Part shown: positions 1-64,000 of the stretch, in pieces | Layout of the letters: each line of letters opens with the position of its first letter | Numbering within the stretch: position 1 is the stretch's first letter | Translations under genes and position numbers: made by a program | The notes under the pieces: generated by a model | Told to the model about the DNA's origin: nothing | The model's database searches: none | What the model saw: the letters and a program-made list of their open reading frames with translations, nothing else | From: a virus | Virus record (IMG/VR): IMGVR_UViG_3300042508_000910 | Direction: 5' to 3' (one strand) | DNA length: 64,000 nucleotides

Positions 1-996
1 ATGATTTCAGCAGTTGATATTATATTTGGTCTTTGCTGGGGAGATGAAGGCAAAGGAAAAATCTCTGGAGCGTTAGCATCTAAGTATGATTACGTTTGTC
101 GTTGGAATGGTGGTCCAAATGCTGGGCATACAGTTTATCTAAATGATAAAAAATATAAAACACATCTAATACCTTCTGGAGTCTTTCATAATAAAAAATC
201 TATTATTGGTCCTAATTGTGTTATAAATATAGATAAATTTTTTGATGAGATAGATTACTTAAAAAGAGAAGGATTTGATACCTCTTTAATAAAAGTCAGT
301 CCAAAAACTCATATAATAACACAACGTCATATTGAATATGATCTAAAACATCTTAAACCAAAGTTAGGCACAACTGGACAAGGCATTGCCCCTGCTTATT
401 CAGACAAGATGCTTAGAATCGGTAAATTAGCAGGAAGCTATTTAGATAAAAAATATATTTGGGATGGAGAACTATCTGGAAATATTTTATGCGAGGGCGC
501 GCAAAGTTTTTGGTTAGATATAAATTATGGTGATTATCCTTATGTAACAAGTAGCGAAACATTACCTTATTCAGCTTGCTCTCTAGGTTTTTCGCCTAAA
601 CTAATTAGGGATATAATTGGGATTGCAAAAATTTATGATACAAAAAGCGGAGTTGATCCATTGTTTCCAGAATCTTTATGGGAAGATAAAGAGTTAGATC
701 AAATTATCGAGCTGGGTCAAGAATATGGATCTACAACTGGCAGAAAAAGGTTGGTTAATTGGTTGAGATTAAATCATTTGAAACAATCTATTAAGATCTC
801 TGGTACAAATAAATTAATAATAAACAAATGCGATATCTTGCAAAAGATGAATATATATAAAATAATACTAGACAATGAGAAAGATGGTCCAAATTTTATT
901 AAATTTATCAATTTCGAAACAATGCAACAATATATAACCGATCAATTAAAAGAATATTGTGAAGTAATTTTCTCTGGAGATAAAGAGAAAATATAA
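1..996 (+). CDS. purA: Adenylosuccinate synthetase (short form)
   Basis: WGDEGKGK P-loop with the catalytic Asp, plus GGPNAGHT, GTTGQGIAPAY, EGAQ and EYGSTTGRKR motifs. Confidence 0.93.
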   Translation: MISAVDIIFGLCWGDEGKGKISGALASKYDYVCRWNGGPNAGHTVYLNDKKYKTHLIPSGVFHNKKSIIGPNCVINIDKFFDEIDYLKREGFDTSLIKVSPKTHIITQRHIEYDLKHLKPKLGTTGQGIAPAYSDKMLRIGKLAGSYLDKKYIWDGELSGNILCEGAQSFWLDINYGDYPYVTSSETLPYSACSLGFSPKLIRDIIGIAKIYDTKSGVDPLFPESLWEDKELDQIIELGQEYGSTTGRKRLVNWLRLNHLKQSIKISGTNKLIINKCDILQKMNIYKIILDNEKDGPNFIKFINFETMQQYITDQLKEYCEVIFSGDKEKI

Positions 997-1008
997 TATA
1001 ATATTATT

Positions 1009-1287
1009 ATGAAGCAAATAGATACAGATTTTGTAAAAGATTTAATTAGGAAAGAACTAATCAAAGAGAAAAGAAATATGGATATTAATAATTCTACTTC
1101 TCTAGAAGATCTTAATTTAGATTCGTTTAGCCTTCTATCAATAGCCTCTGAGATTGAAGATAAATATTCTATATGGTTGATTAAAAATGCTCAACAAATA
1201 GAAGAGATGAAAGATGGTATGAGAACTTTTGGTGAATTTGTATCATTTTTAGAAAGCAAAATAAACGATGCAACAAGGGCCAAATAA
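1009..1287 (+). CDS. Acyl carrier protein-like (phosphopantetheine-binding)
   Basis: 92 aa, acidic; LEDLNLDSFSLLSIASEIEDKYSI resembles the ACP L.DLG.DSL...E.E..F.I signature with the conserved Ser. Confidence 0.75.
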   Translation: MKQIDTDFVKDLIRKELIKEKRNMDINNSTSLEDLNLDSFSLLSIASEIEDKYSIWLIKNAQQIEEMKDGMRTFGEFVSFLESKINDATRAK

Positions 1288-2243
1288 AGAGATTGCAAAA
1301 GAAAGATTGTATGAGATGGCTAGATTCTTTGGCAAAGCTAAAGATGATTTAAAATTGAATCAATTAATTGATATATATTATCAAAGATTAGACACAATGC
1401 CTATGCCTAATCTTAGAAAAGATAATACAAATTATGTTCTTGATTGGATGAAAGAAATGGAAATAGATGATGTAATCAATGAAAGTAAATGGTGGACACG
1501 CAATTCTTTATTTGTTGCAGAAGCTAGTCTGCATGGTTGGACAAAGAATGAATGGAAAAATTTAGTGGAGTACATAGTCAATGGCTAAAGCAAAAAAAAT
1601 AAAATCAACAAAAAAGAAAAAATATTATCTTCTAATTTCTAAAAAAGATAATTTTCAATATGGTGTTTTTCCTTACAGTAAAGATGGCTTAGAAAAAGCT
1701 AGATCTTATCTAAAAAAGATAACTACAAAGCCAGAGCTATATTCAATTAAGTCTAAATGAATAGTGTAATACATTCTATGAGCAATATAGAAGAGGCTCT
1801 AGTTCTGTGTTCTGAATTCACAAATCAATATGGAATAAGTGTTCACGAAGATAGAGTCATAGGGGCATATATAGAAAAGAAGTATTTAAATGAACTATCT
1901 CAAATCATGGATCGCAAAGGGTTCTGTTTAAGATATTTTGAAGCTCATGGCAAAGAAGTTCTAGTAGAATTTGCCCCAAGAAAAATTAAAGATGAGTAAA
2001 GAAAAAGATCTTGTAGATAAGGCTTTACTCGCTATCAATTCATCTGCATTTTTGGAAGAATTAGCGGAGATAGAGTTCTCTAAAATGGACAAGTTAAATA
2101 ATTTGCCTTGGTCAGAAGAAAATGAAAAAGCTATACAAGAAACAACAAAAAAAATAAAAACACTTTTACAAAAAAGTGAGCTAGAATTAAATAATCTTTC
2201 TCAGATTGAATCTGAAATAAACCAATTTATAAAGAATAAAAAA

Positions 2244-2280
2244 CCCCGCAAGCCCTAAGACCTGCGGGGCTTTCTATTTT
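2244..2280. terminator. Probable bidirectional intrinsic terminator
   Basis: CCCCGCA...TGCGGGG hairpin flanked by A and T tracts between convergent genes. Confidence 0.65.
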
Positions 2281-2617
2281 ATTTTATAGTTATCTTATAG
2301 GATTTGGTATTTGAATTAAAATTCAAAGTCAAAAGTCCATCTTCGTGAGATGCCTTTACATTATCTGTATTAACATCTTTTGGAAGATAATAATTTTGCT
2401 CAAATTTTATTTCAGCCTTTTCACCTCGATGAGCCTTAACCTTAAGGATTCCCTTTTCAATATTGACCTCAATGTTTTCCTTTTTGAAGCCAGCTAATGG
2501 AACCTCAAGTTTATACCCATTTTCGGTTTTTTGAAGATGAGTATACCATTCTTCATTAAACCAATCATCTAATAGATTATTTGGTTTAAATACATTATTT
2601 CTTAGACTTAATGTCAT
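2279..2617 (-). CDS. Small heat-shock protein Hsp20/IbpA family
   Basis: YKLEVPLAGFKKENIEV...GILKV...A.HEDGLLTL alpha-crystallin pattern; start moved to ATG 2617, which follows an AAGGAG Shine-Dalgarno. Confidence 0.88.
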   Translation of the reverse strand: MTLSLRNNVFKPNNLLDDWFNEEWYTHLQKTENGYKLEVPLAGFKKENIEVNIEKGILKVKAHRGEKAEIKFEQNYYLPKDVNTDNVKASHEDGLLTLNFNSNTKSYKITIK

Positions 2618-2646
2618 ATTTGTATCTCCTTTCATACAAAATATAA

Positions 2647-2662
2647 TGCAAGTTTCATGCCA
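2647..2662 (-). promoter_or_regulatory. sigma54 (-24/-12) promoter of hsp20
   Basis: Minus strand TGGCATGAAACTTGCA vs consensus TGGCACGnnnnTTGCW; two upstream palindromes at 2691-2707 and 2725-2741. Confidence 0.7.
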
Positions 2663-2963
2663 ACTTTTTCTTCTGTAGATATTGTATTTATGAGTCAAAT
2701 TGTCGCAAATATATTTTAAATACTCTTGACATAATGTCTCATTAAACTTGTTGTGTAATAAAAGATGTGAGTAAACCTAAATATAAAATTGGAGACTATG
2801 TAAAGTTTTTTTGTAAATATAAAAATGAGATTGTATCAGGTGAAATTATTAACATAAGACAAGCTAACTTAAATTGGGATTATAAAGTAAGATATCAAAT
2901 ATATACAGATCTAGAATATATACAATGGATAACTGAAAAAGATATTGTATAATATATAATACA

Positions 2964-3377
2964 ATGTTGCCAGACTTATCAAAGCTACCATTTGAGAGAT
3001 TTGAATGGATTACTCAAGCTCCAAATTTAGATAACAAGGTATTATTCGTAGAATTTTTTGCTACTTGGTGTCCTCCATGCCAAACCGCAGTCTCACATTT
3101 AAACAAGATATATAACACATATAAGAATGTAGGAGTTGAAGTTGTGGGAATTTGCGATGAAGAAAAGGAAGATATAGAAAAATTTATAAAAGATTATAAT
3201 ATTAACTATAATATTGCTATAACTTATTATGAGGATTTTAAAGAGTATTTTGATCAAATTCCTTATTTAATATTAGTATCTAGAGATAGACAAATGTATT
3301 GGAAAGGATTTCCATTAGCTATAACTGATCAAGAAATTCAATCATTTATTGCAAATAAAAACATTTTGCCAGAATAG
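2964..3377 (+). CDS. TlpA/thioredoxin-like disulfide reductase
   Basis: VEFFATWCPPC redox motif. Confidence 0.88.
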   Translation: MLPDLSKLPFERFEWITQAPNLDNKVLFVEFFATWCPPCQTAVSHLNKIYNTYKNVGVEVVGICDEEKEDIEKFIKDYNINYNIAITYYEDFKEYFDQIPYLILVSRDRQMYWKGFPLAITDQEIQSFIANKNILPE

Positions 3378-3439
3378 CACAGCGGTAGTGCAACGGTTTT
3401 GTAAACCGTAGGTCATCGGTTCGAATCCGATTTCTGGCT
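3368..3439 (+). tRNA. tRNA-Thr(UGU)
   Basis: Acceptor GCCAGAA/TTCTGGC, anticodon arm ACGGT-TTTGTAA-ACCGT, T-loop TTCGAAT; overlaps the last 10 nt of the TlpA CDS. Confidence 0.92.
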
Positions 3440-4356
3440 CAGATTTTATGAGATATAAAATATACGATATAATATATAAACAACCTAACGGAATAATAAA
3501 TGGAGTTTTACCTACTGTAATCTATGCTGATTTAAGCAAGTATTATGCAGATCGTGGCTTTGGACATTTAAATTCAAAAGTATATCAAGCTGTAAAAGAT
3601 ATTACAGGATTTGAAATTACTAGCTGTAAAGCCACAATGATTTCTAGATATCCAGGGTCAAAATAACTTGACAATATTTTTATATATTGATAACATTTAT
3701 ATATGAAGCACTTGGTCTCCTTATTTTTATATTATTTAGGCGATATGATTAGCAGAACTACTATGCTTTGGGGAAATGGTTTTGGCTATTCAATCTATAG
3801 ACAAGTTATGCTATGGAGTTGCGACTTAGATGTTGAAGGTAGAATTTGGAAATATGTAAAACCTAAATCTAAAAGGAAAAAGAAAAAATGATCACACTAA
3901 AAGATATCTCCAATTTAAAATTAAGCAAGAAGCAAAGAAAGAAGCTCCTAGCAAAAGGAAAATTAAGAGATCCTTTTGAAATATGGGTAGATCATCATAA
4001 TCATAAACTAGAAATTATCAGAACTTGTAGCAGCCTAATCGGTGCTATTGTTTCTTCTATAGTTATGCTAAAAGTATTTGGAGTATTATAAATGTTAAAA
4101 AAGATATTAGATTTTATAGATGGTGTTTTCCTAGTCAAAGAAGAAGATTTAAGACTAGGTACTCTATATAAAATTAAAGGCGAAGAACTTCCATTTAGAT
4201 ATATACAATATAGCCATTTAAAAAATGCACATAAAAAGACTTTTCATTTTAAACATCACCAATTAAAAGAATATATTTTCAATGATTTATCTAAAGTGGA
4301 GAGGGAAGCAACACCAGAAGAAGTTAGAGTCTACAACTTGATTAAGGAACATATAA

Positions 4357-4971
4357 ATGAAATCGCAAATAAAACCGCTCACACTTACCATAATTAATGG
4401 TTCTATTGGTGGAAAGAATGGCAATACAGGATCTTTAATCAAAAAGATTCGTAAAAAAATTAATCGTATTGATTCAAATATAAAGATAAAGATTATACAT
4501 CTTCATAAAGATTTTTATTGGCCTAAAGTTAGGCATATCATCAGAGAAAGTGATGCGCTTATTTTTTGCACAGGAACATATTGGGATAGCTGGGGTTCAA
4601 ATATGCAACAACTTTTTGAAAAGATGACTGAGATCGAAGGTAAAAAACATCTTCTTGGAAAACCAGCAGGAGTAATTGTCACCATGCATTCTGTTGGAGG
4701 AAAAGAAGTTGCTTCGCGTATGCAAGGAGTTCTTTGTTCAATGGGATGTGTTCTTCCTCCATTTTCAGCTTTTGCATACAGCTATGCAGATCATGTCGCT
4801 CATCAATCAAGATATCTTGGCAAGAAACTACTTGATGATGTTTGGCATATTGAAGATCTTCAAGCATTTCTATCTAACATAATTAGTTATACAAAAGGAA
4901 ATAAAGATTGGAAAGTTTGGGATTATCTAGATACAGAAGCCTATAATCCTACATCTGTATGGCTAAAGTAA
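4357..4971 (+). CDS. Flavodoxin-like NAD(P)H-dependent FMN reductase
   Basis: IINGS...GNT, ESDALIFCTGTYW and GKPAGVIVT motifs. Confidence 0.75.
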   Translation: MKSQIKPLTLTIINGSIGGKNGNTGSLIKKIRKKINRIDSNIKIKIIHLHKDFYWPKVRHIIRESDALIFCTGTYWDSWGSNMQQLFEKMTEIEGKKHLLGKPAGVIVTMHSVGGKEVASRMQGVLCSMGCVLPPFSAFAYSYADHVAHQSRYLGKKLLDDVWHIEDLQAFLSNIISYTKGNKDWKVWDYLDTEAYNPTSVWLK

Positions 4972-4977
4972 ATTTAT

Positions 4978-5049
4978 TCCCAAATAGCTCAACGGTAGAG
5001 CGTCTCGCTGTTAACGAGAGGGTTCTAGGTTCGAATCCTAGTTTGGGAG
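4978..5049 (+). tRNA. tRNA-Asn(GUU)
   Basis: TCCCAAA/TTTGGGA acceptor; TCTCG-CTGTTAA-CGAGA anticodon arm. Confidence 0.93.
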
Positions 5050-5053
5050 CATT

Positions 5054-5140
5054 GGTGCGATGGCTGAGTGGTCTAAAGCAGGAGTTTACTAAACTCTCGA
5101 TGGGTAAAACCATCCGTGGGTTCGAATCCTACTCGCACCG
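5054..5140 (+). tRNA. tRNA-Ser with rare ACU anticodon
   Basis: GGTGCGA/TCGCACC acceptor, G73, long variable arm GATGG-GTAAAA-CCATC, anticodon arm GGAGT-TTACTAA-ACTCT. Confidence 0.85.
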
Positions 5141-5160
5141 AGATTTACGAATGAAAATGA

Positions 5161-5305
5161 GCCAAATATATTTCGTATTTGCTAACAAAAAAATGCCAAA
5201 TATAATATCATATTTGCTAACAGGATTTTTGCAAATAAAGTCCTATTTACGAACACTAAACTCCCAAATAAGGAGCCATATTTGTGAGCGATAAAACGCC
5301 AAATA
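5161..5305. repeat. Degenerate ~34-bp tandem repeat of CAAATA-N6-8-TATTTG palindromes
   Basis: CAAATA at 5163, 5197, 5232, 5265 and 5300; the first four are followed by TATTT(G/A). Confidence 0.6.
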
Positions 5306-5456
5306 ATCAAGCTGGAAAAGGCGACTCGCCTCGAAATTGTTTCTCTCATAGGTTTAAAGAAAACTATGATAGTATAAAATGGTCAGAGGATAACAATAAG
5401 TCGTTGATTAAAAAAGAATTAAAAAAACAAAATGGTTCATCTACATACATTTACAA

Positions 5457-5858
5457 ATGACGGACTTCAAAAGAGCTTTAGAGAATCGTGCAAGTTCTTC
5501 TTACATAGCAGAATACTCTGCTCCAAAGATTGAGCTTGCGGATCTTGATAAGCTACAACAAGTTAGACATATAAATCTAAATAAAAAAATAGAAACCAGA
5601 CTCCAAGAGATTAAAGCAGAATATGATGCGTTGGTTTCTCTGCACGAATGGAATAGTTTTGTGGATACTTTTGAGTGCAGAATAGAATGTATTATAGGTC
5701 AAGATTATTATTTATACGAAGCAGAAGAAGGCAGAAGATTTTTGTCTCTTATTGAGCCAGAAAGATTTACAATGAAATATAAGTTTCACGGCACGACAAG
5801 AATGAATAGTTTTGGATTTTTTGAGAAGGTAGATATTGACAAAATTGACAATAGTTAA
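5457..5858 (+). CDS. DUF2452-like protein
   Basis: IIGQDYYLYE...FLSLIEP pattern recalled for this family. Confidence 0.55.
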   Translation: MTDFKRALENRASSSYIAEYSAPKIELADLDKLQQVRHINLNKKIETRLQEIKAEYDALVSLHEWNSFVDTFECRIECIIGQDYYLYEAEEGRRFLSLIEPERFTMKYKFHGTTRMNSFGFFEKVDIDKIDNS

Positions 5859-5870
5859 TATATTCAAATA

Positions 5871-6764
5871 ATGAGAAAAGGAATATGCTGTATCGTCTTA
5901 TCTCTAGAGGAGCAAGATGCTCCCAAGAAGTTTAAGACAATGACATATAAAAGATTCTCTCAACTTCTTAGAGAGGAAGCATTGAGAGAGTTGTCCTCTC
6001 GTATTCTTAACAATATGGATGTCACATATCACGCTATTAAATATTGTGCGGATAATGGACACGCATATAGATTATCTTCTGACTTGTTTCCTCTTATTAC
6101 TTATGATAAGGCGAATGTATCACTACAAGATTTACCAGACTATAATCTAATACTAGATCAATTTAATAAGATCAAATCTTTAATTCAATCTACTAATGTT
6201 AGAGTTTCTTGTCATCCTTCTGAATTTAATGTTCTTGCTAGTGACAATCAAAATGCAGTAGATAAGACAATCAAAGAATTAAACTTCTATGGTTGGTTTA
6301 TGACTCAAATTGGTTGCCCACTAAACTATAACTCGCCTATGAATATGCACATACATAATTCCAAGGGTGATCTAAACGATATAGTTAAAAAGTTTATGAG
6401 CAACTTTGATAAATTATCAGAGGATGTTAAGACAAGATTAGTTATAGAAAATGATGATAAAGATTCTTGCTGGTCTATCAAAAAACTTATGAAACATTTT
6501 CATTCTGTCACAGCTATACCAATTACTTTCGATTATCTTCATCACAAGTGTCATCCAGATGGATTAACCGAGAAGCAAGCCTTTGAGTTGGCTTATTCTA
6601 CTTGGAATACTACTCCGTTGTTTCATTATTCAGAAAGTATTGAAGGACACAAGAATCCACGCAAACACGCTGACTATGCAACTCGCATACCAGATTCATA
6701 CGGATTAAATGTAGATGTAGATTTTGAATTAAAAATGAAGGAAAAATCTTTCGCTAAATTATGA
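5871..6764 (+). CDS. uvsE: UV-damage endonuclease
   Basis: YRLSSDLFP, RVSCHP, IENDDK, FDYLHH, HYSES, HADY and ELKMKE motifs. Confidence 0.93.
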   Translation: MRKGICCIVLSLEEQDAPKKFKTMTYKRFSQLLREEALRELSSRILNNMDVTYHAIKYCADNGHAYRLSSDLFPLITYDKANVSLQDLPDYNLILDQFNKIKSLIQSTNVRVSCHPSEFNVLASDNQNAVDKTIKELNFYGWFMTQIGCPLNYNSPMNMHIHNSKGDLNDIVKKFMSNFDKLSEDVKTRLVIENDDKDSCWSIKKLMKHFHSVTAIPITFDYLHHKCHPDGLTEKQAFELAYSTWNTTPLFHYSESIEGHKNPRKHADYATRIPDSYGLNVDVDFELKMKEKSFAKL

Positions 6765-7141
6765 GTAAAGGAAGAAAGCGTAAGCCCTTCACAAAACTTT
6801 TAAGGAATGTTCAAAACTCTGGCTCAAGAGCTAGAGCTATGACTAAAAAAAGATTAGGCGAGTATATCAAGATTGAGATTAATGAAAATGATCTTGAGGA
6901 ATTATGGAATAAACAAAGTGCAAAATGTTTTTGGCTAGATATTACTTTAAAATTAGATTGGCTTTATGAAAACTGGCATCCTCTTGCTCCTAGCGTAGAT
7001 AGACTAGATGAAACTAAAGGATATGTCAAGGACAATATCGTTATATCATCTAGATTAGCAAATTTAGGCAGATTAAAGTATGATACAGAAAAGTATAAAG
7101 ATGTTATGAAATATGTCAAAGGGCAAATAAATGAGATTTAA
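6761..7141 (+). CDS. Putative HNH-like endonuclease
   Basis: PSVDRLDETKGYVKDNIVI...N motif typical of phage HNH-derived proteins. Confidence 0.55.
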   Translation: MSKGRKRKPFTKLLRNVQNSGSRARAMTKKRLGEYIKIEINENDLEELWNKQSAKCFWLDITLKLDWLYENWHPLAPSVDRLDETKGYVKDNIVISSRLANLGRLKYDTEKYKDVMKYVKGQINEI

Positions 7142-7406
7142 TTTAGATCACGAATATTTTTTAAAGAATGTAAAAAGATTACCAGAAGATTATAAGCCTT
7201 TTGGAGAAGTAGAAAGATGGGCAAATCCAGAATCAGAGTATCCAGATTGTTCTATGGGATGCAAATATTATGCTCCTTTACAGGGAAAACTTGGAAGCGA
7301 TTGGGGAGTATGTCTTAACTCTGATAGTCATAGATATGGATTATTGACCTTTGAACACCAAGGATGCCAAAAATTTGTATTTGACAAAAAAGAAGATTTA
7401 GTATAA
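7131..7406 (+). CDS. DUF3027-like Cys-rich protein
   Basis: CSMGCKYYAPLQGKLGSDWGVC...EHQGC. Confidence 0.55.
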   Translation: MRFNLDHEYFLKNVKRLPEDYKPFGEVERWANPESEYPDCSMGCKYYAPLQGKLGSDWGVCLNSDSHRYGLLTFEHQGCQKFVFDKKEDLV

Positions 7407-7416
7407 TATATAGTAT

Positions 7417-8085
7417 ATGGGATTATTTAATTATATCCGAGTAGAGCAAGAACTTCCTCTTGATGCTACATTAAAGACGCTAAATCGTAATTGGCGAAAT
7501 GAGGAATTTCAGACAAAAGAGATAGAAGAAAATTGTCTTTCTACTTATATTTTAAGAGATAATAAATTATATGAAGAAGTAATCGAAGGTCATTACGAGG
7601 ATAAGACCAAAGAAGAAATACAGGAAGATAATAAAAAATATAACGGATGGATTAGAATTCCTTCACTTCATAATCAAAAGTGGGTAGTTGATAAAAAATA
7701 TGAGAAGTTTCGTGAGGATTATACTGGCAGTTTTGTTTTTGGGTGTGTTGTGAATGGTGATAGTATTGATGCCACCGATTTCTTTCCAGATTGGAAAGCT
7801 GTTGTAGTTGATGGCGTGGTAAAAACTCTTACAATTCTTCCAGAATATAACAAATATTCTAGTAAAGATAGAATTGAAAATCAATTAAAGTGGGAAGCAG
7901 AGACTATGCTTCACGAAAAGAAAATGCGTTGTCCAGTTTATAAATTTTATTTTAATTATTATGTGCGTGTTGTAGAAAATCTTGGATGGAGACTAACGAG
8001 ACTTTGCACGAAATTAATCAATGCTCTTAATTGGCTTAACTGGCGTGGTATTAGATTTATTGTTAAAGTTTTGACTCCTAGATGA
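7417..8085 (+). CDS. Hypothetical phage protein
   Basis: 222-aa ORF with its own TTGACA promoter; MGLFNYI...EFQTKE N-terminus. Confidence 0.7.
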   Translation: MGLFNYIRVEQELPLDATLKTLNRNWRNEEFQTKEIEENCLSTYILRDNKLYEEVIEGHYEDKTKEEIQEDNKKYNGWIRIPSLHNQKWVVDKKYEKFREDYTGSFVFGCVVNGDSIDATDFFPDWKAVVVDGVVKTLTILPEYNKYSSKDRIENQLKWEAETMLHEKKMRCPVYKFYFNYYVRVVENLGWRLTRLCTKLINALNWLNWRGIRFIVKVLTPR

Positions 8086-8702
8086 AAAAAACAAATAAAA
8101 ACGCTTGTTCTATTACTAGGCTTTGGCCTACTTTAGAAGATATGAAGAAAGATATATTCATAGATTTGGATAAACAAGAAGTCACAAAACTTTCTACTGG
8201 AAGAATATGCAAAAAAACACTATCAATAACTAATAAAGAAAGAGATGAAAAATATTTTTATATAGGTTTTAGTTTTAATGGAAAATCTTTTAATTTCAGA
8301 TTGCATAGATTATTTTTTTATTGGAAGTATGGTTATTTACCTAAAATTGTAGATCACATAGACACAAACTCATTAAATAATGATATAAATAATTTAAGAG
8401 AGATCAACGATCAAGGTAGTTCAAGAAATACAAAAAAGATGAAAAATACAAAAAGAAAGCTCACATCAAAATACAAAGGTGTATCTAAAATAAAAGAAAA
8501 ATGGAGGGCAAGAATTAGGAATTTAAATGACAAAAAAGACATTTGGTTAGGGTTATTTTCTAGTGAAGATGATGCTGGTCAAGCGTATAATGACGCAATA
8601 AGGAAATATGGTTTAGAAGAAGTATCGGTATTGAATGATACTCCTCAAGAAAGAGCCAGAAAGATAAATTTATTTAATGAAGAAAAACTCTCATACTCTT
8701 AA
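8082..8702 (+). CDS. HNH homing endonuclease with AP2 domain
   Basis: LHRL...VDHIDTNSLNNDINNLR plus SKYKGV...WRARI...WLGLF...AGQAYN. Confidence 0.88.
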   Translation: MKKTNKNACSITRLWPTLEDMKKDIFIDLDKQEVTKLSTGRICKKTLSITNKERDEKYFYIGFSFNGKSFNFRLHRLFFYWKYGYLPKIVDHIDTNSLNNDINNLREINDQGSSRNTKKMKNTKRKLTSKYKGVSKIKEKWRARIRNLNDKKDIWLGLFSSEDDAGQAYNDAIRKYGLEEVSVLNDTPQERARKINLFNEEKLSYS

Positions 8703-8868
8703 AGTAAAAGAAAAAGATGGCTATTTGTATGTTGAATTGCCAAATTCTTTAATAAAAAAGATGGGTTGGAAAATCGGTGATACAATAGATTGGCACGATA
8801 ATAAAGACGGAACTTGGAGTTTGCTTAAAGTTGCAACTCCTTCTAAATCAAAAAAAAACAAAATTTGA
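8677..8868 (+). CDS. AbrB/MazE/SpoVT-like DNA-binding protein
   Basis: YVELPNSLIKKMGWKIGDTIDW. Confidence 0.7.
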   Translation: MKKNSHTLKVKEKDGYLYVELPNSLIKKMGWKIGDTIDWHDNKDGTWSLLKVATPSKSKKNKI

Positions 8869-8899
8869 CAAGTTGGCTAGTCCAGTATAAACTGAGACT
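8865..8899 (+). promoter_or_regulatory. sigma70-type promoter with predicted leaderless start (representative of many)
   Basis: TTGACA-17-TAAACT-6 nt-ATG(8900), no Shine-Dalgarno. Confidence 0.75.
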
Positions 8900-10009
8900 A
8901 TGAAGCTACCTACAATTTATAAAAAGACAAAGACTGGCAAAGTCCAAGAGTGGACTATTGAAGTCAAAGGAAACCAATACCGCACGATCTCTGGTCATAC
9001 TGATGGTGAGAAGATTGTGAACGAATGGACAGATTGTGATGTAAAAAACGCTGGTCGTTCCAATGCTACAACTCCAGAAGAACAGGCTATCAAAGAAGCA
9101 GAAGCAAAGCGTAAGAAAAAGTTAGAGTCTGGTTATTTTGAATCTATTAAAAATATTAATAAAACTCAATACTTTGAACCAATGCTTGCACAAAAGTATG
9201 AAGATCACGAAATTGATTATCCAGTTTTAAGCCAACCGAAACTAGATGGTATTCGTTGCATTGTCACAAAAGATGGTATGTTCAGCAGAAATGGTAAGCC
9301 AATTTCTTCTGCTCCTCATATCAGAGAAAATCTAAATAAGTTTTTTAAAGATCATCCTAATGCAATTCTGGATGGTGAATTATATTGTGATAAGTTAGCT
9401 AATAACTTTAACAAGATTGTCTCCCTTGTTAAGAAATCCAAGCCTACTAGCGAAGATTTAAAAGAGAGCGAAGAAGTAATTGAATATTGGGTATATGATG
9501 CACCCAAGATTGGTATGCTTGACCAGAATGACACTTTCCTTGAGCGTTATAATCTTGTGAAAGATACTCTTTTCAAAAAGTTTAAGAGCATAAAGATCGT
9601 AGATACAATTAAGATTTCTAATGAGAAAGACTTAACAAATACATACGAGATGTATGTTGAACAAGGCTATGAGGGTCAAATGGTTAGGTTAAATCGAGCC
9701 TATGAAAATAAGCGTAGCAAGTTTCTTCTCAAAAGAAAAGAGTTTATGGATGAGGAGTTTAAAATTTTGGAAGTTGTTGAGGGTGAAGGCAATAGAAAAG
9801 GAACTGCTGGATATATGGTCTTTAAAAATAAACACGGCAGAACCTTTAAGAGCAACATCAAAGGAGACTTTGACTATCTGGCTCAACTACTTAAAGATAA
9901 AACTAAACTTGTAGGCAAGAAAGCTACCATAAAGTTTTTCAATTACACACCAGATGAAGTGCCAAGGTTTCCTTATGTGATTGCTATTGATAGAGATAGC
10001 TACGAATAA
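8900..10009 (+). CDS. ATP-dependent DNA ligase
   Basis: QPKLDGIRC, LDGELY, YEGQMVR, LLKRK and PRFP motifs. Confidence 0.93.
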   Translation: MKLPTIYKKTKTGKVQEWTIEVKGNQYRTISGHTDGEKIVNEWTDCDVKNAGRSNATTPEEQAIKEAEAKRKKKLESGYFESIKNINKTQYFEPMLAQKYEDHEIDYPVLSQPKLDGIRCIVTKDGMFSRNGKPISSAPHIRENLNKFFKDHPNAILDGELYCDKLANNFNKIVSLVKKSKPTSEDLKESEEVIEYWVYDAPKIGMLDQNDTFLERYNLVKDTLFKKFKSIKIVDTIKISNEKDLTNTYEMYVEQGYEGQMVRLNRAYENKRSKFLLKRKEFMDEEFKILEVVEGEGNRKGTAGYMVFKNKHGRTFKSNIKGDFDYLAQLLKDKTKLVGKKATIKFFNYTPDEVPRFPYVIAIDRDSYE

Positions 10010-10146
10010 ATTTTATGAACCAAAAATTCTTTGAATATTTTGTAATCATTCTTGGCGTAATCGCTAATATTGTGCTGATTATCAACGCTATACATCATTG
10101 GTAGAAATACCTTGACGCTAATTTAAAATTCATTTAAATTCAATAT

Positions 10147-12351
10147 ATGAAATTAATCGAAAAACCAATCAATGTAGTCGAGTCTGATAGTTTTGAGTCC
10201 GTAAGTTTTGGAATCAAACAATCTGGACTTCCTTATATCTTTAACATCCTTCGCAATCAGTTGTATTCTAACAAGCCTCTAGCAGTTTTGCGTGAGATCG
10301 CTTGTAATGCACAAGACGCTAATATCGAAGCAAATAGCAAGCGTTCTATCGAAGTTAAACTTCCTACAAAACTCGACCCTACTTTGACTATCAGAGATTT
10401 TGGTAATGGTCTTTCTGCTGATGATATTAAAAATCTTTATTGTTTTTATGGTGAATCCACAAAGCGTAATAACAATTCTGCTATTGGTTATTATGGTATT
10501 GGTAAGTTTGCACCATTCAGCTATGGTGATAACTTTGTTTTGATTTCTTTCCACAAAGGAGTTAAGACTACTTACAACGCTTTTATTGATGAGACTAAAA
10601 TCGGTAAGATTGTAAAGCTCAAAGAAGAAAAATCTTCCGAGCCTTCTGGCGTTATGATTTCTGTGCCTATTCGTGAAGATGATACTCAAACCTTTTTGAA
10701 TACTGCAATTAGTTTGTTCAAACACTTTAAGAATAAGCCAGTTATCAAAGGTGCAAGCAAAGACGAACTAGCAAAAGTCTATGATCGCAAGCCAGTATTT
10801 GAAGGCAAATCTTGGCGTTATTATGCCGAAAAAGGTGATTATTATAGTCGCTCTAACTCTGTCGCAGTAATGGGCGTTGGATACTCTATTGATACTAGCG
10901 ATGTAGATTTCAAAGATGACGAGTTGGAAAGTCTTTGCAATCAAGGTTTTGAAGTAGACTTTGATCTTGGCGAACTAGATATTACTGCAAGCCGTGAAAG
11001 TCTTGAATATACCGATAAGACCAAGAAAGCTATCAAAGCTAAATTCAAGAAAGTAAAACAAGAGATTGCAGAATCCATTTCAAATCAATTCAAAGCATCT
11101 GACAATATCTTTGATGTTAAGTGTTTGTTCCAAGAAGTATTTGGAACTCACGGCAGTTTAGGCTATATTGTTCGTAGCTCTTTGAACAATAAGATTCAAT
11201 GGAATGGCAAAGTTATCAACGATCATATCATTCCGTTCAATAAAACTATCATAGACAAAGTGTGTGCTGGTGAAGTTGTAGTGAGATTTTATCAGAAGTC
11301 TCGCAGAAGCACAAAACTCGTTTCAGAAGCGGAAGATTCTAGAATCATTTGTGAGAAGTCTCACAAGATTTTAATTAATGATACTGGTTCTACGCAAGGT
11401 GTGACCTTCCGTTTGGCAACACTTTGGAATCAATTAGGTGATGAGATTGATGGTGCTTATGTTATCACACCTAAAACTGATGCTGATAAAAATATATTTG
11501 ATAAGCAACTTGGTCTTGTAGAAAAGAATTATCTCAAACTTTCTGATTACGAAAAGATTAGTATTCAGCAAGTTAGCTCTGGTAAATCATCTGTTGCTCC
11601 GAAGAATCCAAAACATTCTTCTCAAATCTTTAAATTTAAGCGTGATGATGCTCGTAATTGGGGAACAAATTCTAATAATTGGGAGACTATGGCTATGGAT
11701 TTAGCTAATGATACCGCTATCTATGTAGAGATCAGCAACTTCCAAGCTCAAGGCAAAGAACACGAATTTAGAAATGGAACTTTAAAAGATATTCTTGAGA
11801 AGTATGAAGAACTTACTGGCGAGAAACTTCCAGAAGTTTATGGAATCAAATCTAAAACTTTTGAATCCAAGAAAAAGGTTATTACTAAAAATAAAAATCT
11901 TACAAATCTTTGGAAATATCTTGAGGATGGAATCCGCAAGGAGTATTCTAAACTATCACAGCAAATCACAGACAACAATCATTGGGACAAGCACAACAAA
12001 GAAGATAATAATTTTGCTGATCTTGTTCAAGAGATGCACAAGAAAGGTTTGCACGAACTTATTGAAAATACAAATTCAGAGTTTGCTCAATACTTAAGTG
12101 CGGTTATGTTCTATGCAAAATCGAACTTCAAGAAGGTTGGTGAAGCTCTTGAGTTTTTAAAATTGGCCGAAATTGAAATTAAATTCGATATGGTCAATCC
12201 AAGTTATAATTTGGATACTCTATTAAAGAATATTCAAGGCAGATATGAATTGCTAGATGTATTTGTCCCTCATACTTATGGGTGGCATTACAACAGCAAG
12301 CAACAACTAACAAAGATTTTAAATTACATAAATCTTATTGACAAAAACTAA
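10147..12351 (+). CDS. rIIA: RIIA-like protein (GHKL ATPase N-terminus)
   Basis: LYSNKPLAVLREIACNAQDA, IRDFGNGL, YGESTK, GIGKFAPFSY and LDITASRESL; adjacent to rIIB. Confidence 0.88.
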   Translation: MKLIEKPINVVESDSFESVSFGIKQSGLPYIFNILRNQLYSNKPLAVLREIACNAQDANIEANSKRSIEVKLPTKLDPTLTIRDFGNGLSADDIKNLYCFYGESTKRNNNSAIGYYGIGKFAPFSYGDNFVLISFHKGVKTTYNAFIDETKIGKIVKLKEEKSSEPSGVMISVPIREDDTQTFLNTAISLFKHFKNKPVIKGASKDELAKVYDRKPVFEGKSWRYYAEKGDYYSRSNSVAVMGVGYSIDTSDVDFKDDELESLCNQGFEVDFDLGELDITASRESLEYTDKTKKAIKAKFKKVKQEIAESISNQFKASDNIFDVKCLFQEVFGTHGSLGYIVRSSLNNKIQWNGKVINDHIIPFNKTIIDKVCAGEVVVRFYQKSRRSTKLVSEAEDSRIICEKSHKILINDTGSTQGVTFRLATLWNQLGDEIDGAYVITPKTDADKNIFDKQLGLVEKNYLKLSDYEKISIQQVSSGKSSVAPKNPKHSSQIFKFKRDDARNWGTNSNNWETMAMDLANDTAIYVEISNFQAQGKEHEFRNGTLKDILEKYEELTGEKLPEVYGIKSKTFESKKKVITKNKNLTNLWKYLEDGIRKEYSKLSQQITDNNHWDKHNKEDNNFADLVQEMHKKGLHELIENTNSEFAQYLSAVMFYAKSNFKKVGEALEFLKLAEIEIKFDMVNPSYNLDTLLKNIQGRYELLDVFVPHTYGWHYNSKQQLTKILNYINLIDKN

Positions 12352-12372
12352 AAAAGGAGTAAAACTATAAAT

Positions 12373-13287
12373 ATGAAGATACCATATATATTAACTGATC
12401 GTAGTCTTACTATCGTTCTTAACGATGAGCCAAAGACTATTACTAGCGAAAATCCAGTTTGGAATGACGCTATCACCGCAATTCGTGAGGGCAGATTTGA
12501 TGACCTTACAGAAATTCTAGACAAGAGCAAAGCTATCGCACGATTCTCTCACGGCAAGATCGAGGTTCGTGATGGTCTTGTGACTTATGCTGGCGAGGAA
12601 ATTCATAATATTGTTGTAGATCGCATCTTAAACTTTATTAAGAATGGTTTGCCTTATGAGCCTCTTGTTAAGTTTCTTGATAAGCTAATGCAAAATCCTT
12701 CTCGCAGGGCAGTAAATGAATTGTATAAATTCTTAGAGCATAAGAAAATGCCTCTTACTCCCGATGGCGATTTCCTTGCGTATAAGAGTGTTCGTGCAGA
12801 TTTTACCGATTGGTATAGCGGTCAGCACGATTTCTCTATCGGACAGGTTCGTGAGATGGCTCGCAATCAAGTTTGCGATAATGCAGATGTTGGTTGTTCT
12901 GCTGGTTATCACGCTGGTTCCGAAGAATATGCAAAGAGCTTCAATGGTGGTGGTAATCTTGTGATAGTTAAGATTAACCCTGCTGATGTTGTATCTGTTC
13001 CAACAGATTGCGAATGTCAGAAACTTCGTGCATCTCGTTTAGAGGTAGTAGCTTTGTATCGGAAAGCTCTAGACAAAGAACTTTATGATAAGGTTTATGA
13101 TAATTATATTCATCCTTATCGTCCAGAGGCTCAAGAAGCTATGAATGAGATGTTTGGATATGATGATGAAGATGATTACGAGGATGATGAAGATGATAAT
13201 GATTACGCCAATGATGGCACTTTGCAATCCTCTGTTAATTATCACAGCAAGCGTGACCCAAAGACAGGGAGATTCATTAAAGGCTAA
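12373..13287 (+). CDS. rIIB: RIIB-like protein
   Basis: NPSRRAVNELYKFL, LTPDGDFLAYKSV, CSAGYH and VKINPADVVSVP. Confidence 0.88.
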   Translation: MKIPYILTDRSLTIVLNDEPKTITSENPVWNDAITAIREGRFDDLTEILDKSKAIARFSHGKIEVRDGLVTYAGEEIHNIVVDRILNFIKNGLPYEPLVKFLDKLMQNPSRRAVNELYKFLEHKKMPLTPDGDFLAYKSVRADFTDWYSGQHDFSIGQVREMARNQVCDNADVGCSAGYHAGSEEYAKSFNGGGNLVIVKINPADVVSVPTDCECQKLRASRLEVVALYRKALDKELYDKVYDNYIHPYRPEAQEAMNEMFGYDDEDDYEDDEDDNDYANDGTLQSSVNYHSKRDPKTGRFIKG

Positions 13288-14005
13288 ATGAAATTTGGAA
13301 TAGAAATTCCGTTAAGCAGAGATTGGTGGTTGGGTAAGCAAACTACAATCGGAGTGATCTTACCCGCCACTACTCTTGGTTATTCTGAATATACAGATCG
13401 TTTACTAGCATCTTTGGACGATGATACTAAATGGTTTGGATTTAAATTAAATTTAATGACCAACATTTCATTTGAATCATACGAATATGGAAAAATCTTT
13501 ACATTTGCTATACTTGGATTAGGATTTAGAATAACTAGATACAATATACAAATGAATCCATTTGTAAATGAAATAAAATTATGAGTGAAGAAAATTTTAA
13601 TTGCCAAGCTGGAAATCAGTTGAGACAAATCTTATACAAGGATATTGTAAGATATGCTCACGAAAGCGATATGACCGCTTATCAAGTTATTGGCGTATTA
13701 GAATCTTTGAAGTTTGATTTATTAAATGCTATGCAAACTCTCGCAAAGGAGGATGAAGAAGATGAAATCTAATCGTGGTAGAAAAAAAGGTTCGTTTTGT
13801 TTCTCAATGGTTCCGTTAAGTGAACTTAACAAAGTATTGAAGCAAGATGCAGTTGTTATCGTATCAAAGAAATTCCTCGACAATTTAAATATAAAAGGAA
13901 TTGAAAAGGAAGTCAATACTAAAACATATCAGAGTTTAGAAGAACAGATTGAGTTTCAAGTAAATTAAACTTGATCTTACTATCAACTTCGTATATAAAA
14001 AGCGT

Positions 14006-14941
14006 ATGACAAAAGAAAACTATTCTGAAATCATTGGACAAGATAAAGTAAAGAAGAAGTTGAATTTTCTTTTAGATGGCTACTCTAAAAGCAAGATTAT
14101 GCCTCATCTTCTTTTTGTTGCACCTAGAGGATGTGGTAAGACCCTTATTGCTCAAAAGACAGCAGAGATTATGCAAAGAGGACAAACGATTCTTGTTAAT
14201 TGTTCTACTATTAAAAATGTTAAGCAATTCCTTAATCAAATTATGCTTCCTTATGTTTATAACAAAGATGCAGTAATTATTTTTGATGAAGCAAGTGAGT
14301 TGCCTAGAGATGTCACTATGGCACTTCTTACCATTCTTAACCCTAATCAAAATAATTCTAATGAATTTACTTTTGATGATGGAACTTATACCTTTCACTT
14401 CAACTTAAACTCTTTTATCTTTTGCACTACCGAAGCTCAAAAGATTTTTCACGCACTTCTTGATCGTCTATATAGAGTTGATCTTGAGGACTATTCTTAT
14501 ATTGATCTTGGTAAGATTATCAATAACAATCTTAAATTAAAAAATCAATCTATTAAAGAAGAAATCTTAAATGAGGTTGCTAGTGTTTGCCGTGGTAATG
14601 CTCGCCAAGCTCAATCTATGGCAAATCAAGTATCCTCGTATTTGGTTTCTAAAAATTCCAAAGAACTAGATAAAAACGGCTGGAATGAAATCAAGGATAG
14701 TTTGTCTATCTATCCTCTAGGTTTATCAGAACTTGAATTAAATGTAATTAAAATTCTTAAAGATCACGGCGAGATTAGACTTACCAACCTTTCTGCAAAA
14801 ACTAATCTTACAAAAGATATGTTGCAAAAGAATGTTGAGCTATATTTAATTCGTCATTCTTTGATTGAGATTCGTCCTACTGGTCGTGCTTTGACTAAAA
14901 AAGGACACGATTATCATAAGGAGCATCTTGAAAAGAATTAA
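14006..14941 (+). CDS. ruvB: RuvB-like AAA+ ATPase
   Basis: IIGQ, APRGCGKT (Walker A), IIFDE (Walker B), ALLDR, RGNAR, and C-terminal PTGRALTKKG. Confidence 0.78.
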   Translation: MTKENYSEIIGQDKVKKKLNFLLDGYSKSKIMPHLLFVAPRGCGKTLIAQKTAEIMQRGQTILVNCSTIKNVKQFLNQIMLPYVYNKDAVIIFDEASELPRDVTMALLTILNPNQNNSNEFTFDDGTYTFHFNLNSFIFCTTEAQKIFHALLDRLYRVDLEDYSYIDLGKIINNNLKLKNQSIKEEILNEVASVCRGNARQAQSMANQVSSYLVSKNSKELDKNGWNEIKDSLSIYPLGLSELELNVIKILKDHGEIRLTNLSAKTNLTKDMLQKNVELYLIRHSLIEIRPTGRALTKKGHDYHKEHLEKN

Positions 14942-17900
14942 AGTAAAAAGTAATCGTGGAACTCCAATGGAAATCGTATCATACGATTCAGTTTCAAAAC
15001 TATTCTATTGCTTTATTCCTCACCTAGATATGACTTTGAGTATTCATCCTTCTGCTCTTGACATTGACGCAAAAAGGCTAGATACTCTTAAACAGGAGAT
15101 GAACAATGAAAAAGAAACAAATTGATAAAATTGATTTAATTATTCAAGACATTCTTGATCTTCAAGAGTCTATTGATTTTGATACGAGTGAAACATCAGA
15201 GTATGATTTAGATTCTGCTGTTGAGACTTTAATGCACCTTAAAGGGCAATTACTTTGTCAAGAAGGAGAACCAGAGAAAGTTGATTTAAACGATCTATGA
15301 AGTTGCATCCTAAAATAAAAATGATTTGTGAAGAATTTGGCGATTCCTATGAATGGATTGAGAGCGATGAGAGTCTATTTATTAAATTGTCTAATAGATT
15401 TGTGGATGTAGTAAAAGATCGTCTTGCAAAATGTCCTTTGGAATTTCAAGATTCTCAAAAGGTTGGAGATAATTGTATTCTATGGTTTCGTTCAGCAGAA
15501 GAAAACGAACCAGTATATGATTTTGAAGATGAGGATGATGAATGAATATTTATGTAAGCGGTCACAACTGGTCAGCTAAAGTTGATATTGATACTAAATC
15601 AATAGATAAATCTGATTGGTATAGTGAGGCTTGCACAAGAGCAATAGAATGTCTTTTAGACCAAGAAGAAAAAGAGGGAGTTGATTTAAGGATTCACGAT
15701 TATGACGAGTTTGGTCTTGGAGTTATTTTATTGACATACGATGAAAAGAATATTAAAAATGAAGATGAACACCGAATACTTTTAACAAGTAATGTTCTTG
15801 CTAACGCTGGTCGTTGGGAAGAATACAAAGAAGTTAAAGCGTATGAGGATAAATGTAAGGAGGAAGGATTATGAATCAAGTTATAAACAATATTGTTTGG
15901 GAAAGTAATTCAAGAGTCAAGAACTCTGGACTAATTAATCCATCTAAAATCATTCAAAAGACTTCAACCGAGAAGTTTCCCGCTGGTAAGATTACTATTC
16001 GTTTGCATAATACTAGCAAACAAAATGTAAGTGGAACTGCATATTTTTATGGCAAGTTAAAAACATATAGTGGAGGAAATAGTTTTTCTGGCAATTATAA
16101 TTATGACTATGCAGATTGTAAGTTAATGGTTTCTTTCTATAAAGGTAAAGATGAATTTGTTTTTAATGGTGGTCTTTCTGAAACTTATTCTTTACAAGAT
16201 GTAGCTGATGCAATATCATATTGTAAGGAGATTCTAAATAAACTATGAACGAAAGAAAAACGCTAGACGAATTGATGCGGTCTTTTAGGTTTCACAAGAA
16301 TCCTATTTTAAATTGGATTTATAGTGAAGTTAATTATTTTTCTTATACTTATCTTAATGTTAAATGGGGCGTAAAAAATAAACTTCAAAACCTAATTCGT
16401 GGTTATTCTGATAGCGATTGTTGGAATCTTCCACAAGCTACGGCAAGATTTATTTTACCAAGAATTAAACATCTTCGTAAAAACTTTAATAGTCTTTCTA
16501 ATCGTCATCATCTCATTGTAGGTGACAAGATTGTTCCTTATGTTGCTGACGAAAAGAATCTAGAATATAGTCAAGAACACGGCGATTATATTGATAAATC
16601 AATTAATAAAAGTATTTCTCTTTCTAAAGAAGAATATGAGAATGTTTTAGATGAGATTATTTTTGCTCTTGAATTTCTTTTGCTTGAAGATGACCCTAAA
16701 GCACAGATTGATAAACTCTATGAAGTTTATCCATTAGGTTATGACCCTATTCGTGATAATAAGATGTTTTTAACAAAAGAATCTGATGGCAATTATTCTG
16801 TTGAGTTTGAATCAAAAGATAATGTCAAGCCAGATTACTCTAAATTAAATAAAGCCTTTGAGCGTCAAAGAAATGGTTTTCTTTTGCTCGGACTTTATTT
16901 TAGAGATTTATGGGATTAATTTATGAATGATTTATACGATATTTGGTTCACAAAAGAAGAATTAATTAAACTTGATGAGGCTTTGCACCATCTTAAAGAT
17001 CAAGACCCATCTCACTTTGATTATGAATCATTAATGTCTAAATTAGATCATCTAATAGAAAGAACAAAATGAACGGCGACTATACAAAAATACTATTACA
17101 GATTAAAGGCGTTTTACAAGGCATAGATCAATCTTTATATAACCTTGCAGAAAACTTTGATAAATTAACAAAACAAATTATAAAAGAAAATCAAGAAAAT
17201 GACAAGTGAACAATACGAGAATTGGGCTAATGAAAATGATATTTTTTTAAGTAAAGTTTATTATCGTATCAGAGTTAAAGACATTGGCCTATATATTTTA
17301 AATTCATATAAATTTAGATGGATTCCAAAACCTTTTGGTATCAAAAATAAATATTATATTGAATGTGGCTTTAATTGGTTAGGATGGATTTTGGAGTTTC
17401 AATGGAGCCGATAAAACCTAGATTTAAATTCTCTGACTTTGACCAATCCAAAGCAAAATTAATTTCAATGGATGGTGAAGTTATAGAGTTTGCCGATACT
17501 ACCCTTGTTGAGAAATACAAAGACCAAGTAGCCGAGTTATTGGATTTATTTTCTTACGATTATGATGAGGTTTTAATTACCGATGAATCTAAAATATCTG
17601 ATTTTGGCAAAAAGAATATCAATAAAAAGAAACTAGAAAAATTTAAGAAAAAGTATAAATTCAGCTTTACAAACGCTGATACTTTGAGTAAGATAGCAGA
17701 AAGGATGTATAATTACCGACCATTTTAAATTTATGAAATATACAATAACATCAAGAGATAAAGAAGCTATGGTAGAATTTGATTCTGTTAAAGAAGGAGA
17801 AGTTTTTTCTTTCTTTGACCCCGAATCAGTCCAAAGAGGTAATCATTCAATTTTTATGAAGATCAAGAATGGTTCAAATAATATTGTTAATCTTGACGAT

Positions 17901-18592
17901 GGAAAAGTATTTAACTTTACTGATAAAAAAAGAAATACAATTAATGATCCCGATGAACAAAGAGGCAATTTAGTTTATAAACTTAATGCCAAAATTAATA
18001 TCATAGTATAAATGAAAACAACCTATCATTACATAGATCAGATTAAAGATCAATACGGAAATCTTCTTTTTTCTTGGGGAGTCTACGAAAAGACGATTAC
18101 CCTAGAAAATATTGGAGAAAAGCCAAAGATGCTTGTTAAAATATTAAAGCAATTTGAATCCGTAAAAGATGCACAAAAATATTTAGATAAGTTGCTTGCT
18201 GTCAATGAATAAAGTAATTCGTTATATCAAAGAGCTTGAAGATGAGAAAGGCAAGCCTCTAAATAAATGGGCGGTGTATGAGGAGAGTTATACTCAAAAA
18301 GGTAATTGGGTTTTCCCAGATGCCAAGATTGTAAAGACTTTTGAAACTCCTTATCACGCAAGGAATTGGATGGAATATGACGGCAAAAGAACTTATTGAC
18401 TATCTTAAAACTTTATCGCCAGATACTCGTATATGTGTAAAAGGATACGAGGATGGTTTAGATTATGCAAGCGTAATTAGAGAAGCAAAAATTCTTAAAG
18501 ACGCAAATTCTGAATGGTATTATGGCAATCATCAAGAGGTATTAGACTTTGATTCTCAACGCTTTGACGAAATTGTTTGGATTATTCAATAA
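14928..18592 (+). other. Cluster of short, tightly packed hypothetical phage ORFs
   Basis: Contiguous 60-224 aa ORFs with overlapping stop/start codons; no recognisable motifs. Confidence 0.7.
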
Positions 18593-18632
18593 TTTTCTTT
18601 GACTTAATTTAAATTTAAATTATATTTGATCT

Positions 18633-19310
18633 ATGGATACAACTAAACCAGATCAATTCTTTGCCACCTTTGACGAACTTCATCGTCACAAGGTCGAACC
18701 TTATAAGCAGTATTGGGAGAGCGTCAGACCCAAAACCGATGAAGATATTTTTAGGCGTTGGCTATTTGCCTTCTGCTCTGTTCATACAACTTGGAAAGGT
18801 AATATCAATGGTTATCTTGCGATTCGTGACTTTGTTTATTGGAAGCATAATCGCAAAGAACTTCTAAAGCGTCTTACTCGTTCTGGTGTTGGTTGTCAGA
18901 AAGAACGCACCGATTACATTTGGGACTTCTCAAAAGATTTCTGGCAGAATCCTAAAGACTTCTCTTGCCCACAAAAGAGAAACCGATATGTTTCTGTTCG
19001 TGATAATCTTGTAGAGCGTATTCGTGGACTGAGTTATGCGAAGGTCAGTTTTAGCTTTGAGATGATTGACCCTCTCTTTGCTAGAGTTTTATGCGGTGAT
19101 GTTCACCATCTTCGCTTCTATGGTATGCAAGATTTAAAATACACAAAATCAAAAGTAGGTGTTGCGAAGTATAAAGCTATGGAACAACATTGGATGGAAA
19201 ATTGTCAGAGATTAAATGTCCCATCCTATATCGCTCGTTGCATTATGTGGGATGAGATTCAGAAACAGCCAGATAGTGATTATTGGGGATATGTTCTTAA
19301 GCCATTTTAA
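18633..19310 (+). CDS. HhH N-glycosylase/AP lyase (Ogg-like)
   Basis: LFAFCS..T, RDNLVERIRGLSYAKVSF (HhH with Lys) and CGDVHHLR, resembling Thermotoga/archaeal Ogg D.H.LR. Confidence 0.6.
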   Translation: MDTTKPDQFFATFDELHRHKVEPYKQYWESVRPKTDEDIFRRWLFAFCSVHTTWKGNINGYLAIRDFVYWKHNRKELLKRLTRSGVGCQKERTDYIWDFSKDFWQNPKDFSCPQKRNRYVSVRDNLVERIRGLSYAKVSFSFEMIDPLFARVLCGDVHHLRFYGMQDLKYTKSKVGVAKYKAMEQHWMENCQRLNVPSYIARCIMWDEIQKQPDSDYWGYVLKPF

Positions 19311-21065
19311 TATGAAAGCATCCTCTTATTTTACTGATGGTGAAATTGAATTGGCTATGGGTATTCTTGGCGATTTATTGACCAACAAAGAATTTCTAGA
19401 TGAAGTTTCAATAGCTCACGATGCTACTGATAAGTATTATAAATTGGTAGAAAAGATAGATGTTTATTTTAATGATATGAAAATTGAGGATTTAGAATAA
19501 TGAAACTAGAAGATTTAATTGATCGCAAGATTCTTTTTATTAATTATCCTATTAATAAATACGCAATTCAAGAGGGAAAAGTATCAGAGATTTCTCCCGC
19601 TAAAAAATGTATTAAGATTAATTCTGATTGGCACTTGATTGATAACATTCGTATCATAGAATTGTTTAAAGAAAATGAAAGACCAAAGCTAGGATTTGGC
19701 TTGCCAACAAAAGAAAAAGATGCAAAATAAAGATATGGAAAAAGCAATTCAACTACTAGACGAGCTTGTGTTTCAAGCTGATGAAGATTGTCCTCAAGAG
19801 TGTCGCACTAGACATTTTACGGATATTCTGCTCGAAGCAAGTGAATTTGTAAAGGAGTATAAAAACGAAAAATGAAACTAGGACGAGTTTGTTTAGATTT
19901 AAACTATATCGTAGATATGGATAATGAAGAAATGGTTAAACGAGCCTACGAATGTTTATATGAAGATTTGATGCAAGGCGTTAAGTATGGTAATATCGGT
20001 AATTGGATTGATGTCATTGAAGATAAGAACGCAAAAGAAGATATGATTCCAGAATTTTTATTGGAGAAAGAAAATGATTAATGGAGTAATTAAACATACC
20101 AATCCTAGAGATATGATTCTTGCAAACCTAAAGAAAGCATATCTCCAAGAAGATAATAAGACTCTTGTAGATCGTGTTATGGAATTTTATGTTCATCTTT
20201 CGGATTATGAGCTATGTCAAAGATATTCTGAAAAATTTGAGACAAACCCAAAATATATCGCAGAACAATTTGAATTTAATTTCTAATGTGTAATTAGACT
20301 TATGGGTAGGAAAAAGATAGAGAAATCTAGGTTTGAGAAGAACATAGAAAAAGAAGAAAAGACTTTTTCTGTTATGGCTAAAAAAATTGTTGATGCTATT
20401 AAAGACGAAAAATTTTTAAGAGAATTTACAAAACAATGTCTTGAAACGCTTTACAAAGATGACCCAAAGTTATTCGCAGATCATTCAAAATTAAAGTTGA
20501 AGAAAGATTAAATAGAATATAGTATATTTTATATGTCATCAATATCAATTCTTAAGGAACTTGTAAATTGGTATGAGAGTCGTGAAGAAATGCCAACAAA
20601 TAAACTTGAAGAAATCTATTTGGCATCTAAAAAACTTATCAAAGATATTGAAGAAGAAAATAGAAGGATTGCAGATTTATTAGGATAAAATTATGGAAAA
20701 CCCAAAAACATTAGTATCACACTTAAATAAAGACTTGGTTGATCTTGAAGATGATATCAAAGGATTAATCAAGTGGCACGAAGAAAATCATAAGCATATT
20801 GCTGGAGTTAATTGGAAAGAACTTGATAAGGTAGAAGGACTTGTAAAGAAATTAAAAAAACACTTTAAGAAGTGAACAATACTAAAGCAATCATAGTTTT
20901 CTTATTGGTATTTACTTTTGGATTTTTTACTGGTAAAAATATAAATAGAACCATCGAGGCATATAAAAGTATGAAAAGATGGGATAATATTTTAAAAATG
21001 ATGGAAGTGTATAAAGAAGAAGAAGATATAAAAAGAATGTTAAAGTCTTATTCTCCAGAGAGTAA

Positions 21066-21464
21066 ATGAAATATACTCCAGAATTAATTATGGAACTAGG
21101 CAGATATCAAATATTTGTATTTGGTTCTAATCTTGCTGGAAAACATAATGGTGGTGGAGCAAAAATCGCATTTGAAAAATTTGGTGCAATCTATGGGCAA
21201 GGTGTTGGTAGTCAAGGACAAAGCTATGCTATTCCAACATTAGGATTCAATTTTGAGAAAATCCCGCTTGCAGAGATAAGAACTTATATTGATTTATTCT
21301 TTAATTACGCTTATAATCACCCACAATATGAATTTCTTGTGACTAAAATAGGTTGTGGTATAGCTGGTTATCGTATTTCAGAGATCGCACCTTTGTTTCT
21401 TAATCCTTTTAAGAATATCATTCTGCCAGAAGAATTTGTTAAATATAATTTTAATCTTGCGTAA
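21066..21464 (+). CDS. Conserved phage protein, A1S_2505-like (macro-like fold)
   Basis: IFVFGSNLAGKHNGGGA...GQSYAIPT...VTKIGCGIAG. Confidence 0.75.
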   Translation: MKYTPELIMELGRYQIFVFGSNLAGKHNGGGAKIAFEKFGAIYGQGVGSQGQSYAIPTLGFNFEKIPLAEIRTYIDLFFNYAYNHPQYEFLVTKIGCGIAGYRISEIAPLFLNPFKNIILPEEFVKYNFNLA

Positions 21465-21493
21465 GAAGTAATATTAGTTTATATTTATTCTTT

Positions 21494-21913
21494 ATGAATT
21501 TCGGTAAGATTATTGAGGTAAGCTATGCTCTCATTAATAAGCATAATGCTGATCTTCGTTGCAGACATTTTAGTTTTATTATGGATAAAACGAGGATTCT
21601 TGCGATAGGTTTGAATAGTATGAAAACTCATCCTCTTAATCTTAAATACAATTATATTAATAAAAATAAAGAAAAGATTTCAAACATTGTTGGAACTCAT
21701 AGCGAATTAAGTGCTGTGATTAAACTTGGTGAGGAAGATTGTTCTGGATTAATTCTTGTAAATACAAGGATGAATAGAAATAATAAGTTAGATTATTCTG
21801 CTCCTTGTAATGGATGCTCTGATATGATTAAGCAATTAAATTTTAAAGAGGTATGGTATAGTAATGCTAATGGACTTTTTGAAAAATTAAATTTGACACG
21901 AAGCACAAACTAA
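21494..21913 (+). CDS. Zn-dependent cytidine/dCMP deaminase-fold protein
   Basis: HSE...PCNGC motif. Confidence 0.72.
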   Translation: MNFGKIIEVSYALINKHNADLRCRHFSFIMDKTRILAIGLNSMKTHPLNLKYNYINKNKEKISNIVGTHSELSAVIKLGEEDCSGLILVNTRMNRNNKLDYSAPCNGCSDMIKQLNFKEVWYSNANGLFEKLNLTRSTN

Positions 21914-21927
21914 TATAATATAAGTAT

Positions 21928-22194
21928 ATGGCATTAATCGAAAATGTTGCATTTGCTGTCCACGATGGCAGTTTAAGGAATATCTCTCCCAAGATTAGCA
22001 GAAATAGTGCTTGTCCTGTTAATTTTGACAAAAAATTCAAGCGTTGCTGTGGAGCAGAAGGCATTGACTATTGCAAAAAACTCTTGGAGAAAGAGATGGA
22101 GCAATTTAAGAAGATGGTTCCTACATTAGAGTCTGAAAAAAAAGCCGAGGAGAAAATTTTAAATGAACAATCTGCTGGACAAACTGAAAGCTGA
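21928..22194 (+). CDS. SEC-C-motif protein
   Basis: RNSACP...KKFKRCCG. Confidence 0.55.
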   Translation: MALIENVAFAVHDGSLRNISPKISRNSACPVNFDKKFKRCCGAEGIDYCKKLLEKEMEQFKKMVPTLESEKKAEEKILNEQSAGQTES

Positions 22195-22754
22195 TCTAGA
22201 AGTATATACTAAAAAGAAAGATCAGATTTCATCTGATACCCTTCGATTAGAAGGAATCTTGCTATATCTTCAATCAGAGATTAATAAAATTCTTCAAGAA
22301 AATATTGACAAACCAAATAATTAAATATAGAATATAATATTATGGCAATTAGACCCAAAACATACTTCGTTAAGATGACTGATAATACTGATGGCACATT
22401 TACCATCAGCGAGACAAAGGTTCTTGACAAGGTTAATCAACACGCTCGTCATTGGAGATCATTCGATAAGCGTAAATTGACCAGCAAGCTCCGTAATTCA
22501 GTTTTAGTGACGAAATAACTATAATAGGATTACATCCTTAAAGGTAATATACCTTTTCGGGTGTAATACTATATTCATATATGAGTCTACAAATAATAGA
22601 AGAACTAGCCCAAGAGAACAAGAAGCTCTTGGAGGAAATACAAGAGTTAAAAGCTATGATAGCTAATCTCAAGGAGAACAAGTCTGCCAGAAGAAGCTAA
22701 TCTGGCTTGACATTTTTCCCAATTTAAATTAATTTTAATTCAAGAGGACAAGTT

Positions 22755-23234
22755 ATGCAAATACTATGCAGACTAATACTGATTAGCGTTGTTTCGTTGG
22801 GATTATTCCGCAACGAAATTAAAGCACCTTCTTTTTCTGGCGATCAAGTAATCCAAAGATGTGTTAAGACTGAACGCTTTTTAAAAGCATTTATTCCCAA
22901 AAAAGAGATCAAGGTTCGATTAACAGCTTATTGGGCAAAAGGTGGCGATACTGATAGTTGGAGTGCAAAACGCCAAAGCTCTACTGGTGTTAGACTTAAA
23001 CCTAATATTTCAGTTGCCGTAGACCCAAGAATTATTCCTTATTTTAGCCGAGTTTATATTCCTAATCTTGGCTTTAGAGTAGCTCACGATACTGGAACGG
23101 CAGTTATTAATAAGAAGGCAAGTGGCGGTAAATACCCTGTTATTGACATTTTCTTTTTGCATAAAAAAGATGCTTTGAGGTTTGCGAATAGTAATCCAAA
23201 GATAGTAAAAGTTAAAGTCTATAATAGAATCTAA
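22755..23234 (+). CDS. 3D-domain (MltA-like) peptidoglycan protein
   Basis: N-terminal hydrophobic segment; LTAY, VAVDPRIIP, AHDTG and IDIFF (three Asp). Confidence 0.85.
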   Translation: MQILCRLILISVVSLGLFRNEIKAPSFSGDQVIQRCVKTERFLKAFIPKKEIKVRLTAYWAKGGDTDSWSAKRQSSTGVRLKPNISVAVDPRIIPYFSRVYIPNLGFRVAHDTGTAVINKKASGGKYPVIDIFFLHKKDALRFANSNPKIVKVKVYNRI

Positions 23235-23277
23235 AATAAAACTTGCTTTTATTCAAAACTAGTAGTATATTTTAGAT

Positions 23278-23580
23278 ATGGCAAAAATAAAAAAACCTTC
23301 ATTGTCTGAAAATATTAACGAATTTGTAGATATTCATTACTCTGATTACAAGAATAAGATTCTTCTTGCAGATGGATTTGATGGTGCTTTTATTGGTGTT
23401 GGAGAGAATATCAATGGCAATCCTGTGGCAATCTATTCTATTGATAAATGCTTGGATATTCTTGAAGAACAATTTAGTGAGGAAGATGACCCCGAAACTC
23501 AAGCGGTTGATTACTTTGAGTTTAATGTTCGTGGTTGTTATGTTGGAGAATTTACTCCAATGTTTATTCATACATTTTAA
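23278..23580 (+). CDS. Conserved hypothetical phage protein
   Basis: LLADGFDGAFIGV...AIYS...YFEFNVRGCYVGEFTP; own promoter with ATG 6 nt after the -10 box. Confidence 0.65.
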   Translation: MAKIKKPSLSENINEFVDIHYSDYKNKILLADGFDGAFIGVGENINGNPVAIYSIDKCLDILEEQFSEEDDPETQAVDYFEFNVRGCYVGEFTPMFIHTF

Positions 23581-25424
23581 TGAACTACAAAGAAACATTT
23601 TTTAATCTTTTAAATACATATCTTCTATTTGGATTGATGTATAGCGGAATCATTTGGTTGATATGGAATTTTCTTTTTGCATCTCTTACAGGAATTAGTC
23701 TATCGTTCTTGCAAGTATTTGGTTTGTATGTTATCACACGAATCCTAGTAGGTAATAGCTCAACACAATATGTGAGTAATTTTTACTCTCCTAAACCTAT
23801 GAGTATTGATGATATTAATAAGAAGTTTGATGAACTTAAAGAGAAGTATTCAGAAGATTTTGAATTTGAGGACAATAGAGATGACAAGAGAGATTAATAG
23901 ATTTTTACATACAATTCTTTACTTTGCTGTCGCTTTGATTGTGAAAGTAATCCAAGTTAATTATGAGATTTATAAAGGAGTATTCAAGAAATGAACACAA
24001 AAGAGAATGTAAGAAGCGGAAAAATCACAGCACAAGAGGCATACGACAAGTTGCTTCCTCTTGTTGGTGAGGAGTTTGCAGATGAATTGCCTACATTAGT
24101 TTGGCTTAAAAACCTAATTGGTGGTAGGAAGATTCAACCCAAAGTGACTCGCCAAGATAAAAAAGAAAAATTTAGAAAAAAGTTTAACCGATGATCTGGA
24201 ATCCAGCTAGATTAGTAGTAATCTTTCTTTGCGTCATTTTTTGGACTTTACTTGCATTTTTCCTTTTCGGTTGTGCAAATGCTGATAAGGTTCAAGAAAA
24301 AGAAGGTTGGTTTCCTGTTGGTATGGATGAAGATAATCAGAGTTTTTATAACTCCAAGTATAACACACTTGACAACGGACAAAAAGACCCTAATATGAAT
24401 ATAAAGGTATTCAATGCAGTATATTAAAATGAAAAATAAACTATCACAAAAACAAATAAAAGATTTATCTATTGATGATATAGTTAAAATTACAGAAGCA
24501 TTAGACAGAATTGAGAAAAAACTTGATATTGCTCTTAATATTTTTGGCAAACCATCTTCATTAAATATCAAAGGTTATCCAGCCAAAAACTTTGACTGGA
24601 CTAGCAAAATCTTTTCATTCAAAACAAAAGGTAATTCAGAGTGAGTAGCTTGCGTATAACACCAGAACTTCATCAGTTAGGTTCTGATGATAAAATATCA
24701 TTGATTTACGCTATTGATATGGCATTAAGAAATGTAGAGAATCCTATCATAATTAAGAAATTTGAAAAGATGCGTAGCAAATTACTATTGACAAAAGATG
24801 GAAAACAAAGGAGAATCTCTAAATGAGTTTTGAAGATGCTGAATATTACGAGCAAAATAATCCTTTGCTAAAGAGCAAAGAAGAACTTATTGAAGATTCC
24901 AGAAAGCTAAAAGCATTATTTCTAAAAGAATATGGAGAATTGCGTAATAAATATTTAAAATTTGGATTAATTATTGATGAAAAACCTTCTATAAACTATA
25001 ATGGAAGAATATTCTTTAATTTCATACAATGAACCAAAAATTTACATTTTCACATACATTCAAAGATGCAAATGGTAAAGAGATTAATAATACTCTTGAA
25101 ACTAATGACTTTGTTCTTGAAGATATTTGTGAGAGATTTACAGACTTTCTTCGTGGATGCGGTTTTCATTTAGATAGAGTAGAAGCATTTACAGAGGAGG
25201 AAAACTATGAAAGCAAAAATTAAAGACCCTTATTATCTTAAAGTTGGCAAGTTTAAGAAAAAGAATGTCTATGATGCTAAAGTAGATATGGGCGATAAGA
25301 TGCACAATTACTTCCTTGATCTTGGTAAGCAAGTAATTACCGATGACCAGTTTATAAATATTGGATTCAATTACGCACTAATTAAAGGCTTGGAGCTATC
25401 TAAAACTATTAAAGGTAAGAAGAA

Positions 25425-25760
25425 ATGACTTTTAATAACTATCAGACTAATGCTAGTAGAACTGCTTTCTATCCAAGAGTATTTCCAAATCAAGGACTTT
25501 ATTATACTGGTCTAGGTCTTGCTGGTGAAGCTGGCGAGATTGCTAATAAAATAAAGAAAATAATGCGAGATAATGGTGGAAAATTGAGCGAACAGGCCAA
25601 AGCAGACCTTTACGCTGAACTTGGCGATGTTCTTTGGTATTGTGCAAATATGGCCGATGAGCTTGGCGTTAATCTTGAAGATGTTGCAAAATCTAATTTA
25701 ATTAAACTTGCAGACCGATTAAAAAGAGATACAATAAAAGGAAGCGGAGATAACCGATGA
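25425..25760 (+). CDS. MazG-like NTP pyrophosphohydrolase
   Basis: LGLAGEAGEIANKIKK...ELGDVLWY...GSGDNR. Confidence 0.9.
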   Translation: MTFNNYQTNASRTAFYPRVFPNQGLYYTGLGLAGEAGEIANKIKKIMRDNGGKLSEQAKADLYAELGDVLWYCANMADELGVNLEDVAKSNLIKLADRLKRDTIKGSGDNR

Positions 25761-28700
25761 ACGCAAACCCTCTTGACTATGATGCAAAATATCCACAAAC
25801 TGCTGATACTCACACTAATGACGAAGCAAAGATTGTAATTATGGAAAGAAATATTGGTAAAAAAGTTATGTTTCAAGTTGATGGACAGCAATTTTATGGC
25901 AAGATTAGTAGCGTTCCAAACTCTGAACATTATTGTGTTGTTGTAGGAGAAAATTGGGATTGGTATATCAGAGAAGAAGCTATCCATTTTGTAGAAAATA
26001 TCTACTAATATGGGATTAATTGTTCCATTAGCTATTACAGCTTTTGTTTTTTGGTTTGTTTATCTTATATCAAATAATAGTGAAAACTAAAACATTTACT
26101 CTAAATGAAGAACAATTTAACATAGTTTTTAGAGCATTAAAAGACTATTACCATCATCATCCATCAGAAAATTTTGCAAAAGAGATTGACGAAGTTATAA
26201 AATTGCTACATACTATACCCTATGAGCAAACCTAAAACCGCAATCGAGTTTCTTGAGACTTGTTCTAGCGATGAGCAAGATTATATTTATGAATTATATA
26301 ACGATATGGCAATAAGCGATCTTATTGATCTTCTTTTTGAGTTTATGCCTTCTGATGATATTGAGGCTGAACTAGAGGATTATAGGCGTGAAACCCAAGA
26401 TGATATGGGCGAGGCACAGGGATAAAAGCGTTGGTCGAGGGTAAAATGGCTAAATTCAAGAAAAAAGCAAAGAAACTAAAGAAATCAGAGAAGCATTATT
26501 TATTCGCAGTTTTGGGCAATATTCTTAAATTTGGCTTTTCAAAAAAGGATATAAAGGATATACTAAAGAAGATATGAACGCTGTTTATTTTATAATGATA
26601 GCTTTTGGGTTTTTGTTTGTTTTATCTTTGATTATAGATTTTAAAGACTAATATGTATATCTACTTTGGTTCTAGCATAGAAGGCACTATCATTCTTCTG
26701 ATAGTATCAATAACTCTTACTGCTCTAATAGTAGGAATTTTGGGGCTATCTGCATATATTCTTGTTGTTTTAAATAAGATAAGGCAGTATATTAAAAGAA
26801 GGGGAGATAAGTAGAAGGTATATATTAAAAAGAACTATGAAAAAGGCAATTCGCTCTTTATTAGGTATAGAAATGAGCCTTGGACAGACTGAATTTAAAC
26901 CTATATTACTATTCTTTGGAGTATTCTTGTTTATAGGATTAGTTATCTTATTGTCCTTATCTTGGATTTACTTTAGAATTAAATTATTCCTATTAGATCA
27001 GTATAAAAAGCTATTAGAAGAACATAGATTATACAATAAAAAGAAAAAGAAATAAGGGTTATTAGTAGGTATTATTAGATTAGTGGGGTTTGAAAATATT
27101 ATATATCTACAAAATAGTCAATAGAAATCTTTATATATTATTATCTTATCTATGTATAATACCCCTAGTGAACTTAAAGCTAATAAAAAAGATAAACAAA
27201 AAAGCTAGAAAATATACTAAAAAAGCCTTATATATGCTACTCATAGTAATACTAATAGACATATTATATACTATGTTATTCTACTAATGAATCCTTATAT
27301 AGCTAATATAGATCACTTCTATAAAGAATACCTTAATCCCAAATATGTAAATAAAGGGTGGGCTATTGTTAATGCAGAACAATTTGAAACTTATACTAAT
27401 AGTAAGATAGTATGTGCCAGAATGACCAGCAAGACTATACCTATAACAGATTTTGATGGAACCAAACTAAATACTACTCAAAGTATAGTATATTGTGAAA
27501 GTAAAGATGATTACAGGATAGTAAAATATAATAGCAATTTTCTTGCAGTTAAGATAGCAGAACGAGAGTATGATCTAGTCAAAGATACTGAAATATGGGC
27601 TATAAGAAAAGATGGCAGATATGAATATGATCTAAAGCTAGATGCAAACCCGCCCGAATTTAAATTAATTTTAAATATACTTAATTGGAAAATGACCAAA
27701 AAATCCTATGATAGTATTGAAACTTTTTAGTTGATTTTAGGTTATTTTGTAGTATATTAAGTTATATATGCCCAAAGAGAAAAAACTTAAACTATTAACA
27801 GAGCATTTAGCTTCATTGAATCATTGGCGTAATGAACTATTGAATCTAGATAAGACTTACTATCATAAAGACCACGAAAAAGAGCGAACTATTAAAAGTA
27901 TGATAAATAAATATCTAGATGAAGTATTAGAGTATAATAAAAAAAGTAAATAAGCTAATAAAATAATGTGTAATAATATTTGAAATACTTATGATCGAAT
28001 TATCTATTCTTCTTGGTTGTTTCGCCCTCGGTTCAATATGTGGAATCAGACTAGTATAATGAACTGGCTATTAAACATATTAGACGAAATCAAATGGAAA
28101 GCCCAAGACCTAGTTTGGGCAGTTCAAGACAAATATACCCTCTGGAAAGAATTAAAAGTAGTAGACAAAGAACTAGCAGAAGTAGAAGAAATAGAAGCTA
28201 AACCAAAAAAGAAAAAAGCTAAAAAGAAAATTAAAAATAAGAAATAAGTGAAGCTCTTAAAGCTATTACAGGATTTGGTTAAGTTTATAAGCAGTTTTAA
28301 ATTAGGGTGTGGGTGCAAGGGTTGTAAGTGCAAAAAATAAGTAAAAAATAATACAAATATATATTGACATTAATCTATATTAATGGCATAATACTAATAT
28401 GAGTAAAACATATACATATACATATAACCTTGATGGTCAGGTTGTTACAAGCCCAAAGGTCTATCCTACCCTTCGTGGTGCAAAGATCGCCCTAAAGCGT
28501 TTGAGCAATCAACTCGTCAAGCAAGGCAAGGCAGTCACTAACCAATCTGTAAACCAGAATGGCTAATAAAAATACTTGGCGTAAGCGTAGGGCAGGTGTG
28601 GATGGGTATGGTGAGAAGCGAGGATTCGCTATCAATACCAGCTCAAACGAACACCGCAAGTCACCAAAGAAGAACTTCAAGGTGAAAGAGCGTCCTGTGC

Positions 28701-28772
28701 AGGTCTCCAACGAGCCAGATGAAAATCTAGTCAAAGTGGAGAAAATAAAGAAGAAAGACGCTTGAGTATTTC

Positions 28773-28805
28773 TTGCAGGTAAGGGTTCAAGTCCCTTATT
28801 TGCAA
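28773..28805 (+). other. tRNA minihelix-like hairpin
   Basis: 13-bp stem TTGCAGGTAAGGG/CCCTTATTTGCAA closing a T-loop-like TTCAAGT. Confidence 0.5.
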
Positions 28806-29969
28806 ACTTGACAAAAGCGAAATAATAAACTAAAAATAAGTTATGTGGACTCCCGCTGATATCTTTTATCTTTGTTTCATTTTAAATATGACTCCAGATA
28901 ATAATGCTCGTTTAAATGTGAGCGATATTATAGAAAATAAAGAAAATAAGATTATAGCTGAAACAATTACTTTAAGAACTCCTCAATACTAGATATAATA
29001 ATTTAAACCGTGAAACCCAAGGTTTGTGGTGAACCTGCTATCTGTTAGACCCCTTCCAGATTGCGAAAACCACCCTCTTAAATAATGATTAATAGCTATC
29101 AAATAAAAGCATTAGATGAGAATGAATTATCTTATTTGTATTATTGTTTAAATTCTGAATGGGACTCTTTAAATATGAAGTATCCTTTTGATTGGTATAT
29201 ACTTAAATCTTTTAGAAATGATAGTATTCAACATCTTTTAAATAAATATAGTTCTAACTTGACAGATGAGAATAAGCCAATTATAATGAGCATACTAAAT
29301 AAATTGGAGGCAAACTACTAATGAATCATCTTATTGCTTGGTTGGTTACAATTATTGCTTTTGCAGGATTGTTTTATCCTATTATTAGATTTGTTGGCAG
29401 CAAATATTATTATGTAGACACCACCCCAATTCGCTATTGGCTAAACAAGAATCAAAAAATAAAGAAAAGATATAAGACTTTCAAGAAGCGAAATAAGAAA
29501 CATCTTGTGGTAAATAAGATTATTAAAGTTGGTTCTTATAACAAATATTCAAATACTAGATTGACTAAAGTAAATAAATAAAATATAGTAATACTATGAA
29601 CCAAATAAACGCTTCTGGAATATTGCCAAATAGCTGGACTAATGAGGTTACTCTAGATGACTGGAGATTAATTCAAGATTGTGTTGTAGATAAGATCTCA
29701 GAGGTAAAGCACAGACAAAGCTATGGTCACGAAGATGTTGTTTATAAATTAGAAATGGTTCTAAATAAAATCCGCACGAAAGGACTATCGGTTTATCTAT
29801 GATCAAATTAATATCAATTGCACTCGTACTCTGGATATCGATGTATAGCACTTATTGGGTATGCGGTAAGTTGTTTGATTATAAGTGTGATATCTTTAAC
29901 ATCTTTAAGAAGAAAAAGAAAAGTCGCCGTAGGTCTTGACTAGGATTTAGTTTGTGGTATGCTCAATGT

Positions 29970-30473
29970 ATGAGCAAATCCAAAAAAATTAAATTACCAA
30001 AGATGGACGACATCTATCAAAAGATCGCAGAAGAACGTCTAACCAAAAGCGAAGCAGTCAAGCGTAATGCAAAAGCATTATTTGATTACCTAGAAAACAA
30101 TACTAGGATTACTTCTATCGAAGCAACATTTGATGGTTGTGGCGATAGCGGTCAGATTAACGCTGTTAATTATTACGACCATCGTGATAAAGATGTAGCC
30201 GCACCTCTCGATAATATTCAAGGGTCTAGGCTAGAAGCTGGATACCATTGGAATGAAAAGAAAAAGAAAATGGAAGAACTGCCTGCCCGTGAAGGTTGTG
30301 TTGAGGAGCTTGTTCACGAGATATGCTATGACAAGTTAGGTTCAAAGCATATGGGATGGGAGATCAACGAAGGTTCCTACGGCACATTCAGCTTTGATGT
30401 TCTTAATCGCAAGATTAGTCTTGAATTTAATGAGCGTGTCGAAAGCGTGAATACTACCGAGGAGACATTCTAA
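29970..30473 (+). CDS. DUF6878-like protein
   Basis: FDGCGDSGQI and GWEINEGSYG motifs; start moved to ATG 29970, 6 nt after the TATGCT -10 box. Confidence 0.65.
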   Translation: MSKSKKIKLPKMDDIYQKIAEERLTKSEAVKRNAKALFDYLENNTRITSIEATFDGCGDSGQINAVNYYDHRDKDVAAPLDNIQGSRLEAGYHWNEKKKKMEELPAREGCVEELVHEICYDKLGSKHMGWEINEGSYGTFSFDVLNRKISLEFNERVESVNTTEETF

Positions 30474-30823
30474 TGGCTAATCCTTACCATCATTCTGTAT
30501 CTTCAGCAAAGAAATGGGGAGGCGTTCCCGAAGATTATCAGAAGATTCACGATTGGTTCGATGAATCAAAGATGATGATGGCAGACTTTCGCCATCGTGC
30601 TTTACGACATCACGCTGAAGGAATATTTATGTGTGAGAGGATATTTGGTCACACCATTACATTAAGTAATGGAAAAAAGATTCCTACTCGCTGGATTGGC
30701 GAACAGCATGTGATTGAGGATTTGGGTCGTATTCCTTCGATGCAAGATTGGTTCAAACACATTATGCCCGAAAGTTGGATGGGCAAAACCAAGAAACTTG
30801 ACAGCGAACTAGAATTGGCCTAA
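30473..30823 (+). CDS. DUF6915-like protein
   Basis: MANPYHHSVSSAKKWGG...IHDWFDESK...RHRALRHH...EQHVIED. Confidence 0.7.
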   Translation: MANPYHHSVSSAKKWGGVPEDYQKIHDWFDESKMMMADFRHRALRHHAEGIFMCERIFGHTITLSNGKKIPTRWIGEQHVIEDLGRIPSMQDWFKHIMPESWMGKTKKLDSELELA

Positions 30824-30832
30824 AGTAGACAA

Positions 30833-30940
30833 AGATTTGTTGTGTGAGGTGATGGTGAGGTCATCGGTTGTTGCCTCCGTTAATGGCAAATCGTTTGGAA
30901 GTATCGAAAAACTTCCGCCGTTTTGAAAAAACAGTTCGCT
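30833..30940 (+). ncRNA. Candidate structured small RNA
   Basis: TTGACA-17-TAAAGT promoter (30798-30826), no ORF, consecutive hairpins. Confidence 0.4.
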
Positions 30941-31077
30941 TTTGACTACTATTAGTTGTATAATAGGGTACTATGAGCGAAGAACAATTTGAGGAGAATC
31001 TAAATTATGGAGACAATGTTAATTTTGTTGGCAGGATTCGGGATATTTTTGTATCTATCGCAGAACTAAAAAAAGAA

Positions 31078-31106
31078 TTGACAAAAGAGTAACCTTAATT
31101 TATAAT
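31078..31106 (+). promoter_or_regulatory. Perfect consensus sigma70 promoter
   Basis: TTGACA-17 bp-TATAAT. Confidence 0.88.
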
Positions 31107-31112
31107 ACTAAG

Positions 31113-31471
31113 ATACAGGGCAAACTCTCGGTTGCGAGAGGATGTAATGGAGAGTAGGTGGGGTTGATCTCCCAACAAGACTTCGTTCCCTGTATGTTCT
31201 TTGATATCAACGGGGCGAGATTAATAAGGTTGTCCGTTAACCTAAAGCGAAAAGTATACCCTTTGCGAGAAAAATACCGCAAAGTATTTCGCTAAAAGCC
31301 TCGATAAAAAACATGGAAGTACTAACCGAATCACTGGCCTAAGATGTGCGTTGGGGCACTGAGATGCTAGTGGAAAATTTTCCGTATCCTATCACAGATT
31401 GGATGTCTTGGTAAAGCGGAACCCTGCTGAGACCATATATCCTGTGAGCGTTTTTTGGTGTCGCAGAAACC
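31113..31471 (+). ncRNA. Candidate ~360-nt structured non-coding RNA
   Basis: Follows the consensus promoter, no + strand ORF in the track, GC-richer than its flanks, at least seven helices. Confidence 0.62.
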
Positions 31472-32220
31472 ATATTTTTTCTTTACAAATAACATAAATA
31501 ATATATACTACTTGAATGACTAAAACATTCAATATTGGCGAGTATGCAGTAGGCGGAAAGATTAAAGTAAGTATCCCAAAAACCTTAACTACTATTAAAA
31601 TAGATGTGCTTGATAGCAATTATGGCACAGGCAAATTGGTTAATCAATATATCTATTATAGCTTTGATAGGATTAGGATCGAGCGTGACCTTTGGCAGAT
31701 TACTACTACTTATTATACTGATATGATTACTAGCTGGATTAACAAAAACTGGCAAGTAGAATTAATCAAAAATAGTATTTGACTATATTAAAAAATAAAT
31801 TATAGTAGACCTATGAACAACACCGAAAATACAAAGAAATTCACGATTCGTATGCAACGCAACCAGATCGCAGAAGTGGACATCGAGGTAGAAGCCATCA
31901 ATGATGCTGAAGCGATTGACAAAGCTATGGAGCTTGCAGAAAATGAAACAGACGCAAGTGGCTTTGCTCTTGATTGGGACGAGGTTGATTATACCTTCGA
32001 AGCTCTTGATGTCGAGTGCGATGAGGACGAGAACGATGAGTGAGATTATTGTTGATTGTCTTATGTGGATGGCATTTGGCCTTGTTATCGTAGGATTAAT
32101 ATTGCCATTTTTATGATCACAGGAGACACAATAGTTGCCTTTCTTATCATAGCTTTTTCGGCTCTCTATATTTATCTTAATTATTATTGACTTTAATTAT
32201 TAAAAGGTGTAAGATAATAT

Positions 32221-32287
32221 ATCAACCCGCAGTACTTTCGAGGAAACGGTCTTGGGCTAGGCGTAAAAAACCTAGCCCTTGTTTTTT
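32221..32287 (+). ncRNA. Candidate small RNA ending in an intrinsic terminator
   Basis: GTGTAA motif 8 nt upstream; GGGCTAGG/CCTAGCCC hairpin followed by a T tract; no ORF. Confidence 0.4.
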
Positions 32288-32964
32288 GTATTGACTAAAT
32301 AAGAATCTGAATTAGACTAAATAGATGAAGCAATCTAAGCCCAGCAAAAATAGAAAGATCCTTGAATCTGCTGGATGGGAGAAGCATAATAGACTTTGGC
32401 TTAGTCCTTATACTAGAAATCTTCAATGCTTGAGGGTAGCTCTCCAAATAGAAAAAAGAGAAGCTCTAAATAGATGATTGATACTAATAAAATAATAAAT
32501 TACGAGCGCGGCCAATTATCTAATATTCAAATAGTTGAATTGTTCAAAGAGTTTGCTGATGAAGCAGGTGGAGCATCAGAGCTATTAAGAATACTATTGA
32601 CTAAATAATAATTTAATATATTCTAAATAGATGCACTATACCATTCAAAAAGTCATAAATAAAAATCCTTATTTATTTGGTGGCGGTTATGATGAGCAAT
32701 ATGTTGATAAGCCAGTATATTTGGCTAAATATGTTCTCTGCCAACCAGCAGAAGAATTATATTTCCCTAAATTAAAAGAATGCAAAGCTTGGTTAAATAA
32801 AATAAAAGCTACTTATACTAGGATTAAATAAATACTAAATAACTATTGACTAAATAATAAATAGGTGATAGTGAAATAGAAGGGTAAGGATATAACTATT
32901 ATTGGTATATATTTTTTAATTTTGGGCTATTGACATTAAATTAATTTGTATTATTATTGAGTTT

Positions 32965-33417
32965 ATGAAGCTCATTAATACAACCTCATATTGTTCAAAC
33001 AAACTAAAAGAAATTATTAAATGGTGCATGCCTCAAGGAGTATTCCTTAAAGACATCAGAAAGATAGATATTGGTAATACTAAATTAGGTTGGCATGGCA
33101 GAGCATGGGGCAGTATGAGACTTCATGTAGGAGTCCCAGCATATAATAAATATATTAGGCCATATAAGAGTGGTGGATTTAGAGGATATTTAGAGGTTAA
33201 TACTTATACATGGGAAGAGAGCTTAATTGAATTAATTGCTCATGAATTAAGACATATTTATCAATATAAGAAAGGTAAGTTCTATCATGGAGTTAAAAAG
33301 ATAAGAAAATATAACATGGGTACTAGGGCTAAATTAAGTGAAGTAGATGCTAGTTTATATGCTATGAGGAAAGTAAGAGAATACAGAAGGGCTAATATTA
33401 AATTCGATTTGGTTTGA
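32965..33417 (+). CDS. Putative zinc metallopeptidase (SprT-like)
   Basis: LIAHELRHIYQ HExxH motif with a downstream E.DA. Confidence 0.6.
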   Translation: MKLINTTSYCSNKLKEIIKWCMPQGVFLKDIRKIDIGNTKLGWHGRAWGSMRLHVGVPAYNKYIRPYKSGGFRGYLEVNTYTWEESLIELIAHELRHIYQYKKGKFYHGVKKIRKYNMGTRAKLSEVDASLYAMRKVREYRRANIKFDLV

Positions 33418-33419
33418 CA

Positions 33420-33492
33420 TAAGTTGTTGATTATTATATAGTTAGGGCGGCGGGCCCCCCGCGCGTGTAAGTCGTTGATAATCAAGGGGTTA
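33420..33492. repeat. 73-bp paired-palindrome element, copy 1
   Basis: TAAGTTGTTGAttaTTATATAGTTA - gggcggcgggccccccgcgcgtg - TAAGTCGTTGAtaaTCAAGGGGTTA. Confidence 0.9.
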
Positions 33493-33613
33493 GCTCATAA
33501 GAGCTTCTAATGATAAACTTTTTTGTGAGAGGATAGCTAACATCCTGGAGGTCAGTATCTTATGACATGAAAAAAGTTCTTGTCACAACTTAAAACTGTG
33601 GTATGATTATTTT

Positions 33614-34471
33614 ATGGCAAGACAAACAAAACCCGCTCAAAGTGTATACGATTTCGATGTACACCAAGAGCCACTCCTCACAACTGACGGCAAGAGGACA
33701 GGATACTTCGGCATGGTACGCCGTGATACCGCCGAACCCATTACGCTCGGAGTTTGCACCGAGCAGTATGGTGTGGTGAAGAATGCAGACCTCATCGAGA
33801 TGGTGGAAACCAACCTCGCCAATCATGACAAGCTCTCGAATTTTACTTCGAAGAAGTTTGTCGTGCGTGACGGCGCTCGTTTCTACGCTTCCTACGACTT
33901 CACCGATTTCAAAACGGAATTGAAGCCTGTGGGCAAGCGAGCCAAGGGTGACATTCTCGGGTTGCGGCTGGTCGTTAACAACAGTTATGACCGCTCGACT
34001 CGTGTTTCGTTGTCTCTCGGCTTCCTTCGTCTCGTCTGCGAGAACGGTATGACCTCGCTTACCAAGGAGTTCAGCATGACCAAGCGCCACACGCTTGCGG
34101 TCAATCTCGACTTCGTTGGTGATGCATTGGCTCATGCTTGTGACAGCGTGGAATCTTCGGCGCAAGTTTTCAACAAGCTAGCGCAGAAGGCTCTCACTAA
34201 CGAACAGGGCTTGAACCTGCTCACCAAGCTGGAAGAGAAAGACATTATCTCTGGCAAGGTGCGTGAGGGGATCGAGGCTGTTTGGCGCAATCCCGCTTAT
34301 GAGGAGGATACGGATCGCAATCTGTATAACCTTTATAATGCGGCAACTCAGTTCCTGACTCGCAATGTCTCAACAGAGCGCTACGAGTACAGCGAGCGTG
34401 TCAACCGTGACCTGCTCAAAGTCTTCAGCGGCAAGACCCGTGACGAAGACCTCTTGAAACTGGTCGCCTAA
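33614..34471 (+). CDS. DUF932/DUF945-family protein
   Basis: LGVCTEQYGVVKN, NNSYDRS, RLVCENG, KRHT and LYNAAT motifs; clearly GC-richer codon usage than its flanks. Confidence 0.75.
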   Translation: MARQTKPAQSVYDFDVHQEPLLTTDGKRTGYFGMVRRDTAEPITLGVCTEQYGVVKNADLIEMVETNLANHDKLSNFTSKKFVVRDGARFYASYDFTDFKTELKPVGKRAKGDILGLRLVVNNSYDRSTRVSLSLGFLRLVCENGMTSLTKEFSMTKRHTLAVNLDFVGDALAHACDSVESSAQVFNKLAQKALTNEQGLNLLTKLEEKDIISGKVREGIEAVWRNPAYEEDTDRNLYNLYNAATQFLTRNVSTERYEYSERVNRDLLKVFSGKTRDEDLLKLVA

Positions 34472-34492
34472 ACTAAAACCGAAACCTTAACA

Positions 34493-34525
34493 GAGGCGGG
34501 GGACAAAATCCCCCGCTTCTTTTTG
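34493..34525 (+). terminator. Intrinsic terminator
   Basis: GAGGCGGGGGA/TCCCCCGCTTC hairpin followed by TTTTT. Confidence 0.85.
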
Positions 34526-34543
34526 CTTAAATTTGATGAGTTG

Positions 34544-34616
34544 TAAGTCGTTGAGTATCAAGCACTTACGCGCGCGGGGACCGCGCTTTTGTAAGTTGTT
34601 GATTATCAACAGGATA
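34544..34616. repeat. 73-bp paired-palindrome element, copy 2
   Basis: TAAGTCGTTGAgtaTCAAGCACTTA - cgcgcgcggggaccgcgcttttg - TAAGTTGTTGAttaTCAACAGGATA. Confidence 0.92.
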
Positions 34617-34893
34617 TTTTTGTTGACTATTTAAGAAACTGTTGTATATTAAACCTATGACAAACAACAACACCTCAAACTGGGAAGCTCCTAAGTGGAC
34701 TCCTTACTACACCAAGATGATTTTTGGTGAGCGTAGGGCTTACATTATGGACGCTCGAATCCGTGAAGCAACCAAGAAAAGCACATACACCTTGCAAGAC
34801 CTTTACAAGATCAGCAAGGCTTTTAATGTAGCGTTCAAGCTCGTTCCAGAGCCTAGCGAATTTCCAACGGAGATTTCAGCGGCGTAAAATGTT

Positions 34894-34966
34894 GGGCGTA
34901 TAGCTCAGGGGTTAGAGCGGAGAACTCATAATTCTTTGGTCCTAGGTTCAAATCCTAGTGCGCCCA
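34894..34966 (+). tRNA. tRNA with CAU anticodon (Ile2 or elongator Met)
   Basis: GGGCGTA/TGCGCCC acceptor; GAGAA-CTCATAA-TTCTT anticodon arm. Confidence 0.9.
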
Positions 34967-34974
34967 AAGCTTTC

Positions 34975-35046
34975 GGATCGCTAGCTCAATGGTAGAGCAG
35001 TTGGCTTTTAACCAATTGGTTGTAGGTTCGAGTCCTACGCGATCCA
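34975..35046 (+). tRNA. tRNA-Lys(UUU)
   Basis: GGATCGC/GCGATCC acceptor; GTTGG-CTTTTAA-CCAAT anticodon arm. Confidence 0.93.
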
Positions 35047-35243
35047 AAAAAGTTTAAGAAAACCCTTGACAAAAAAGTAAACCCTGTTAAACTAAAAACA
35101 ATGAAAGATTTGTTAGAGCAAAGCTATCTTATAGCTCCTACTTACCATTGGATGCTTAATGGCTATGCAAAACATACAGAATTGACAGAAGAAGATATCA
35201 AGGCATACTTCAAAGCAAAAGCAGAAAAGGAGAATCAAAACAA

Positions 35244-35639
35244 ATGAAACATATCAAACTATATAAACAAAACCTCGGAGCCCATTGGGTTATTGGAATT
35301 AAAGGTTCCAAAGATCGAATTGAGCAATTCCATAATCGAGTCTACAATTGGGGTGGAACAAAAGGCGAGCTTCAATGGATGGCAGATGACTTCGCTTATT
35401 TTTGGATTACCCTTGAGAAGTTGGAGCGTGTGATGTTTAAGTATGTTATGAATAGTATGAGCGATAAACTTGGTAAAAAATTTCGTGGTTCCAAGGGCGG
35501 ACTAAAGGAAGTTGTGTTGAATCGTGTGAAGAATACGATCAGCAAGATTCCTAGCGAGTTCTTTGTTCGCACAGCACAGGTTGAGCCTACCTATGCTCTC
35601 GGACAAGTTTCGGCTGAAAAGTTAGATACTGACAGCTAA
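35244..35639 (+). CDS. Hypothetical protein, paralog family A (copy 1)
   Basis: Shares FHN..YN....GEL..M...AYF and FVRT...LG...AEK with the ORFs at 41645 and 44492. Confidence 0.75.
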   Translation: MKHIKLYKQNLGAHWVIGIKGSKDRIEQFHNRVYNWGGTKGELQWMADDFAYFWITLEKLERVMFKYVMNSMSDKLGKKFRGSKGGLKEVVLNRVKNTISKIPSEFFVRTAQVEPTYALGQVSAEKLDTDS

Positions 35640-35645
35640 AAAATC

Positions 35646-35718
35646 CGCCTAGTAGCCCAATGGCAGAGGCAAACGACTTAAAATCGTTATAGTGTCAGTT
35701 CGAGTCTGACCTAGGCGA
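35646..35718 (+). tRNA. tRNA-Leu(UAA) with short variable loop
   Basis: CGCCTAG/CTAGGCG acceptor; AACGA-CTTAAAA-TCGTT anticodon arm; only 5 nt (ATAGT) before the T arm. Confidence 0.85.
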
Positions 35719-35728
35719 AAACTTTGTT

Positions 35729-35800
35729 GCTCCTATAGCTTAATGGATAAAGTGAATGTCTTCTAAACATTCTATGCAGGTTCAATTCCTGCTAGGAGCA
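35729..35800 (+). tRNA. tRNA-Arg(UCU)
   Basis: GCTCCTA/TAGGAGC acceptor; AATGT-CTTCTAA-ACATT anticodon arm. Confidence 0.88.
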
Positions 35801-35850
35801 TTAGTTCAAAAAGATAATCTATTTAAATCTAATCTAGTGTAACTATAAGT

Positions 35851-36372
35851 ATGAATAAAACTCTGTTAAAGCAATATATAGATTCTGGCTATTCTTCTTA
35901 TAAGATAGCTAATATTTCTAATAAAGGCCAAACTACAATAAGATACTGGCTCAAAAAATATAATTTATTTACCAAAGGAAACAAAAGATATACTAAAATA
36001 ATAAATGGAGATACTCATATTAAATGTGGAAACTGTGATAAATTTTATTCAAAAGATAATTTCTATAAAAAAACAAAAAAGTCATTTATGAGTTATTGCA
36101 AAGAATGCTTTAATGAATACGCAAAAGAGAGATGGAAAGCTAGAAAACGTAAGGCTATTGAATATAAAGGCGGTAAATGCTCTTCTTGTGGCTATAATAA
36201 ATATCCAGATGTTCTTGAATTTCATCATAGAGATGCAGAAACAAAAGAATTTGATTGGAAAAAACTTCGTCAGATGTCTTGGGATAAAGTAACAAAAGAA
36301 TTAGATAAGTGTGATATGCTTTGCGCTAATTGTCATAGAGAGCGACATTATGAAATATTTTCACAAAAGTAG
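35851..36372 (+). CDS. HNH endonuclease with N-terminal HTH and Zn finger
   Basis: KGGKCSSCGY...LEFHH...KCDMLCANCHRERH. Confidence 0.85.
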   Translation: MNKTLLKQYIDSGYSSYKIANISNKGQTTIRYWLKKYNLFTKGNKRYTKIINGDTHIKCGNCDKFYSKDNFYKKTKKSFMSYCKECFNEYAKERWKARKRKAIEYKGGKCSSCGYNKYPDVLEFHHRDAETKEFDWKKLRQMSWDKVTKELDKCDMLCANCHRERHYEIFSQK

Positions 36373-36735
36373 AAGTCTTATGTAAAGTCTTTATGTGAGA
36401 TGGTTCGAAAGAAATTTTTGGTGGATTTTTCTTATTATGATTTGTGGAAGTATATCGTGGGGATTGATGATTGAGATCTGGAAAATAGTGATTACACATC
36501 TCAAATAGTTTTTCCAAAATATTTTTGGGCATATAAATTAATATTGAAATATAGTTCATGCTACTGTAAAATACTATATATGAAGCATAATAATAGATTC
36601 GACAAGAAAATCGAAGAGAAAATCTTAAGCGAGATCGATCATAAAGATCTACGCCAAATAGATCAAATGCTTGCCGAATTAGAGATCATCTGGAAAAAGT
36701 GGGTTAAGTCTCATCCAGATTGGAAGTCTCACGAA

Positions 36736-36808
36736 TAAGTTGTTGATACTCAAGTAGTTACAAAAGCGGGGAGCCCCGCGTCGTAAGTCGTTGACAGTCA
36801 ATGAGATA
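36736..36808. repeat. 73-bp paired-palindrome element, copy 3
   Basis: TAAGTTGTTGAtacTCAAGTAGTTA - caaaagcggggagccccgcgtcg - TAAGTCGTTGAcagTCAATGAGATA. Confidence 0.92.
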
Positions 36809-36967
36809 CAAAACTTGACAATTATTAAATCTATATTACAATTTGTATATGCGGTTAGTTAAAACTATTATTTGTTTTCCTTTTGTTCAGATTCATTGTG
36901 AGGGACAAAGCCTTTTAACTTGGAAGCTGTGGCACATTATCTGCTATATTCTGGCATCAATGTATCT

Positions 36968-37309
36968 ATGAAAGCAAAACACAAAGTATATTATAACTTG
37001 CATAAACATTGTTTAAGTATTATGCTTAAAGGCAAAGTCCTACAACATAGTTCAGAGTTCTTTCTTAAAGATGTTGATTTTAGGGTGAGTCAAGCAGGTC
37101 GCTCCAGGGTTCTGCGAGAGAAGCGTAAGAATGTTCACGCTTTTGTTTGTGGCACTCCAGATGAAGGTTGGCCTATTGACCAACTAGAGCGTCGTGTAAC
37201 CTATAATCCTTATAAGTATCATAGTTTTGTTTATGCAGACACAAAGAAACCAGTATACAAGGCTAAATGGGCTGGTGTTATTGGTCGTGAAATTTTCGTA
37301 TTAAACTAA
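36968..37309 (+). CDS. Conserved hypothetical phage protein
   Basis: VYYNLHK...FRVSQAGRSRVLREKRKNVHAFV...VTYNPYK; ATG 36968 preferred over TTG 36920. Confidence 0.7.
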   Translation: MKAKHKVYYNLHKHCLSIMLKGKVLQHSSEFFLKDVDFRVSQAGRSRVLREKRKNVHAFVCGTPDEGWPIDQLERRVTYNPYKYHSFVYADTKKPVYKAKWAGVIGREIFVLN

Positions 37310-37558
37310 TTGACAAACAGAAAAAACATAGTATAATTATAAAATGGAAATCACTAAAACCAAAAAGACCAACGGAGGGTATGAGTTCTTTGGCTCTGAC
37401 CCTAAAACTAAAGCGGAAATTTTGTTGGGCAACCTCAAGGCTTTGCCCGAAGGCGGATACGGAATCTTCAAGAGCGATGCCAAGGCGGGTAAAGATGTTC
37501 AAGTCTCCTATATTGGTGCTAACTTGAATATCGAATCCTTTTTGCCCAAGGAGCTGTA

Positions 37559-37918
37559 ATGAAAGTCCTCGAAGAATCTTTCTCTAGCAAAGGCTTCAAA
37601 CTTCAGCAGGTTAGGCGTGATGGCGACATCGCCATCTACAAAAAGCAACTCGATGACCCCGAATGTGAAAACTATCATTATGAAGTTATCGCAATCAAGC
37701 GTCACAATGGTTATGAGATTGCTGGCGTAAAGATGCCTCCCGCTGAAATGTATCCTAGCGATAGTCAATGGGGCGATTGGGCTTTCACTTGCACTACTAT
37801 CGAAGATGCCAACAGGCGTTTCGGTGAATTGCAAGAGAAACTAACAAACTATAATGCAACCGCAATTCTGCCTAGTGGTGAGAAGCGTGGGCGTGGTCGT
37901 CCTCGCAAAATCGCTTGA
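37559..37918 (+). CDS. Hypothetical protein with C-terminal AT-hook
   Basis: Ends KRGRGRPRKIA. Confidence 0.6.
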   Translation: MKVLEESFSSKGFKLQQVRRDGDIAIYKKQLDDPECENYHYEVIAIKRHNGYEIAGVKMPPAEMYPSDSQWGDWAFTCTTIEDANRRFGELQEKLTNYNATAILPSGEKRGRGRPRKIA

Positions 37919-38352
37919 CAGAATAACAAAACATATTACAATCACAACTATGACCTATAAGTGTGCTGTAAGTGGTGAGGCAATCCCTCCAGAGAGAGTC
38001 GAGGCTCTGCAAGTCCTTGGCGTTCCAGAAGCTCTTTGGACTAAAAAAGAGCATAGTCAAACACGAAAGCTCAAAGCTGTTTATGCTGGCGATGATGGTA
38101 GTAATGATATTATTATCTGCGACAATGTAGATGGTGGCAATCTGTTTGAAAATGAAGCAATAGCGGAGACTGAAATTGACAACTAAATTTATCGTTTTGC
38201 GTGATGGCATCAGAGTTAGCGATGATATGCACGATAAGATGGAATCTGCCGAACAAGAGGCAAATCATTGGCGTGAGATCATCAAGCGTTGGCCTGATGG
38301 CACAAAAGTCACGATCAAAAAAATCGGAGGCTGACACTAGCTACGGAGCTAT

Positions 38353-38443
38353 GCGAGGGTCGTCTAACTGGTTAAGACCCCAGACTTATACTCTGGTCGC
38401 TCTAGATTTGGGCAAAATGAAGGTTCGAATCCTTCCCCTCGTA
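38353..38443 (+). tRNA. tRNA with UAU anticodon (nominally Ile) and long variable arm
   Basis: GCGAGGG/CCCTCGT acceptor, A73; CCAGA-CTTATAC-TCTGG anticodon arm; ~22-nt variable region with GCTC/GGGC stem; GAAGG-TTCGAAT-CCTTC T arm. Confidence 0.82.
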
Positions 38444-38517
38444 AATCCTTAACAATCAAAGAGAAAAAAAAGAAAAAAAATCTTTGACAAAAAAGAAAGA
38501 TATGGTAGGATAAGACT

Positions 38518-38778
38518 ATGACAAAACAAAACAACATTACCCTATGGGAGATGATTAAGGGGCTGTTCTGGTTCGTGCTAGGACAGAGGTATATCATCAA
38601 CTATACGCCTTACAATGGAACCGAGGCTTATACTTACATCATCGGTGTTCCTACAACCCATTACATTTCCAAGAAGGGCAAAAAGCTCTTTATTACTTGG
38701 TGCTTTTCTGGTCGTGACGGATTCGGACATCGTCAGTTCCGTTATGATAGAATTGCTGGTGGTCTCTCGCCAGTATAA
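38518..38778 (+). CDS. Small WYL/SH3-like protein
   Basis: C-terminal RQFRYDRI resembles the WYL RxFRxDRI motif. Confidence 0.4.
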   Translation: MTKQNNITLWEMIKGLFWFVLGQRYIINYTPYNGTEAYTYIIGVPTTHYISKKGKKLFITWCFSGRDGFGHRQFRYDRIAGGLSPV

Positions 38779-38829
38779 CAACAGAGAGATGGGTGGGGTT
38801 TTTTATTTCCCCTTCCCTTCATATAGAAA

Positions 38830-38860
38830 GGGCGAGACCTAAAAAATCTCGCCTTTTTTA
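38830..38860 (+). terminator. Intrinsic terminator
   Basis: GGCGAGA/TCTCGCC hairpin followed by TTTTTT. Confidence 0.78.
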
Positions 38861-38895
38861 TTTGACGCTAAATTAAATTATGATAAGATTTAAAT

Positions 38896-39024
38896 AGTTC
38901 TTTCCGCAATGAGTGAGGATGACTTCCTCCATAGAGCCATTGAAGCCCCAATGCCCAGAGTCTGAGGCAATTAAAGGTGGGAATATATTCTCTTTGATTC
39001 TAGAGCAGAGAGAGCGGAAGAATT
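38896..39024 (+). ncRNA. Candidate ~130-nt multi-stem ncRNA
   Basis: TTGACG...TGaTAAGAT promoter; 5' TTCTTTCCGC pairs with 3' GCGGAAGAA, enclosing four hairpins. Confidence 0.55.
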
Positions 39025-39205
39025 ATTTATTACGCCAGCCGTTTCTGTGATTGAAGTTCCAATCTAACAAAGCCCATTCAAATCCAACATCGCGTCCAGC
39101 TTTCTCACTTTCAATCCATTTGTGTTTTAAGATTTCTTCTCGTTCTTTGAGGAATTGTTTATATAATGCAGAGTTTTCTAGTATACCGCTGACTTTTGAG
39201 TTCAT
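39023..39205 (-). CDS. DUF4032-like small protein
   Basis: SALYKQFLKEREEILKHKWIESEKAGRDVGFEWALLDW. Confidence 0.7.
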   Translation of the reverse strand: MNSKVSGILENSALYKQFLKEREEILKHKWIESEKAGRDVGFEWALLDWNFNHRNGWRNK

Positions 39206-39289
39206 ATCTAAATTCTAATTTAGATTACACCAAATAGCAAATATGATTTGCAATATAGGTAAATAAATAATATAATAATACAACATATT

Positions 39290-39361
39290 GGGGCTATCGT
39301 CTAATGGTTAGGACTCCTCGCTTTCAATGAGGGTGTATCGGTTCGAATCCGTTTAGCCCTA
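39290..39361 (+). tRNA. tRNA-Glu(UUC)
   Basis: GGGGCTA/TAGCCCT acceptor; CCTCG-CTTTCAA-TGAGG anticodon arm; one T-stem mismatch. Confidence 0.85.
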
Positions 39362-39378
39362 TATACTTGTGATAGTTA

Positions 39379-39451
39379 TAAGTGCTTAATTATCAAAGAT
39401 TTACAGCGGCGGGCTCCCTTGTTTCATAACTCTTTGATATTCAATGAAATT
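39379..39451. repeat. 73-bp paired-palindrome element, copy 4
   Basis: TAAGTGCTTAAttaTCAAAGATTTA - cagcggcgggctcccttgtttca - TAACTCTTTGAtatTCAATGAAATT. Confidence 0.85.
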
Positions 39452-39491
39452 TAAATGTAGACATAAATTAAAACTATGATACTATATAAAA

Positions 39492-39959
39492 ATGACAACC
39501 ACACTAACACAAAAAGTCAAAAAAACAATGCGTGGACATTTAGCAGCAACAATCAGGACTTCGTTCTCCACATCGAAGTCTCGCCAAACTCCTTCTCTTA
39601 GGATGGGGGTTTATTGCTTGATTAAAGCAAGCCCAAGGTGGGGATGGCGTGTTTATATCGGTGCATCTCGTGATATTCGAGTGCGTTGGTATCAACACCG
39701 CTCTCTTCATGGAAATGGAACGGGTTGGAACATTGGAATGTTTCAAGTCGTAAGCGTTCCATCTTCACCTATGCTTAATTATATTGAGCAGATAACAATC
39801 AACACAGCCAAAGAACTTGCAAACAAGTACAAGTATAAGATTCAAAACAAGATTGATCCTTTGTATCAAATTATTGATACAGATTCAAAAATTGAAAAGA
39901 AACTTATCAACATATTTGCACGATTCAAACTTGGAGAAAGGGGATTTAGCCTAGTTTAA
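39492..39959 (+). CDS. GIY-YIG nuclease-like protein
   Basis: GVYCL...VYIGASRDIRVRWYQH...E. Confidence 0.7.
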   Translation: MTTTLTQKVKKTMRGHLAATIRTSFSTSKSRQTPSLRMGVYCLIKASPRWGWRVYIGASRDIRVRWYQHRSLHGNGTGWNIGMFQVVSVPSSPMLNYIEQITINTAKELANKYKYKIQNKIDPLYQIIDTDSKIEKKLINIFARFKLGERGFSLV

Positions 39960-39977
39960 TTTGTTAGTGAACTGGCG

Positions 39978-40050
39978 TAAGTCGTTGATTATCAGCGGCT
40001 TACGTCAGCGACCTCCCTGCGGTTGTAAGTCATTGATACTCAACGAGATT
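39978..40050. repeat. 73-bp paired-palindrome element, copy 5
   Basis: TAAGTCGTTGAttaTCAGCGGCTTA - cgtcagcgacctccctgcggttg - TAAGTCATTGAtacTCAACGAGATT. Confidence 0.92.
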
Positions 40051-40100
40051 TAACTGCAAAAAAAACTTGTCACAAGAAAAAAAAGTGATAAAGTTTATCT

Positions 40101-40736
40101 ATGTTCAAAAACAAAAAGCAAGCCGAAGCTATTGTCGGCACATTATCTAAACCTTCGAAGATGCCAGGTTATGCTTATTCAACGCCAGCGAAGCGTTGCA
40201 TTATCGGACAGAAAATGCGTCAAGTTGCGGGAAGCATTTGTGCGTTCTGCTATGCTCTTAAAGGGCGTTATGTTTTCCCTAATGTTCAAGCGGCGATGGA
40301 AAAGCGTTTCGCTTCTCTTACTCACGATCTTTGGGTGGATGCGATGACTTACCTTATTAACAAAGCAAACAACCCTCACTTCCGTTGGCACGATTCGGGA
40401 GATTTGCAAGGCATTTGGCATCTCGAAAAGATTGTCAAAGTCGCAAAGAATCTTCCACATATTTCTTTTTGGTTGCCTACTCGTGAATACTCTTTTGTTT
40501 CAGAGTATATAGCAAAAGGCGGTGAGGTTCCTTTTAATCTTACTATCCGCTTGTCTGCTCTTATGATGAACGGCCCCGCACCCGTTGGCTTGGCTGAGAG
40601 ACTTGGCCTTTGTGTTAGTGGTGCGAGCAACAAGGGAGAGTTTAATTGCCCATCCTCTAAACAAGGCAACAAGTGCGGTTCGTGCCGTGCGTGTTGGCAT
40701 AAGAATGAGTTTGCAATTAACTACAAAAAGCATTAA
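40101..40736 (+). CDS. Gp88-like Cys-rich phage protein
   Basis: LSKPSKMPG, C...CAFCYALKGRY, FRWHDSGD, WLPTRE, and C-terminal C..C..C. Confidence 0.72.
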   Translation: MFKNKKQAEAIVGTLSKPSKMPGYAYSTPAKRCIIGQKMRQVAGSICAFCYALKGRYVFPNVQAAMEKRFASLTHDLWVDAMTYLINKANNPHFRWHDSGDLQGIWHLEKIVKVAKNLPHISFWLPTREYSFVSEYIAKGGEVPFNLTIRLSALMMNGPAPVGLAERLGLCVSGASNKGEFNCPSSKQGNKCGSCRACWHKNEFAINYKKH

Positions 40737-40944
40737 GATGTTCCAATGGAAATCTTAATCTTAATCCTTGGAATTATAATCAGCTTGTTAATCTAAAATG
40801 AATATTGAAAAATTATTAAACGAAAATCTTGAAACCTTTTATCCGTGGAGCGACAACGATAATCCTCCACTCGATGCTGGAAAAACTTTTCTACAAAAAG
40901 AAAGAGAGATAGACGAATTTTTTGAGGGTTGGCGAGCCTCAATG

Positions 40945-41017
40945 TAAGTCTCTGATTATCAAAGACTTACGAGAGCGCCCTCCCCGCCGCCGTAAGTCGT
41001 TGATAGTTAACTACTTA
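40945..41017. repeat. 73-bp paired-palindrome element, copy 6 (at the convergence point of transcription)
   Basis: TAAGTCTCTGAttaTCAAAGACTTA - cgagagcgccctccccgccgccg - TAAGTCGTTGAtagTTAACTACTTA. Confidence 0.92.
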
Positions 41018-41126
41018 CGCTTACGCTCCCAAAGCCATACAGCAAAGTTGATAAGGGTTTCTAATGAGGCAAGAGCAAGGAAAAAAATTCCAAGCCCCGC
41101 GATTGCGAGTATATATTTTTCCATAA

Positions 41127-41399
41127 TTATTCTCCGCAGATTTCTGGATCACCAGCCCAACCGAAGTCTTCCATCTGGTAGCACCCGCCACCATAGTCCT
41201 CGTCTGTGCCGTGACCCGCAGAGGCCATAGCAGAATCGAAGTCGCCATCCATCGATTCGTCCACATCCGAGAGGTTAGATTGAGAAGATGCGAGGATGCG
41301 CTCGTCATCACGCGTCATCTCGTTAAGGATGTCGCGCACATCTAACCGAGTCAGCATGTGCTGGTTCATCCACTCCTTGAGTGAGGCTTTGTAGTCCAT
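41127..41399 (-). CDS. Acidic hypothetical protein
   Basis: MDYKASLKEW...DGDFDSAMASAGHGTDEDYG; start follows a GGAGGT Shine-Dalgarno. Confidence 0.65.
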   Translation of the reverse strand: MDYKASLKEWMNQHMLTRLDVRDILNEMTRDDERILASSQSNLSDVDESMDGDFDSAMASAGHGTDEDYGGGCYQMEDFGWAGDPEICGE

Positions 41400-41400
41400 A

Positions 41401-41625
41401 TTATTTGACCTCCATTCCATTCTGACAGGTGAGGCGAAAAGGAACAGCCTTCGCGCCGAAGAAGTTGGTGACCTCGGTATCCCTCTCATCGTAAGAGGGA
41501 GCCATCTTGTCGAGCATCTCGTTGATGGCATCAGGGGAGTTGATGTAGTCGAAGAAAGCCTCCGCATCAGCAAAGGCTTCGGTGCAGTTAATCGAGGCTA
41601 GGTAGGATATGTCGTTGTTGTTCAT
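41401..41625 (-). CDS. Hypothetical protein
   Basis: 74-aa ORF with its own TTGACA/TACATT promoter. Confidence 0.65.
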   Translation of the reverse strand: MNNNDISYLASINCTEAFADAEAFFDYINSPDAINEMLDKMAPSYDERDTEVTNFFGAKAVPFRLTCQNGMEVK

Positions 41626-41644
41626 ATAGGTAATGTATCACAGA

Positions 41645-42010
41645 TTACGATTCTGTCAAAGATTTTCTATAAGAATATTCCATTGAATGACAACGTCTTA
41701 CAAAAGTTGCTGGTTTTATTTCTGAAATGATTTGATCTGCTAGGGCTTCGCCGTGAGAGTTCCAATCACCTTGAGCAAAAGATGATTCGAGATTCGTGGC
41801 GAGTGCGAGAGATAAAGCCCTGCGAAACTTCGCTGGTTCTGCATAAAAGTAAAATGCTTTCTCGCCACCAAGATTTTTCAAACGATAATTAGTCCCGCCA
41901 AAATTGTAAATTGCATTGTAGAATCTTTCAGCAGATGCGAAATCAGTCTCTAATAAATAGGCGAGGTTAGGGCCAAAAGGTTCAGAGAAGATTCTTATTT
42001 TGTTTTGCAT
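41645..42010 (-). CDS. Hypothetical protein, paralog family A (copy 2)
   Basis: PFG...AYLLE...FYNAIYN...KAFYFYAEP...FVR. Confidence 0.72.
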   Translation of the reverse strand: MQNKIRIFSEPFGPNLAYLLETDFASAERFYNAIYNFGGTNYRLKNLGGEKAFYFYAEPAKFRRALSLALATNLESSFAQGDWNSHGEALADQIISEIKPATFVRRCHSMEYSYRKSLTES

Positions 42011-42051
42011 AAAAAAAGGATATCAGATTTTTTATTTTTGTCAAGCTTTTG

Positions 42052-42124
42052 TAAGTTGTTGATAGTCAAGGACTTGCGCGCGCGGGGGCTCTTCGTGCGT
42101 AAGTCGTTGATGCTTAGAGACTTA
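42052..42124. repeat. 73-bp paired-palindrome element, copy 7
   Basis: TAAGTTGTTGAtagTCAAGGACTTG - cgcgcgcgggggctcttcgtgcg - TAAGTCGTTGAtgcTTAGAGACTTA. Confidence 0.92.
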
Positions 42125-42263
42125 CAACAGGTCTCGAAGGTTCAAACAACTCGCAGAAAGATAGTAAAAAAATCTTTCCCTCAAAAAGTTTTTATTCTCG
42201 CCGTGAAAAACTGCGAGACGAAAAGTTTTTTTATTTATTTGGAAAAGAATCTTTTTCATCTTT

Positions 42264-42554
42264 TTAGACTCCTTCCGCTTTGGCGATGTCTCTGCCAATT
42301 TCAACCGAGAGGTTGAGTTGATCCACGAGGTGCTGATTCTTTGCCAGCTTCGTGATGGTCACAGCTTTTTCGGTTGCCCAATCCCAGCGAGAGGAATATC
42401 CTGCACCTTGACTCACGCTGATTTTGATGAAGGTGTTTTCGTCTTTCACATAAAGGATTTCCTCGGTAGGAAGCCAAGGAGTTTTCGTCCTGTCATTGGT
42501 CAAGAGGTAGAAGGTTCCGATTTCGGGTTGAATTGCTTTGTTCTTATCTTTCAT
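42264..42554 (-). CDS. Hypothetical protein
   Basis: 96-aa ORF with a TTGACA promoter directly beside a solo palindrome. Confidence 0.65.
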   Translation of the reverse strand: MKDKNKAIQPEIGTFYLLTNDRTKTPWLPTEEILYVKDENTFIKISVSQGAGYSSRWDWATEKAVTITKLAKNQHLVDQLNLSVEIGRDIAKAEGV

Positions 42555-42594
42555 ACTTTTATCCTATCAGATTTTTTGATTTTGTCAACTTTTA

Positions 42595-42619
42595 TTTTGC
42601 GTTGATCTTCAACGACTTA
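42595..42619. repeat. Solo 25-bp palindrome
   Basis: ttttGCGTTGAtctTCAACGACTTA. Confidence 0.75.
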
Positions 42620-43044
42620 GGACTTCTTTCCATAAAGTTTTGCCTTTTTCAAGGCGTGAAGTCTGGCTTTCTCTGGATTGTTTCCTTTCCATTCAGCCCA
42701 ACGCTTGCGGTTAAGTTCCCACTTGCGTTGGTTATCTTCGTATCTTTTAATGTCATCTTGATTCATTTTATTTATTACCTTTCTTGATGAATTCTGCTTT
42801 TTTAAGGTAGATCGTTGTGGTCTTACCTTTATCCTCACCTTCGAGGATTTCAGCAACAGCGGTTTCTGCTGTAGTTTTATAAACGAGTTTGACTAAAACT
42901 CCTTCGTATAAGTAAACATCACCGAAAAAGGTTTCGGTGTTTGTGTAGACTTTAGAAGCATCTACTTTGCTTGATGCCTTACGCATCGTTTCACGCATCA
43001 GCTTTCGCTGATAGTTCCAATTTATCATTCTATGCATTGTCTTA

Positions 43045-43191
43045 TTATCCTTTCTTAAGAGTTTCGATTTCGTCAATTTTGACGATGATTTTTTCCATCC
43101 GCTTTGCGGATTCTTGGTAAGCCTTGGAAATTTCTTCCAAGCGGCGAATTGTTTCATTGAGGTCGAATTTGATTTTGGTTTTTGTTTTCAT
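43045..43191 (-). CDS. Small protein, paralog family B (copy 1)
   Basis: MKTKTKIKFDLNETIRRLEEISKAYQESAKRMEKII. Confidence 0.72.
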   Translation of the reverse strand: MKTKTKIKFDLNETIRRLEEISKAYQESAKRMEKIIVKIDEIETLKKG

Positions 43192-43260
43192 TTTTTTCTT
43201 CTTTCTTTCTACCTTTAATCTATCACATTTTTCATTTTTCGCAAGAAAAATCTTCATTTA

Positions 43261-43333
43261 AATTTCATTGACCATCAACGAGTTACAACGCAAGGGAGGC
43301 GGCTTATGTAAGTTCTTGATAGTTAAGAACTTA
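43261..43333. repeat. 73-bp paired-palindrome element, copy 8
   Basis: AATTTCATTGAccaTCAACGAGTTA - caacgcaagggaggcggcttatg - TAAGTTCTTGAtagTTAAGAACTTA. Confidence 0.88.
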
Positions 43334-43344
43334 GGTTTTATGCG

Positions 43345-43411
43345 TTCCATCAGGTTTTGGTCAAAGATCATTCGTGATCTTTTCGCTTCCATCAGGTTTT
43401 GTCGCAAGATC
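43345..43411. repeat. Two direct repeats TTCCATCAGGTTTTG..AAGATC
   Basis: Copies start at 43345 and 43387 (42-bp period), between elements 8 and 9. Confidence 0.8.
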
Positions 43412-43459
43412 GAACTGGAAAGCATAACATTAAAATGTTGTGCCCAATTTATTTGGATA

Positions 43460-43532
43460 TAACATGTTGATTATCAAACACTTACAGAGACTGCCTCCCG
43501 CCTTGCGTAAGTCGTTGATGTTGAACAACTTA
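43460..43532. repeat. 73-bp paired-palindrome element, copy 9
   Basis: TAACATGTTGAttaTCAAACACTTA - cagagactgcctcccgccttgcg - TAAGTCGTTGAtgtTGAACAACTTA. Confidence 0.9.
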
Positions 43533-43545
43533 CGAAAGGATGATT

Positions 43546-43926
43546 TTAGAGGGGTAAAACTTTGATCTCTAAAGATTCTTCCAGATATTTTTTTGAGGGC
43601 TTGAAAAAAATCACACGCTCGAAAACTTTTTCGGTTGTGACATTTTCGGGGAGTGAAACAGTTTCGCCCTCGCTGTCTGTGCCAACGATCAACGCTTTGC
43701 CAGCGAAAGGTTGTGAACCGATTCCAAACTTAAAGTAGGCTTGAGATTCTGAATCTTTCAAGAGTCCTTCGTCATCCAGAATCATGTCCACGCCATCAGC
43801 GAGACCTGCCATCGTGATGATCTCGCAATCAATGAGAGTGCGAAGGGTTTGGAATTTAGTGTCCACAAGCGTCACCTGCGACACAGTTTCGGTGAATGGG
43901 TCAATGAGTATTGCTCTCGCCATCAT
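43546..43926 (-). CDS. DUF3846-like protein
   Basis: AILIDP...LDDEGLL...FAGKALIVG.D.EGE. Confidence 0.65.
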   Translation of the reverse strand: MMARAILIDPFTETVSQVTLVDTKFQTLRTLIDCEIITMAGLADGVDMILDDEGLLKDSESQAYFKFGIGSQPFAGKALIVGTDSEGETVSLPENVTTEKVFERVIFFKPSKKYLEESLEIKVLPL

Positions 43927-44114
43927 ATTAGATGCTCCTTGTTTTGAGTAGATCGCTCAACTCGTTAAGGTAAACTCCAGCCGTGTTGCTGAAGCGGTTA
44001 TCGTTTAGCTCTTTGATGATATTGACTAGACGACTAGCCAACTCGATCACTTCTTCGTTGTTGATGGTTTTATTCATATGTTTAGTTTATCATACTTTTC
44101 TTTGTTGTCAAGTC

Positions 44115-44492
44115 TTACAAGCGGTAAAACTTGTGATTCTGAATGACTGCTATGGGCTTCTCACCCTTCGACCACTTGGGCGACACTTGGAATGTGTGGT
44201 AATGGTTCGCACCATTCACGACATCGGGCATCTTCTTTTGTGCCACAAGTTTCGCAAGATGGATTGCGTTCTGTGCTTGAGGATTAGCCAAGAGCTTCCG
44301 CTTCTGTGCTTCAGTCACTCCACCATTCCAGAAGCTGAATTGCTTTGGTGCAAGACAGACTTGGGATGCTGTCTGCTTACGCTCTATCGCTCTTGTCTGA
44401 ATAACAGAGGCAACGCCAGCCATGCCCTCGATGCCTTCGCCTCGTGCTTCGCCAAGGATGGTCAAAGCTATAACAAGAATCTCTGCGGTCAT
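44115..44492 (-). CDS. Cell wall hydrolase (SleB/Hydrolase_2)
   Basis: ILGEARGEG..GM.GVA.VI..R, QFSFW, GANHYH and IQNHKFY. Confidence 0.9.
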   Translation of the reverse strand: MTAEILVIALTILGEARGEGIEGMAGVASVIQTRAIERKQTASQVCLAPKQFSFWNGGVTEAQKRKLLANPQAQNAIHLAKLVAQKKMPDVVNGANHYHTFQVSPKWSKGEKPIAVIQNHKFYRL

Positions 44493-44911
44493 TAGTCTCT
44501 CCCGTTGCTGATGGCTCCGCAGTAGTCGCTAGGCTTCTCTGCGGTGATGCTTCCAAGGTTAAAGACATCGGTGCTGATAGCTGTGCGAAGGAATCGCCCA
44601 TCCTTAATTGTATCGAACTTGTCTTTTGCTTTTTGCTTCGCAAGGCTAAGAAGTCCACCCTTCAAGCCCTTTGCTTTGATCTTATTGCATAGAGCATACA
44701 GGGCAACTTTGGTCATCGCTTCTAGCACGGCTTCGGGCTGTGCGTAGAAGTAGAACGCTTTGCCGTTGCCCATATCGTGCAACTCTCCATTGGTTGCACT
44801 ATGGTTATACATAGCATTGTGAAATGTCTCGATGTGCTTCTTATCGCCTTCCAAGAGGAAAGCGGTAGTATTGCCGAAGGGTTGTTTGGTGATGGTGATT
44901 TGGTTTTTCAT
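44492..44911 (-). CDS. Hypothetical protein, paralog family A (copy 3)
   Basis: KQPFG.TTAFLLEG...FHNAMYN...NGELHDMGNGKAFYFYAQP...FLRT...LGSITAEK; start moved to ATG 44911. Confidence 0.75.
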   Translation of the reverse strand: MKNQITITKQPFGNTTAFLLEGDKKHIETFHNAMYNHSATNGELHDMGNGKAFYFYAQPEAVLEAMTKVALYALCNKIKAKGLKGGLLSLAKQKAKDKFDTIKDGRFLRTAISTDVFNLGSITAEKPSDYCGAISNGRD

Positions 44912-44950
44912 ATAGCTTATATTGCTTTCTGGTTTGGTTTTCGTCAAGGG

Positions 44951-45124
44951 TTATTTGATGACAGGTTCGCCCATATACTTCTGATGGGCTTCGTCCTTCT
45001 TCGCTTGGGCTTCTGCCACGATGTTATCGAGGCGTTGGGCAGAGGCTTTGTAGCCTTCTGCGATGGCGTTGAGCCTGCGGATAGTTTCGTTGATGTCGAA
45101 CTTGATGTTTGCTTTAACTTTCAT
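44951..45124 (-). CDS. Small protein, paralog family B (copy 2; below the ORF-track cutoff)
   Basis: Manual translation: MKVKANIKFDINETIRRLNAIAEGYKASAQRLDNIVAEAQAKKDEAHQKYMGEPVIK. Confidence 0.75.
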   Translation of the reverse strand: MKVKANIKFDINETIRRLNAIAEGYKASAQRLDNIVAEAQAKKDEAHQKYMGEPVIK

Positions 45125-45175
45125 ACTCTTAATCTATCACACTTTAGGGATTCTGCAAGGGTTTTTCTTCAGTTA

Positions 45176-45200
45176 AATTTCATTGATAGTCAACGACTTA
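45176..45200. repeat. Solo 25-bp palindrome at the right boundary of the cassette region
   Basis: AATTTCATTGAtagTCAACGACTTA. Confidence 0.8.
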
Positions 45201-45852
45201 GGTAGCCCATATTTTTTTTATAGAATACCCTACCCATTTTTGAAAAGCTGGGGAACTTATGTTTTGTAAAAGAGGGGGGAGGGCCTGAATTTCATTCGCT
45301 ACTCTACTAATAATCCTTTCTTTATATACCCCCCCTACCCTTTTTAGAAAAATAATAGAGAAAAAGCTTATTAAAATTCATTTAAATCTTAAAAATTCGG
45401 GGGCCTATATATTTTTTTAACCTTTTATTGATATAAGGTCTTATTGTGTAATTAAGTCTAATGAGAAAATGGATACCTATATTTCTTGGTTCAATTGGTT
45501 GTTTTTTTATACTTAAAACACTATTTAAGTTCGATAAAAGCAATAACACAGTAGTAGTTGCTCCTGCTAACAACGAAGAGGTTAGAAGAGCTATTCCTGT
45601 AATAACAAAAGCTGTCGAAAACCCTGCGCCCAACGCTTCAGATGCTTTGCCAGCCAGAAACTATCTACAGAGTAGCCAAAACAATATAAATAGCAAAAGG
45701 TAATTTATGGCCCAAAAGAAAAAAGTAAACAAATTAACAAAAAAAGAGTGCGAAGATATCTTAGCGCGTCTTTCTAATAGCAAAGATTCCCTATACTATA
45801 ATCATGTTGAAATAAGGCTTAAATTCCTTAATGAGTCTGATCTAAAATAAAT

Positions 45853-46872
45853 ATGTTTAAAAAAGTACTTAATTTTTCTGCTTTTTTGCTCGCTTCTTGT
45901 GCAGCCTTCTTCTCTGTTAAGGGTATAGCATTATTATTTGCTGCTAGTTTCTGGAGCGTTGCTATAATGGCAGGATCTCTTGAGATAGCTAAACTTGTGT
46001 GTGCATCTTACTTATATAGGTATTGGGATACTATTAATAAACTATTAAGAAGCTATATGTTAGCCGCGACCTTGCTTTTAATGGGCATAACTAGTCTTGG
46101 TATATTTGGATTTCTTTCAGATGCATTTCAAAAGAACTTTTCTCAATATAGTTTAAATGTTAGCAAGATCCAAGCTTTAAAATCTCAGCAAACTTTTATA
46201 TCATCTCAAGTAGACTTTAATAAAGGCAAATTGAAAGATCTTATAGAGCTTCAGAAAACATATCAATCATCATTAGATAGTGCGGTCAAGCAAGATGTCA
46301 CAGTAACTAAAACTAGTAGCGGCGGTTTATTTAGCTCTGGTCAAACAGAAAAAGTAACAGATAATAAACTATTAGATAGTCGTAATAAGATAGTAGAGGG
46401 TTCACAGCAAAATATAAATAGCTTATTTAATCAAATACAGATAGTTACGTCCGAGCTTCAAAATTTGGAGCAAAAAGCTTCTCAGACCGCTCAAGAGATT
46501 ATGGTATTAGAAGCTGATAATACCAAAGGAGAGATTGGTACATTTAAATTTGTAGCAGAAGCATTTGGTATGAAGATTGAGAATGCGGTTCGTTTGTTTA
46601 TTATACTTATTGTTATAGTATTTGATCCTCTAGCAGTTGCACTTGTTATAGCTTATAATAGTATCATAGTTAGACGAGAAGAGATTATTAAGAAAGTCGT
46701 AGAAGTAGAAAAGATAGTAGAGAAAGAAGTAGAGAAACCTGTTGAAAAGATTATAGAAAAAGTGGTAGAGAAACCTTTTGAAGTCATAAAAGAAATATAT
46801 TTAAATAGAGGATATAAAAGAGGCACAAAGAAAACTCATAACGAAGATCTTGCAGACCCAGATGCTAAATAG
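45853..46872 (+). CDS. Membrane protein with coiled coil
   Basis: Three N-terminal and one C-terminal hydrophobic segments; GSLEIAK and FDPLAV motifs; (I/V)VEK repeats. Confidence 0.7.
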   Translation: MFKKVLNFSAFLLASCAAFFSVKGIALLFAASFWSVAIMAGSLEIAKLVCASYLYRYWDTINKLLRSYMLAATLLLMGITSLGIFGFLSDAFQKNFSQYSLNVSKIQALKSQQTFISSQVDFNKGKLKDLIELQKTYQSSLDSAVKQDVTVTKTSSGGLFSSGQTEKVTDNKLLDSRNKIVEGSQQNINSLFNQIQIVTSELQNLEQKASQTAQEIMVLEADNTKGEIGTFKFVAEAFGMKIENAVRLFIILIVIVFDPLAVALVIAYNSIIVRREEIIKKVVEVEKIVEKEVEKPVEKIIEKVVEKPFEVIKEIYLNRGYKRGTKKTHNEDLADPDAK

Positions 46873-46897
46873 TGTAAATTAGGGTAAGGAATAAGGT

Positions 46898-48181
46898 ATG
46901 CCCAAAAATAGAATATTATATAATTGTCAGAGCATTTATGTTGGTCCAAGTCCAAGCTCTGGATACCATTTTATAGATATTAATGGTAATTTAAATAATA
47001 CTATCGAGGCTTCGAATACTAATTTTAATCTAATCAAAAGAATAACTCGTGCCACAAATCTAGGCTATACAATTAGCCTTAACCGAGAAGAGATCAAACA
47101 GATGGGACAATCAACTATAGCTGCACATCCAATTATTAAAAATCCAAATGTGCAAGTTGATTTTGAATACTATCCTAATGGAGTTATTAATGAACTAAGA
47201 CTTGGCTTAAATGCTAATTATACTCAAATTAGTGGCATTAATTCTGGTCAACCATATTATCAAAATAATTTTAATAATTTTATTTTTTCTGGTATGACTA
47301 ATTATGATACCAATGTTCAACCAGCAGAAGAACCTTATTGGCCTTCGAACAATAGATCTGTAAGAAATATTTTTGCAACAGTTACAAAAACTGAAAATGA
47401 TGATGAAATTTTTATCAACGATTTAAATACTCCAACGCAAAATTTTAGAAATCAAAATGTTATTGCTTTTGGTGATGCGTATATGGTATCTTATAATACA
47501 AACTGCACGATAGGAGCATTACCAACTGTAAGGACTTCTTTTATAGCAGACAATATAGTTTTTTATACTGGATCTAGTGGACTTGGTATACCAGCTATCT
47601 CACCAAAGAGCGGAAACCAATTATCAGATATTAAATTTGTTATACCAGCAGAACCAGATATTCAAGATATTTCTGTTATTGTGCCAGGAGATATTTCTAT
47701 TGATATAGAACAAACAGGAATAGATTCTAGCGTATCTATGAATAATATTACTGGTCTCGGTGTTAAATTCTCTGATATTAAAATACAAAATTATTCTATT
47801 GATATTAAATTTGATCGCGAAGATATGGAATCCATAGGCTACAAAGCTCCAGCTTCAAGAAGAATTAATTTTCCAGTAAGGGTTGATTTAGATTTTACAA
47901 GTTTGGCTGGTGATGAATCTGCAGCAAATCTAAAAGATCTTATAGTTAAAGATGATAAATATAATATATCACTCAAAATGAAAAAGCGAGGAACAAACGA
48001 AGAAATTTTAAGGTATGATTTTAAGAAAGCATTTTTAGAAGATTTTGCATATGCGTCTTCTATAGATAATAATAGATCAATTAATTTCTCTTTTAGATCT
48101 TATTGTGCGCCAGATGATTTATCTCAAGGATTATTTATAAGTGGACAGATACCAAATCAGAATTTAAGAGTACCATATTAA
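46898..48181 (+). CDS. Putative virion structural protein (possibly tail tube-like)
   Basis: 427 aa, beta-rich N/S/T composition, located in the late region. Confidence 0.45.
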   Translation: MPKNRILYNCQSIYVGPSPSSGYHFIDINGNLNNTIEASNTNFNLIKRITRATNLGYTISLNREEIKQMGQSTIAAHPIIKNPNVQVDFEYYPNGVINELRLGLNANYTQISGINSGQPYYQNNFNNFIFSGMTNYDTNVQPAEEPYWPSNNRSVRNIFATVTKTENDDEIFINDLNTPTQNFRNQNVIAFGDAYMVSYNTNCTIGALPTVRTSFIADNIVFYTGSSGLGIPAISPKSGNQLSDIKFVIPAEPDIQDISVIVPGDISIDIEQTGIDSSVSMNNITGLGVKFSDIKIQNYSIDIKFDREDMESIGYKAPASRRINFPVRVDLDFTSLAGDESAANLKDLIVKDDKYNISLKMKKRGTNEEILRYDFKKAFLEDFAYASSIDNNRSINFSFRSYCAPDDLSQGLFISGQIPNQNLRVPY

Positions 48182-48229
48182 TATTAGAATTAATGCTTTT
48201 TTAAGCCTATAATTATAGTGTAATATACT

Positions 48230-48529
48230 ATGAAACATATGCTATCTAAATTATTTGGCCCAAATTGGAGATCCTCAACATCAGGAATCGTAACAGTCGT
48301 AGCCGTGGCCACAGCTTTTGCAATTCACGGAGACAATTCTCTAGTTGCATTTTTACCAGATAAAGCGGAAGAATACATAGTTGGAATTTCTAAACTTATC
48401 GCAGTTGTTAGTGGTATAGTTTTTGCTCTTACAGTAAAAGATGCTGCTGTTACTGGCGGTAAAGTAGCTCAAACAAAAGAAGCTAAAAAGAGAATAAAAA
48501 AAGAAGTTGGACATGGAGAAAATATATGA
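48230..48529 (+). CDS. Putative holin
   Basis: NWRSSTSG, two TM segments, then KD and a basic tail; upstream of the endolysin. Confidence 0.55.
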   Translation: MKHMLSKLFGPNWRSSTSGIVTVVAVATAFAIHGDNSLVAFLPDKAEEYIVGISKLIAVVSGIVFALTVKDAAVTGGKVAQTKEAKKRIKKEVGHGENI

Positions 48530-48984
48530 ATAAATTAAATCTAATTGCTATTGCCCTTATGGGTATTTTTATGATCGGTTGCTCTACAACAAATACTGGT
48601 GTAGATAATCAAGTTGGCGGAACAACTGCAGTAGAGAATGCTCTACCTTATATTAAGCCAGCGGTAATGCTTGCTTGCACAGTAGTTCTTGAGCAAGCTC
48701 TTTCTCCAGAAGATCGTGTTGAAAAGGCAAAGATGATTAATCATGTTGCTACAGTCGTAGAGAGTCTCACAATTGGTCAAACCCCAACACCAGATCAACT
48801 TCAAAAAGCTCTAACAGATTATCTTCCAGCAGAAAAAACTCATTGGGCAAAATATATTGTTGCAGTTAAAGATATTTATGCTGCACAATTTGCTAAACTA
48901 AACGGAGACGCTGCTCTTGCTGTAAAAGTTCTTAATGCAATCGCCGCAGGTTGCAAAGATGCTACAGCAGAATACGTAGACTAA
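48526..48984 (+). CDS. Lipoprotein
   Basis: Signal peptide with lipobox-like FMIGC. Confidence 0.6.
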   Translation: MNKLNLIAIALMGIFMIGCSTTNTGVDNQVGGTTAVENALPYIKPAVMLACTVVLEQALSPEDRVEKAKMINHVATVVESLTIGQTPTPDQLQKALTDYLPAEKTHWAKYIVAVKDIYAAQFAKLNGDAALAVKVLNAIAAGCKDATAEYVD

Positions 48985-49570
48985 ATGCCAACAGGAATTG
49001 TACAAGCTTTTTTAAGTGCAGTTTCTGGAATATTCTCAGCAATTAATAATCTTTTTGGCGCAAAAAATACCAAAGAAATGAAAGAGCGTGATCAAGCGCG
49101 CAAAGAAGTTGAGCACCAAAGTGAGATAGAGCAAGAAATTAAGGAGAAAGATCTTGAAAAGATTCGTAAACGTATTGGCTCTTAACTTCCTTCTTGTTGG
49201 CTGTGCAACAGTAACACCAGATAAGATACAAGATAGTACTGCGTCTTATGATGCATCAACTCCTTCTCAGTATAATCAAGATAATGGTGGTGTTATAGCT
49301 TTATTAGAAAATGGCGCAGTCATTACTAATCAAGCAAAAGATCGTTACAATAAATTAATAGAAATGTATAAAGTAAAATTTAAAAAAGAAAAAGCTATTG
49401 AATTAGTAGAAAATGCTGGAATACAACCATATAAAGATCGCTATGGAAATGATTTATTTTTAATTGATAATGAACATCTTGTTTATTTTGGAGTAATGAA
49501 CTCTTGGTTAAAAGAAAAAGTTCCAGCAGATAACATCATAGATAAAACAATAGATAAAATAAATAATTAA
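48985..49570 (+). other. Overlapping pair resembling i-spanin (48985-49185) and o-spanin lipoprotein (49154-49570)
   Basis: Amphipathic N-terminus plus coiled coil, overlapped by an ORF with lipobox LLVGC; lysis-gene context. Confidence 0.45.
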
Positions 49571-49963
49571 TAATGGGCAAGTTATCAATTCCTAATAATA
49601 GGTATCTTTATATAGTTAGAGGCGTTGGATTATCTCCAGATATAAATGGTTTAAAATTCTATGATAGTAATTTAATAAGTGAATCTGCTCCTATTTTTTA
49701 TGCATCAGATTTGAGTTATAAATTACAAAGAGCAAGAGTTTTTTCTAATTTTTATGTTTGGAATATGTATAAATTTAATTATCCAACTGATCAAACCAAT
49801 TGGTGGAGAACGAATTTAATTCCAGACATATCTTTAACACCAGATCTTGAATATTCTACGCCAAACAATGGAGCAGTAGGAACGCCAGTAATATATGCTT
49901 TATCTAATAAGATTTCTCTTAAGAAACAAAATCTTGGCGGAGGAAAATTAAATTTAAATTAAA

Positions 49964-50656
49964 ATGCTTAACAATAAATCTTTAAAACTTATATTTGATT
50001 TTGAAGTTGGTGGTGGCGAAAATTACTACAATAAATTTTTAAAAAATCCAACTTGGCCAGGAGAGCAAAGTGGGGTTACAATTGGGGTAGGTTATGATGT
50101 TGGATATGTAAATAAAACTGAATTTTCTAACGACTGGAAAGATCTTCCTAAAGAAACTTTTGACAGACTTTATCGTGTCGTTGGAGTAAAAGGTTATCAA
50201 GCAAAAGAATTGGCACGTAGACTAAAAGATATAAAGATACCTTGGGATATGTCTGTGAAAGTATTTTTAAATAAAACAGTAAAGAAATTTTATGATCTTA
50301 CTCAAACTACATTCCCTAATTTTGATAAACTTCCAGAAGATGCCAAAGGTGGATTAGTTAGTCTTGTATTTAATCGAGGCGCGGCCTTAGAAGGAGATCG
50401 TAGGCGTGAGATGAAAACTATTCGCGATATTATGGCTAGGACACAGATCTTTGATCAAAAAACTTTATCTTTAATTGCGAATCAGATTCGTAATATGAAA
50501 AGGATATGGATTGGCGGAAGTATAGAAAAAGGTATGAGTCGTAGAAGAGATGCTGAAGCTAAAATAATAGAAGAAGCACTAGCAAATGCAGTAATTAATC
50601 CAAAAGATAATATAATCGCCTCAGATAAGATAATCTCTGATAAATTTAAAAACTAA
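49964..50656 (+). CDS. Endolysin, lysozyme/pesticin-like muramidase
   Basis: FE.GG...PTWPG..SGVTIGVGYDVG, LVSLVFNRG and RRRDAEA. Confidence 0.82.
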   Translation: MLNNKSLKLIFDFEVGGGENYYNKFLKNPTWPGEQSGVTIGVGYDVGYVNKTEFSNDWKDLPKETFDRLYRVVGVKGYQAKELARRLKDIKIPWDMSVKVFLNKTVKKFYDLTQTTFPNFDKLPEDAKGGLVSLVFNRGAALEGDRRREMKTIRDIMARTQIFDQKTLSLIANQIRNMKRIWIGGSIEKGMSRRRDAEAKIIEEALANAVINPKDNIIASDKIISDKFKN

Positions 50657-50675
50657 TAGTTGTGTAATCTAACTT

Positions 50676-50822
50676 ATGAGATTACTTTTAATTTTGCCGC
50701 TATTTTTATTAGTTTCTTGCTCTGAGCCAAATTACGAGAGTCGAGAATTACCAACAAAATATCCTGATACTCCAACAAGTGGAGCAGCTTATGATGCTAC
50801 CGAAGAATTATATAAAAAATGA
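50676..50822 (+). CDS. Small lipoprotein (below the ORF-track cutoff)
   Basis: MRLLLILPLFLLVSCSEPN..., lipobox LVSC; GTGTAA motif 8 nt upstream. Confidence 0.6.
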   Translation: MRLLLILPLFLLVSCSEPNYESRELPTKYPDTPTSGAAYDATEELYKK

Positions 50823-52840
50823 ATATTAAAATAGGCAAAGGTGGAAGTGGTAAGATTAATTCTACTAAAAGTGGCGGTGGAAAATTAAATGAAAAAAAAT
50901 ACATAGATCTTTTACCACCAACTTTTATAAGCAAAGTTACATTATCTGGTGGAACATATAGTAATGGAATCTATACTAGAAATTCTGGTGGAACAACAAC
51001 TTTTGATGGACCAGATGGTAAGACAATCATTTGGAATGGATTAGATAGATGGAGAGCGTATGACCCAGATTATGTTGGAGGAAATGATCCAACATTTGAA
51101 TCATTTGATCTAATTACTTGGATTCAGGCAGAAGCGCCTGGAAATTTACCAATTGGTGTAACAGAAAATTCTTTAACTTTTCTTTTTGATCCAGTTTTTT
51201 ATAAAAGTCAAATACAAAATGAAAGATATAAGATTTTATTACAAGGTTGTTCTTTAGATTATGTAAATGGAATATATAGTTTAAGTTTAGATGTGGGACT
51301 CTATAATGGTCGTGGATATTATATAAAAGATGATGATCAAGCTATGGTTATCTACTATGAAGCAGGAAATTGGTATATTTATGATGAGGATGAAAGAGAC
51401 TATACTAGTCTATTTTATAAAATTGAAGGAGGAGGGAATACAACAACTAGACCATTTGTTTTAGATTGGTCAACTCCTGATGGCGGAGATGCTTATGACG
51501 ATGGTCAAACTCCACCAGCAATGGGTGAGTATTTAAATCAACAATATAAAAATGGTGGAAGACTAGATCCTGCTTTTCTAGAACAAATTCGAGATTATCA
51601 AATAGATAATACTGTTCCAAATCAAGGACTTAATCCACTTTCTCCGCAACATATTGCTGGTGCAGCTTTTAATACAAAAAAAGGTCAAATAAAAAATAAT
51701 ACATTTTCATATATAAAATATTCTGATAATAGTGATGTTGAAGCTAAGAAATTAAATAAATGGTATGGTTCAATTTACAGCACAAATCCTCCTGTAGATA
51801 GCAAATGGCCATTATTAAAAATAAATAGAAATGATAGTCAAAATATTTTTTCGATTGGAGGAGGCGTATTCTCTACATTAAATATGTTTGTAAGATTACA
51901 GCGCCCAGTTTCTCATAAGAATCCAGACAATGGATATATTGTGAGAGAAAAAAGAGGAATTTTTTGCACTTCAAGGTCTCAAAATAATACTCCATTTTCT
52001 ATAGGATATCGTTCTCCATATTATAATATAGTTGGAAGACCTAGCTATAAAAGTGTTTTTAATAATTTTAGTTTTGTTTTTAGTTTTGGTCATTTTGGTT
52101 ATAGTGAAACTTTTAATAGACCAATTTCTTTTAATCTTATGACAGATTATAAATTTAATTTTGGCGAGATGTATATGTTAACAATTAGATCCAATGATAC
52201 TTATATAGAAATTTATATAAATGGTGAACTTCAAAGTATTGCATTAGCGCCTTCTAATCCTCTTGTTAATCCGAGTTATTATGCTCAGTTCGATGAACTA
52301 CTTATTGATGGAGGAGATTATGGGAATGGATATTATACCCGTGTCGCAGGAGGTACAACAACTTTTGATGGACCAGATGGAAAATACATTGAATGGGCAG
52401 GATCTTTTTGGTATCTTTGGGATCCAGCAGATCCAGAATATTCCAATGGTGTACCTTCATATGGTTCATCTGATTTAATTACATGGTTTGTAGAAGGAGC
52501 GATTAATCCACCTAATGGTACTTTCACTAGAAAAATACAATATAGAAAACTTTATAAAGATCGTCGTGATGAGATACCTCTTGGTCCAGGTTTTTATAAA
52601 AAAGATGGAACAATCTATCCTCATACAAATACACAATTCTATTTTAATAATACTTTCAATTTTAATTATTTAATATTCGGTAAATCAGCTTTATCTCATG
52701 GAATAAGACTTTTTAATTCAAAAAAGAAAAGAAGATACCTCAACAATTTAGATATTGGTGTAATTAATTCGTATAGCACTGCTCTTTCTCAGACTGAAAT
52801 TTCTCAGATTTATAATAATTTTAGATATAGATATATCTAA
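50819..52840 (+). CDS. Putative virion protein with LamG-like segments and an internal duplication
   Basis: IEIYINGEL and YSTALSQTEISQIYN; two copies of YTR..GGTTTFDGPDGK.I.W...DLITW. Confidence 0.55.
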   Translation: MNIKIGKGGSGKINSTKSGGGKLNEKKYIDLLPPTFISKVTLSGGTYSNGIYTRNSGGTTTFDGPDGKTIIWNGLDRWRAYDPDYVGGNDPTFESFDLITWIQAEAPGNLPIGVTENSLTFLFDPVFYKSQIQNERYKILLQGCSLDYVNGIYSLSLDVGLYNGRGYYIKDDDQAMVIYYEAGNWYIYDEDERDYTSLFYKIEGGGNTTTRPFVLDWSTPDGGDAYDDGQTPPAMGEYLNQQYKNGGRLDPAFLEQIRDYQIDNTVPNQGLNPLSPQHIAGAAFNTKKGQIKNNTFSYIKYSDNSDVEAKKLNKWYGSIYSTNPPVDSKWPLLKINRNDSQNIFSIGGGVFSTLNMFVRLQRPVSHKNPDNGYIVREKRGIFCTSRSQNNTPFSIGYRSPYYNIVGRPSYKSVFNNFSFVFSFGHFGYSETFNRPISFNLMTDYKFNFGEMYMLTIRSNDTYIEIYINGELQSIALAPSNPLVNPSYYAQFDELLIDGGDYGNGYYTRVAGGTTTFDGPDGKYIEWAGSFWYLWDPADPEYSNGVPSYGSSDLITWFVEGAINPPNGTFTRKIQYRKLYKDRRDEIPLGPGFYKKDGTIYPHTNTQFYFNNTFNFNYLIFGKSALSHGIRLFNSKKKRRYLNNLDIGVINSYSTALSQTEISQIYNNFRYRYI

Positions 52841-52969
52841 CAAAAGACTTGATCCAGTTCGCTGGTAGAATAGATAACACCAAGCGTGGTAAAATAGATT
52901 AGCATAATGTTCTATCCGTTATGCTAATTTTAATTTAATTTAAATCCTTAATAAGTGTATAATATATAA

Positions 52970-53389
52970 ATGAGCATAAACAATCCCGATAATTTCGGCT
53001 TTGAGCCTATAAAAGCCGCCAGATCTGGTCCAAAATCATCCGCTCAAACTCCTGCTAAACCTAGCGAAAGGAGAAAGGGCTCGTCTAAAAATAAACCAGG
53101 AAGTGCTGGTACTAAAAGCGACAAAGCTATTGAATTTTCTAAGAAAGTAATAGAAGCTCTTCAAAATAAAGTAAAAGAACACAATAGTAAAAATAAGAAA
53201 AAAGTAACTCTTGGTCAATTAAAGAAAGTCTTTAGAAGAGGCGCAGGAGCATATAGTACCTCTCATAGGCCAGGAATTTCAAGAACTGCTTGGGGATTAG
53301 CAAGGGTGAATGCATTTCTTAGAATGGTTAGAGGTGGAAAAGTCAAAGATTCTTATCGTCAAGCAGATAAAGATTTAATGTCAAAATGA
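52970..53389 (+). CDS. Basic hypothetical head-region protein
   Basis: [19 protein letters not shown]...[10 protein letters not shown]. Confidence 0.6.
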
Positions 53390-53913
53390 ATAATAAATTT
53401 AAAAGAGGAGATTTTAATTCTGTAACTCAAAAATATTTTTGGAGTTATATCAATGAACGCAGAGAATACTGGATAAATTTAGATAAATTTAATGAATATA
53501 AAAATCGTCAAAAAACAAAAGAATATAAAGATAAAAAAAAGACATCTGATGCAAACTATAGACCAATTGCCAATTTAAAAAGAAAATTAAAATATCAAAA
53601 TGATATAAATTATAAAAATAGAGTTTTAAATAAAAATAGATTAACTAGAAAGAAAAAAGCTTTAAGAACTCTAGAGCAATTAGCAAAACATGCAAATTAT
53701 CAAAGAGCAAGAGACGCAAGAATGAAATCGCCTAAAATATTAAAAGATTTTTGTCAAATATTTTATGATACAGCTAAATATTTTGAATCTATAACAGGTA
53801 AAAAATATCATGTAGATCATATTGTTCCTTTATCTAAAGGTGGGGTTCATGTTCCTTGGAATCTACAAGTTTTAACGGCGGAGGAGAATATTAAAAAATC
53901 TAATAATATATGA
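53386..53913 (+). CDS. HNH endonuclease
   Basis: [33 protein letters not shown]. Confidence 0.9.
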
Positions 53914-54101
53914 AAAAAAATGAAATAGAAATAGACGCTGCAGAGAATATAGAAATAAATGATCAAGATTTACAAGAAGCTCTTGCGGATATAGAAAAAT
54001 ATCAATTAAATGATTTTGATTTTGATAGCGTCGAAGAACTTTATCTCGATGATGAGAGTGACGGACAAATTTACGGTTTCGAATTTTAAGAGGATAAAAA
54101 T

Positions 54102-55655
54102 ATGGACACAAAATACACAACAATTTTTAGCTCTGAACTAAAATGTATAGTTTCAGAGGAAAAAGATTTGCATCTTAGCGTAGCTTCTCTAGATAGTCTA
54201 AGAGCATTTCTTCCAAATATTGATACTGATAAAAATATAGATTTATTGCCAATCTCGACAAATGCTTTTGTTGCTGGCAGAGTTAATCGTAATGGTGATG
54301 TTGTAGATAATAAAACAGCAGTAGAGATTGCAAAATATTTTGTTAATAAGCCAATTAATCTTGAACATAATCGTACTCAAGTAGTTGGTTGTATTTTAAA
54401 TTATGGTTTTAATACTTTTGGTAGCGAAGAACCAATGACAGAAGAACAAGCTCTTAACAGCAAAGATCCATTTAATGTTGCTCTTGGTGGTGTTATGTGG
54501 AAAGTTGTTAATAAAGATCTAGCTAATCTTGTTGAAGAAAGCAACGATCCAACTAGTCCAAATTATATGAGAGTTAGCGCAAGTTGGGAACTTGGTTTTA
54601 ATGAGTATCAATTTGTCGTATTAGATAATGATAAGAAGAACATTATGGAAGGTAGAATCATAGAAGATGTTGATGAAATGGAAAAATTAAAGTCCAAATC
54701 TAGAGCTTTTGGTGGAACAGGCATGCTACCAAATGGTCAAAAAATATATAGACTTGTAACTGGTAATATTATACCACTAGGTATAGGTCTGACAGGTACT
54801 CCAGCAGCAGATGTAGTAGGAGTTGCCACAAACGAGAAGAAGCCTGATTTAGCTATTTTATCCCTTAAAAAGGATGATGAAGAAGGCGAAAATGAAGAGA
54901 ATGAATCAGAAGCTAAAACTGATGAAAAAATTAGTATTTCACAAAATACAGATTTAAATGTAAATTCAGATAATAAGAATAATAATATTATGAAAATAAC
55001 CAAAATCGAAGATATTACAGCTGAATCCCTTAAGGAGATTCAAGCCTCTCAAGTTGCAGAATTCATCGCAGAAGAAATTAAAAAAGCTTCTGACGTTTTT
55101 CTTGCTGAAAAGAATGAAAAAGATGAAGCTATCAAAGCTGCAACAGAAAAATACGAAGCTCTTACTAAAGATAACGCAACAGTAAAAGAAGAACTAGAAA
55201 AAGTAAAAGCTACTCTAGCTGCCCTCGAAGAAGAGAAAGCCGCTAAGATTCGTGAAGAAGTTTTCAATGTTCGTATGGCCTCTTTTGATGAGGAATACGA
55301 TCTATCTGATGAAGATCGTCAAGTTCTTGCAACAGATATTAAAGATTTAAATGACGAAAGTTTTGCTGCTTATAAAAATAAGATGACAGTTCTTATGAAA
55401 GAAAAAAGTAAGGCTGTTAAAAAAGCAAAAATGGCAAAAGAAGCTGAGATGAAAGAAAAAGAAAAAGCTATGGCTACTGAAGTAGTAGCTAAAGTTGAAA
55501 TCAAAGCTTCTGATGCTAAAGAAGTAGTCAATCAAGCTTTAGACAATGGTATCAAGCAGGTAACAGATGTTCCTGCTACTGCCACTGCTAATGAACCTTC
55601 CTTGTACGATAGGTACAAGAAAGCTTTTAGCATCGAAGGTTTTAATGTATCATAA
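54102..55655 (+). CDS. Putative prohead protease/scaffold protein
   Basis: NRNGD, KPINLEH and SASWE in the N-terminal domain, then a long acidic coiled coil; upstream of the capsid genes. Confidence 0.65.
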   Translation: MDTKYTTIFSSELKCIVSEEKDLHLSVASLDSLRAFLPNIDTDKNIDLLPISTNAFVAGRVNRNGDVVDNKTAVEIAKYFVNKPINLEHNRTQVVGCILNYGFNTFGSEEPMTEEQALNSKDPFNVALGGVMWKVVNKDLANLVEESNDPTSPNYMRVSASWELGFNEYQFVVLDNDKKNIMEGRIIEDVDEMEKLKSKSRAFGGTGMLPNGQKIYRLVTGNIIPLGIGLTGTPAADVVGVATNEKKPDLAILSLKKDDEEGENEENESEAKTDEKISISQNTDLNVNSDNKNNNIMKITKIEDITAESLKEIQASQVAEFIAEEIKKASDVFLAEKNEKDEAIKAATEKYEALTKDNATVKEELEKVKATLAALEEEKAAKIREEVFNVRMASFDEEYDLSDEDRQVLATDIKDLNDESFAAYKNKMTVLMKEKSKAVKKAKMAKEAEMKEKEKAMATEVVAKVEIKASDAKEVVNQALDNGIKQVTDVPATATANEPSLYDRYKKAFSIEGFNVS

Positions 55656-55674
55656 TATATAGGAGAAAAAATAT

Positions 55675-56232
55675 ATGGCATACAGCTCAAATACAACACT
55701 AATTAAGCCATTTCGCAGCTATGACGAACATGATGTCGTCAATTTGTTTGCGTTTGATGGCACAACCAACAAAGGAACACTTGTAAAAGTAAGTACTGGT
55801 TGGTCAAATACAGATGCTAACGGTGGCATTACTCCAGTTGCAAATCCACATGCTGCAACTTATAATGGCACAGTTAGTCAATATCATGTTTTAACACCAC
55901 GCGTTACAGAGGCTGGAACAGGTGATGCTGCTATCCTCGGTGTCGTTCTAAACGATGTACGTCTAACTGACGACAACGGTGAGTATCTAATTTACAAGCC
56001 AGCTCGCGCTGCTGAACTAAGTGCAGTAGCTTCGGGCCAAGCTGTTCCAGTTCTAACCAAAGGTCTTGTTCTTTACAAGGCTGCTGGTATTAGCGCTGGC
56101 AACAAGGCTTTCGCAAATGGTAACGGAGCAATCTCTGGTGCAGCCACAGTTCCTGCTGGTCGCGCTGAAATTGGTAAGTTCCTAGGAGCCACTGATAGTG
56201 ATGGCTTTGCTCTACTCAAACTAGAGCTCTAA
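55675..56232 (+). CDS. Putative capsid decoration/cement protein
   Basis: 185 aa, Ala/Gly-rich, between scaffold and capsid genes, strong Shine-Dalgarno. Confidence 0.55.
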   Translation: MAYSSNTTLIKPFRSYDEHDVVNLFAFDGTTNKGTLVKVSTGWSNTDANGGITPVANPHAATYNGTVSQYHVLTPRVTEAGTGDAAILGVVLNDVRLTDDNGEYLIYKPARAAELSAVASGQAVPVLTKGLVLYKAAGISAGNKAFANGNGAISGAATVPAGRAEIGKFLGATDSDGFALLKLEL

Positions 56233-56251
56233 TTCATAGGAGAAATTTAAA

Positions 56252-57421
56252 ATGAAATTAAAACTCAAAAATACACCAGAGCAAGTTGAACTCATCAAAG
56301 CTATGGGTTCCCGTAATGGTACAGAGAGCCGCGAAGCCCTAGAAGCTTTTGCAGCTTTTGTTGGACCAGTCGTACAAAAGGTTCTTAATGAAACCGCTCT
56401 ATCTTCTGCCCTCTACACTGATATGGCATTTGATGAAGACGACAGTCCTTCTATCCCACTAGATCTATACTACAACGAAGATGCAGGTCTTATCTCCGTA
56501 TGGAGTCAAAACGTAGCAGGTGGTCTTCCAACTTCTACAGTTGACGTTCCAGTACAAGAGATGAAATTCAGCACCTATCGTCTAGATAGTGCAGTTTCTT
56601 TTGCAAAACGTTATGCTCGTAAGAGCCGTCTAGACGTAGTAAGCAAAGCTATCGAGCGCATGACCCAAGAAGTTCTTGTTAAACAAGAGCGTAATGCTTG
56701 GGCCGTAGTACTCAAAGCAGTTGCTGAAGCAGCCACAAAGAATGGCAAAGCCGCTTCTGTAGGTTCTACAGGATCTCTTCGTCATGTAGTTCATAGCGCT
56801 GGCTCAACAACTGCTGCTGCATTTAATCTAGGAGCTTTAAACACTCTTCTAACACGCATGAAGAGAGTTAGTCAAAGCTTTGCAGGTGGCACAGCTGCTG
56901 AAACTCGTGGAGTAACAGATCTTTTTGTTAGTCCAGAAGTTAAGGCTGCTATCAGATCTTTTGCTTATAACCCATTGTTCACAACAACAATCGGCACAGC
57001 TCAACAAACTCAACTACCAGAAGCTGTCCGCGAAGAAATCTATCGTGGTTCTGGTACAGAAGAGATCTATGGCATCACAATTACTGAACTATTAGAACTT
57101 GGTCTTAACCAAAGATACAATACTCTATTCGGCACAGTATGGAATAATGCTGCTGCTCTAGGTACTGATACTGATGGATTCTATAAGAGTTCATTCACAA
57201 CTTCTAGTGAAGAGCTTATTATAGCAGTTGACGCTACTCGTGACGCATTTGTACGTCCAGTAGCTCGTCAAGCTGAGAGCGGTGGTCAATTCACTGTTCT
57301 ACCAGACGATCAATTCTACGCTGCTCGCCAAGACAAGACAGGCTTCTACGGATTCGTAGAAGAAGGTCGCGTTTGCTTGGACGCTCGCGCAGTAGGTGGT
57401 ATCGTACTAGGCTCAGAGTAA
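56252..57421 (+). CDS. Major capsid protein
   Basis: 389 aa, position after protease/scaffold and decoration genes, strong Shine-Dalgarno, biased codons, followed by a strong terminator. Confidence 0.72.
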   Translation: MKLKLKNTPEQVELIKAMGSRNGTESREALEAFAAFVGPVVQKVLNETALSSALYTDMAFDEDDSPSIPLDLYYNEDAGLISVWSQNVAGGLPTSTVDVPVQEMKFSTYRLDSAVSFAKRYARKSRLDVVSKAIERMTQEVLVKQERNAWAVVLKAVAEAATKNGKAASVGSTGSLRHVVHSAGSTTAAAFNLGALNTLLTRMKRVSQSFAGGTAAETRGVTDLFVSPEVKAAIRSFAYNPLFTTTIGTAQQTQLPEAVREEIYRGSGTEEIYGITITELLELGLNQRYNTLFGTVWNNAAALGTDTDGFYKSSFTTSSEELIIAVDATRDAFVRPVARQAESGGQFTVLPDDQFYAARQDKTGFYGFVEEGRVCLDARAVGGIVLGSE

Positions 57422-57440
57422 TTCTGACTAAGTAAGTTAT

Positions 57441-57482
57441 AGAAACCCCTCAAGGTAACCCCTTGGGGGGTTTTCTTTTTTT
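57441..57482 (+). terminator. Intrinsic terminator
   Basis: GAAACCCCTCAAGG/CCTTGGGGGGTTTTC hairpin followed by a T tract. Confidence 0.88.
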
Positions 57483-57911
57483 GGAAAAAGGTCAGTTTTA
57501 ATATATAATATAATTAAAGGTAAAATTATGGCTAAAAAGAAATTAAATTTAAATGACATTCATCAAGCTCATGGCAAAGATGAAAGTAGAAATTCAGTTC
57601 AAAGTTTAGATCAACTCTGGGGCGATGATGGTATGTCAAAATATAAGACTCTAGATGTTTCAGAATATACTCAGCAACTTGCTGAAATGAATAAGAGTGA
57701 TCTTCAAAATCATGCTGCAAAATTGGGTCTTGTGCCAATTGATAGTCGTGATCTTCTTGTCAAAAGACTTGTTGCAGAGTTTAAAAAACATGCAACAAAA
57801 TATCAAAAAGTTCGCAAGCAGGAAACTAAAGACGAGAGCGTAGAAGCTAAAGTTAGAAAATTATTGTCAGATTAATTCTGATTAATTTTATTGCCATGTG
57901 TAATTATTACT

Positions 57912-58256
57912 ATGGCAACAAGTTATAATATATCTACGTATCAAGGCGACCTTTTTCAAGCAACTCTATCAGTAAAAGACAGTAATAATACTGCTATTAA
58001 TTTAAGCGGTTATCAGATAAGAGGCCAAGTAAGAGCTAGTTATGGCTCTACAGGAGTTTTATTGGATTTAAATCCTACGATTACAAGCCATGTTTCTGGA
58101 ACTATCAATATTAGTTTAGAATCAGAAGTCACAGACTCTTTACCAGTTGGACAATTTGTTTATGATATAGAAAGGTATCCATCTGGTATACCAACAGGAA
58201 ATAGTATAAAATTAATGCTAGGCAAATTTAATGTTTCACCAGAAGTAACGAGGTAA
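57912..58256 (+). CDS. Virion protein (BppU-like N-terminal fold)
   Basis: YQGDLF...INLSGY...GQVR...YDIE...G.F.VSPEVTR; start moved to ATG 57912, 8 nt after GTGTAA. Confidence 0.55.
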   Translation: MATSYNISTYQGDLFQATLSVKDSNNTAINLSGYQIRGQVRASYGSTGVLLDLNPTITSHVSGTINISLESEVTDSLPVGQFVYDIERYPSGIPTGNSIKLMLGKFNVSPEVTR

Positions 58257-58261
58257 AGAAA

Positions 58262-61200
58262 ATGGCAGAAATACAAGTTGATGTCACATTACCTAGTGCA
58301 ACTTCTGTAGATGTAACATCTCCAACACAAGCTCTTGCTGCAAATGTTATAATACCTGGTCCTCAAGGTCCAAGAGGACTACCTTTAAGTTTAAATAATA
58401 TAACTTCAGATTATATCACCATAACTGGACAAGATGGTAATTATGTTTATACAGGGTTAAATACAATTTATATTTCTGGTAATAGTGGATATTTTCAATC
58501 TGCAATCAATACTTTAACAACTAATTTAAATTTGACTGGCGCCAATTTAAATACTTCAATAAATAATTTAAGTGGATTGTTTACTGGATATACTGGTTCT
58601 TTAGATGCAACATATGCAACAGACTCTCAATTACAACAAACAGGAAGCTCTCTTGTTAATTCTATAAATTCACTTAGCGGAACGTTAACTTCTACATATG
58701 CAACAATTACTAATCTTGCTCTCACAGGCTCTACATTACAAACTCAAATAAATAATCTTGATAATACTTATGCTACTGATATAGCTCTTGCTTCTACTGG
58801 AAATACACTACAGACTCAGATTAATAATCTTGGTACGACATATGCAACAGTAACAAATTTAGCTTTAACTGGCTCTACATTAGAGAATAAAATAGGTTCA
58901 CTAAGTGGAACATTAACTTCTGATTATGCTACTATTATTAATCTTGCAAGCACTGGAACAACATTACAAAACTATATAAATTCACTCAGCGGTAGTTCAG
59001 TCTTGTTATACGGAAATCAAACAATAGATGGTACGAAAACTTTTAGAGATAAAGTTTATATTCATGATCTTTATGTTACAGGAACAGAATTCATAGCTAA
59101 TGTACAAAATAATTTTATTGAGAGTCCATATATTCTTCTTAATCTTACTGGTGGCGCAACAGATGGAGGCATTTTCTTTGTCACTGGTTCTGGACTAACT
59201 GGAATAAACGATCTTGGTCCAATCATAGGTTTTGATCATACTGATAAATTTAAATTTGGTATATCCAGCAGAGGATCAGATCTTTCAACATTAAATGATA
59301 TTGCCGCTTTTCAAGATATTACTGCTTATAGTGGTTTTGTTAATAATAAATATGCCACTATAATAAATTTAGCTAGTACTGGTTCTACTCTACAAAATCA
59401 AATAGATAACCTTGGTAATACTTATGCTACTGTAACAAATCTTGCCTCGACTGGTAGTACATTAGAGAGTAAGATAGCTTCCTTAAGTGGTTCAGCAGTT
59501 TTACTATATGGAGACCAAACCATATCTGGTGATAAAACTTTTACACAGAATATAAATATATCAGGTACAGGAACATTTAATGCTGTAGATCTTAATAATA
59601 TAGATCAATTAAGTCTAAGTGGTATAGACATTAGTGTTACGAGTTCAACGGTTAATGTTTATGGTAATATTTTAATCTCTGGTAATCCTGTGCTAACAGG
59701 TATACCAGATGCTAATTGGGCAAGTCAAGCTGAAATAAATTCTTTAAGTGGTCAAGTAGTATTTACTACTGGTGATCAAACGATCAATGGTCTAAAAACT
59801 TTTACATCGGGCATAGATATTTATAGCGGTACAAATCCTCAATCAATCCGAGTATTTAATCAGACAGGAACTAATACTGGTGAGTTTGGATTATTTGGCT
59901 GGCAAAATAATCAATTAGTTATAGGTTCGCAGGCAACTAATTCTGGAATATTAAGAAATATTACAATAACTGGATCAAATATCAACATAACAACAACTGG
60001 AGAAGTATATATTGGGGATGGAGCTTTAAGAGTTGGTAAAAATACGGCAGGTGGTACAAATATTATAGCAGCAGGAACAAATGTTTTATCTCTTCAAGGA
60101 AATGCAACAAATGGTGGTTATGGAAATGTTGCGATTGGGCCAAATGGAGCAGCTCAATTTTTCGTACCATTATATGGATATCCTCAAGTTAGATCAGATG
60201 GTTATTATGCATGGTCAAATAATATTGGAAATGCAGCGTCAACCCCAGATTTATATTTATATCGCGATTCAGCAGGAATTCTTGCTCAACGCAATGGAAC
60301 TAGTGCTCAACAGTTTAGAGTTTATAATTCAACAGGTACAAATTCTGGAGAGTTTGGTTTAATTGGTTGGATTACAGGTTCTGGATTTTCTCCTTCTTTT
60401 ATAATTGGCGCTCAAGCTACTAATAGTGGAATATTGAGATCTTTAATAATTACTGGTGATAGCATAAGTTATAGTGGAAAAAGATTAACTATTGCACATG
60501 CAAATGCTGGTTTATTCTTTGATGCAACTGGTCCAACAATTCGTGGTAATCATTGGGGCGCAGGAGATGCAGGTTTTGTTACTTATAGAAATGGTCTTGA
60601 TATGGGTCGAGGAGGAGCAAAATTCCTACGAGTAGATGCTGGTAGTCCAACAGTAATAGTTGGAAATGGTGCAACTAGTTCTTTAGCAGGTATAGGATTT
60701 GATGGAACAAACTCTAATTTAGATCTTCCAGATGCATTTATTATACGTGATGCTTCTGGAGTTTTATCATTAAGAAATCCAAGAACAAATCTTGGTAATT
60801 CACCTCAACAATTTAGAATTTATAATACAACTGGTACTAATTCTGGTGAATTTGGACTAATTGGATGGCAAAATAATCAACTATTTATTGGAGCCCAAAA
60901 ACAGATCTCAGGAATACTAAGAGATATCGTTGTATCTGGCGCAAATATAAATCTATATGCTATGGGCGATGGAACAGTCCAAGGTGGACAATTACAAATA
61001 CCATATAATACAGATTATAATTCACTAACATTTAGAAATATTCAAAGCAATGTAAACTATTTACAATTAAAAAGATATCTAGGATCTACTTCTGGTCCAT
61101 TATTTACAACTATAGGATTTGCTTCATCAATATCAACAAATAGCGCTTCTACTGCAGATCTTCTTGTAGAAAGAGATGCCGCTGGAATCTTAGCTCAACG

Positions 61201-62872
61201 TAATGGAACTAGCGCGCAACAATTTAGAATTTATAATATAACTGGCACAAATACTGGTGAATTTGGATTAGTTGGTTGGATTAATTCTGGTTTAGTAATT
61301 GGTCCTCAACAAACAAACTCTGGTATTCTTCGTAATTTAACTTTAACTGGTTCTAATATTAATTTATCTGCTACTGGTAATATACTTATTGATAGAAATA
61401 GTCAAATTATATTTCCATCTAGATTTGGAGGAATATCTACAAATCCTAATAGATTATATACAGATTCTCCAACAGATACAAATAACAATTATTATTTTTA
61501 TGGTGGAAATGGAGGAGGAAATTTCGTATTTAATAATTCAGATGGAAATTGGAATTTAGTATTAGCAACAGCTGGAGCCATAGGTTTTACTCAATCAAGT
61601 ACTGCGCAAAAAGGTTCTTTTTCTCCAGATGTTTTATTATATAGAGATGCCGCAAATACATTAGCTCTTCGTAATGGAACTACCTCTCAACAATTTAGAG
61701 CTTATAATACAACTGGCACAAATTCTGGCGAGTTCGGTCTATTTGGTTGGCAAAATAATAATCTAATCATCGGAGCTCAACAATCTCAAAGCGGAACTCT
61801 ACGAGATGTATTTTTAACTGGTCGAAATGTTAATATCAATGCTTCTGGCGTATTTAATATTTTTGGTAATACTAATATATTAGGAAATCTTAATGTAACA
61901 GGAAATATTTTCTTAAGTGGTAATCCTGTACTAACTGGAAGTAATCATACTCATCTTTGGAGTCAATTAACTTATGATAGTCAAATCGGAAGTGCTAACG
62001 CTGGATTTGCGGGTAGAACTGCTGGAGGTAATTTAACTTTATACGCAGGAACACAATCAACGGCAGTTCCAAGTTTTTATGGTTGGGACGGATTCTCAAA
62101 TACATCTTTTACAGCAGCTACAGCAAGAACAAATCTTGGACTAACGAGCACCGCAACTGCTGTAGAAAATACATTCGTAAGAACAACTGGTGATCAAACT
62201 ATTGGCGGCAATAAAACATTTACTGGTATTACTACATTCTCTGGTCAAGAAATTAATCTTGTAGATACAGCCCTTAATCTTAGTGGCGTTGGAGATATGA
62301 CATTTTCTGGAACTAATATTAATTTTATAAATTCTCCAGTATTTATAAGTGGAACAAACTTAAGAGTTAGTGGTGATGTATCAGCATATAACGTATATAC
62401 AACTGGCAAAATTGGAGTAGGAACATCCTCTCCTACAGAAAAATTAGAAGTAGCTGGTAATATTAAATTTGGTGATGTTGCAAATGGTTATTCTGCTAAG
62501 TTTATGATGTGGGACCCTGCAAATGCCGTATATAATACTGGGGATTGGTATGATAGCCAACTTACATTAACGGATTCTGCAAATAATAAATCTATAGCAT
62601 TAAATTTCTATGGAGATACAAACTCTCTAATATCTAACGGTTCAATACTTAGACTTCCTTCTGGTAAAGATGATTTTATCGCAATGGATAGCGAAGTTGT
62701 TCATAAAACTGGAAATGAAACTATCTCTGGCATTAAAACTTTCATAGGAAACCATATTATTAGTGGAAATACCACAGTAAGTGGTTCTATTAATATTAGC
62801 GGTAATTATGATATATATTCTCAAATAGAAAATGTAAAAAAATTAGCAATTGCCTATGCTATAGCACTATAA
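58262..62872 (+). CDS. Long modular tail fibre/adhesin
   Basis: 1536 aa, G/T/N/S-rich; YAT.TNLA.TGSTL repeats, five G(D/N)(Q/E)TI.G.KTF motifs and five FR.YN.TGTNSGEFGL.GW modules. Confidence 0.8.
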   Translation: MAEIQVDVTLPSATSVDVTSPTQALAANVIIPGPQGPRGLPLSLNNITSDYITITGQDGNYVYTGLNTIYISGNSGYFQSAINTLTTNLNLTGANLNTSINNLSGLFTGYTGSLDATYATDSQLQQTGSSLVNSINSLSGTLTSTYATITNLALTGSTLQTQINNLDNTYATDIALASTGNTLQTQINNLGTTYATVTNLALTGSTLENKIGSLSGTLTSDYATIINLASTGTTLQNYINSLSGSSVLLYGNQTIDGTKTFRDKVYIHDLYVTGTEFIANVQNNFIESPYILLNLTGGATDGGIFFVTGSGLTGINDLGPIIGFDHTDKFKFGISSRGSDLSTLNDIAAFQDITAYSGFVNNKYATIINLASTGSTLQNQIDNLGNTYATVTNLASTGSTLESKIASLSGSAVLLYGDQTISGDKTFTQNINISGTGTFNAVDLNNIDQLSLSGIDISVTSSTVNVYGNILISGNPVLTGIPDANWASQAEINSLSGQVVFTTGDQTINGLKTFTSGIDIYSGTNPQSIRVFNQTGTNTGEFGLFGWQNNQLVIGSQATNSGILRNITITGSNINITTTGEVYIGDGALRVGKNTAGGTNIIAAGTNVLSLQGNATNGGYGNVAIGPNGAAQFFVPLYGYPQVRSDGYYAWSNNIGNAASTPDLYLYRDSAGILAQRNGTSAQQFRVYNSTGTNSGEFGLIGWITGSGFSPSFIIGAQATNSGILRSLIITGDSISYSGKRLTIAHANAGLFFDATGPTIRGNHWGAGDAGFVTYRNGLDMGRGGAKFLRVDAGSPTVIVGNGATSSLAGIGFDGTNSNLDLPDAFIIRDASGVLSLRNPRTNLGNSPQQFRIYNTTGTNSGEFGLIGWQNNQLFIGAQKQISGILRDIVVSGANINLYAMGDGTVQGGQLQIPYNTDYNSLTFRNIQSNVNYLQLKRYLGSTSGPLFTTIGFASSISTNSASTADLLVERDAAGILAQRNGTSAQQFRIYNITGTNTGEFGLVGWINSGLVIGPQQTNSGILRNLTLTGSNINLSATGNILIDRNSQIIFPSRFGGISTNPNRLYTDSPTDTNNNYYFYGGNGGGNFVFNNSDGNWNLVLATAGAIGFTQSSTAQKGSFSPDVLLYRDAANTLALRNGTTSQQFRAYNTTGTNSGEFGLFGWQNNNLIIGAQQSQSGTLRDVFLTGRNVNINASGVFNIFGNTNILGNLNVTGNIFLSGNPVLTGSNHTHLWSQLTYDSQIGSANAGFAGRTAGGNLTLYAGTQSTAVPSFYGWDGFSNTSFTAATARTNLGLTSTATAVENTFVRTTGDQTIGGNKTFTGITTFSGQEINLVDTALNLSGVGDMTFSGTNINFINSPVFISGTNLRVSGDVSAYNVYTTGKIGVGTSSPTEKLEVAGNIKFGDVANGYSAKFMMWDPANAVYNTGDWYDSQLTLTDSANNKSIALNFYGDTNSLISNGSILRLPSGKDDFIAMDSEVVHKTGNETISGIKTFIGNHIISGNTTVSGSINISGNYDIYSQIENVKKLAIAYAIAL

Positions 62873-62888
62873 TATAAAGGACAATAAT

Positions 62889-63740
62889 ATGAAAAAACTT
62901 ATCACAGGATACCAATTTTTAGCAAATAGTAGAATAGTTAATTTTACTGAATATGGACCAACAAATCCAGTAATACTAGATAATCTATTACTAATAACAA
63001 ATGTTAGCAGAGGACAAATAATATATAACTTTGCAGACACAGCAGCCACAGGATCTGTTAATTCTACTAGCGGTTTTCTTCTTGGATATAATACAACAAG
63101 TATGGCGAATGCTGATCGTCTTCAAATATTTTATGATGCTCCAACAGAAGACGTTGATTTTGCTACTGGATATCTTACAGGATATATTACAGGGTCTGGT
63201 ACAAGTACAGGTTTATATTCTTCTCCAATAAGATTCGATTATCAATCAGTAGGTGGTCGCGCTGTTGATGTTGCTTCTGGTTTTTTTCCTCAATACAATA
63301 GAAATGCTCACGCAGTATTAAATATAGATTCTCAAGGCGGTGGTGCATTAACTTTACAAGCAGATCTTGATAAAGATATTGACAGCGTCACAGCGTTTCC
63401 TCCTGTTGGTGGTTATGCTAGTAATTATTCTATTCAAACTGGAGTAGGAACAATTATTAGTGGTAATAATAGCCGACTTGCTTGGGGCATAACAAATTAC
63501 GGTACAGGAAATATTTATCTAAAATTTGGAGCAGGAGCAACAGTAACAACTGGCACAAGTTTTGGCATAACAAATGTGATAACTGGTAGCAGTTTCAATA
63601 TAATATTAAAAGGTGGCAATACTGAATTTGATAATAATGGTGGTTCATTTTTTGATTTTACTCCAAAATATAATGGACCAGTAAGTGTTGCAGGTTATCC
63701 AAATCAAAATATTAAATACATAAGTTGGGAATTAGTATGA
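62889..63740 (+). CDS. Putative tail-associated virion protein
   Basis: LLLITNVSRGQIIYNFAD...LQIFYD; follows the tail fibre gene. Confidence 0.55.
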   Translation: MKKLITGYQFLANSRIVNFTEYGPTNPVILDNLLLITNVSRGQIIYNFADTAATGSVNSTSGFLLGYNTTSMANADRLQIFYDAPTEDVDFATGYLTGYITGSGTSTGLYSSPIRFDYQSVGGRAVDVASGFFPQYNRNAHAVLNIDSQGGGALTLQADLDKDIDSVTAFPPVGGYASNYSIQTGVGTIISGNNSRLAWGITNYGTGNIYLKFGAGATVTTGTSFGITNVITGSSFNIILKGGNTEFDNNGGSFFDFTPKYNGPVSVAGYPNQNIKYISWELV

Positions 63741-64000
63741 TAGAGAAAAAAGTAATAATCAACTCACCAATTATATCAGAAGAATTAGCTGAAATTTTAA
63801 AACAAGTTAAATTTCTTCATTGGGATGATTCTGGTCACACTATCACAAGACCAGCAGAATTTGGTTATACTATTATGCCAATGCCAATCAAAGATGGTCC
63901 AGAACCAGAGAATCCTTCTGCTGAAGATGTTAGACCAGTAATTGGCTGGTGGTTTATTTGTATTGTTCCAGAAGATTTCCTTCCGCCAGAAGGGGTAACA

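What the first reader, a model, noticed from the sequence alone, without database searches (positions are those of the whole stretch)
31078..31471. Perfect promoter driving a ~360-nt highly structured non-coding RNA
TTGACA-17-TATAAT, a perfect consensus, is followed not by an ATG but by a GC-richer tract with many helices: ATACAGGG(31113)/CCCTGTAT(31188), CTCTCG/CGAGAG(31125-31140), AACGG/CCGTT(31209-31238), AGCGAAA/TTTCGCT enclosing CTTTGCG/CGCAAAG(31246-31293), CACTGGC/GCTAGTG(31332-31372) and TCACAG/CTGTGA(31392-31447). A boxA-like GTTCTTTGATAT lies at 31196. I see no tmRNA, RNase P or group I intron hallmarks, so this may be an unclassified phage ncRNA (or two RNAs separated at the boxA-like site).
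Basis: partly seen in the sequence, partly recalled or inferred. Interest (0 to 1): 0.75.

Follow-up and report, generated by a model that had tools for sequence, protein, structure and literature searches.

The report
Modular knotted RNA of lake phages
This stretch is a real, strongly transcribed gene for a folded non-coding RNA carried by a group of large uncultured lake phages. It is built from swappable modules around a conserved pseudoknot, matches no catalogued RNA family, and its function is still unknown.

Summary
A 12/12 sigma-70 consensus promoter (31078-31106) drives a non-coding RNA from A31113 to a U-run at about 31480.

- **Expression:** contigs from four lake metatranscriptomes (three studies) cover only 31113-31362. 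None covers the flanking genes.
- **Homologs:** I collected 101 distinct homologs from lake phage contigs.
- **Structure:** it is strongly supported, with 94-96% of cells paired against 33-55% in slid controls and 14-23 compensatory pairs per alignment.
- **Modules:**
  - A 5' three-way junction (31113-31195).
  - A roughly 185-nt multi-helix insert found only in 'long' forms such as this one.
  - A universal 3' core (31380-31480).
- **3' core:** the strand 31380-31385 pairs with the apical loop 31416-21 of a kinked hairpin. This pseudoknot is kept in all 101 copies by three different double changes. A U6 tract and a small invariant hairpin with a U-run follow it.
- **Database matches:** nothing in Rfam 15 reaches threshold. 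Only the 5' junction resembles the c-di-GMP-I aptamer, and only weakly (15-22 bits against a cut-off of 35). The reciprocal test failed.

My best reading is a stand-alone, abundant structural RNA of the GOLLD/ROOL kind, possibly self-associating. A riboswitch reading is the main rival. This scan had already flagged the same family on other DNA.

The parts
31078..31106 (+). Sigma-70-type promoter, 12/12 match to consensus with a 17-bp spacer
   Evidence: All 98 homologs that carry the 5' domain have TTGACN-17-TAnnnT at a fixed distance, with the -10 end 10-13 nt before the GGCA motif.
31113..31113 (+). Probable transcript 5' end, 7 nt after the -10 box and the first base of helix P1
   Evidence: A metatranscriptome contig starts here with a fold-back loose end. 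No RNA contig lies upstream.
31113..31195 (+). 5' module, a three-way junction. P1 is 31113-20/31188-95. P2 is 31121-22/31143-44 plus 31125-30/31135-40. P3 is 31149-52/31181-84 plus 31159-63/31170-74. The P3 loop holds the self-complementary GAUC.
   Evidence: Covariation. P3 tips are of two kinds, both palindromic: GAUC in 29 copies and GGCGCC or GGCGCU in 69. Sub-threshold c-di-GMP-I likeness.
31196..31210 (+).
   Evidence: Conserved in long forms, in one short group and at the 5' start of the variants that lack the 5' module (L082, L199).
31211..31379 (+). Insert domain found only in long forms. Helices: 31211-16/31298-303; 31227-31/31239-43; subtype-specific 31246-51/31288-93 with 31261-67/31278-84; 31332-38/31366-72; 31346-49/31356-59. 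It also has conserved single-stranded blocks.
   Evidence: Absent from 74 distinct short forms.
31380..31385 (+). 5' strand of the pseudoknot
   Evidence: Pairs with 31416-21. A 6-7 bp helix is present in all 101 distinct copies, with three kinds of double compensatory change.
31392..31447 (+). Kinked hairpin H1: 31392-97/31442-47, 31398-99/31439-40, 31400-02/31433-35 and 31406-11/31427-32. It has two conserved 3-nt bulges. The apical loop holds the pseudoknot 3' strand, 31416-21.
   Evidence: Covariation. The UUGG and CCAUA bases around the bulges are invariant.
31448..31480 (+). Invariant 3' tail: GCG, a U6 tract, a small hairpin (31456-59/31469-72 plus 31461-62/31466-67) and a U-run (31474-80)
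   Evidence: The few variable tail sites fall in the triloop and at the G.A mismatch of the hairpin. One group extends the stem by two pairs. The hairpin is weak, -3 to -7 kcal/mol. Conservation stops at the U-run.

Best explanation
This is a stand-alone gene for an abundant, modular, structured RNA that works as folded RNA. It is not an mRNA or an mRNA leader.

**Shown:**
- A consensus sigma-70 promoter is fixed in register in all homologs.
- RNA libraries hold a transcript that starts at 31113.
- The RNA has three modules whose helices covary.
- The last roughly 100 nt form a universal core: a pseudoknot between 31380-85 and the loop 31416-21 of a kinked hairpin, then U6, a small invariant hairpin and a U-run.
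- The 5' modules are exchangeable. The 5' junction has two tip types, the 185-nt insert is optional, and a few variants have a quite different 5' region.

**Inferred:**
- Host RNA polymerase makes the RNA at a high level early in infection.
- The transcript ends at the weak terminator. Where tRNA-Asp follows within a few bases, it reads through and is trimmed by tRNA processing.
- The conserved core is the working part, and it binds a partner or further copies of the RNA.
- In setting and build it works like the GOLLD and ROOL class of phage RNAs, which sit near tRNA genes, have a conserved 3' region and a variable 5' region, and are abundant.
- Both alternative P3 tips carry self-complementary loops. 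The 'pseudoknot' strands could pair between molecules just as well as within one. So I favour self-association into a dimer, ring or larger particle.
For: - **Promoter:**
- **RNA contigs** of four runs (three studies) lie only on 31113-31362, with none on 30400-31083 or 31483-32100. One starts at 31113.
- **No ORF**.
- **Covariation:** short forms are 94.5% paired against 44-55% when slid, with 20 of 42 pairs compensatory. Cores are 95.5% against 33-46%, with 14 of 29. Long forms are 95.8% against 41-50%, with 23 of 76. For the share of paired cells, the pair and cell counts of compensatory change and the covariation score, 0 of 500 shuffles reached the observed value in any of the three alignments; in the long forms alone the count of further pair types was matched by 28 of 500.
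- **Pseudoknot** present in 101 of 101 copies, with type-specific complementarity.
- **The module ends at the U-run,** after which flanks diverge.
- **The core occurs without the 5' junction** in L082 and L199.
- **Palindromic P3 tips** in 98 of 98 copies.
- **GOLLD and ROOL** are phage-encoded, lie near tRNA islands, are abundant, and GOLLD has a conserved 3' and a variable 5' region. One ROOL interaction first read from covariation as tertiary proved to be an intermolecular kissing loop (PMC12286853).
Against: - No function was tested.
- No RNA contig covers 31363-31480, so the 3' core is not shown to be part of the accumulated RNA. Contigs cannot show ends.
- The terminal hairpin is weak, and in 15 of 110 contexts a tRNA-Asp follows with no room for a promoter. 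The RNA is therefore sometimes the head of a longer transcript.
- The 5' junction looks faintly like a riboswitch aptamer.
- Palindromes of 4 and 6 nt in loops are not rare by chance (my rough estimate is a few percent for both together).
- The metagenome copies were fished with the tail motif, so tail invariance is unbiased only in the 13 distinct copies found through the neighbouring protein.
Confidence: 0.5

Rival explanations
1. It is a cis-acting riboswitch. The 5' junction would be a diverged c-di-GMP-I-type aptamer for a cyclic dinucleotide. The hairpin with U6 and the small hairpin with its U-run would be a dual-terminator expression platform. This platform would gate read-through into tRNA-Asp or the next genes.
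For: - c-di-GMP-I is the only sensible Rfam hit for the 5' junction: 14.9 bits (E 0.47) in the window and 22.1 bits (E 0.008) in L007, over the full model.
- The GGCAAAC and GCAAAG junction motifs sit in the right structural places.
- The bases aligned with Vc2 G20 and A47 are invariant, and an invariant C lies where C92 would be, though that register is ambiguous. The roles of these bases are from PMC11218506 and PMC11705072.
- Two U-runs lie about 20 nt apart, as in the Bc1 dual terminator (PMC11218506).
- tRNA-Asp follows without its own promoter in 15 of 110 contexts.
- Terminated leaders would look like the RNA contigs seen here.
Against: - The score is far below the gathering score of 35. 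A true phage c-di-GMP-I element (phi CD119) scores 73 bits.
- A model built from the 5' junction does not find that true riboswitch.
- The GNRA tetraloop and its receptor are absent.
- The supposed platform is far more conserved than the aptamer and folds into its own covarying pseudoknot. It also occurs behind other 5' regions and behind a 185-nt insert that separates it from P1.
- No mutually exclusive helix was found. P1 and H1 coexist in the consensus fold. The one alternative pairing, CGC with GCG, is not restored where the pseudoknot strand changes.
- In the window the next gene has its own promoter-like site.
Confidence: 0.2
2. It is the leader or companion RNA of a phage tRNA operon, like the stable 'species 1 and 2' RNAs of the T4 tRNA cluster (from my own knowledge). 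It would be co-transcribed with tRNAs, cut out by RNase P and other tRNA enzymes, and would help tRNA processing or stability.
For: - tRNA-Asp starts within 60 nt of the U-run in 15 of 110 contexts and within 400 nt in 10 more.
- The L082 and L199 variants follow a tRNA directly.
- The tail ends in ACCA before the U-run.
Against: - 85 of 110 contexts have no tRNA within 400 nt downstream, and the window is one of them.
- The RNA has its own consensus promoter in every copy with the 5' domain (98 of 98).
- No tRNA-like arm was detected by ARAGORN or the Rfam tRNA model.
Confidence: 0.1
3. It is a base-pairing or chaperone-titrating small RNA. The U6 tract, terminal hairpin and U-tail would form an Hfq-type binding module (from my own knowledge), and a conserved single strand would act as a seed against host or phage mRNAs.
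For: - The layout of the tail.
- Invariant single-stranded blocks.
Against: - No complementary site for the tail was found anywhere in the 64-kb window.
- The RNA is far larger and more structured than known seed RNAs.
- The host and its chaperones are unknown.
Confidence: 0.07
4. Conservation reflects a DNA-level element, such as an origin, a packaging site or a recombination cassette boundary, and not an RNA.
For: - The tail is near-identical between otherwise diverged copies, and modules look shuffled.
Against: - Compensatory changes keep strand-specific G-U pairs, and a pseudoknot is maintained.
- RNA libraries are enriched for this stretch over its flanks.
- The promoter is kept in register.
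Confidence: 0.03

Closest known systems
GOLLD and ROOL RNAs (large 'ornate' phage and prophage RNAs; PMC12286853)
   Same: - Phage-encoded, in or beside tRNA gene regions, and abundant.
- Many covarying helices and pseudoknot-type pairings.
- GOLLD likewise has a conserved 3' region and a variable 5' region.
- Function unknown.
   Different: - No match to either family in the Rfam searches.
- Much smaller, about 180 or 370 nt against about 600-800 nt.
- Different helices.
- Oligomer formation is only inferred here.
c-di-GMP-I (GEMM-I) riboswitch aptamer, Rfam RF01051
   Same: - Three-helix junction of about 85 nt.
- GGCAAAC before a first hairpin with a 6-bp stem and 4-nt loop.
- GCAAAG between the hairpins.
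- Invariant bases at the positions aligned with G20 and A47, and an invariant C where C92 would lie (register ambiguous).
- Phages are known to carry this riboswitch (phi CD119).
   Different: - 15-22 bits against a cut-off of 35.
- No GNRA tetraloop or receptor.
- The reciprocal model search fails.
- What follows is a conserved pseudoknot module and not a simple platform.
phi29 prohead (packaging) RNA (from my own knowledge; cited as ref. 35 in PMC12286853)
   Same: - A phage RNA of similar size made from a strong early promoter.
- Built round a three-way junction.
- Its covarying loop-loop pairing is intermolecular and builds a ring.
   Different: - Known only in small phi29-like phages, where it sits on the portal.
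- No sequence likeness.
- No link to packaging genes here.
Stable RNAs 'species 1 and 2' (rnaC, rnaD) of the phage T4 tRNA cluster (from my own knowledge)
   Same: Non-tRNA stable RNAs of unknown function encoded with phage tRNAs.
   Different: Those are processed from the tRNA precursor, whereas this RNA has its own promoter.

Membership tests
c-di-GMP-I riboswitch (RF01051) | Score at or above the Rfam gathering score (35 bits) | tested here: not met
   14.9 bits in the window and 22.1 bits in L007. Not listed in the larger searches. The phi CD119 control scores 73.2 bits.
c-di-GMP-I riboswitch (RF01051) | Junction motifs and ligand-contact bases (Vc2 G20, A47, C92) | tested here: inconclusive
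   The aligned bases G31119 and A31146 are invariant in the family, and an invariant C lies at 31188/89. The register at C92 is ambiguous, and the base aligned with C46 is U, C or A.
c-di-GMP-I riboswitch (RF01051) | GNRA tetraloop on the first hairpin docking into a receptor on the second (type 1 members) | tested here: not met
   The loop is GUUG, AUUGC or AAAUGC with an invariant UGC. No receptor motif is present.
c-di-GMP-I riboswitch (RF01051) | Reciprocal recognition: a model of this 5' junction finds a true member | tested here: not met
   Model R2 gives only noise (7 bits or less) on the phi CD119 locus and misses the riboswitch at L215:1501-1596.
c-di-GMP-I riboswitch (RF01051) | Binds c-di-GMP and switches an expression platform | not testable with these tools
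   Needs in-line probing or ITC and transcription assays.
GOLLD / ROOL / other large Rfam RNAs | Match to the family covariance model | tested here: not met
   No hit at the gathering score or at E up to 10.
GOLLD / ROOL kind (function-level likeness) | Homo-oligomeric RNA-only assembly | not testable with these tools
   Only indirect signs: palindromic P3 tips in 98 of 98 copies and a loop-linker pairing that could be intermolecular.
tmRNA / tRNA-like | tRNA-like domain found by ARAGORN or Rfam | tested here: not met
RNA anti-CRISPR / solitary CRISPR repeat | The tail resembles a repeat that occurs in arrays in host genomes | tested here: not met
   The tail motif occurs once per contig in every hit. 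In 185,579 species genomes there were only two hits, and neither was an array.
Intrinsic terminator | GC-rich hairpin directly followed by a U-run | tested here: inconclusive
   The scan calls none on the + strand here. The terminal hairpin is only -3 kcal/mol in the window and -7 in one group. Conservation nevertheless ends at the U-run.

The most novel reading that the evidence does not exclude
The RNA may be a self-assembling particle with a sensor.

- **Assembly:** This would give a ring or cage of a much smaller RNA than GOLLD or ROOL.
- **Sensor:** the c-di-GMP-I-like 5' junction would bind a cyclic dinucleotide. The particle could then sense or soak up a host second messenger or a CBASS-type immune signal.

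Either half alone would be new.
Probability: 0.2. Interest if true: 0.85.

Novelty: new variant of a known kind. Interest (0 to 1): 0.64.

Why it matters
Phage structured RNAs near tRNA genes are a growing class whose function is still unknown. This family is small enough (about 180 nt in its short form) to study easily by probing, binding assays and cryo-EM.

- It comes in natural module-swap variants that act as ready-made controls.
- It is present in RNA libraries from three lake studies.
- It offers two directly testable ideas, self-assembly and cyclic-dinucleotide binding.

If either idea holds, it would link phage RNA particles to signalling or immunity.

Tried and rejected
- **Protein coding:** no frame is open under any stop reading.
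- **Cultured relatives:** blastn against 50,697 phage records found nothing.
- **SRP Alu domain:** the UGUAA junction recalled it, but no SRP model hit at E up to 10.
- **Primer-binding-site idea:** the tail would be complementary to a tRNA 3' end, but none of 154 phage tRNAs ends that way.
- **Solitary CRISPR repeat:** no arrays found.
- **Seed pairing of the tail within the window:** no site found.
- **Long-range helix between the linker and the tail:** only invariant bases pair, and the extension is broken in L094 and in the B-type copies (read by eye). Not supported.
- **Alternative CGC/GCG terminator extension:** not restored where the pseudoknot strand mutates.
- **Group I intron reading of the 185-nt insert:** no Rfam hit, and the boundaries do not fit.
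- **More distant homologs:** a core model found none in 43 related loci that share the upstream gene. A 5'-domain pattern scan of IMG/VR gave only chance hits.
- **Larger Rfam and genome searches for c-di-GMP-I:** nothing listed.
- **Fremin and Bhatt catalogue (PMC10690425):** its supplements are not held, so I could not check overlap.
- **RNA contigs over 31363-31480:** none, but contigs break at variants, so this is not evidence of absence.
- **Neighbouring proteins:** they have no known function in Pfam or PHROGs.

Full report
**What is there**

The window is part of an uncultured, AT-rich (34% GC) phage with nine tRNA genes. No whole genome is held for it, and no cultured phage matches it at the DNA level. 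At 31078-31106 lies a perfect TTGACA-17-TATAAT promoter. Only two such sites occur in 64 kb, where shuffles give 0.03. The next 370 bases have stops in all six frames. They fold better than shuffles (z = -2.96) and are somewhat richer in G+C than the surroundings.

**It is transcribed**

Public lake metatranscriptomes hold part of the stretch. I laid contigs of four RNA runs from three studies on 30400-32100. They cover only 31113-31362. Nothing lies on the protein genes to the left (30400-31083) or right (31483-32100). DNA carry-over would not give that pattern.

One contig begins exactly at 31113, which is 7 nt after the -10 box and the first base of helix P1. It carries a fold-back loose end of the kind made when cDNA synthesis reaches an RNA 5' end. 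Contigs cannot show ends or levels, and none covers 31363-31480. The 3' end is therefore inferred from sequence only.

**The family**

The upstream gene (DUF6915) led to 59 related viral loci, and 17 of them carry the RNA. A scan for the 3' tail motif brought more than 120 lake-metagenome contigs. One further 3-kb contig is binned in a Terrimicrobiaceae MAG. In all there are 101 distinct full copies.

- **Promoter:** every one of the 98 copies with the 5' domain has TTGACN-17-TAnnnT in fixed register.
- **Synteny:** it is tight. DUF6915 is upstream in 104 of 108 loci, and the 88-aa ORF is downstream in 87 of 123.
- **Limits of the family:** related loci with a more distant DUF6915 lack the RNA. 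In IMG/VR the 5' domain never occurs without the tail.

**Anatomy**

The RNA is modular. About 74 distinct copies are short (about 180 nt) and about 23 are long (360-415 nt), like the window's. A few have other inserts (L180, L088). Two (L082, L199) lack the 5' junction altogether and start at the boundary motif behind a tRNA.

- **Module 1 (31113-31195)** is a three-way junction of helices P1, P2 and P3.
- **Module 2 (31211-31379)** occurs in long forms only. It is a multi-helix domain with invariant single-stranded blocks.
- **Module 3 (31380-31480)** is universal.

Counts of pairs on three alignments give:

| Alignment | Cells paired | Slid controls | Compensatory pairs |
|---|---|---|---|
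| Short forms | 94.5% | 44-55% | 20 of 42 |
| Cores | 95.5% | 33-46% | 14 of 29 |
| Long forms | 95.8% | 41-50% | 23 of 76 |

For the share of paired cells, the pair and cell counts of compensatory change and the covariation score, no shuffle in 500 reached the observed value in any of the three alignments. In the long forms the count of further pair types was matched by 28 of 500 shuffles.

**The core**

The strand just 5' of hairpin H1 (31380-85) is complementary to H1's apical loop (31416-21). A 6-7 bp helix can form in all 101 copies. When one side changes, the other follows, in three different ways (21, 5 and 1 copies). Mismatched type combinations would give only 4-5 bp.

H1 carries two 3-nt bulges flanked by invariant bases. 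Only 5-6 nt join the pseudoknot strand to the base of a 17-bp hairpin. The hairpin must therefore bend sharply for the pairing to form within one molecule. Otherwise the pairing forms between molecules.

The tail is GCG, U6, a 6-bp hairpin with a G.A mismatch, and a U-run. Its few variable sites fall in the triloop and at the mismatch, and one group lengthens the stem by two pairs. The hairpin is weak (-3 to -7 kcal/mol). Tail invariance is by construction in the metagenome copies, which I fished with the tail motif. It is an unbiased observation only in the 13 distinct copies reached through DUF6915.

**Comparison with known RNAs**

No Rfam 15 family reaches its threshold on the window or on homologs, and ARAGORN finds no tmRNA. 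The insert and the core, searched alone, give only noise.

The 5' junction searched alone gives c-di-GMP-I as the only sensible hit. It scores 14.9 bits (E 0.47) in the window and 22.1 bits (E 0.008) in L007, across the whole model.

- **For the likeness:** the two junction motifs sit where they do in the riboswitch. The bases aligned with the ligand contacts G20 and A47 are invariant, and an invariant C lies where C92 would be. Their roles are described in PMC11218506 and PMC11705072.
- **Against it:** the cut-off is 35 bits, and a true phage example scores 73. The tetraloop and receptor are missing, and a model of the junction does not find the true riboswitch.

I therefore treat the likeness as a lead and do not file the junction as a member.

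**How it most likely works**

Several facts point to an RNA that acts as folded RNA:

- The unit runs from a consensus promoter to a U-run, after which flanks diverge.
- The most conserved part is the 3' core, which has its own knotted fold.
- That core occurs behind different 5' modules and behind a 185-nt insert.
- P1 and H1 coexist in the consensus fold.

This is also the pattern described for GOLLD and ROOL. They are phage-encoded, lie near tRNA islands and are abundant, and GOLLD has a conserved 3' and a variable 5' region. In ROOL, a pairing first read from covariation as tertiary turned out to be intermolecular (PMC12286853). Both alternative P3 tips here hold self-complementary loops, GAUC in 29 copies and GGCGCC or GGCGCU in 69. 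I therefore favour self-association, and this is inference.

The main rival is a riboswitch with a dual terminator. The evidence for it is the aptamer likeness and the 15 of 110 contexts where tRNA-Asp follows with no room for a promoter. The evidence against it is the conservation pattern and the lack of any competing helix.

**Earlier notes**

The scan had already met this family on other DNA. Notes e1-5728415 and e1-5728419 cover the long form, and e1-5900794 covers the short form before tRNA-Asp, with the GEMM idea. New here:

- the universal core and its pseudoknot;
- the short, long and alternative-5' series;
- the RNA-library evidence;
- the palindromic tips;
- a two-way test of the c-di-GMP-I likeness.

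Noticed in passing
window 30838-30930: A conserved element of about 85 nt lies directly after the DUF6915 stop: two hairpins and a terminator-like hairpin with a U-run. Stems change in a compensatory way between loci. A 2-nt indel breaks the short ORF that it seems to hold, so it is an RNA-level element and not a micro-gene. No RNA contig covers it.
   Followed up: partly
window 30973-31092: A conserved 39-aa acidic ORF with its own promoter. Its last codons hold the -35 box of the RNA promoter. A homolog is found upstream of the RNA in 75 of 108 loci.
   Followed up: partly
L001:4450-4525, L002 and L005 (same place): In some relatives a tRNA-Asn(GTT) gene is inserted between the post-DUF6915 element and the 39-aa ORF. 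In others tRNA-Asp starts 5 nt after the RNA's U-run.
   Followed up: partly
It starts with nearly the same 13 bases as the module-boundary and pseudoknot-strand motif of this family, and it closes on a complementary GCGGAAGAA at its 3' end. It lacks the tail and is not hit by the core model.
   Followed up: partly
window 29259-29287: The only other perfect TTGACA-17-TATAAT site in the window, placed before an 86-aa ORF (29321-29581).
   Followed up: no
L082:1461-1778 and L199:213-500 (minus strands): Variant RNAs that keep the core and tail but replace the 5' junction with a different domain closed by an 11-bp U/A-rich helix. They follow a tRNA and sit in a different gene context. L199 is a 3-kb contig binned in a Terrimicrobiaceae MAG, which is a weak hint about the host at best.
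   Followed up: partly
window 31113 (run X17, record 3): A chimeric RNA contig joins the reverse complement of the linker of a related variant to position 31113. It looks like hairpin-primed second-strand synthesis through helix P1.
   Followed up: no
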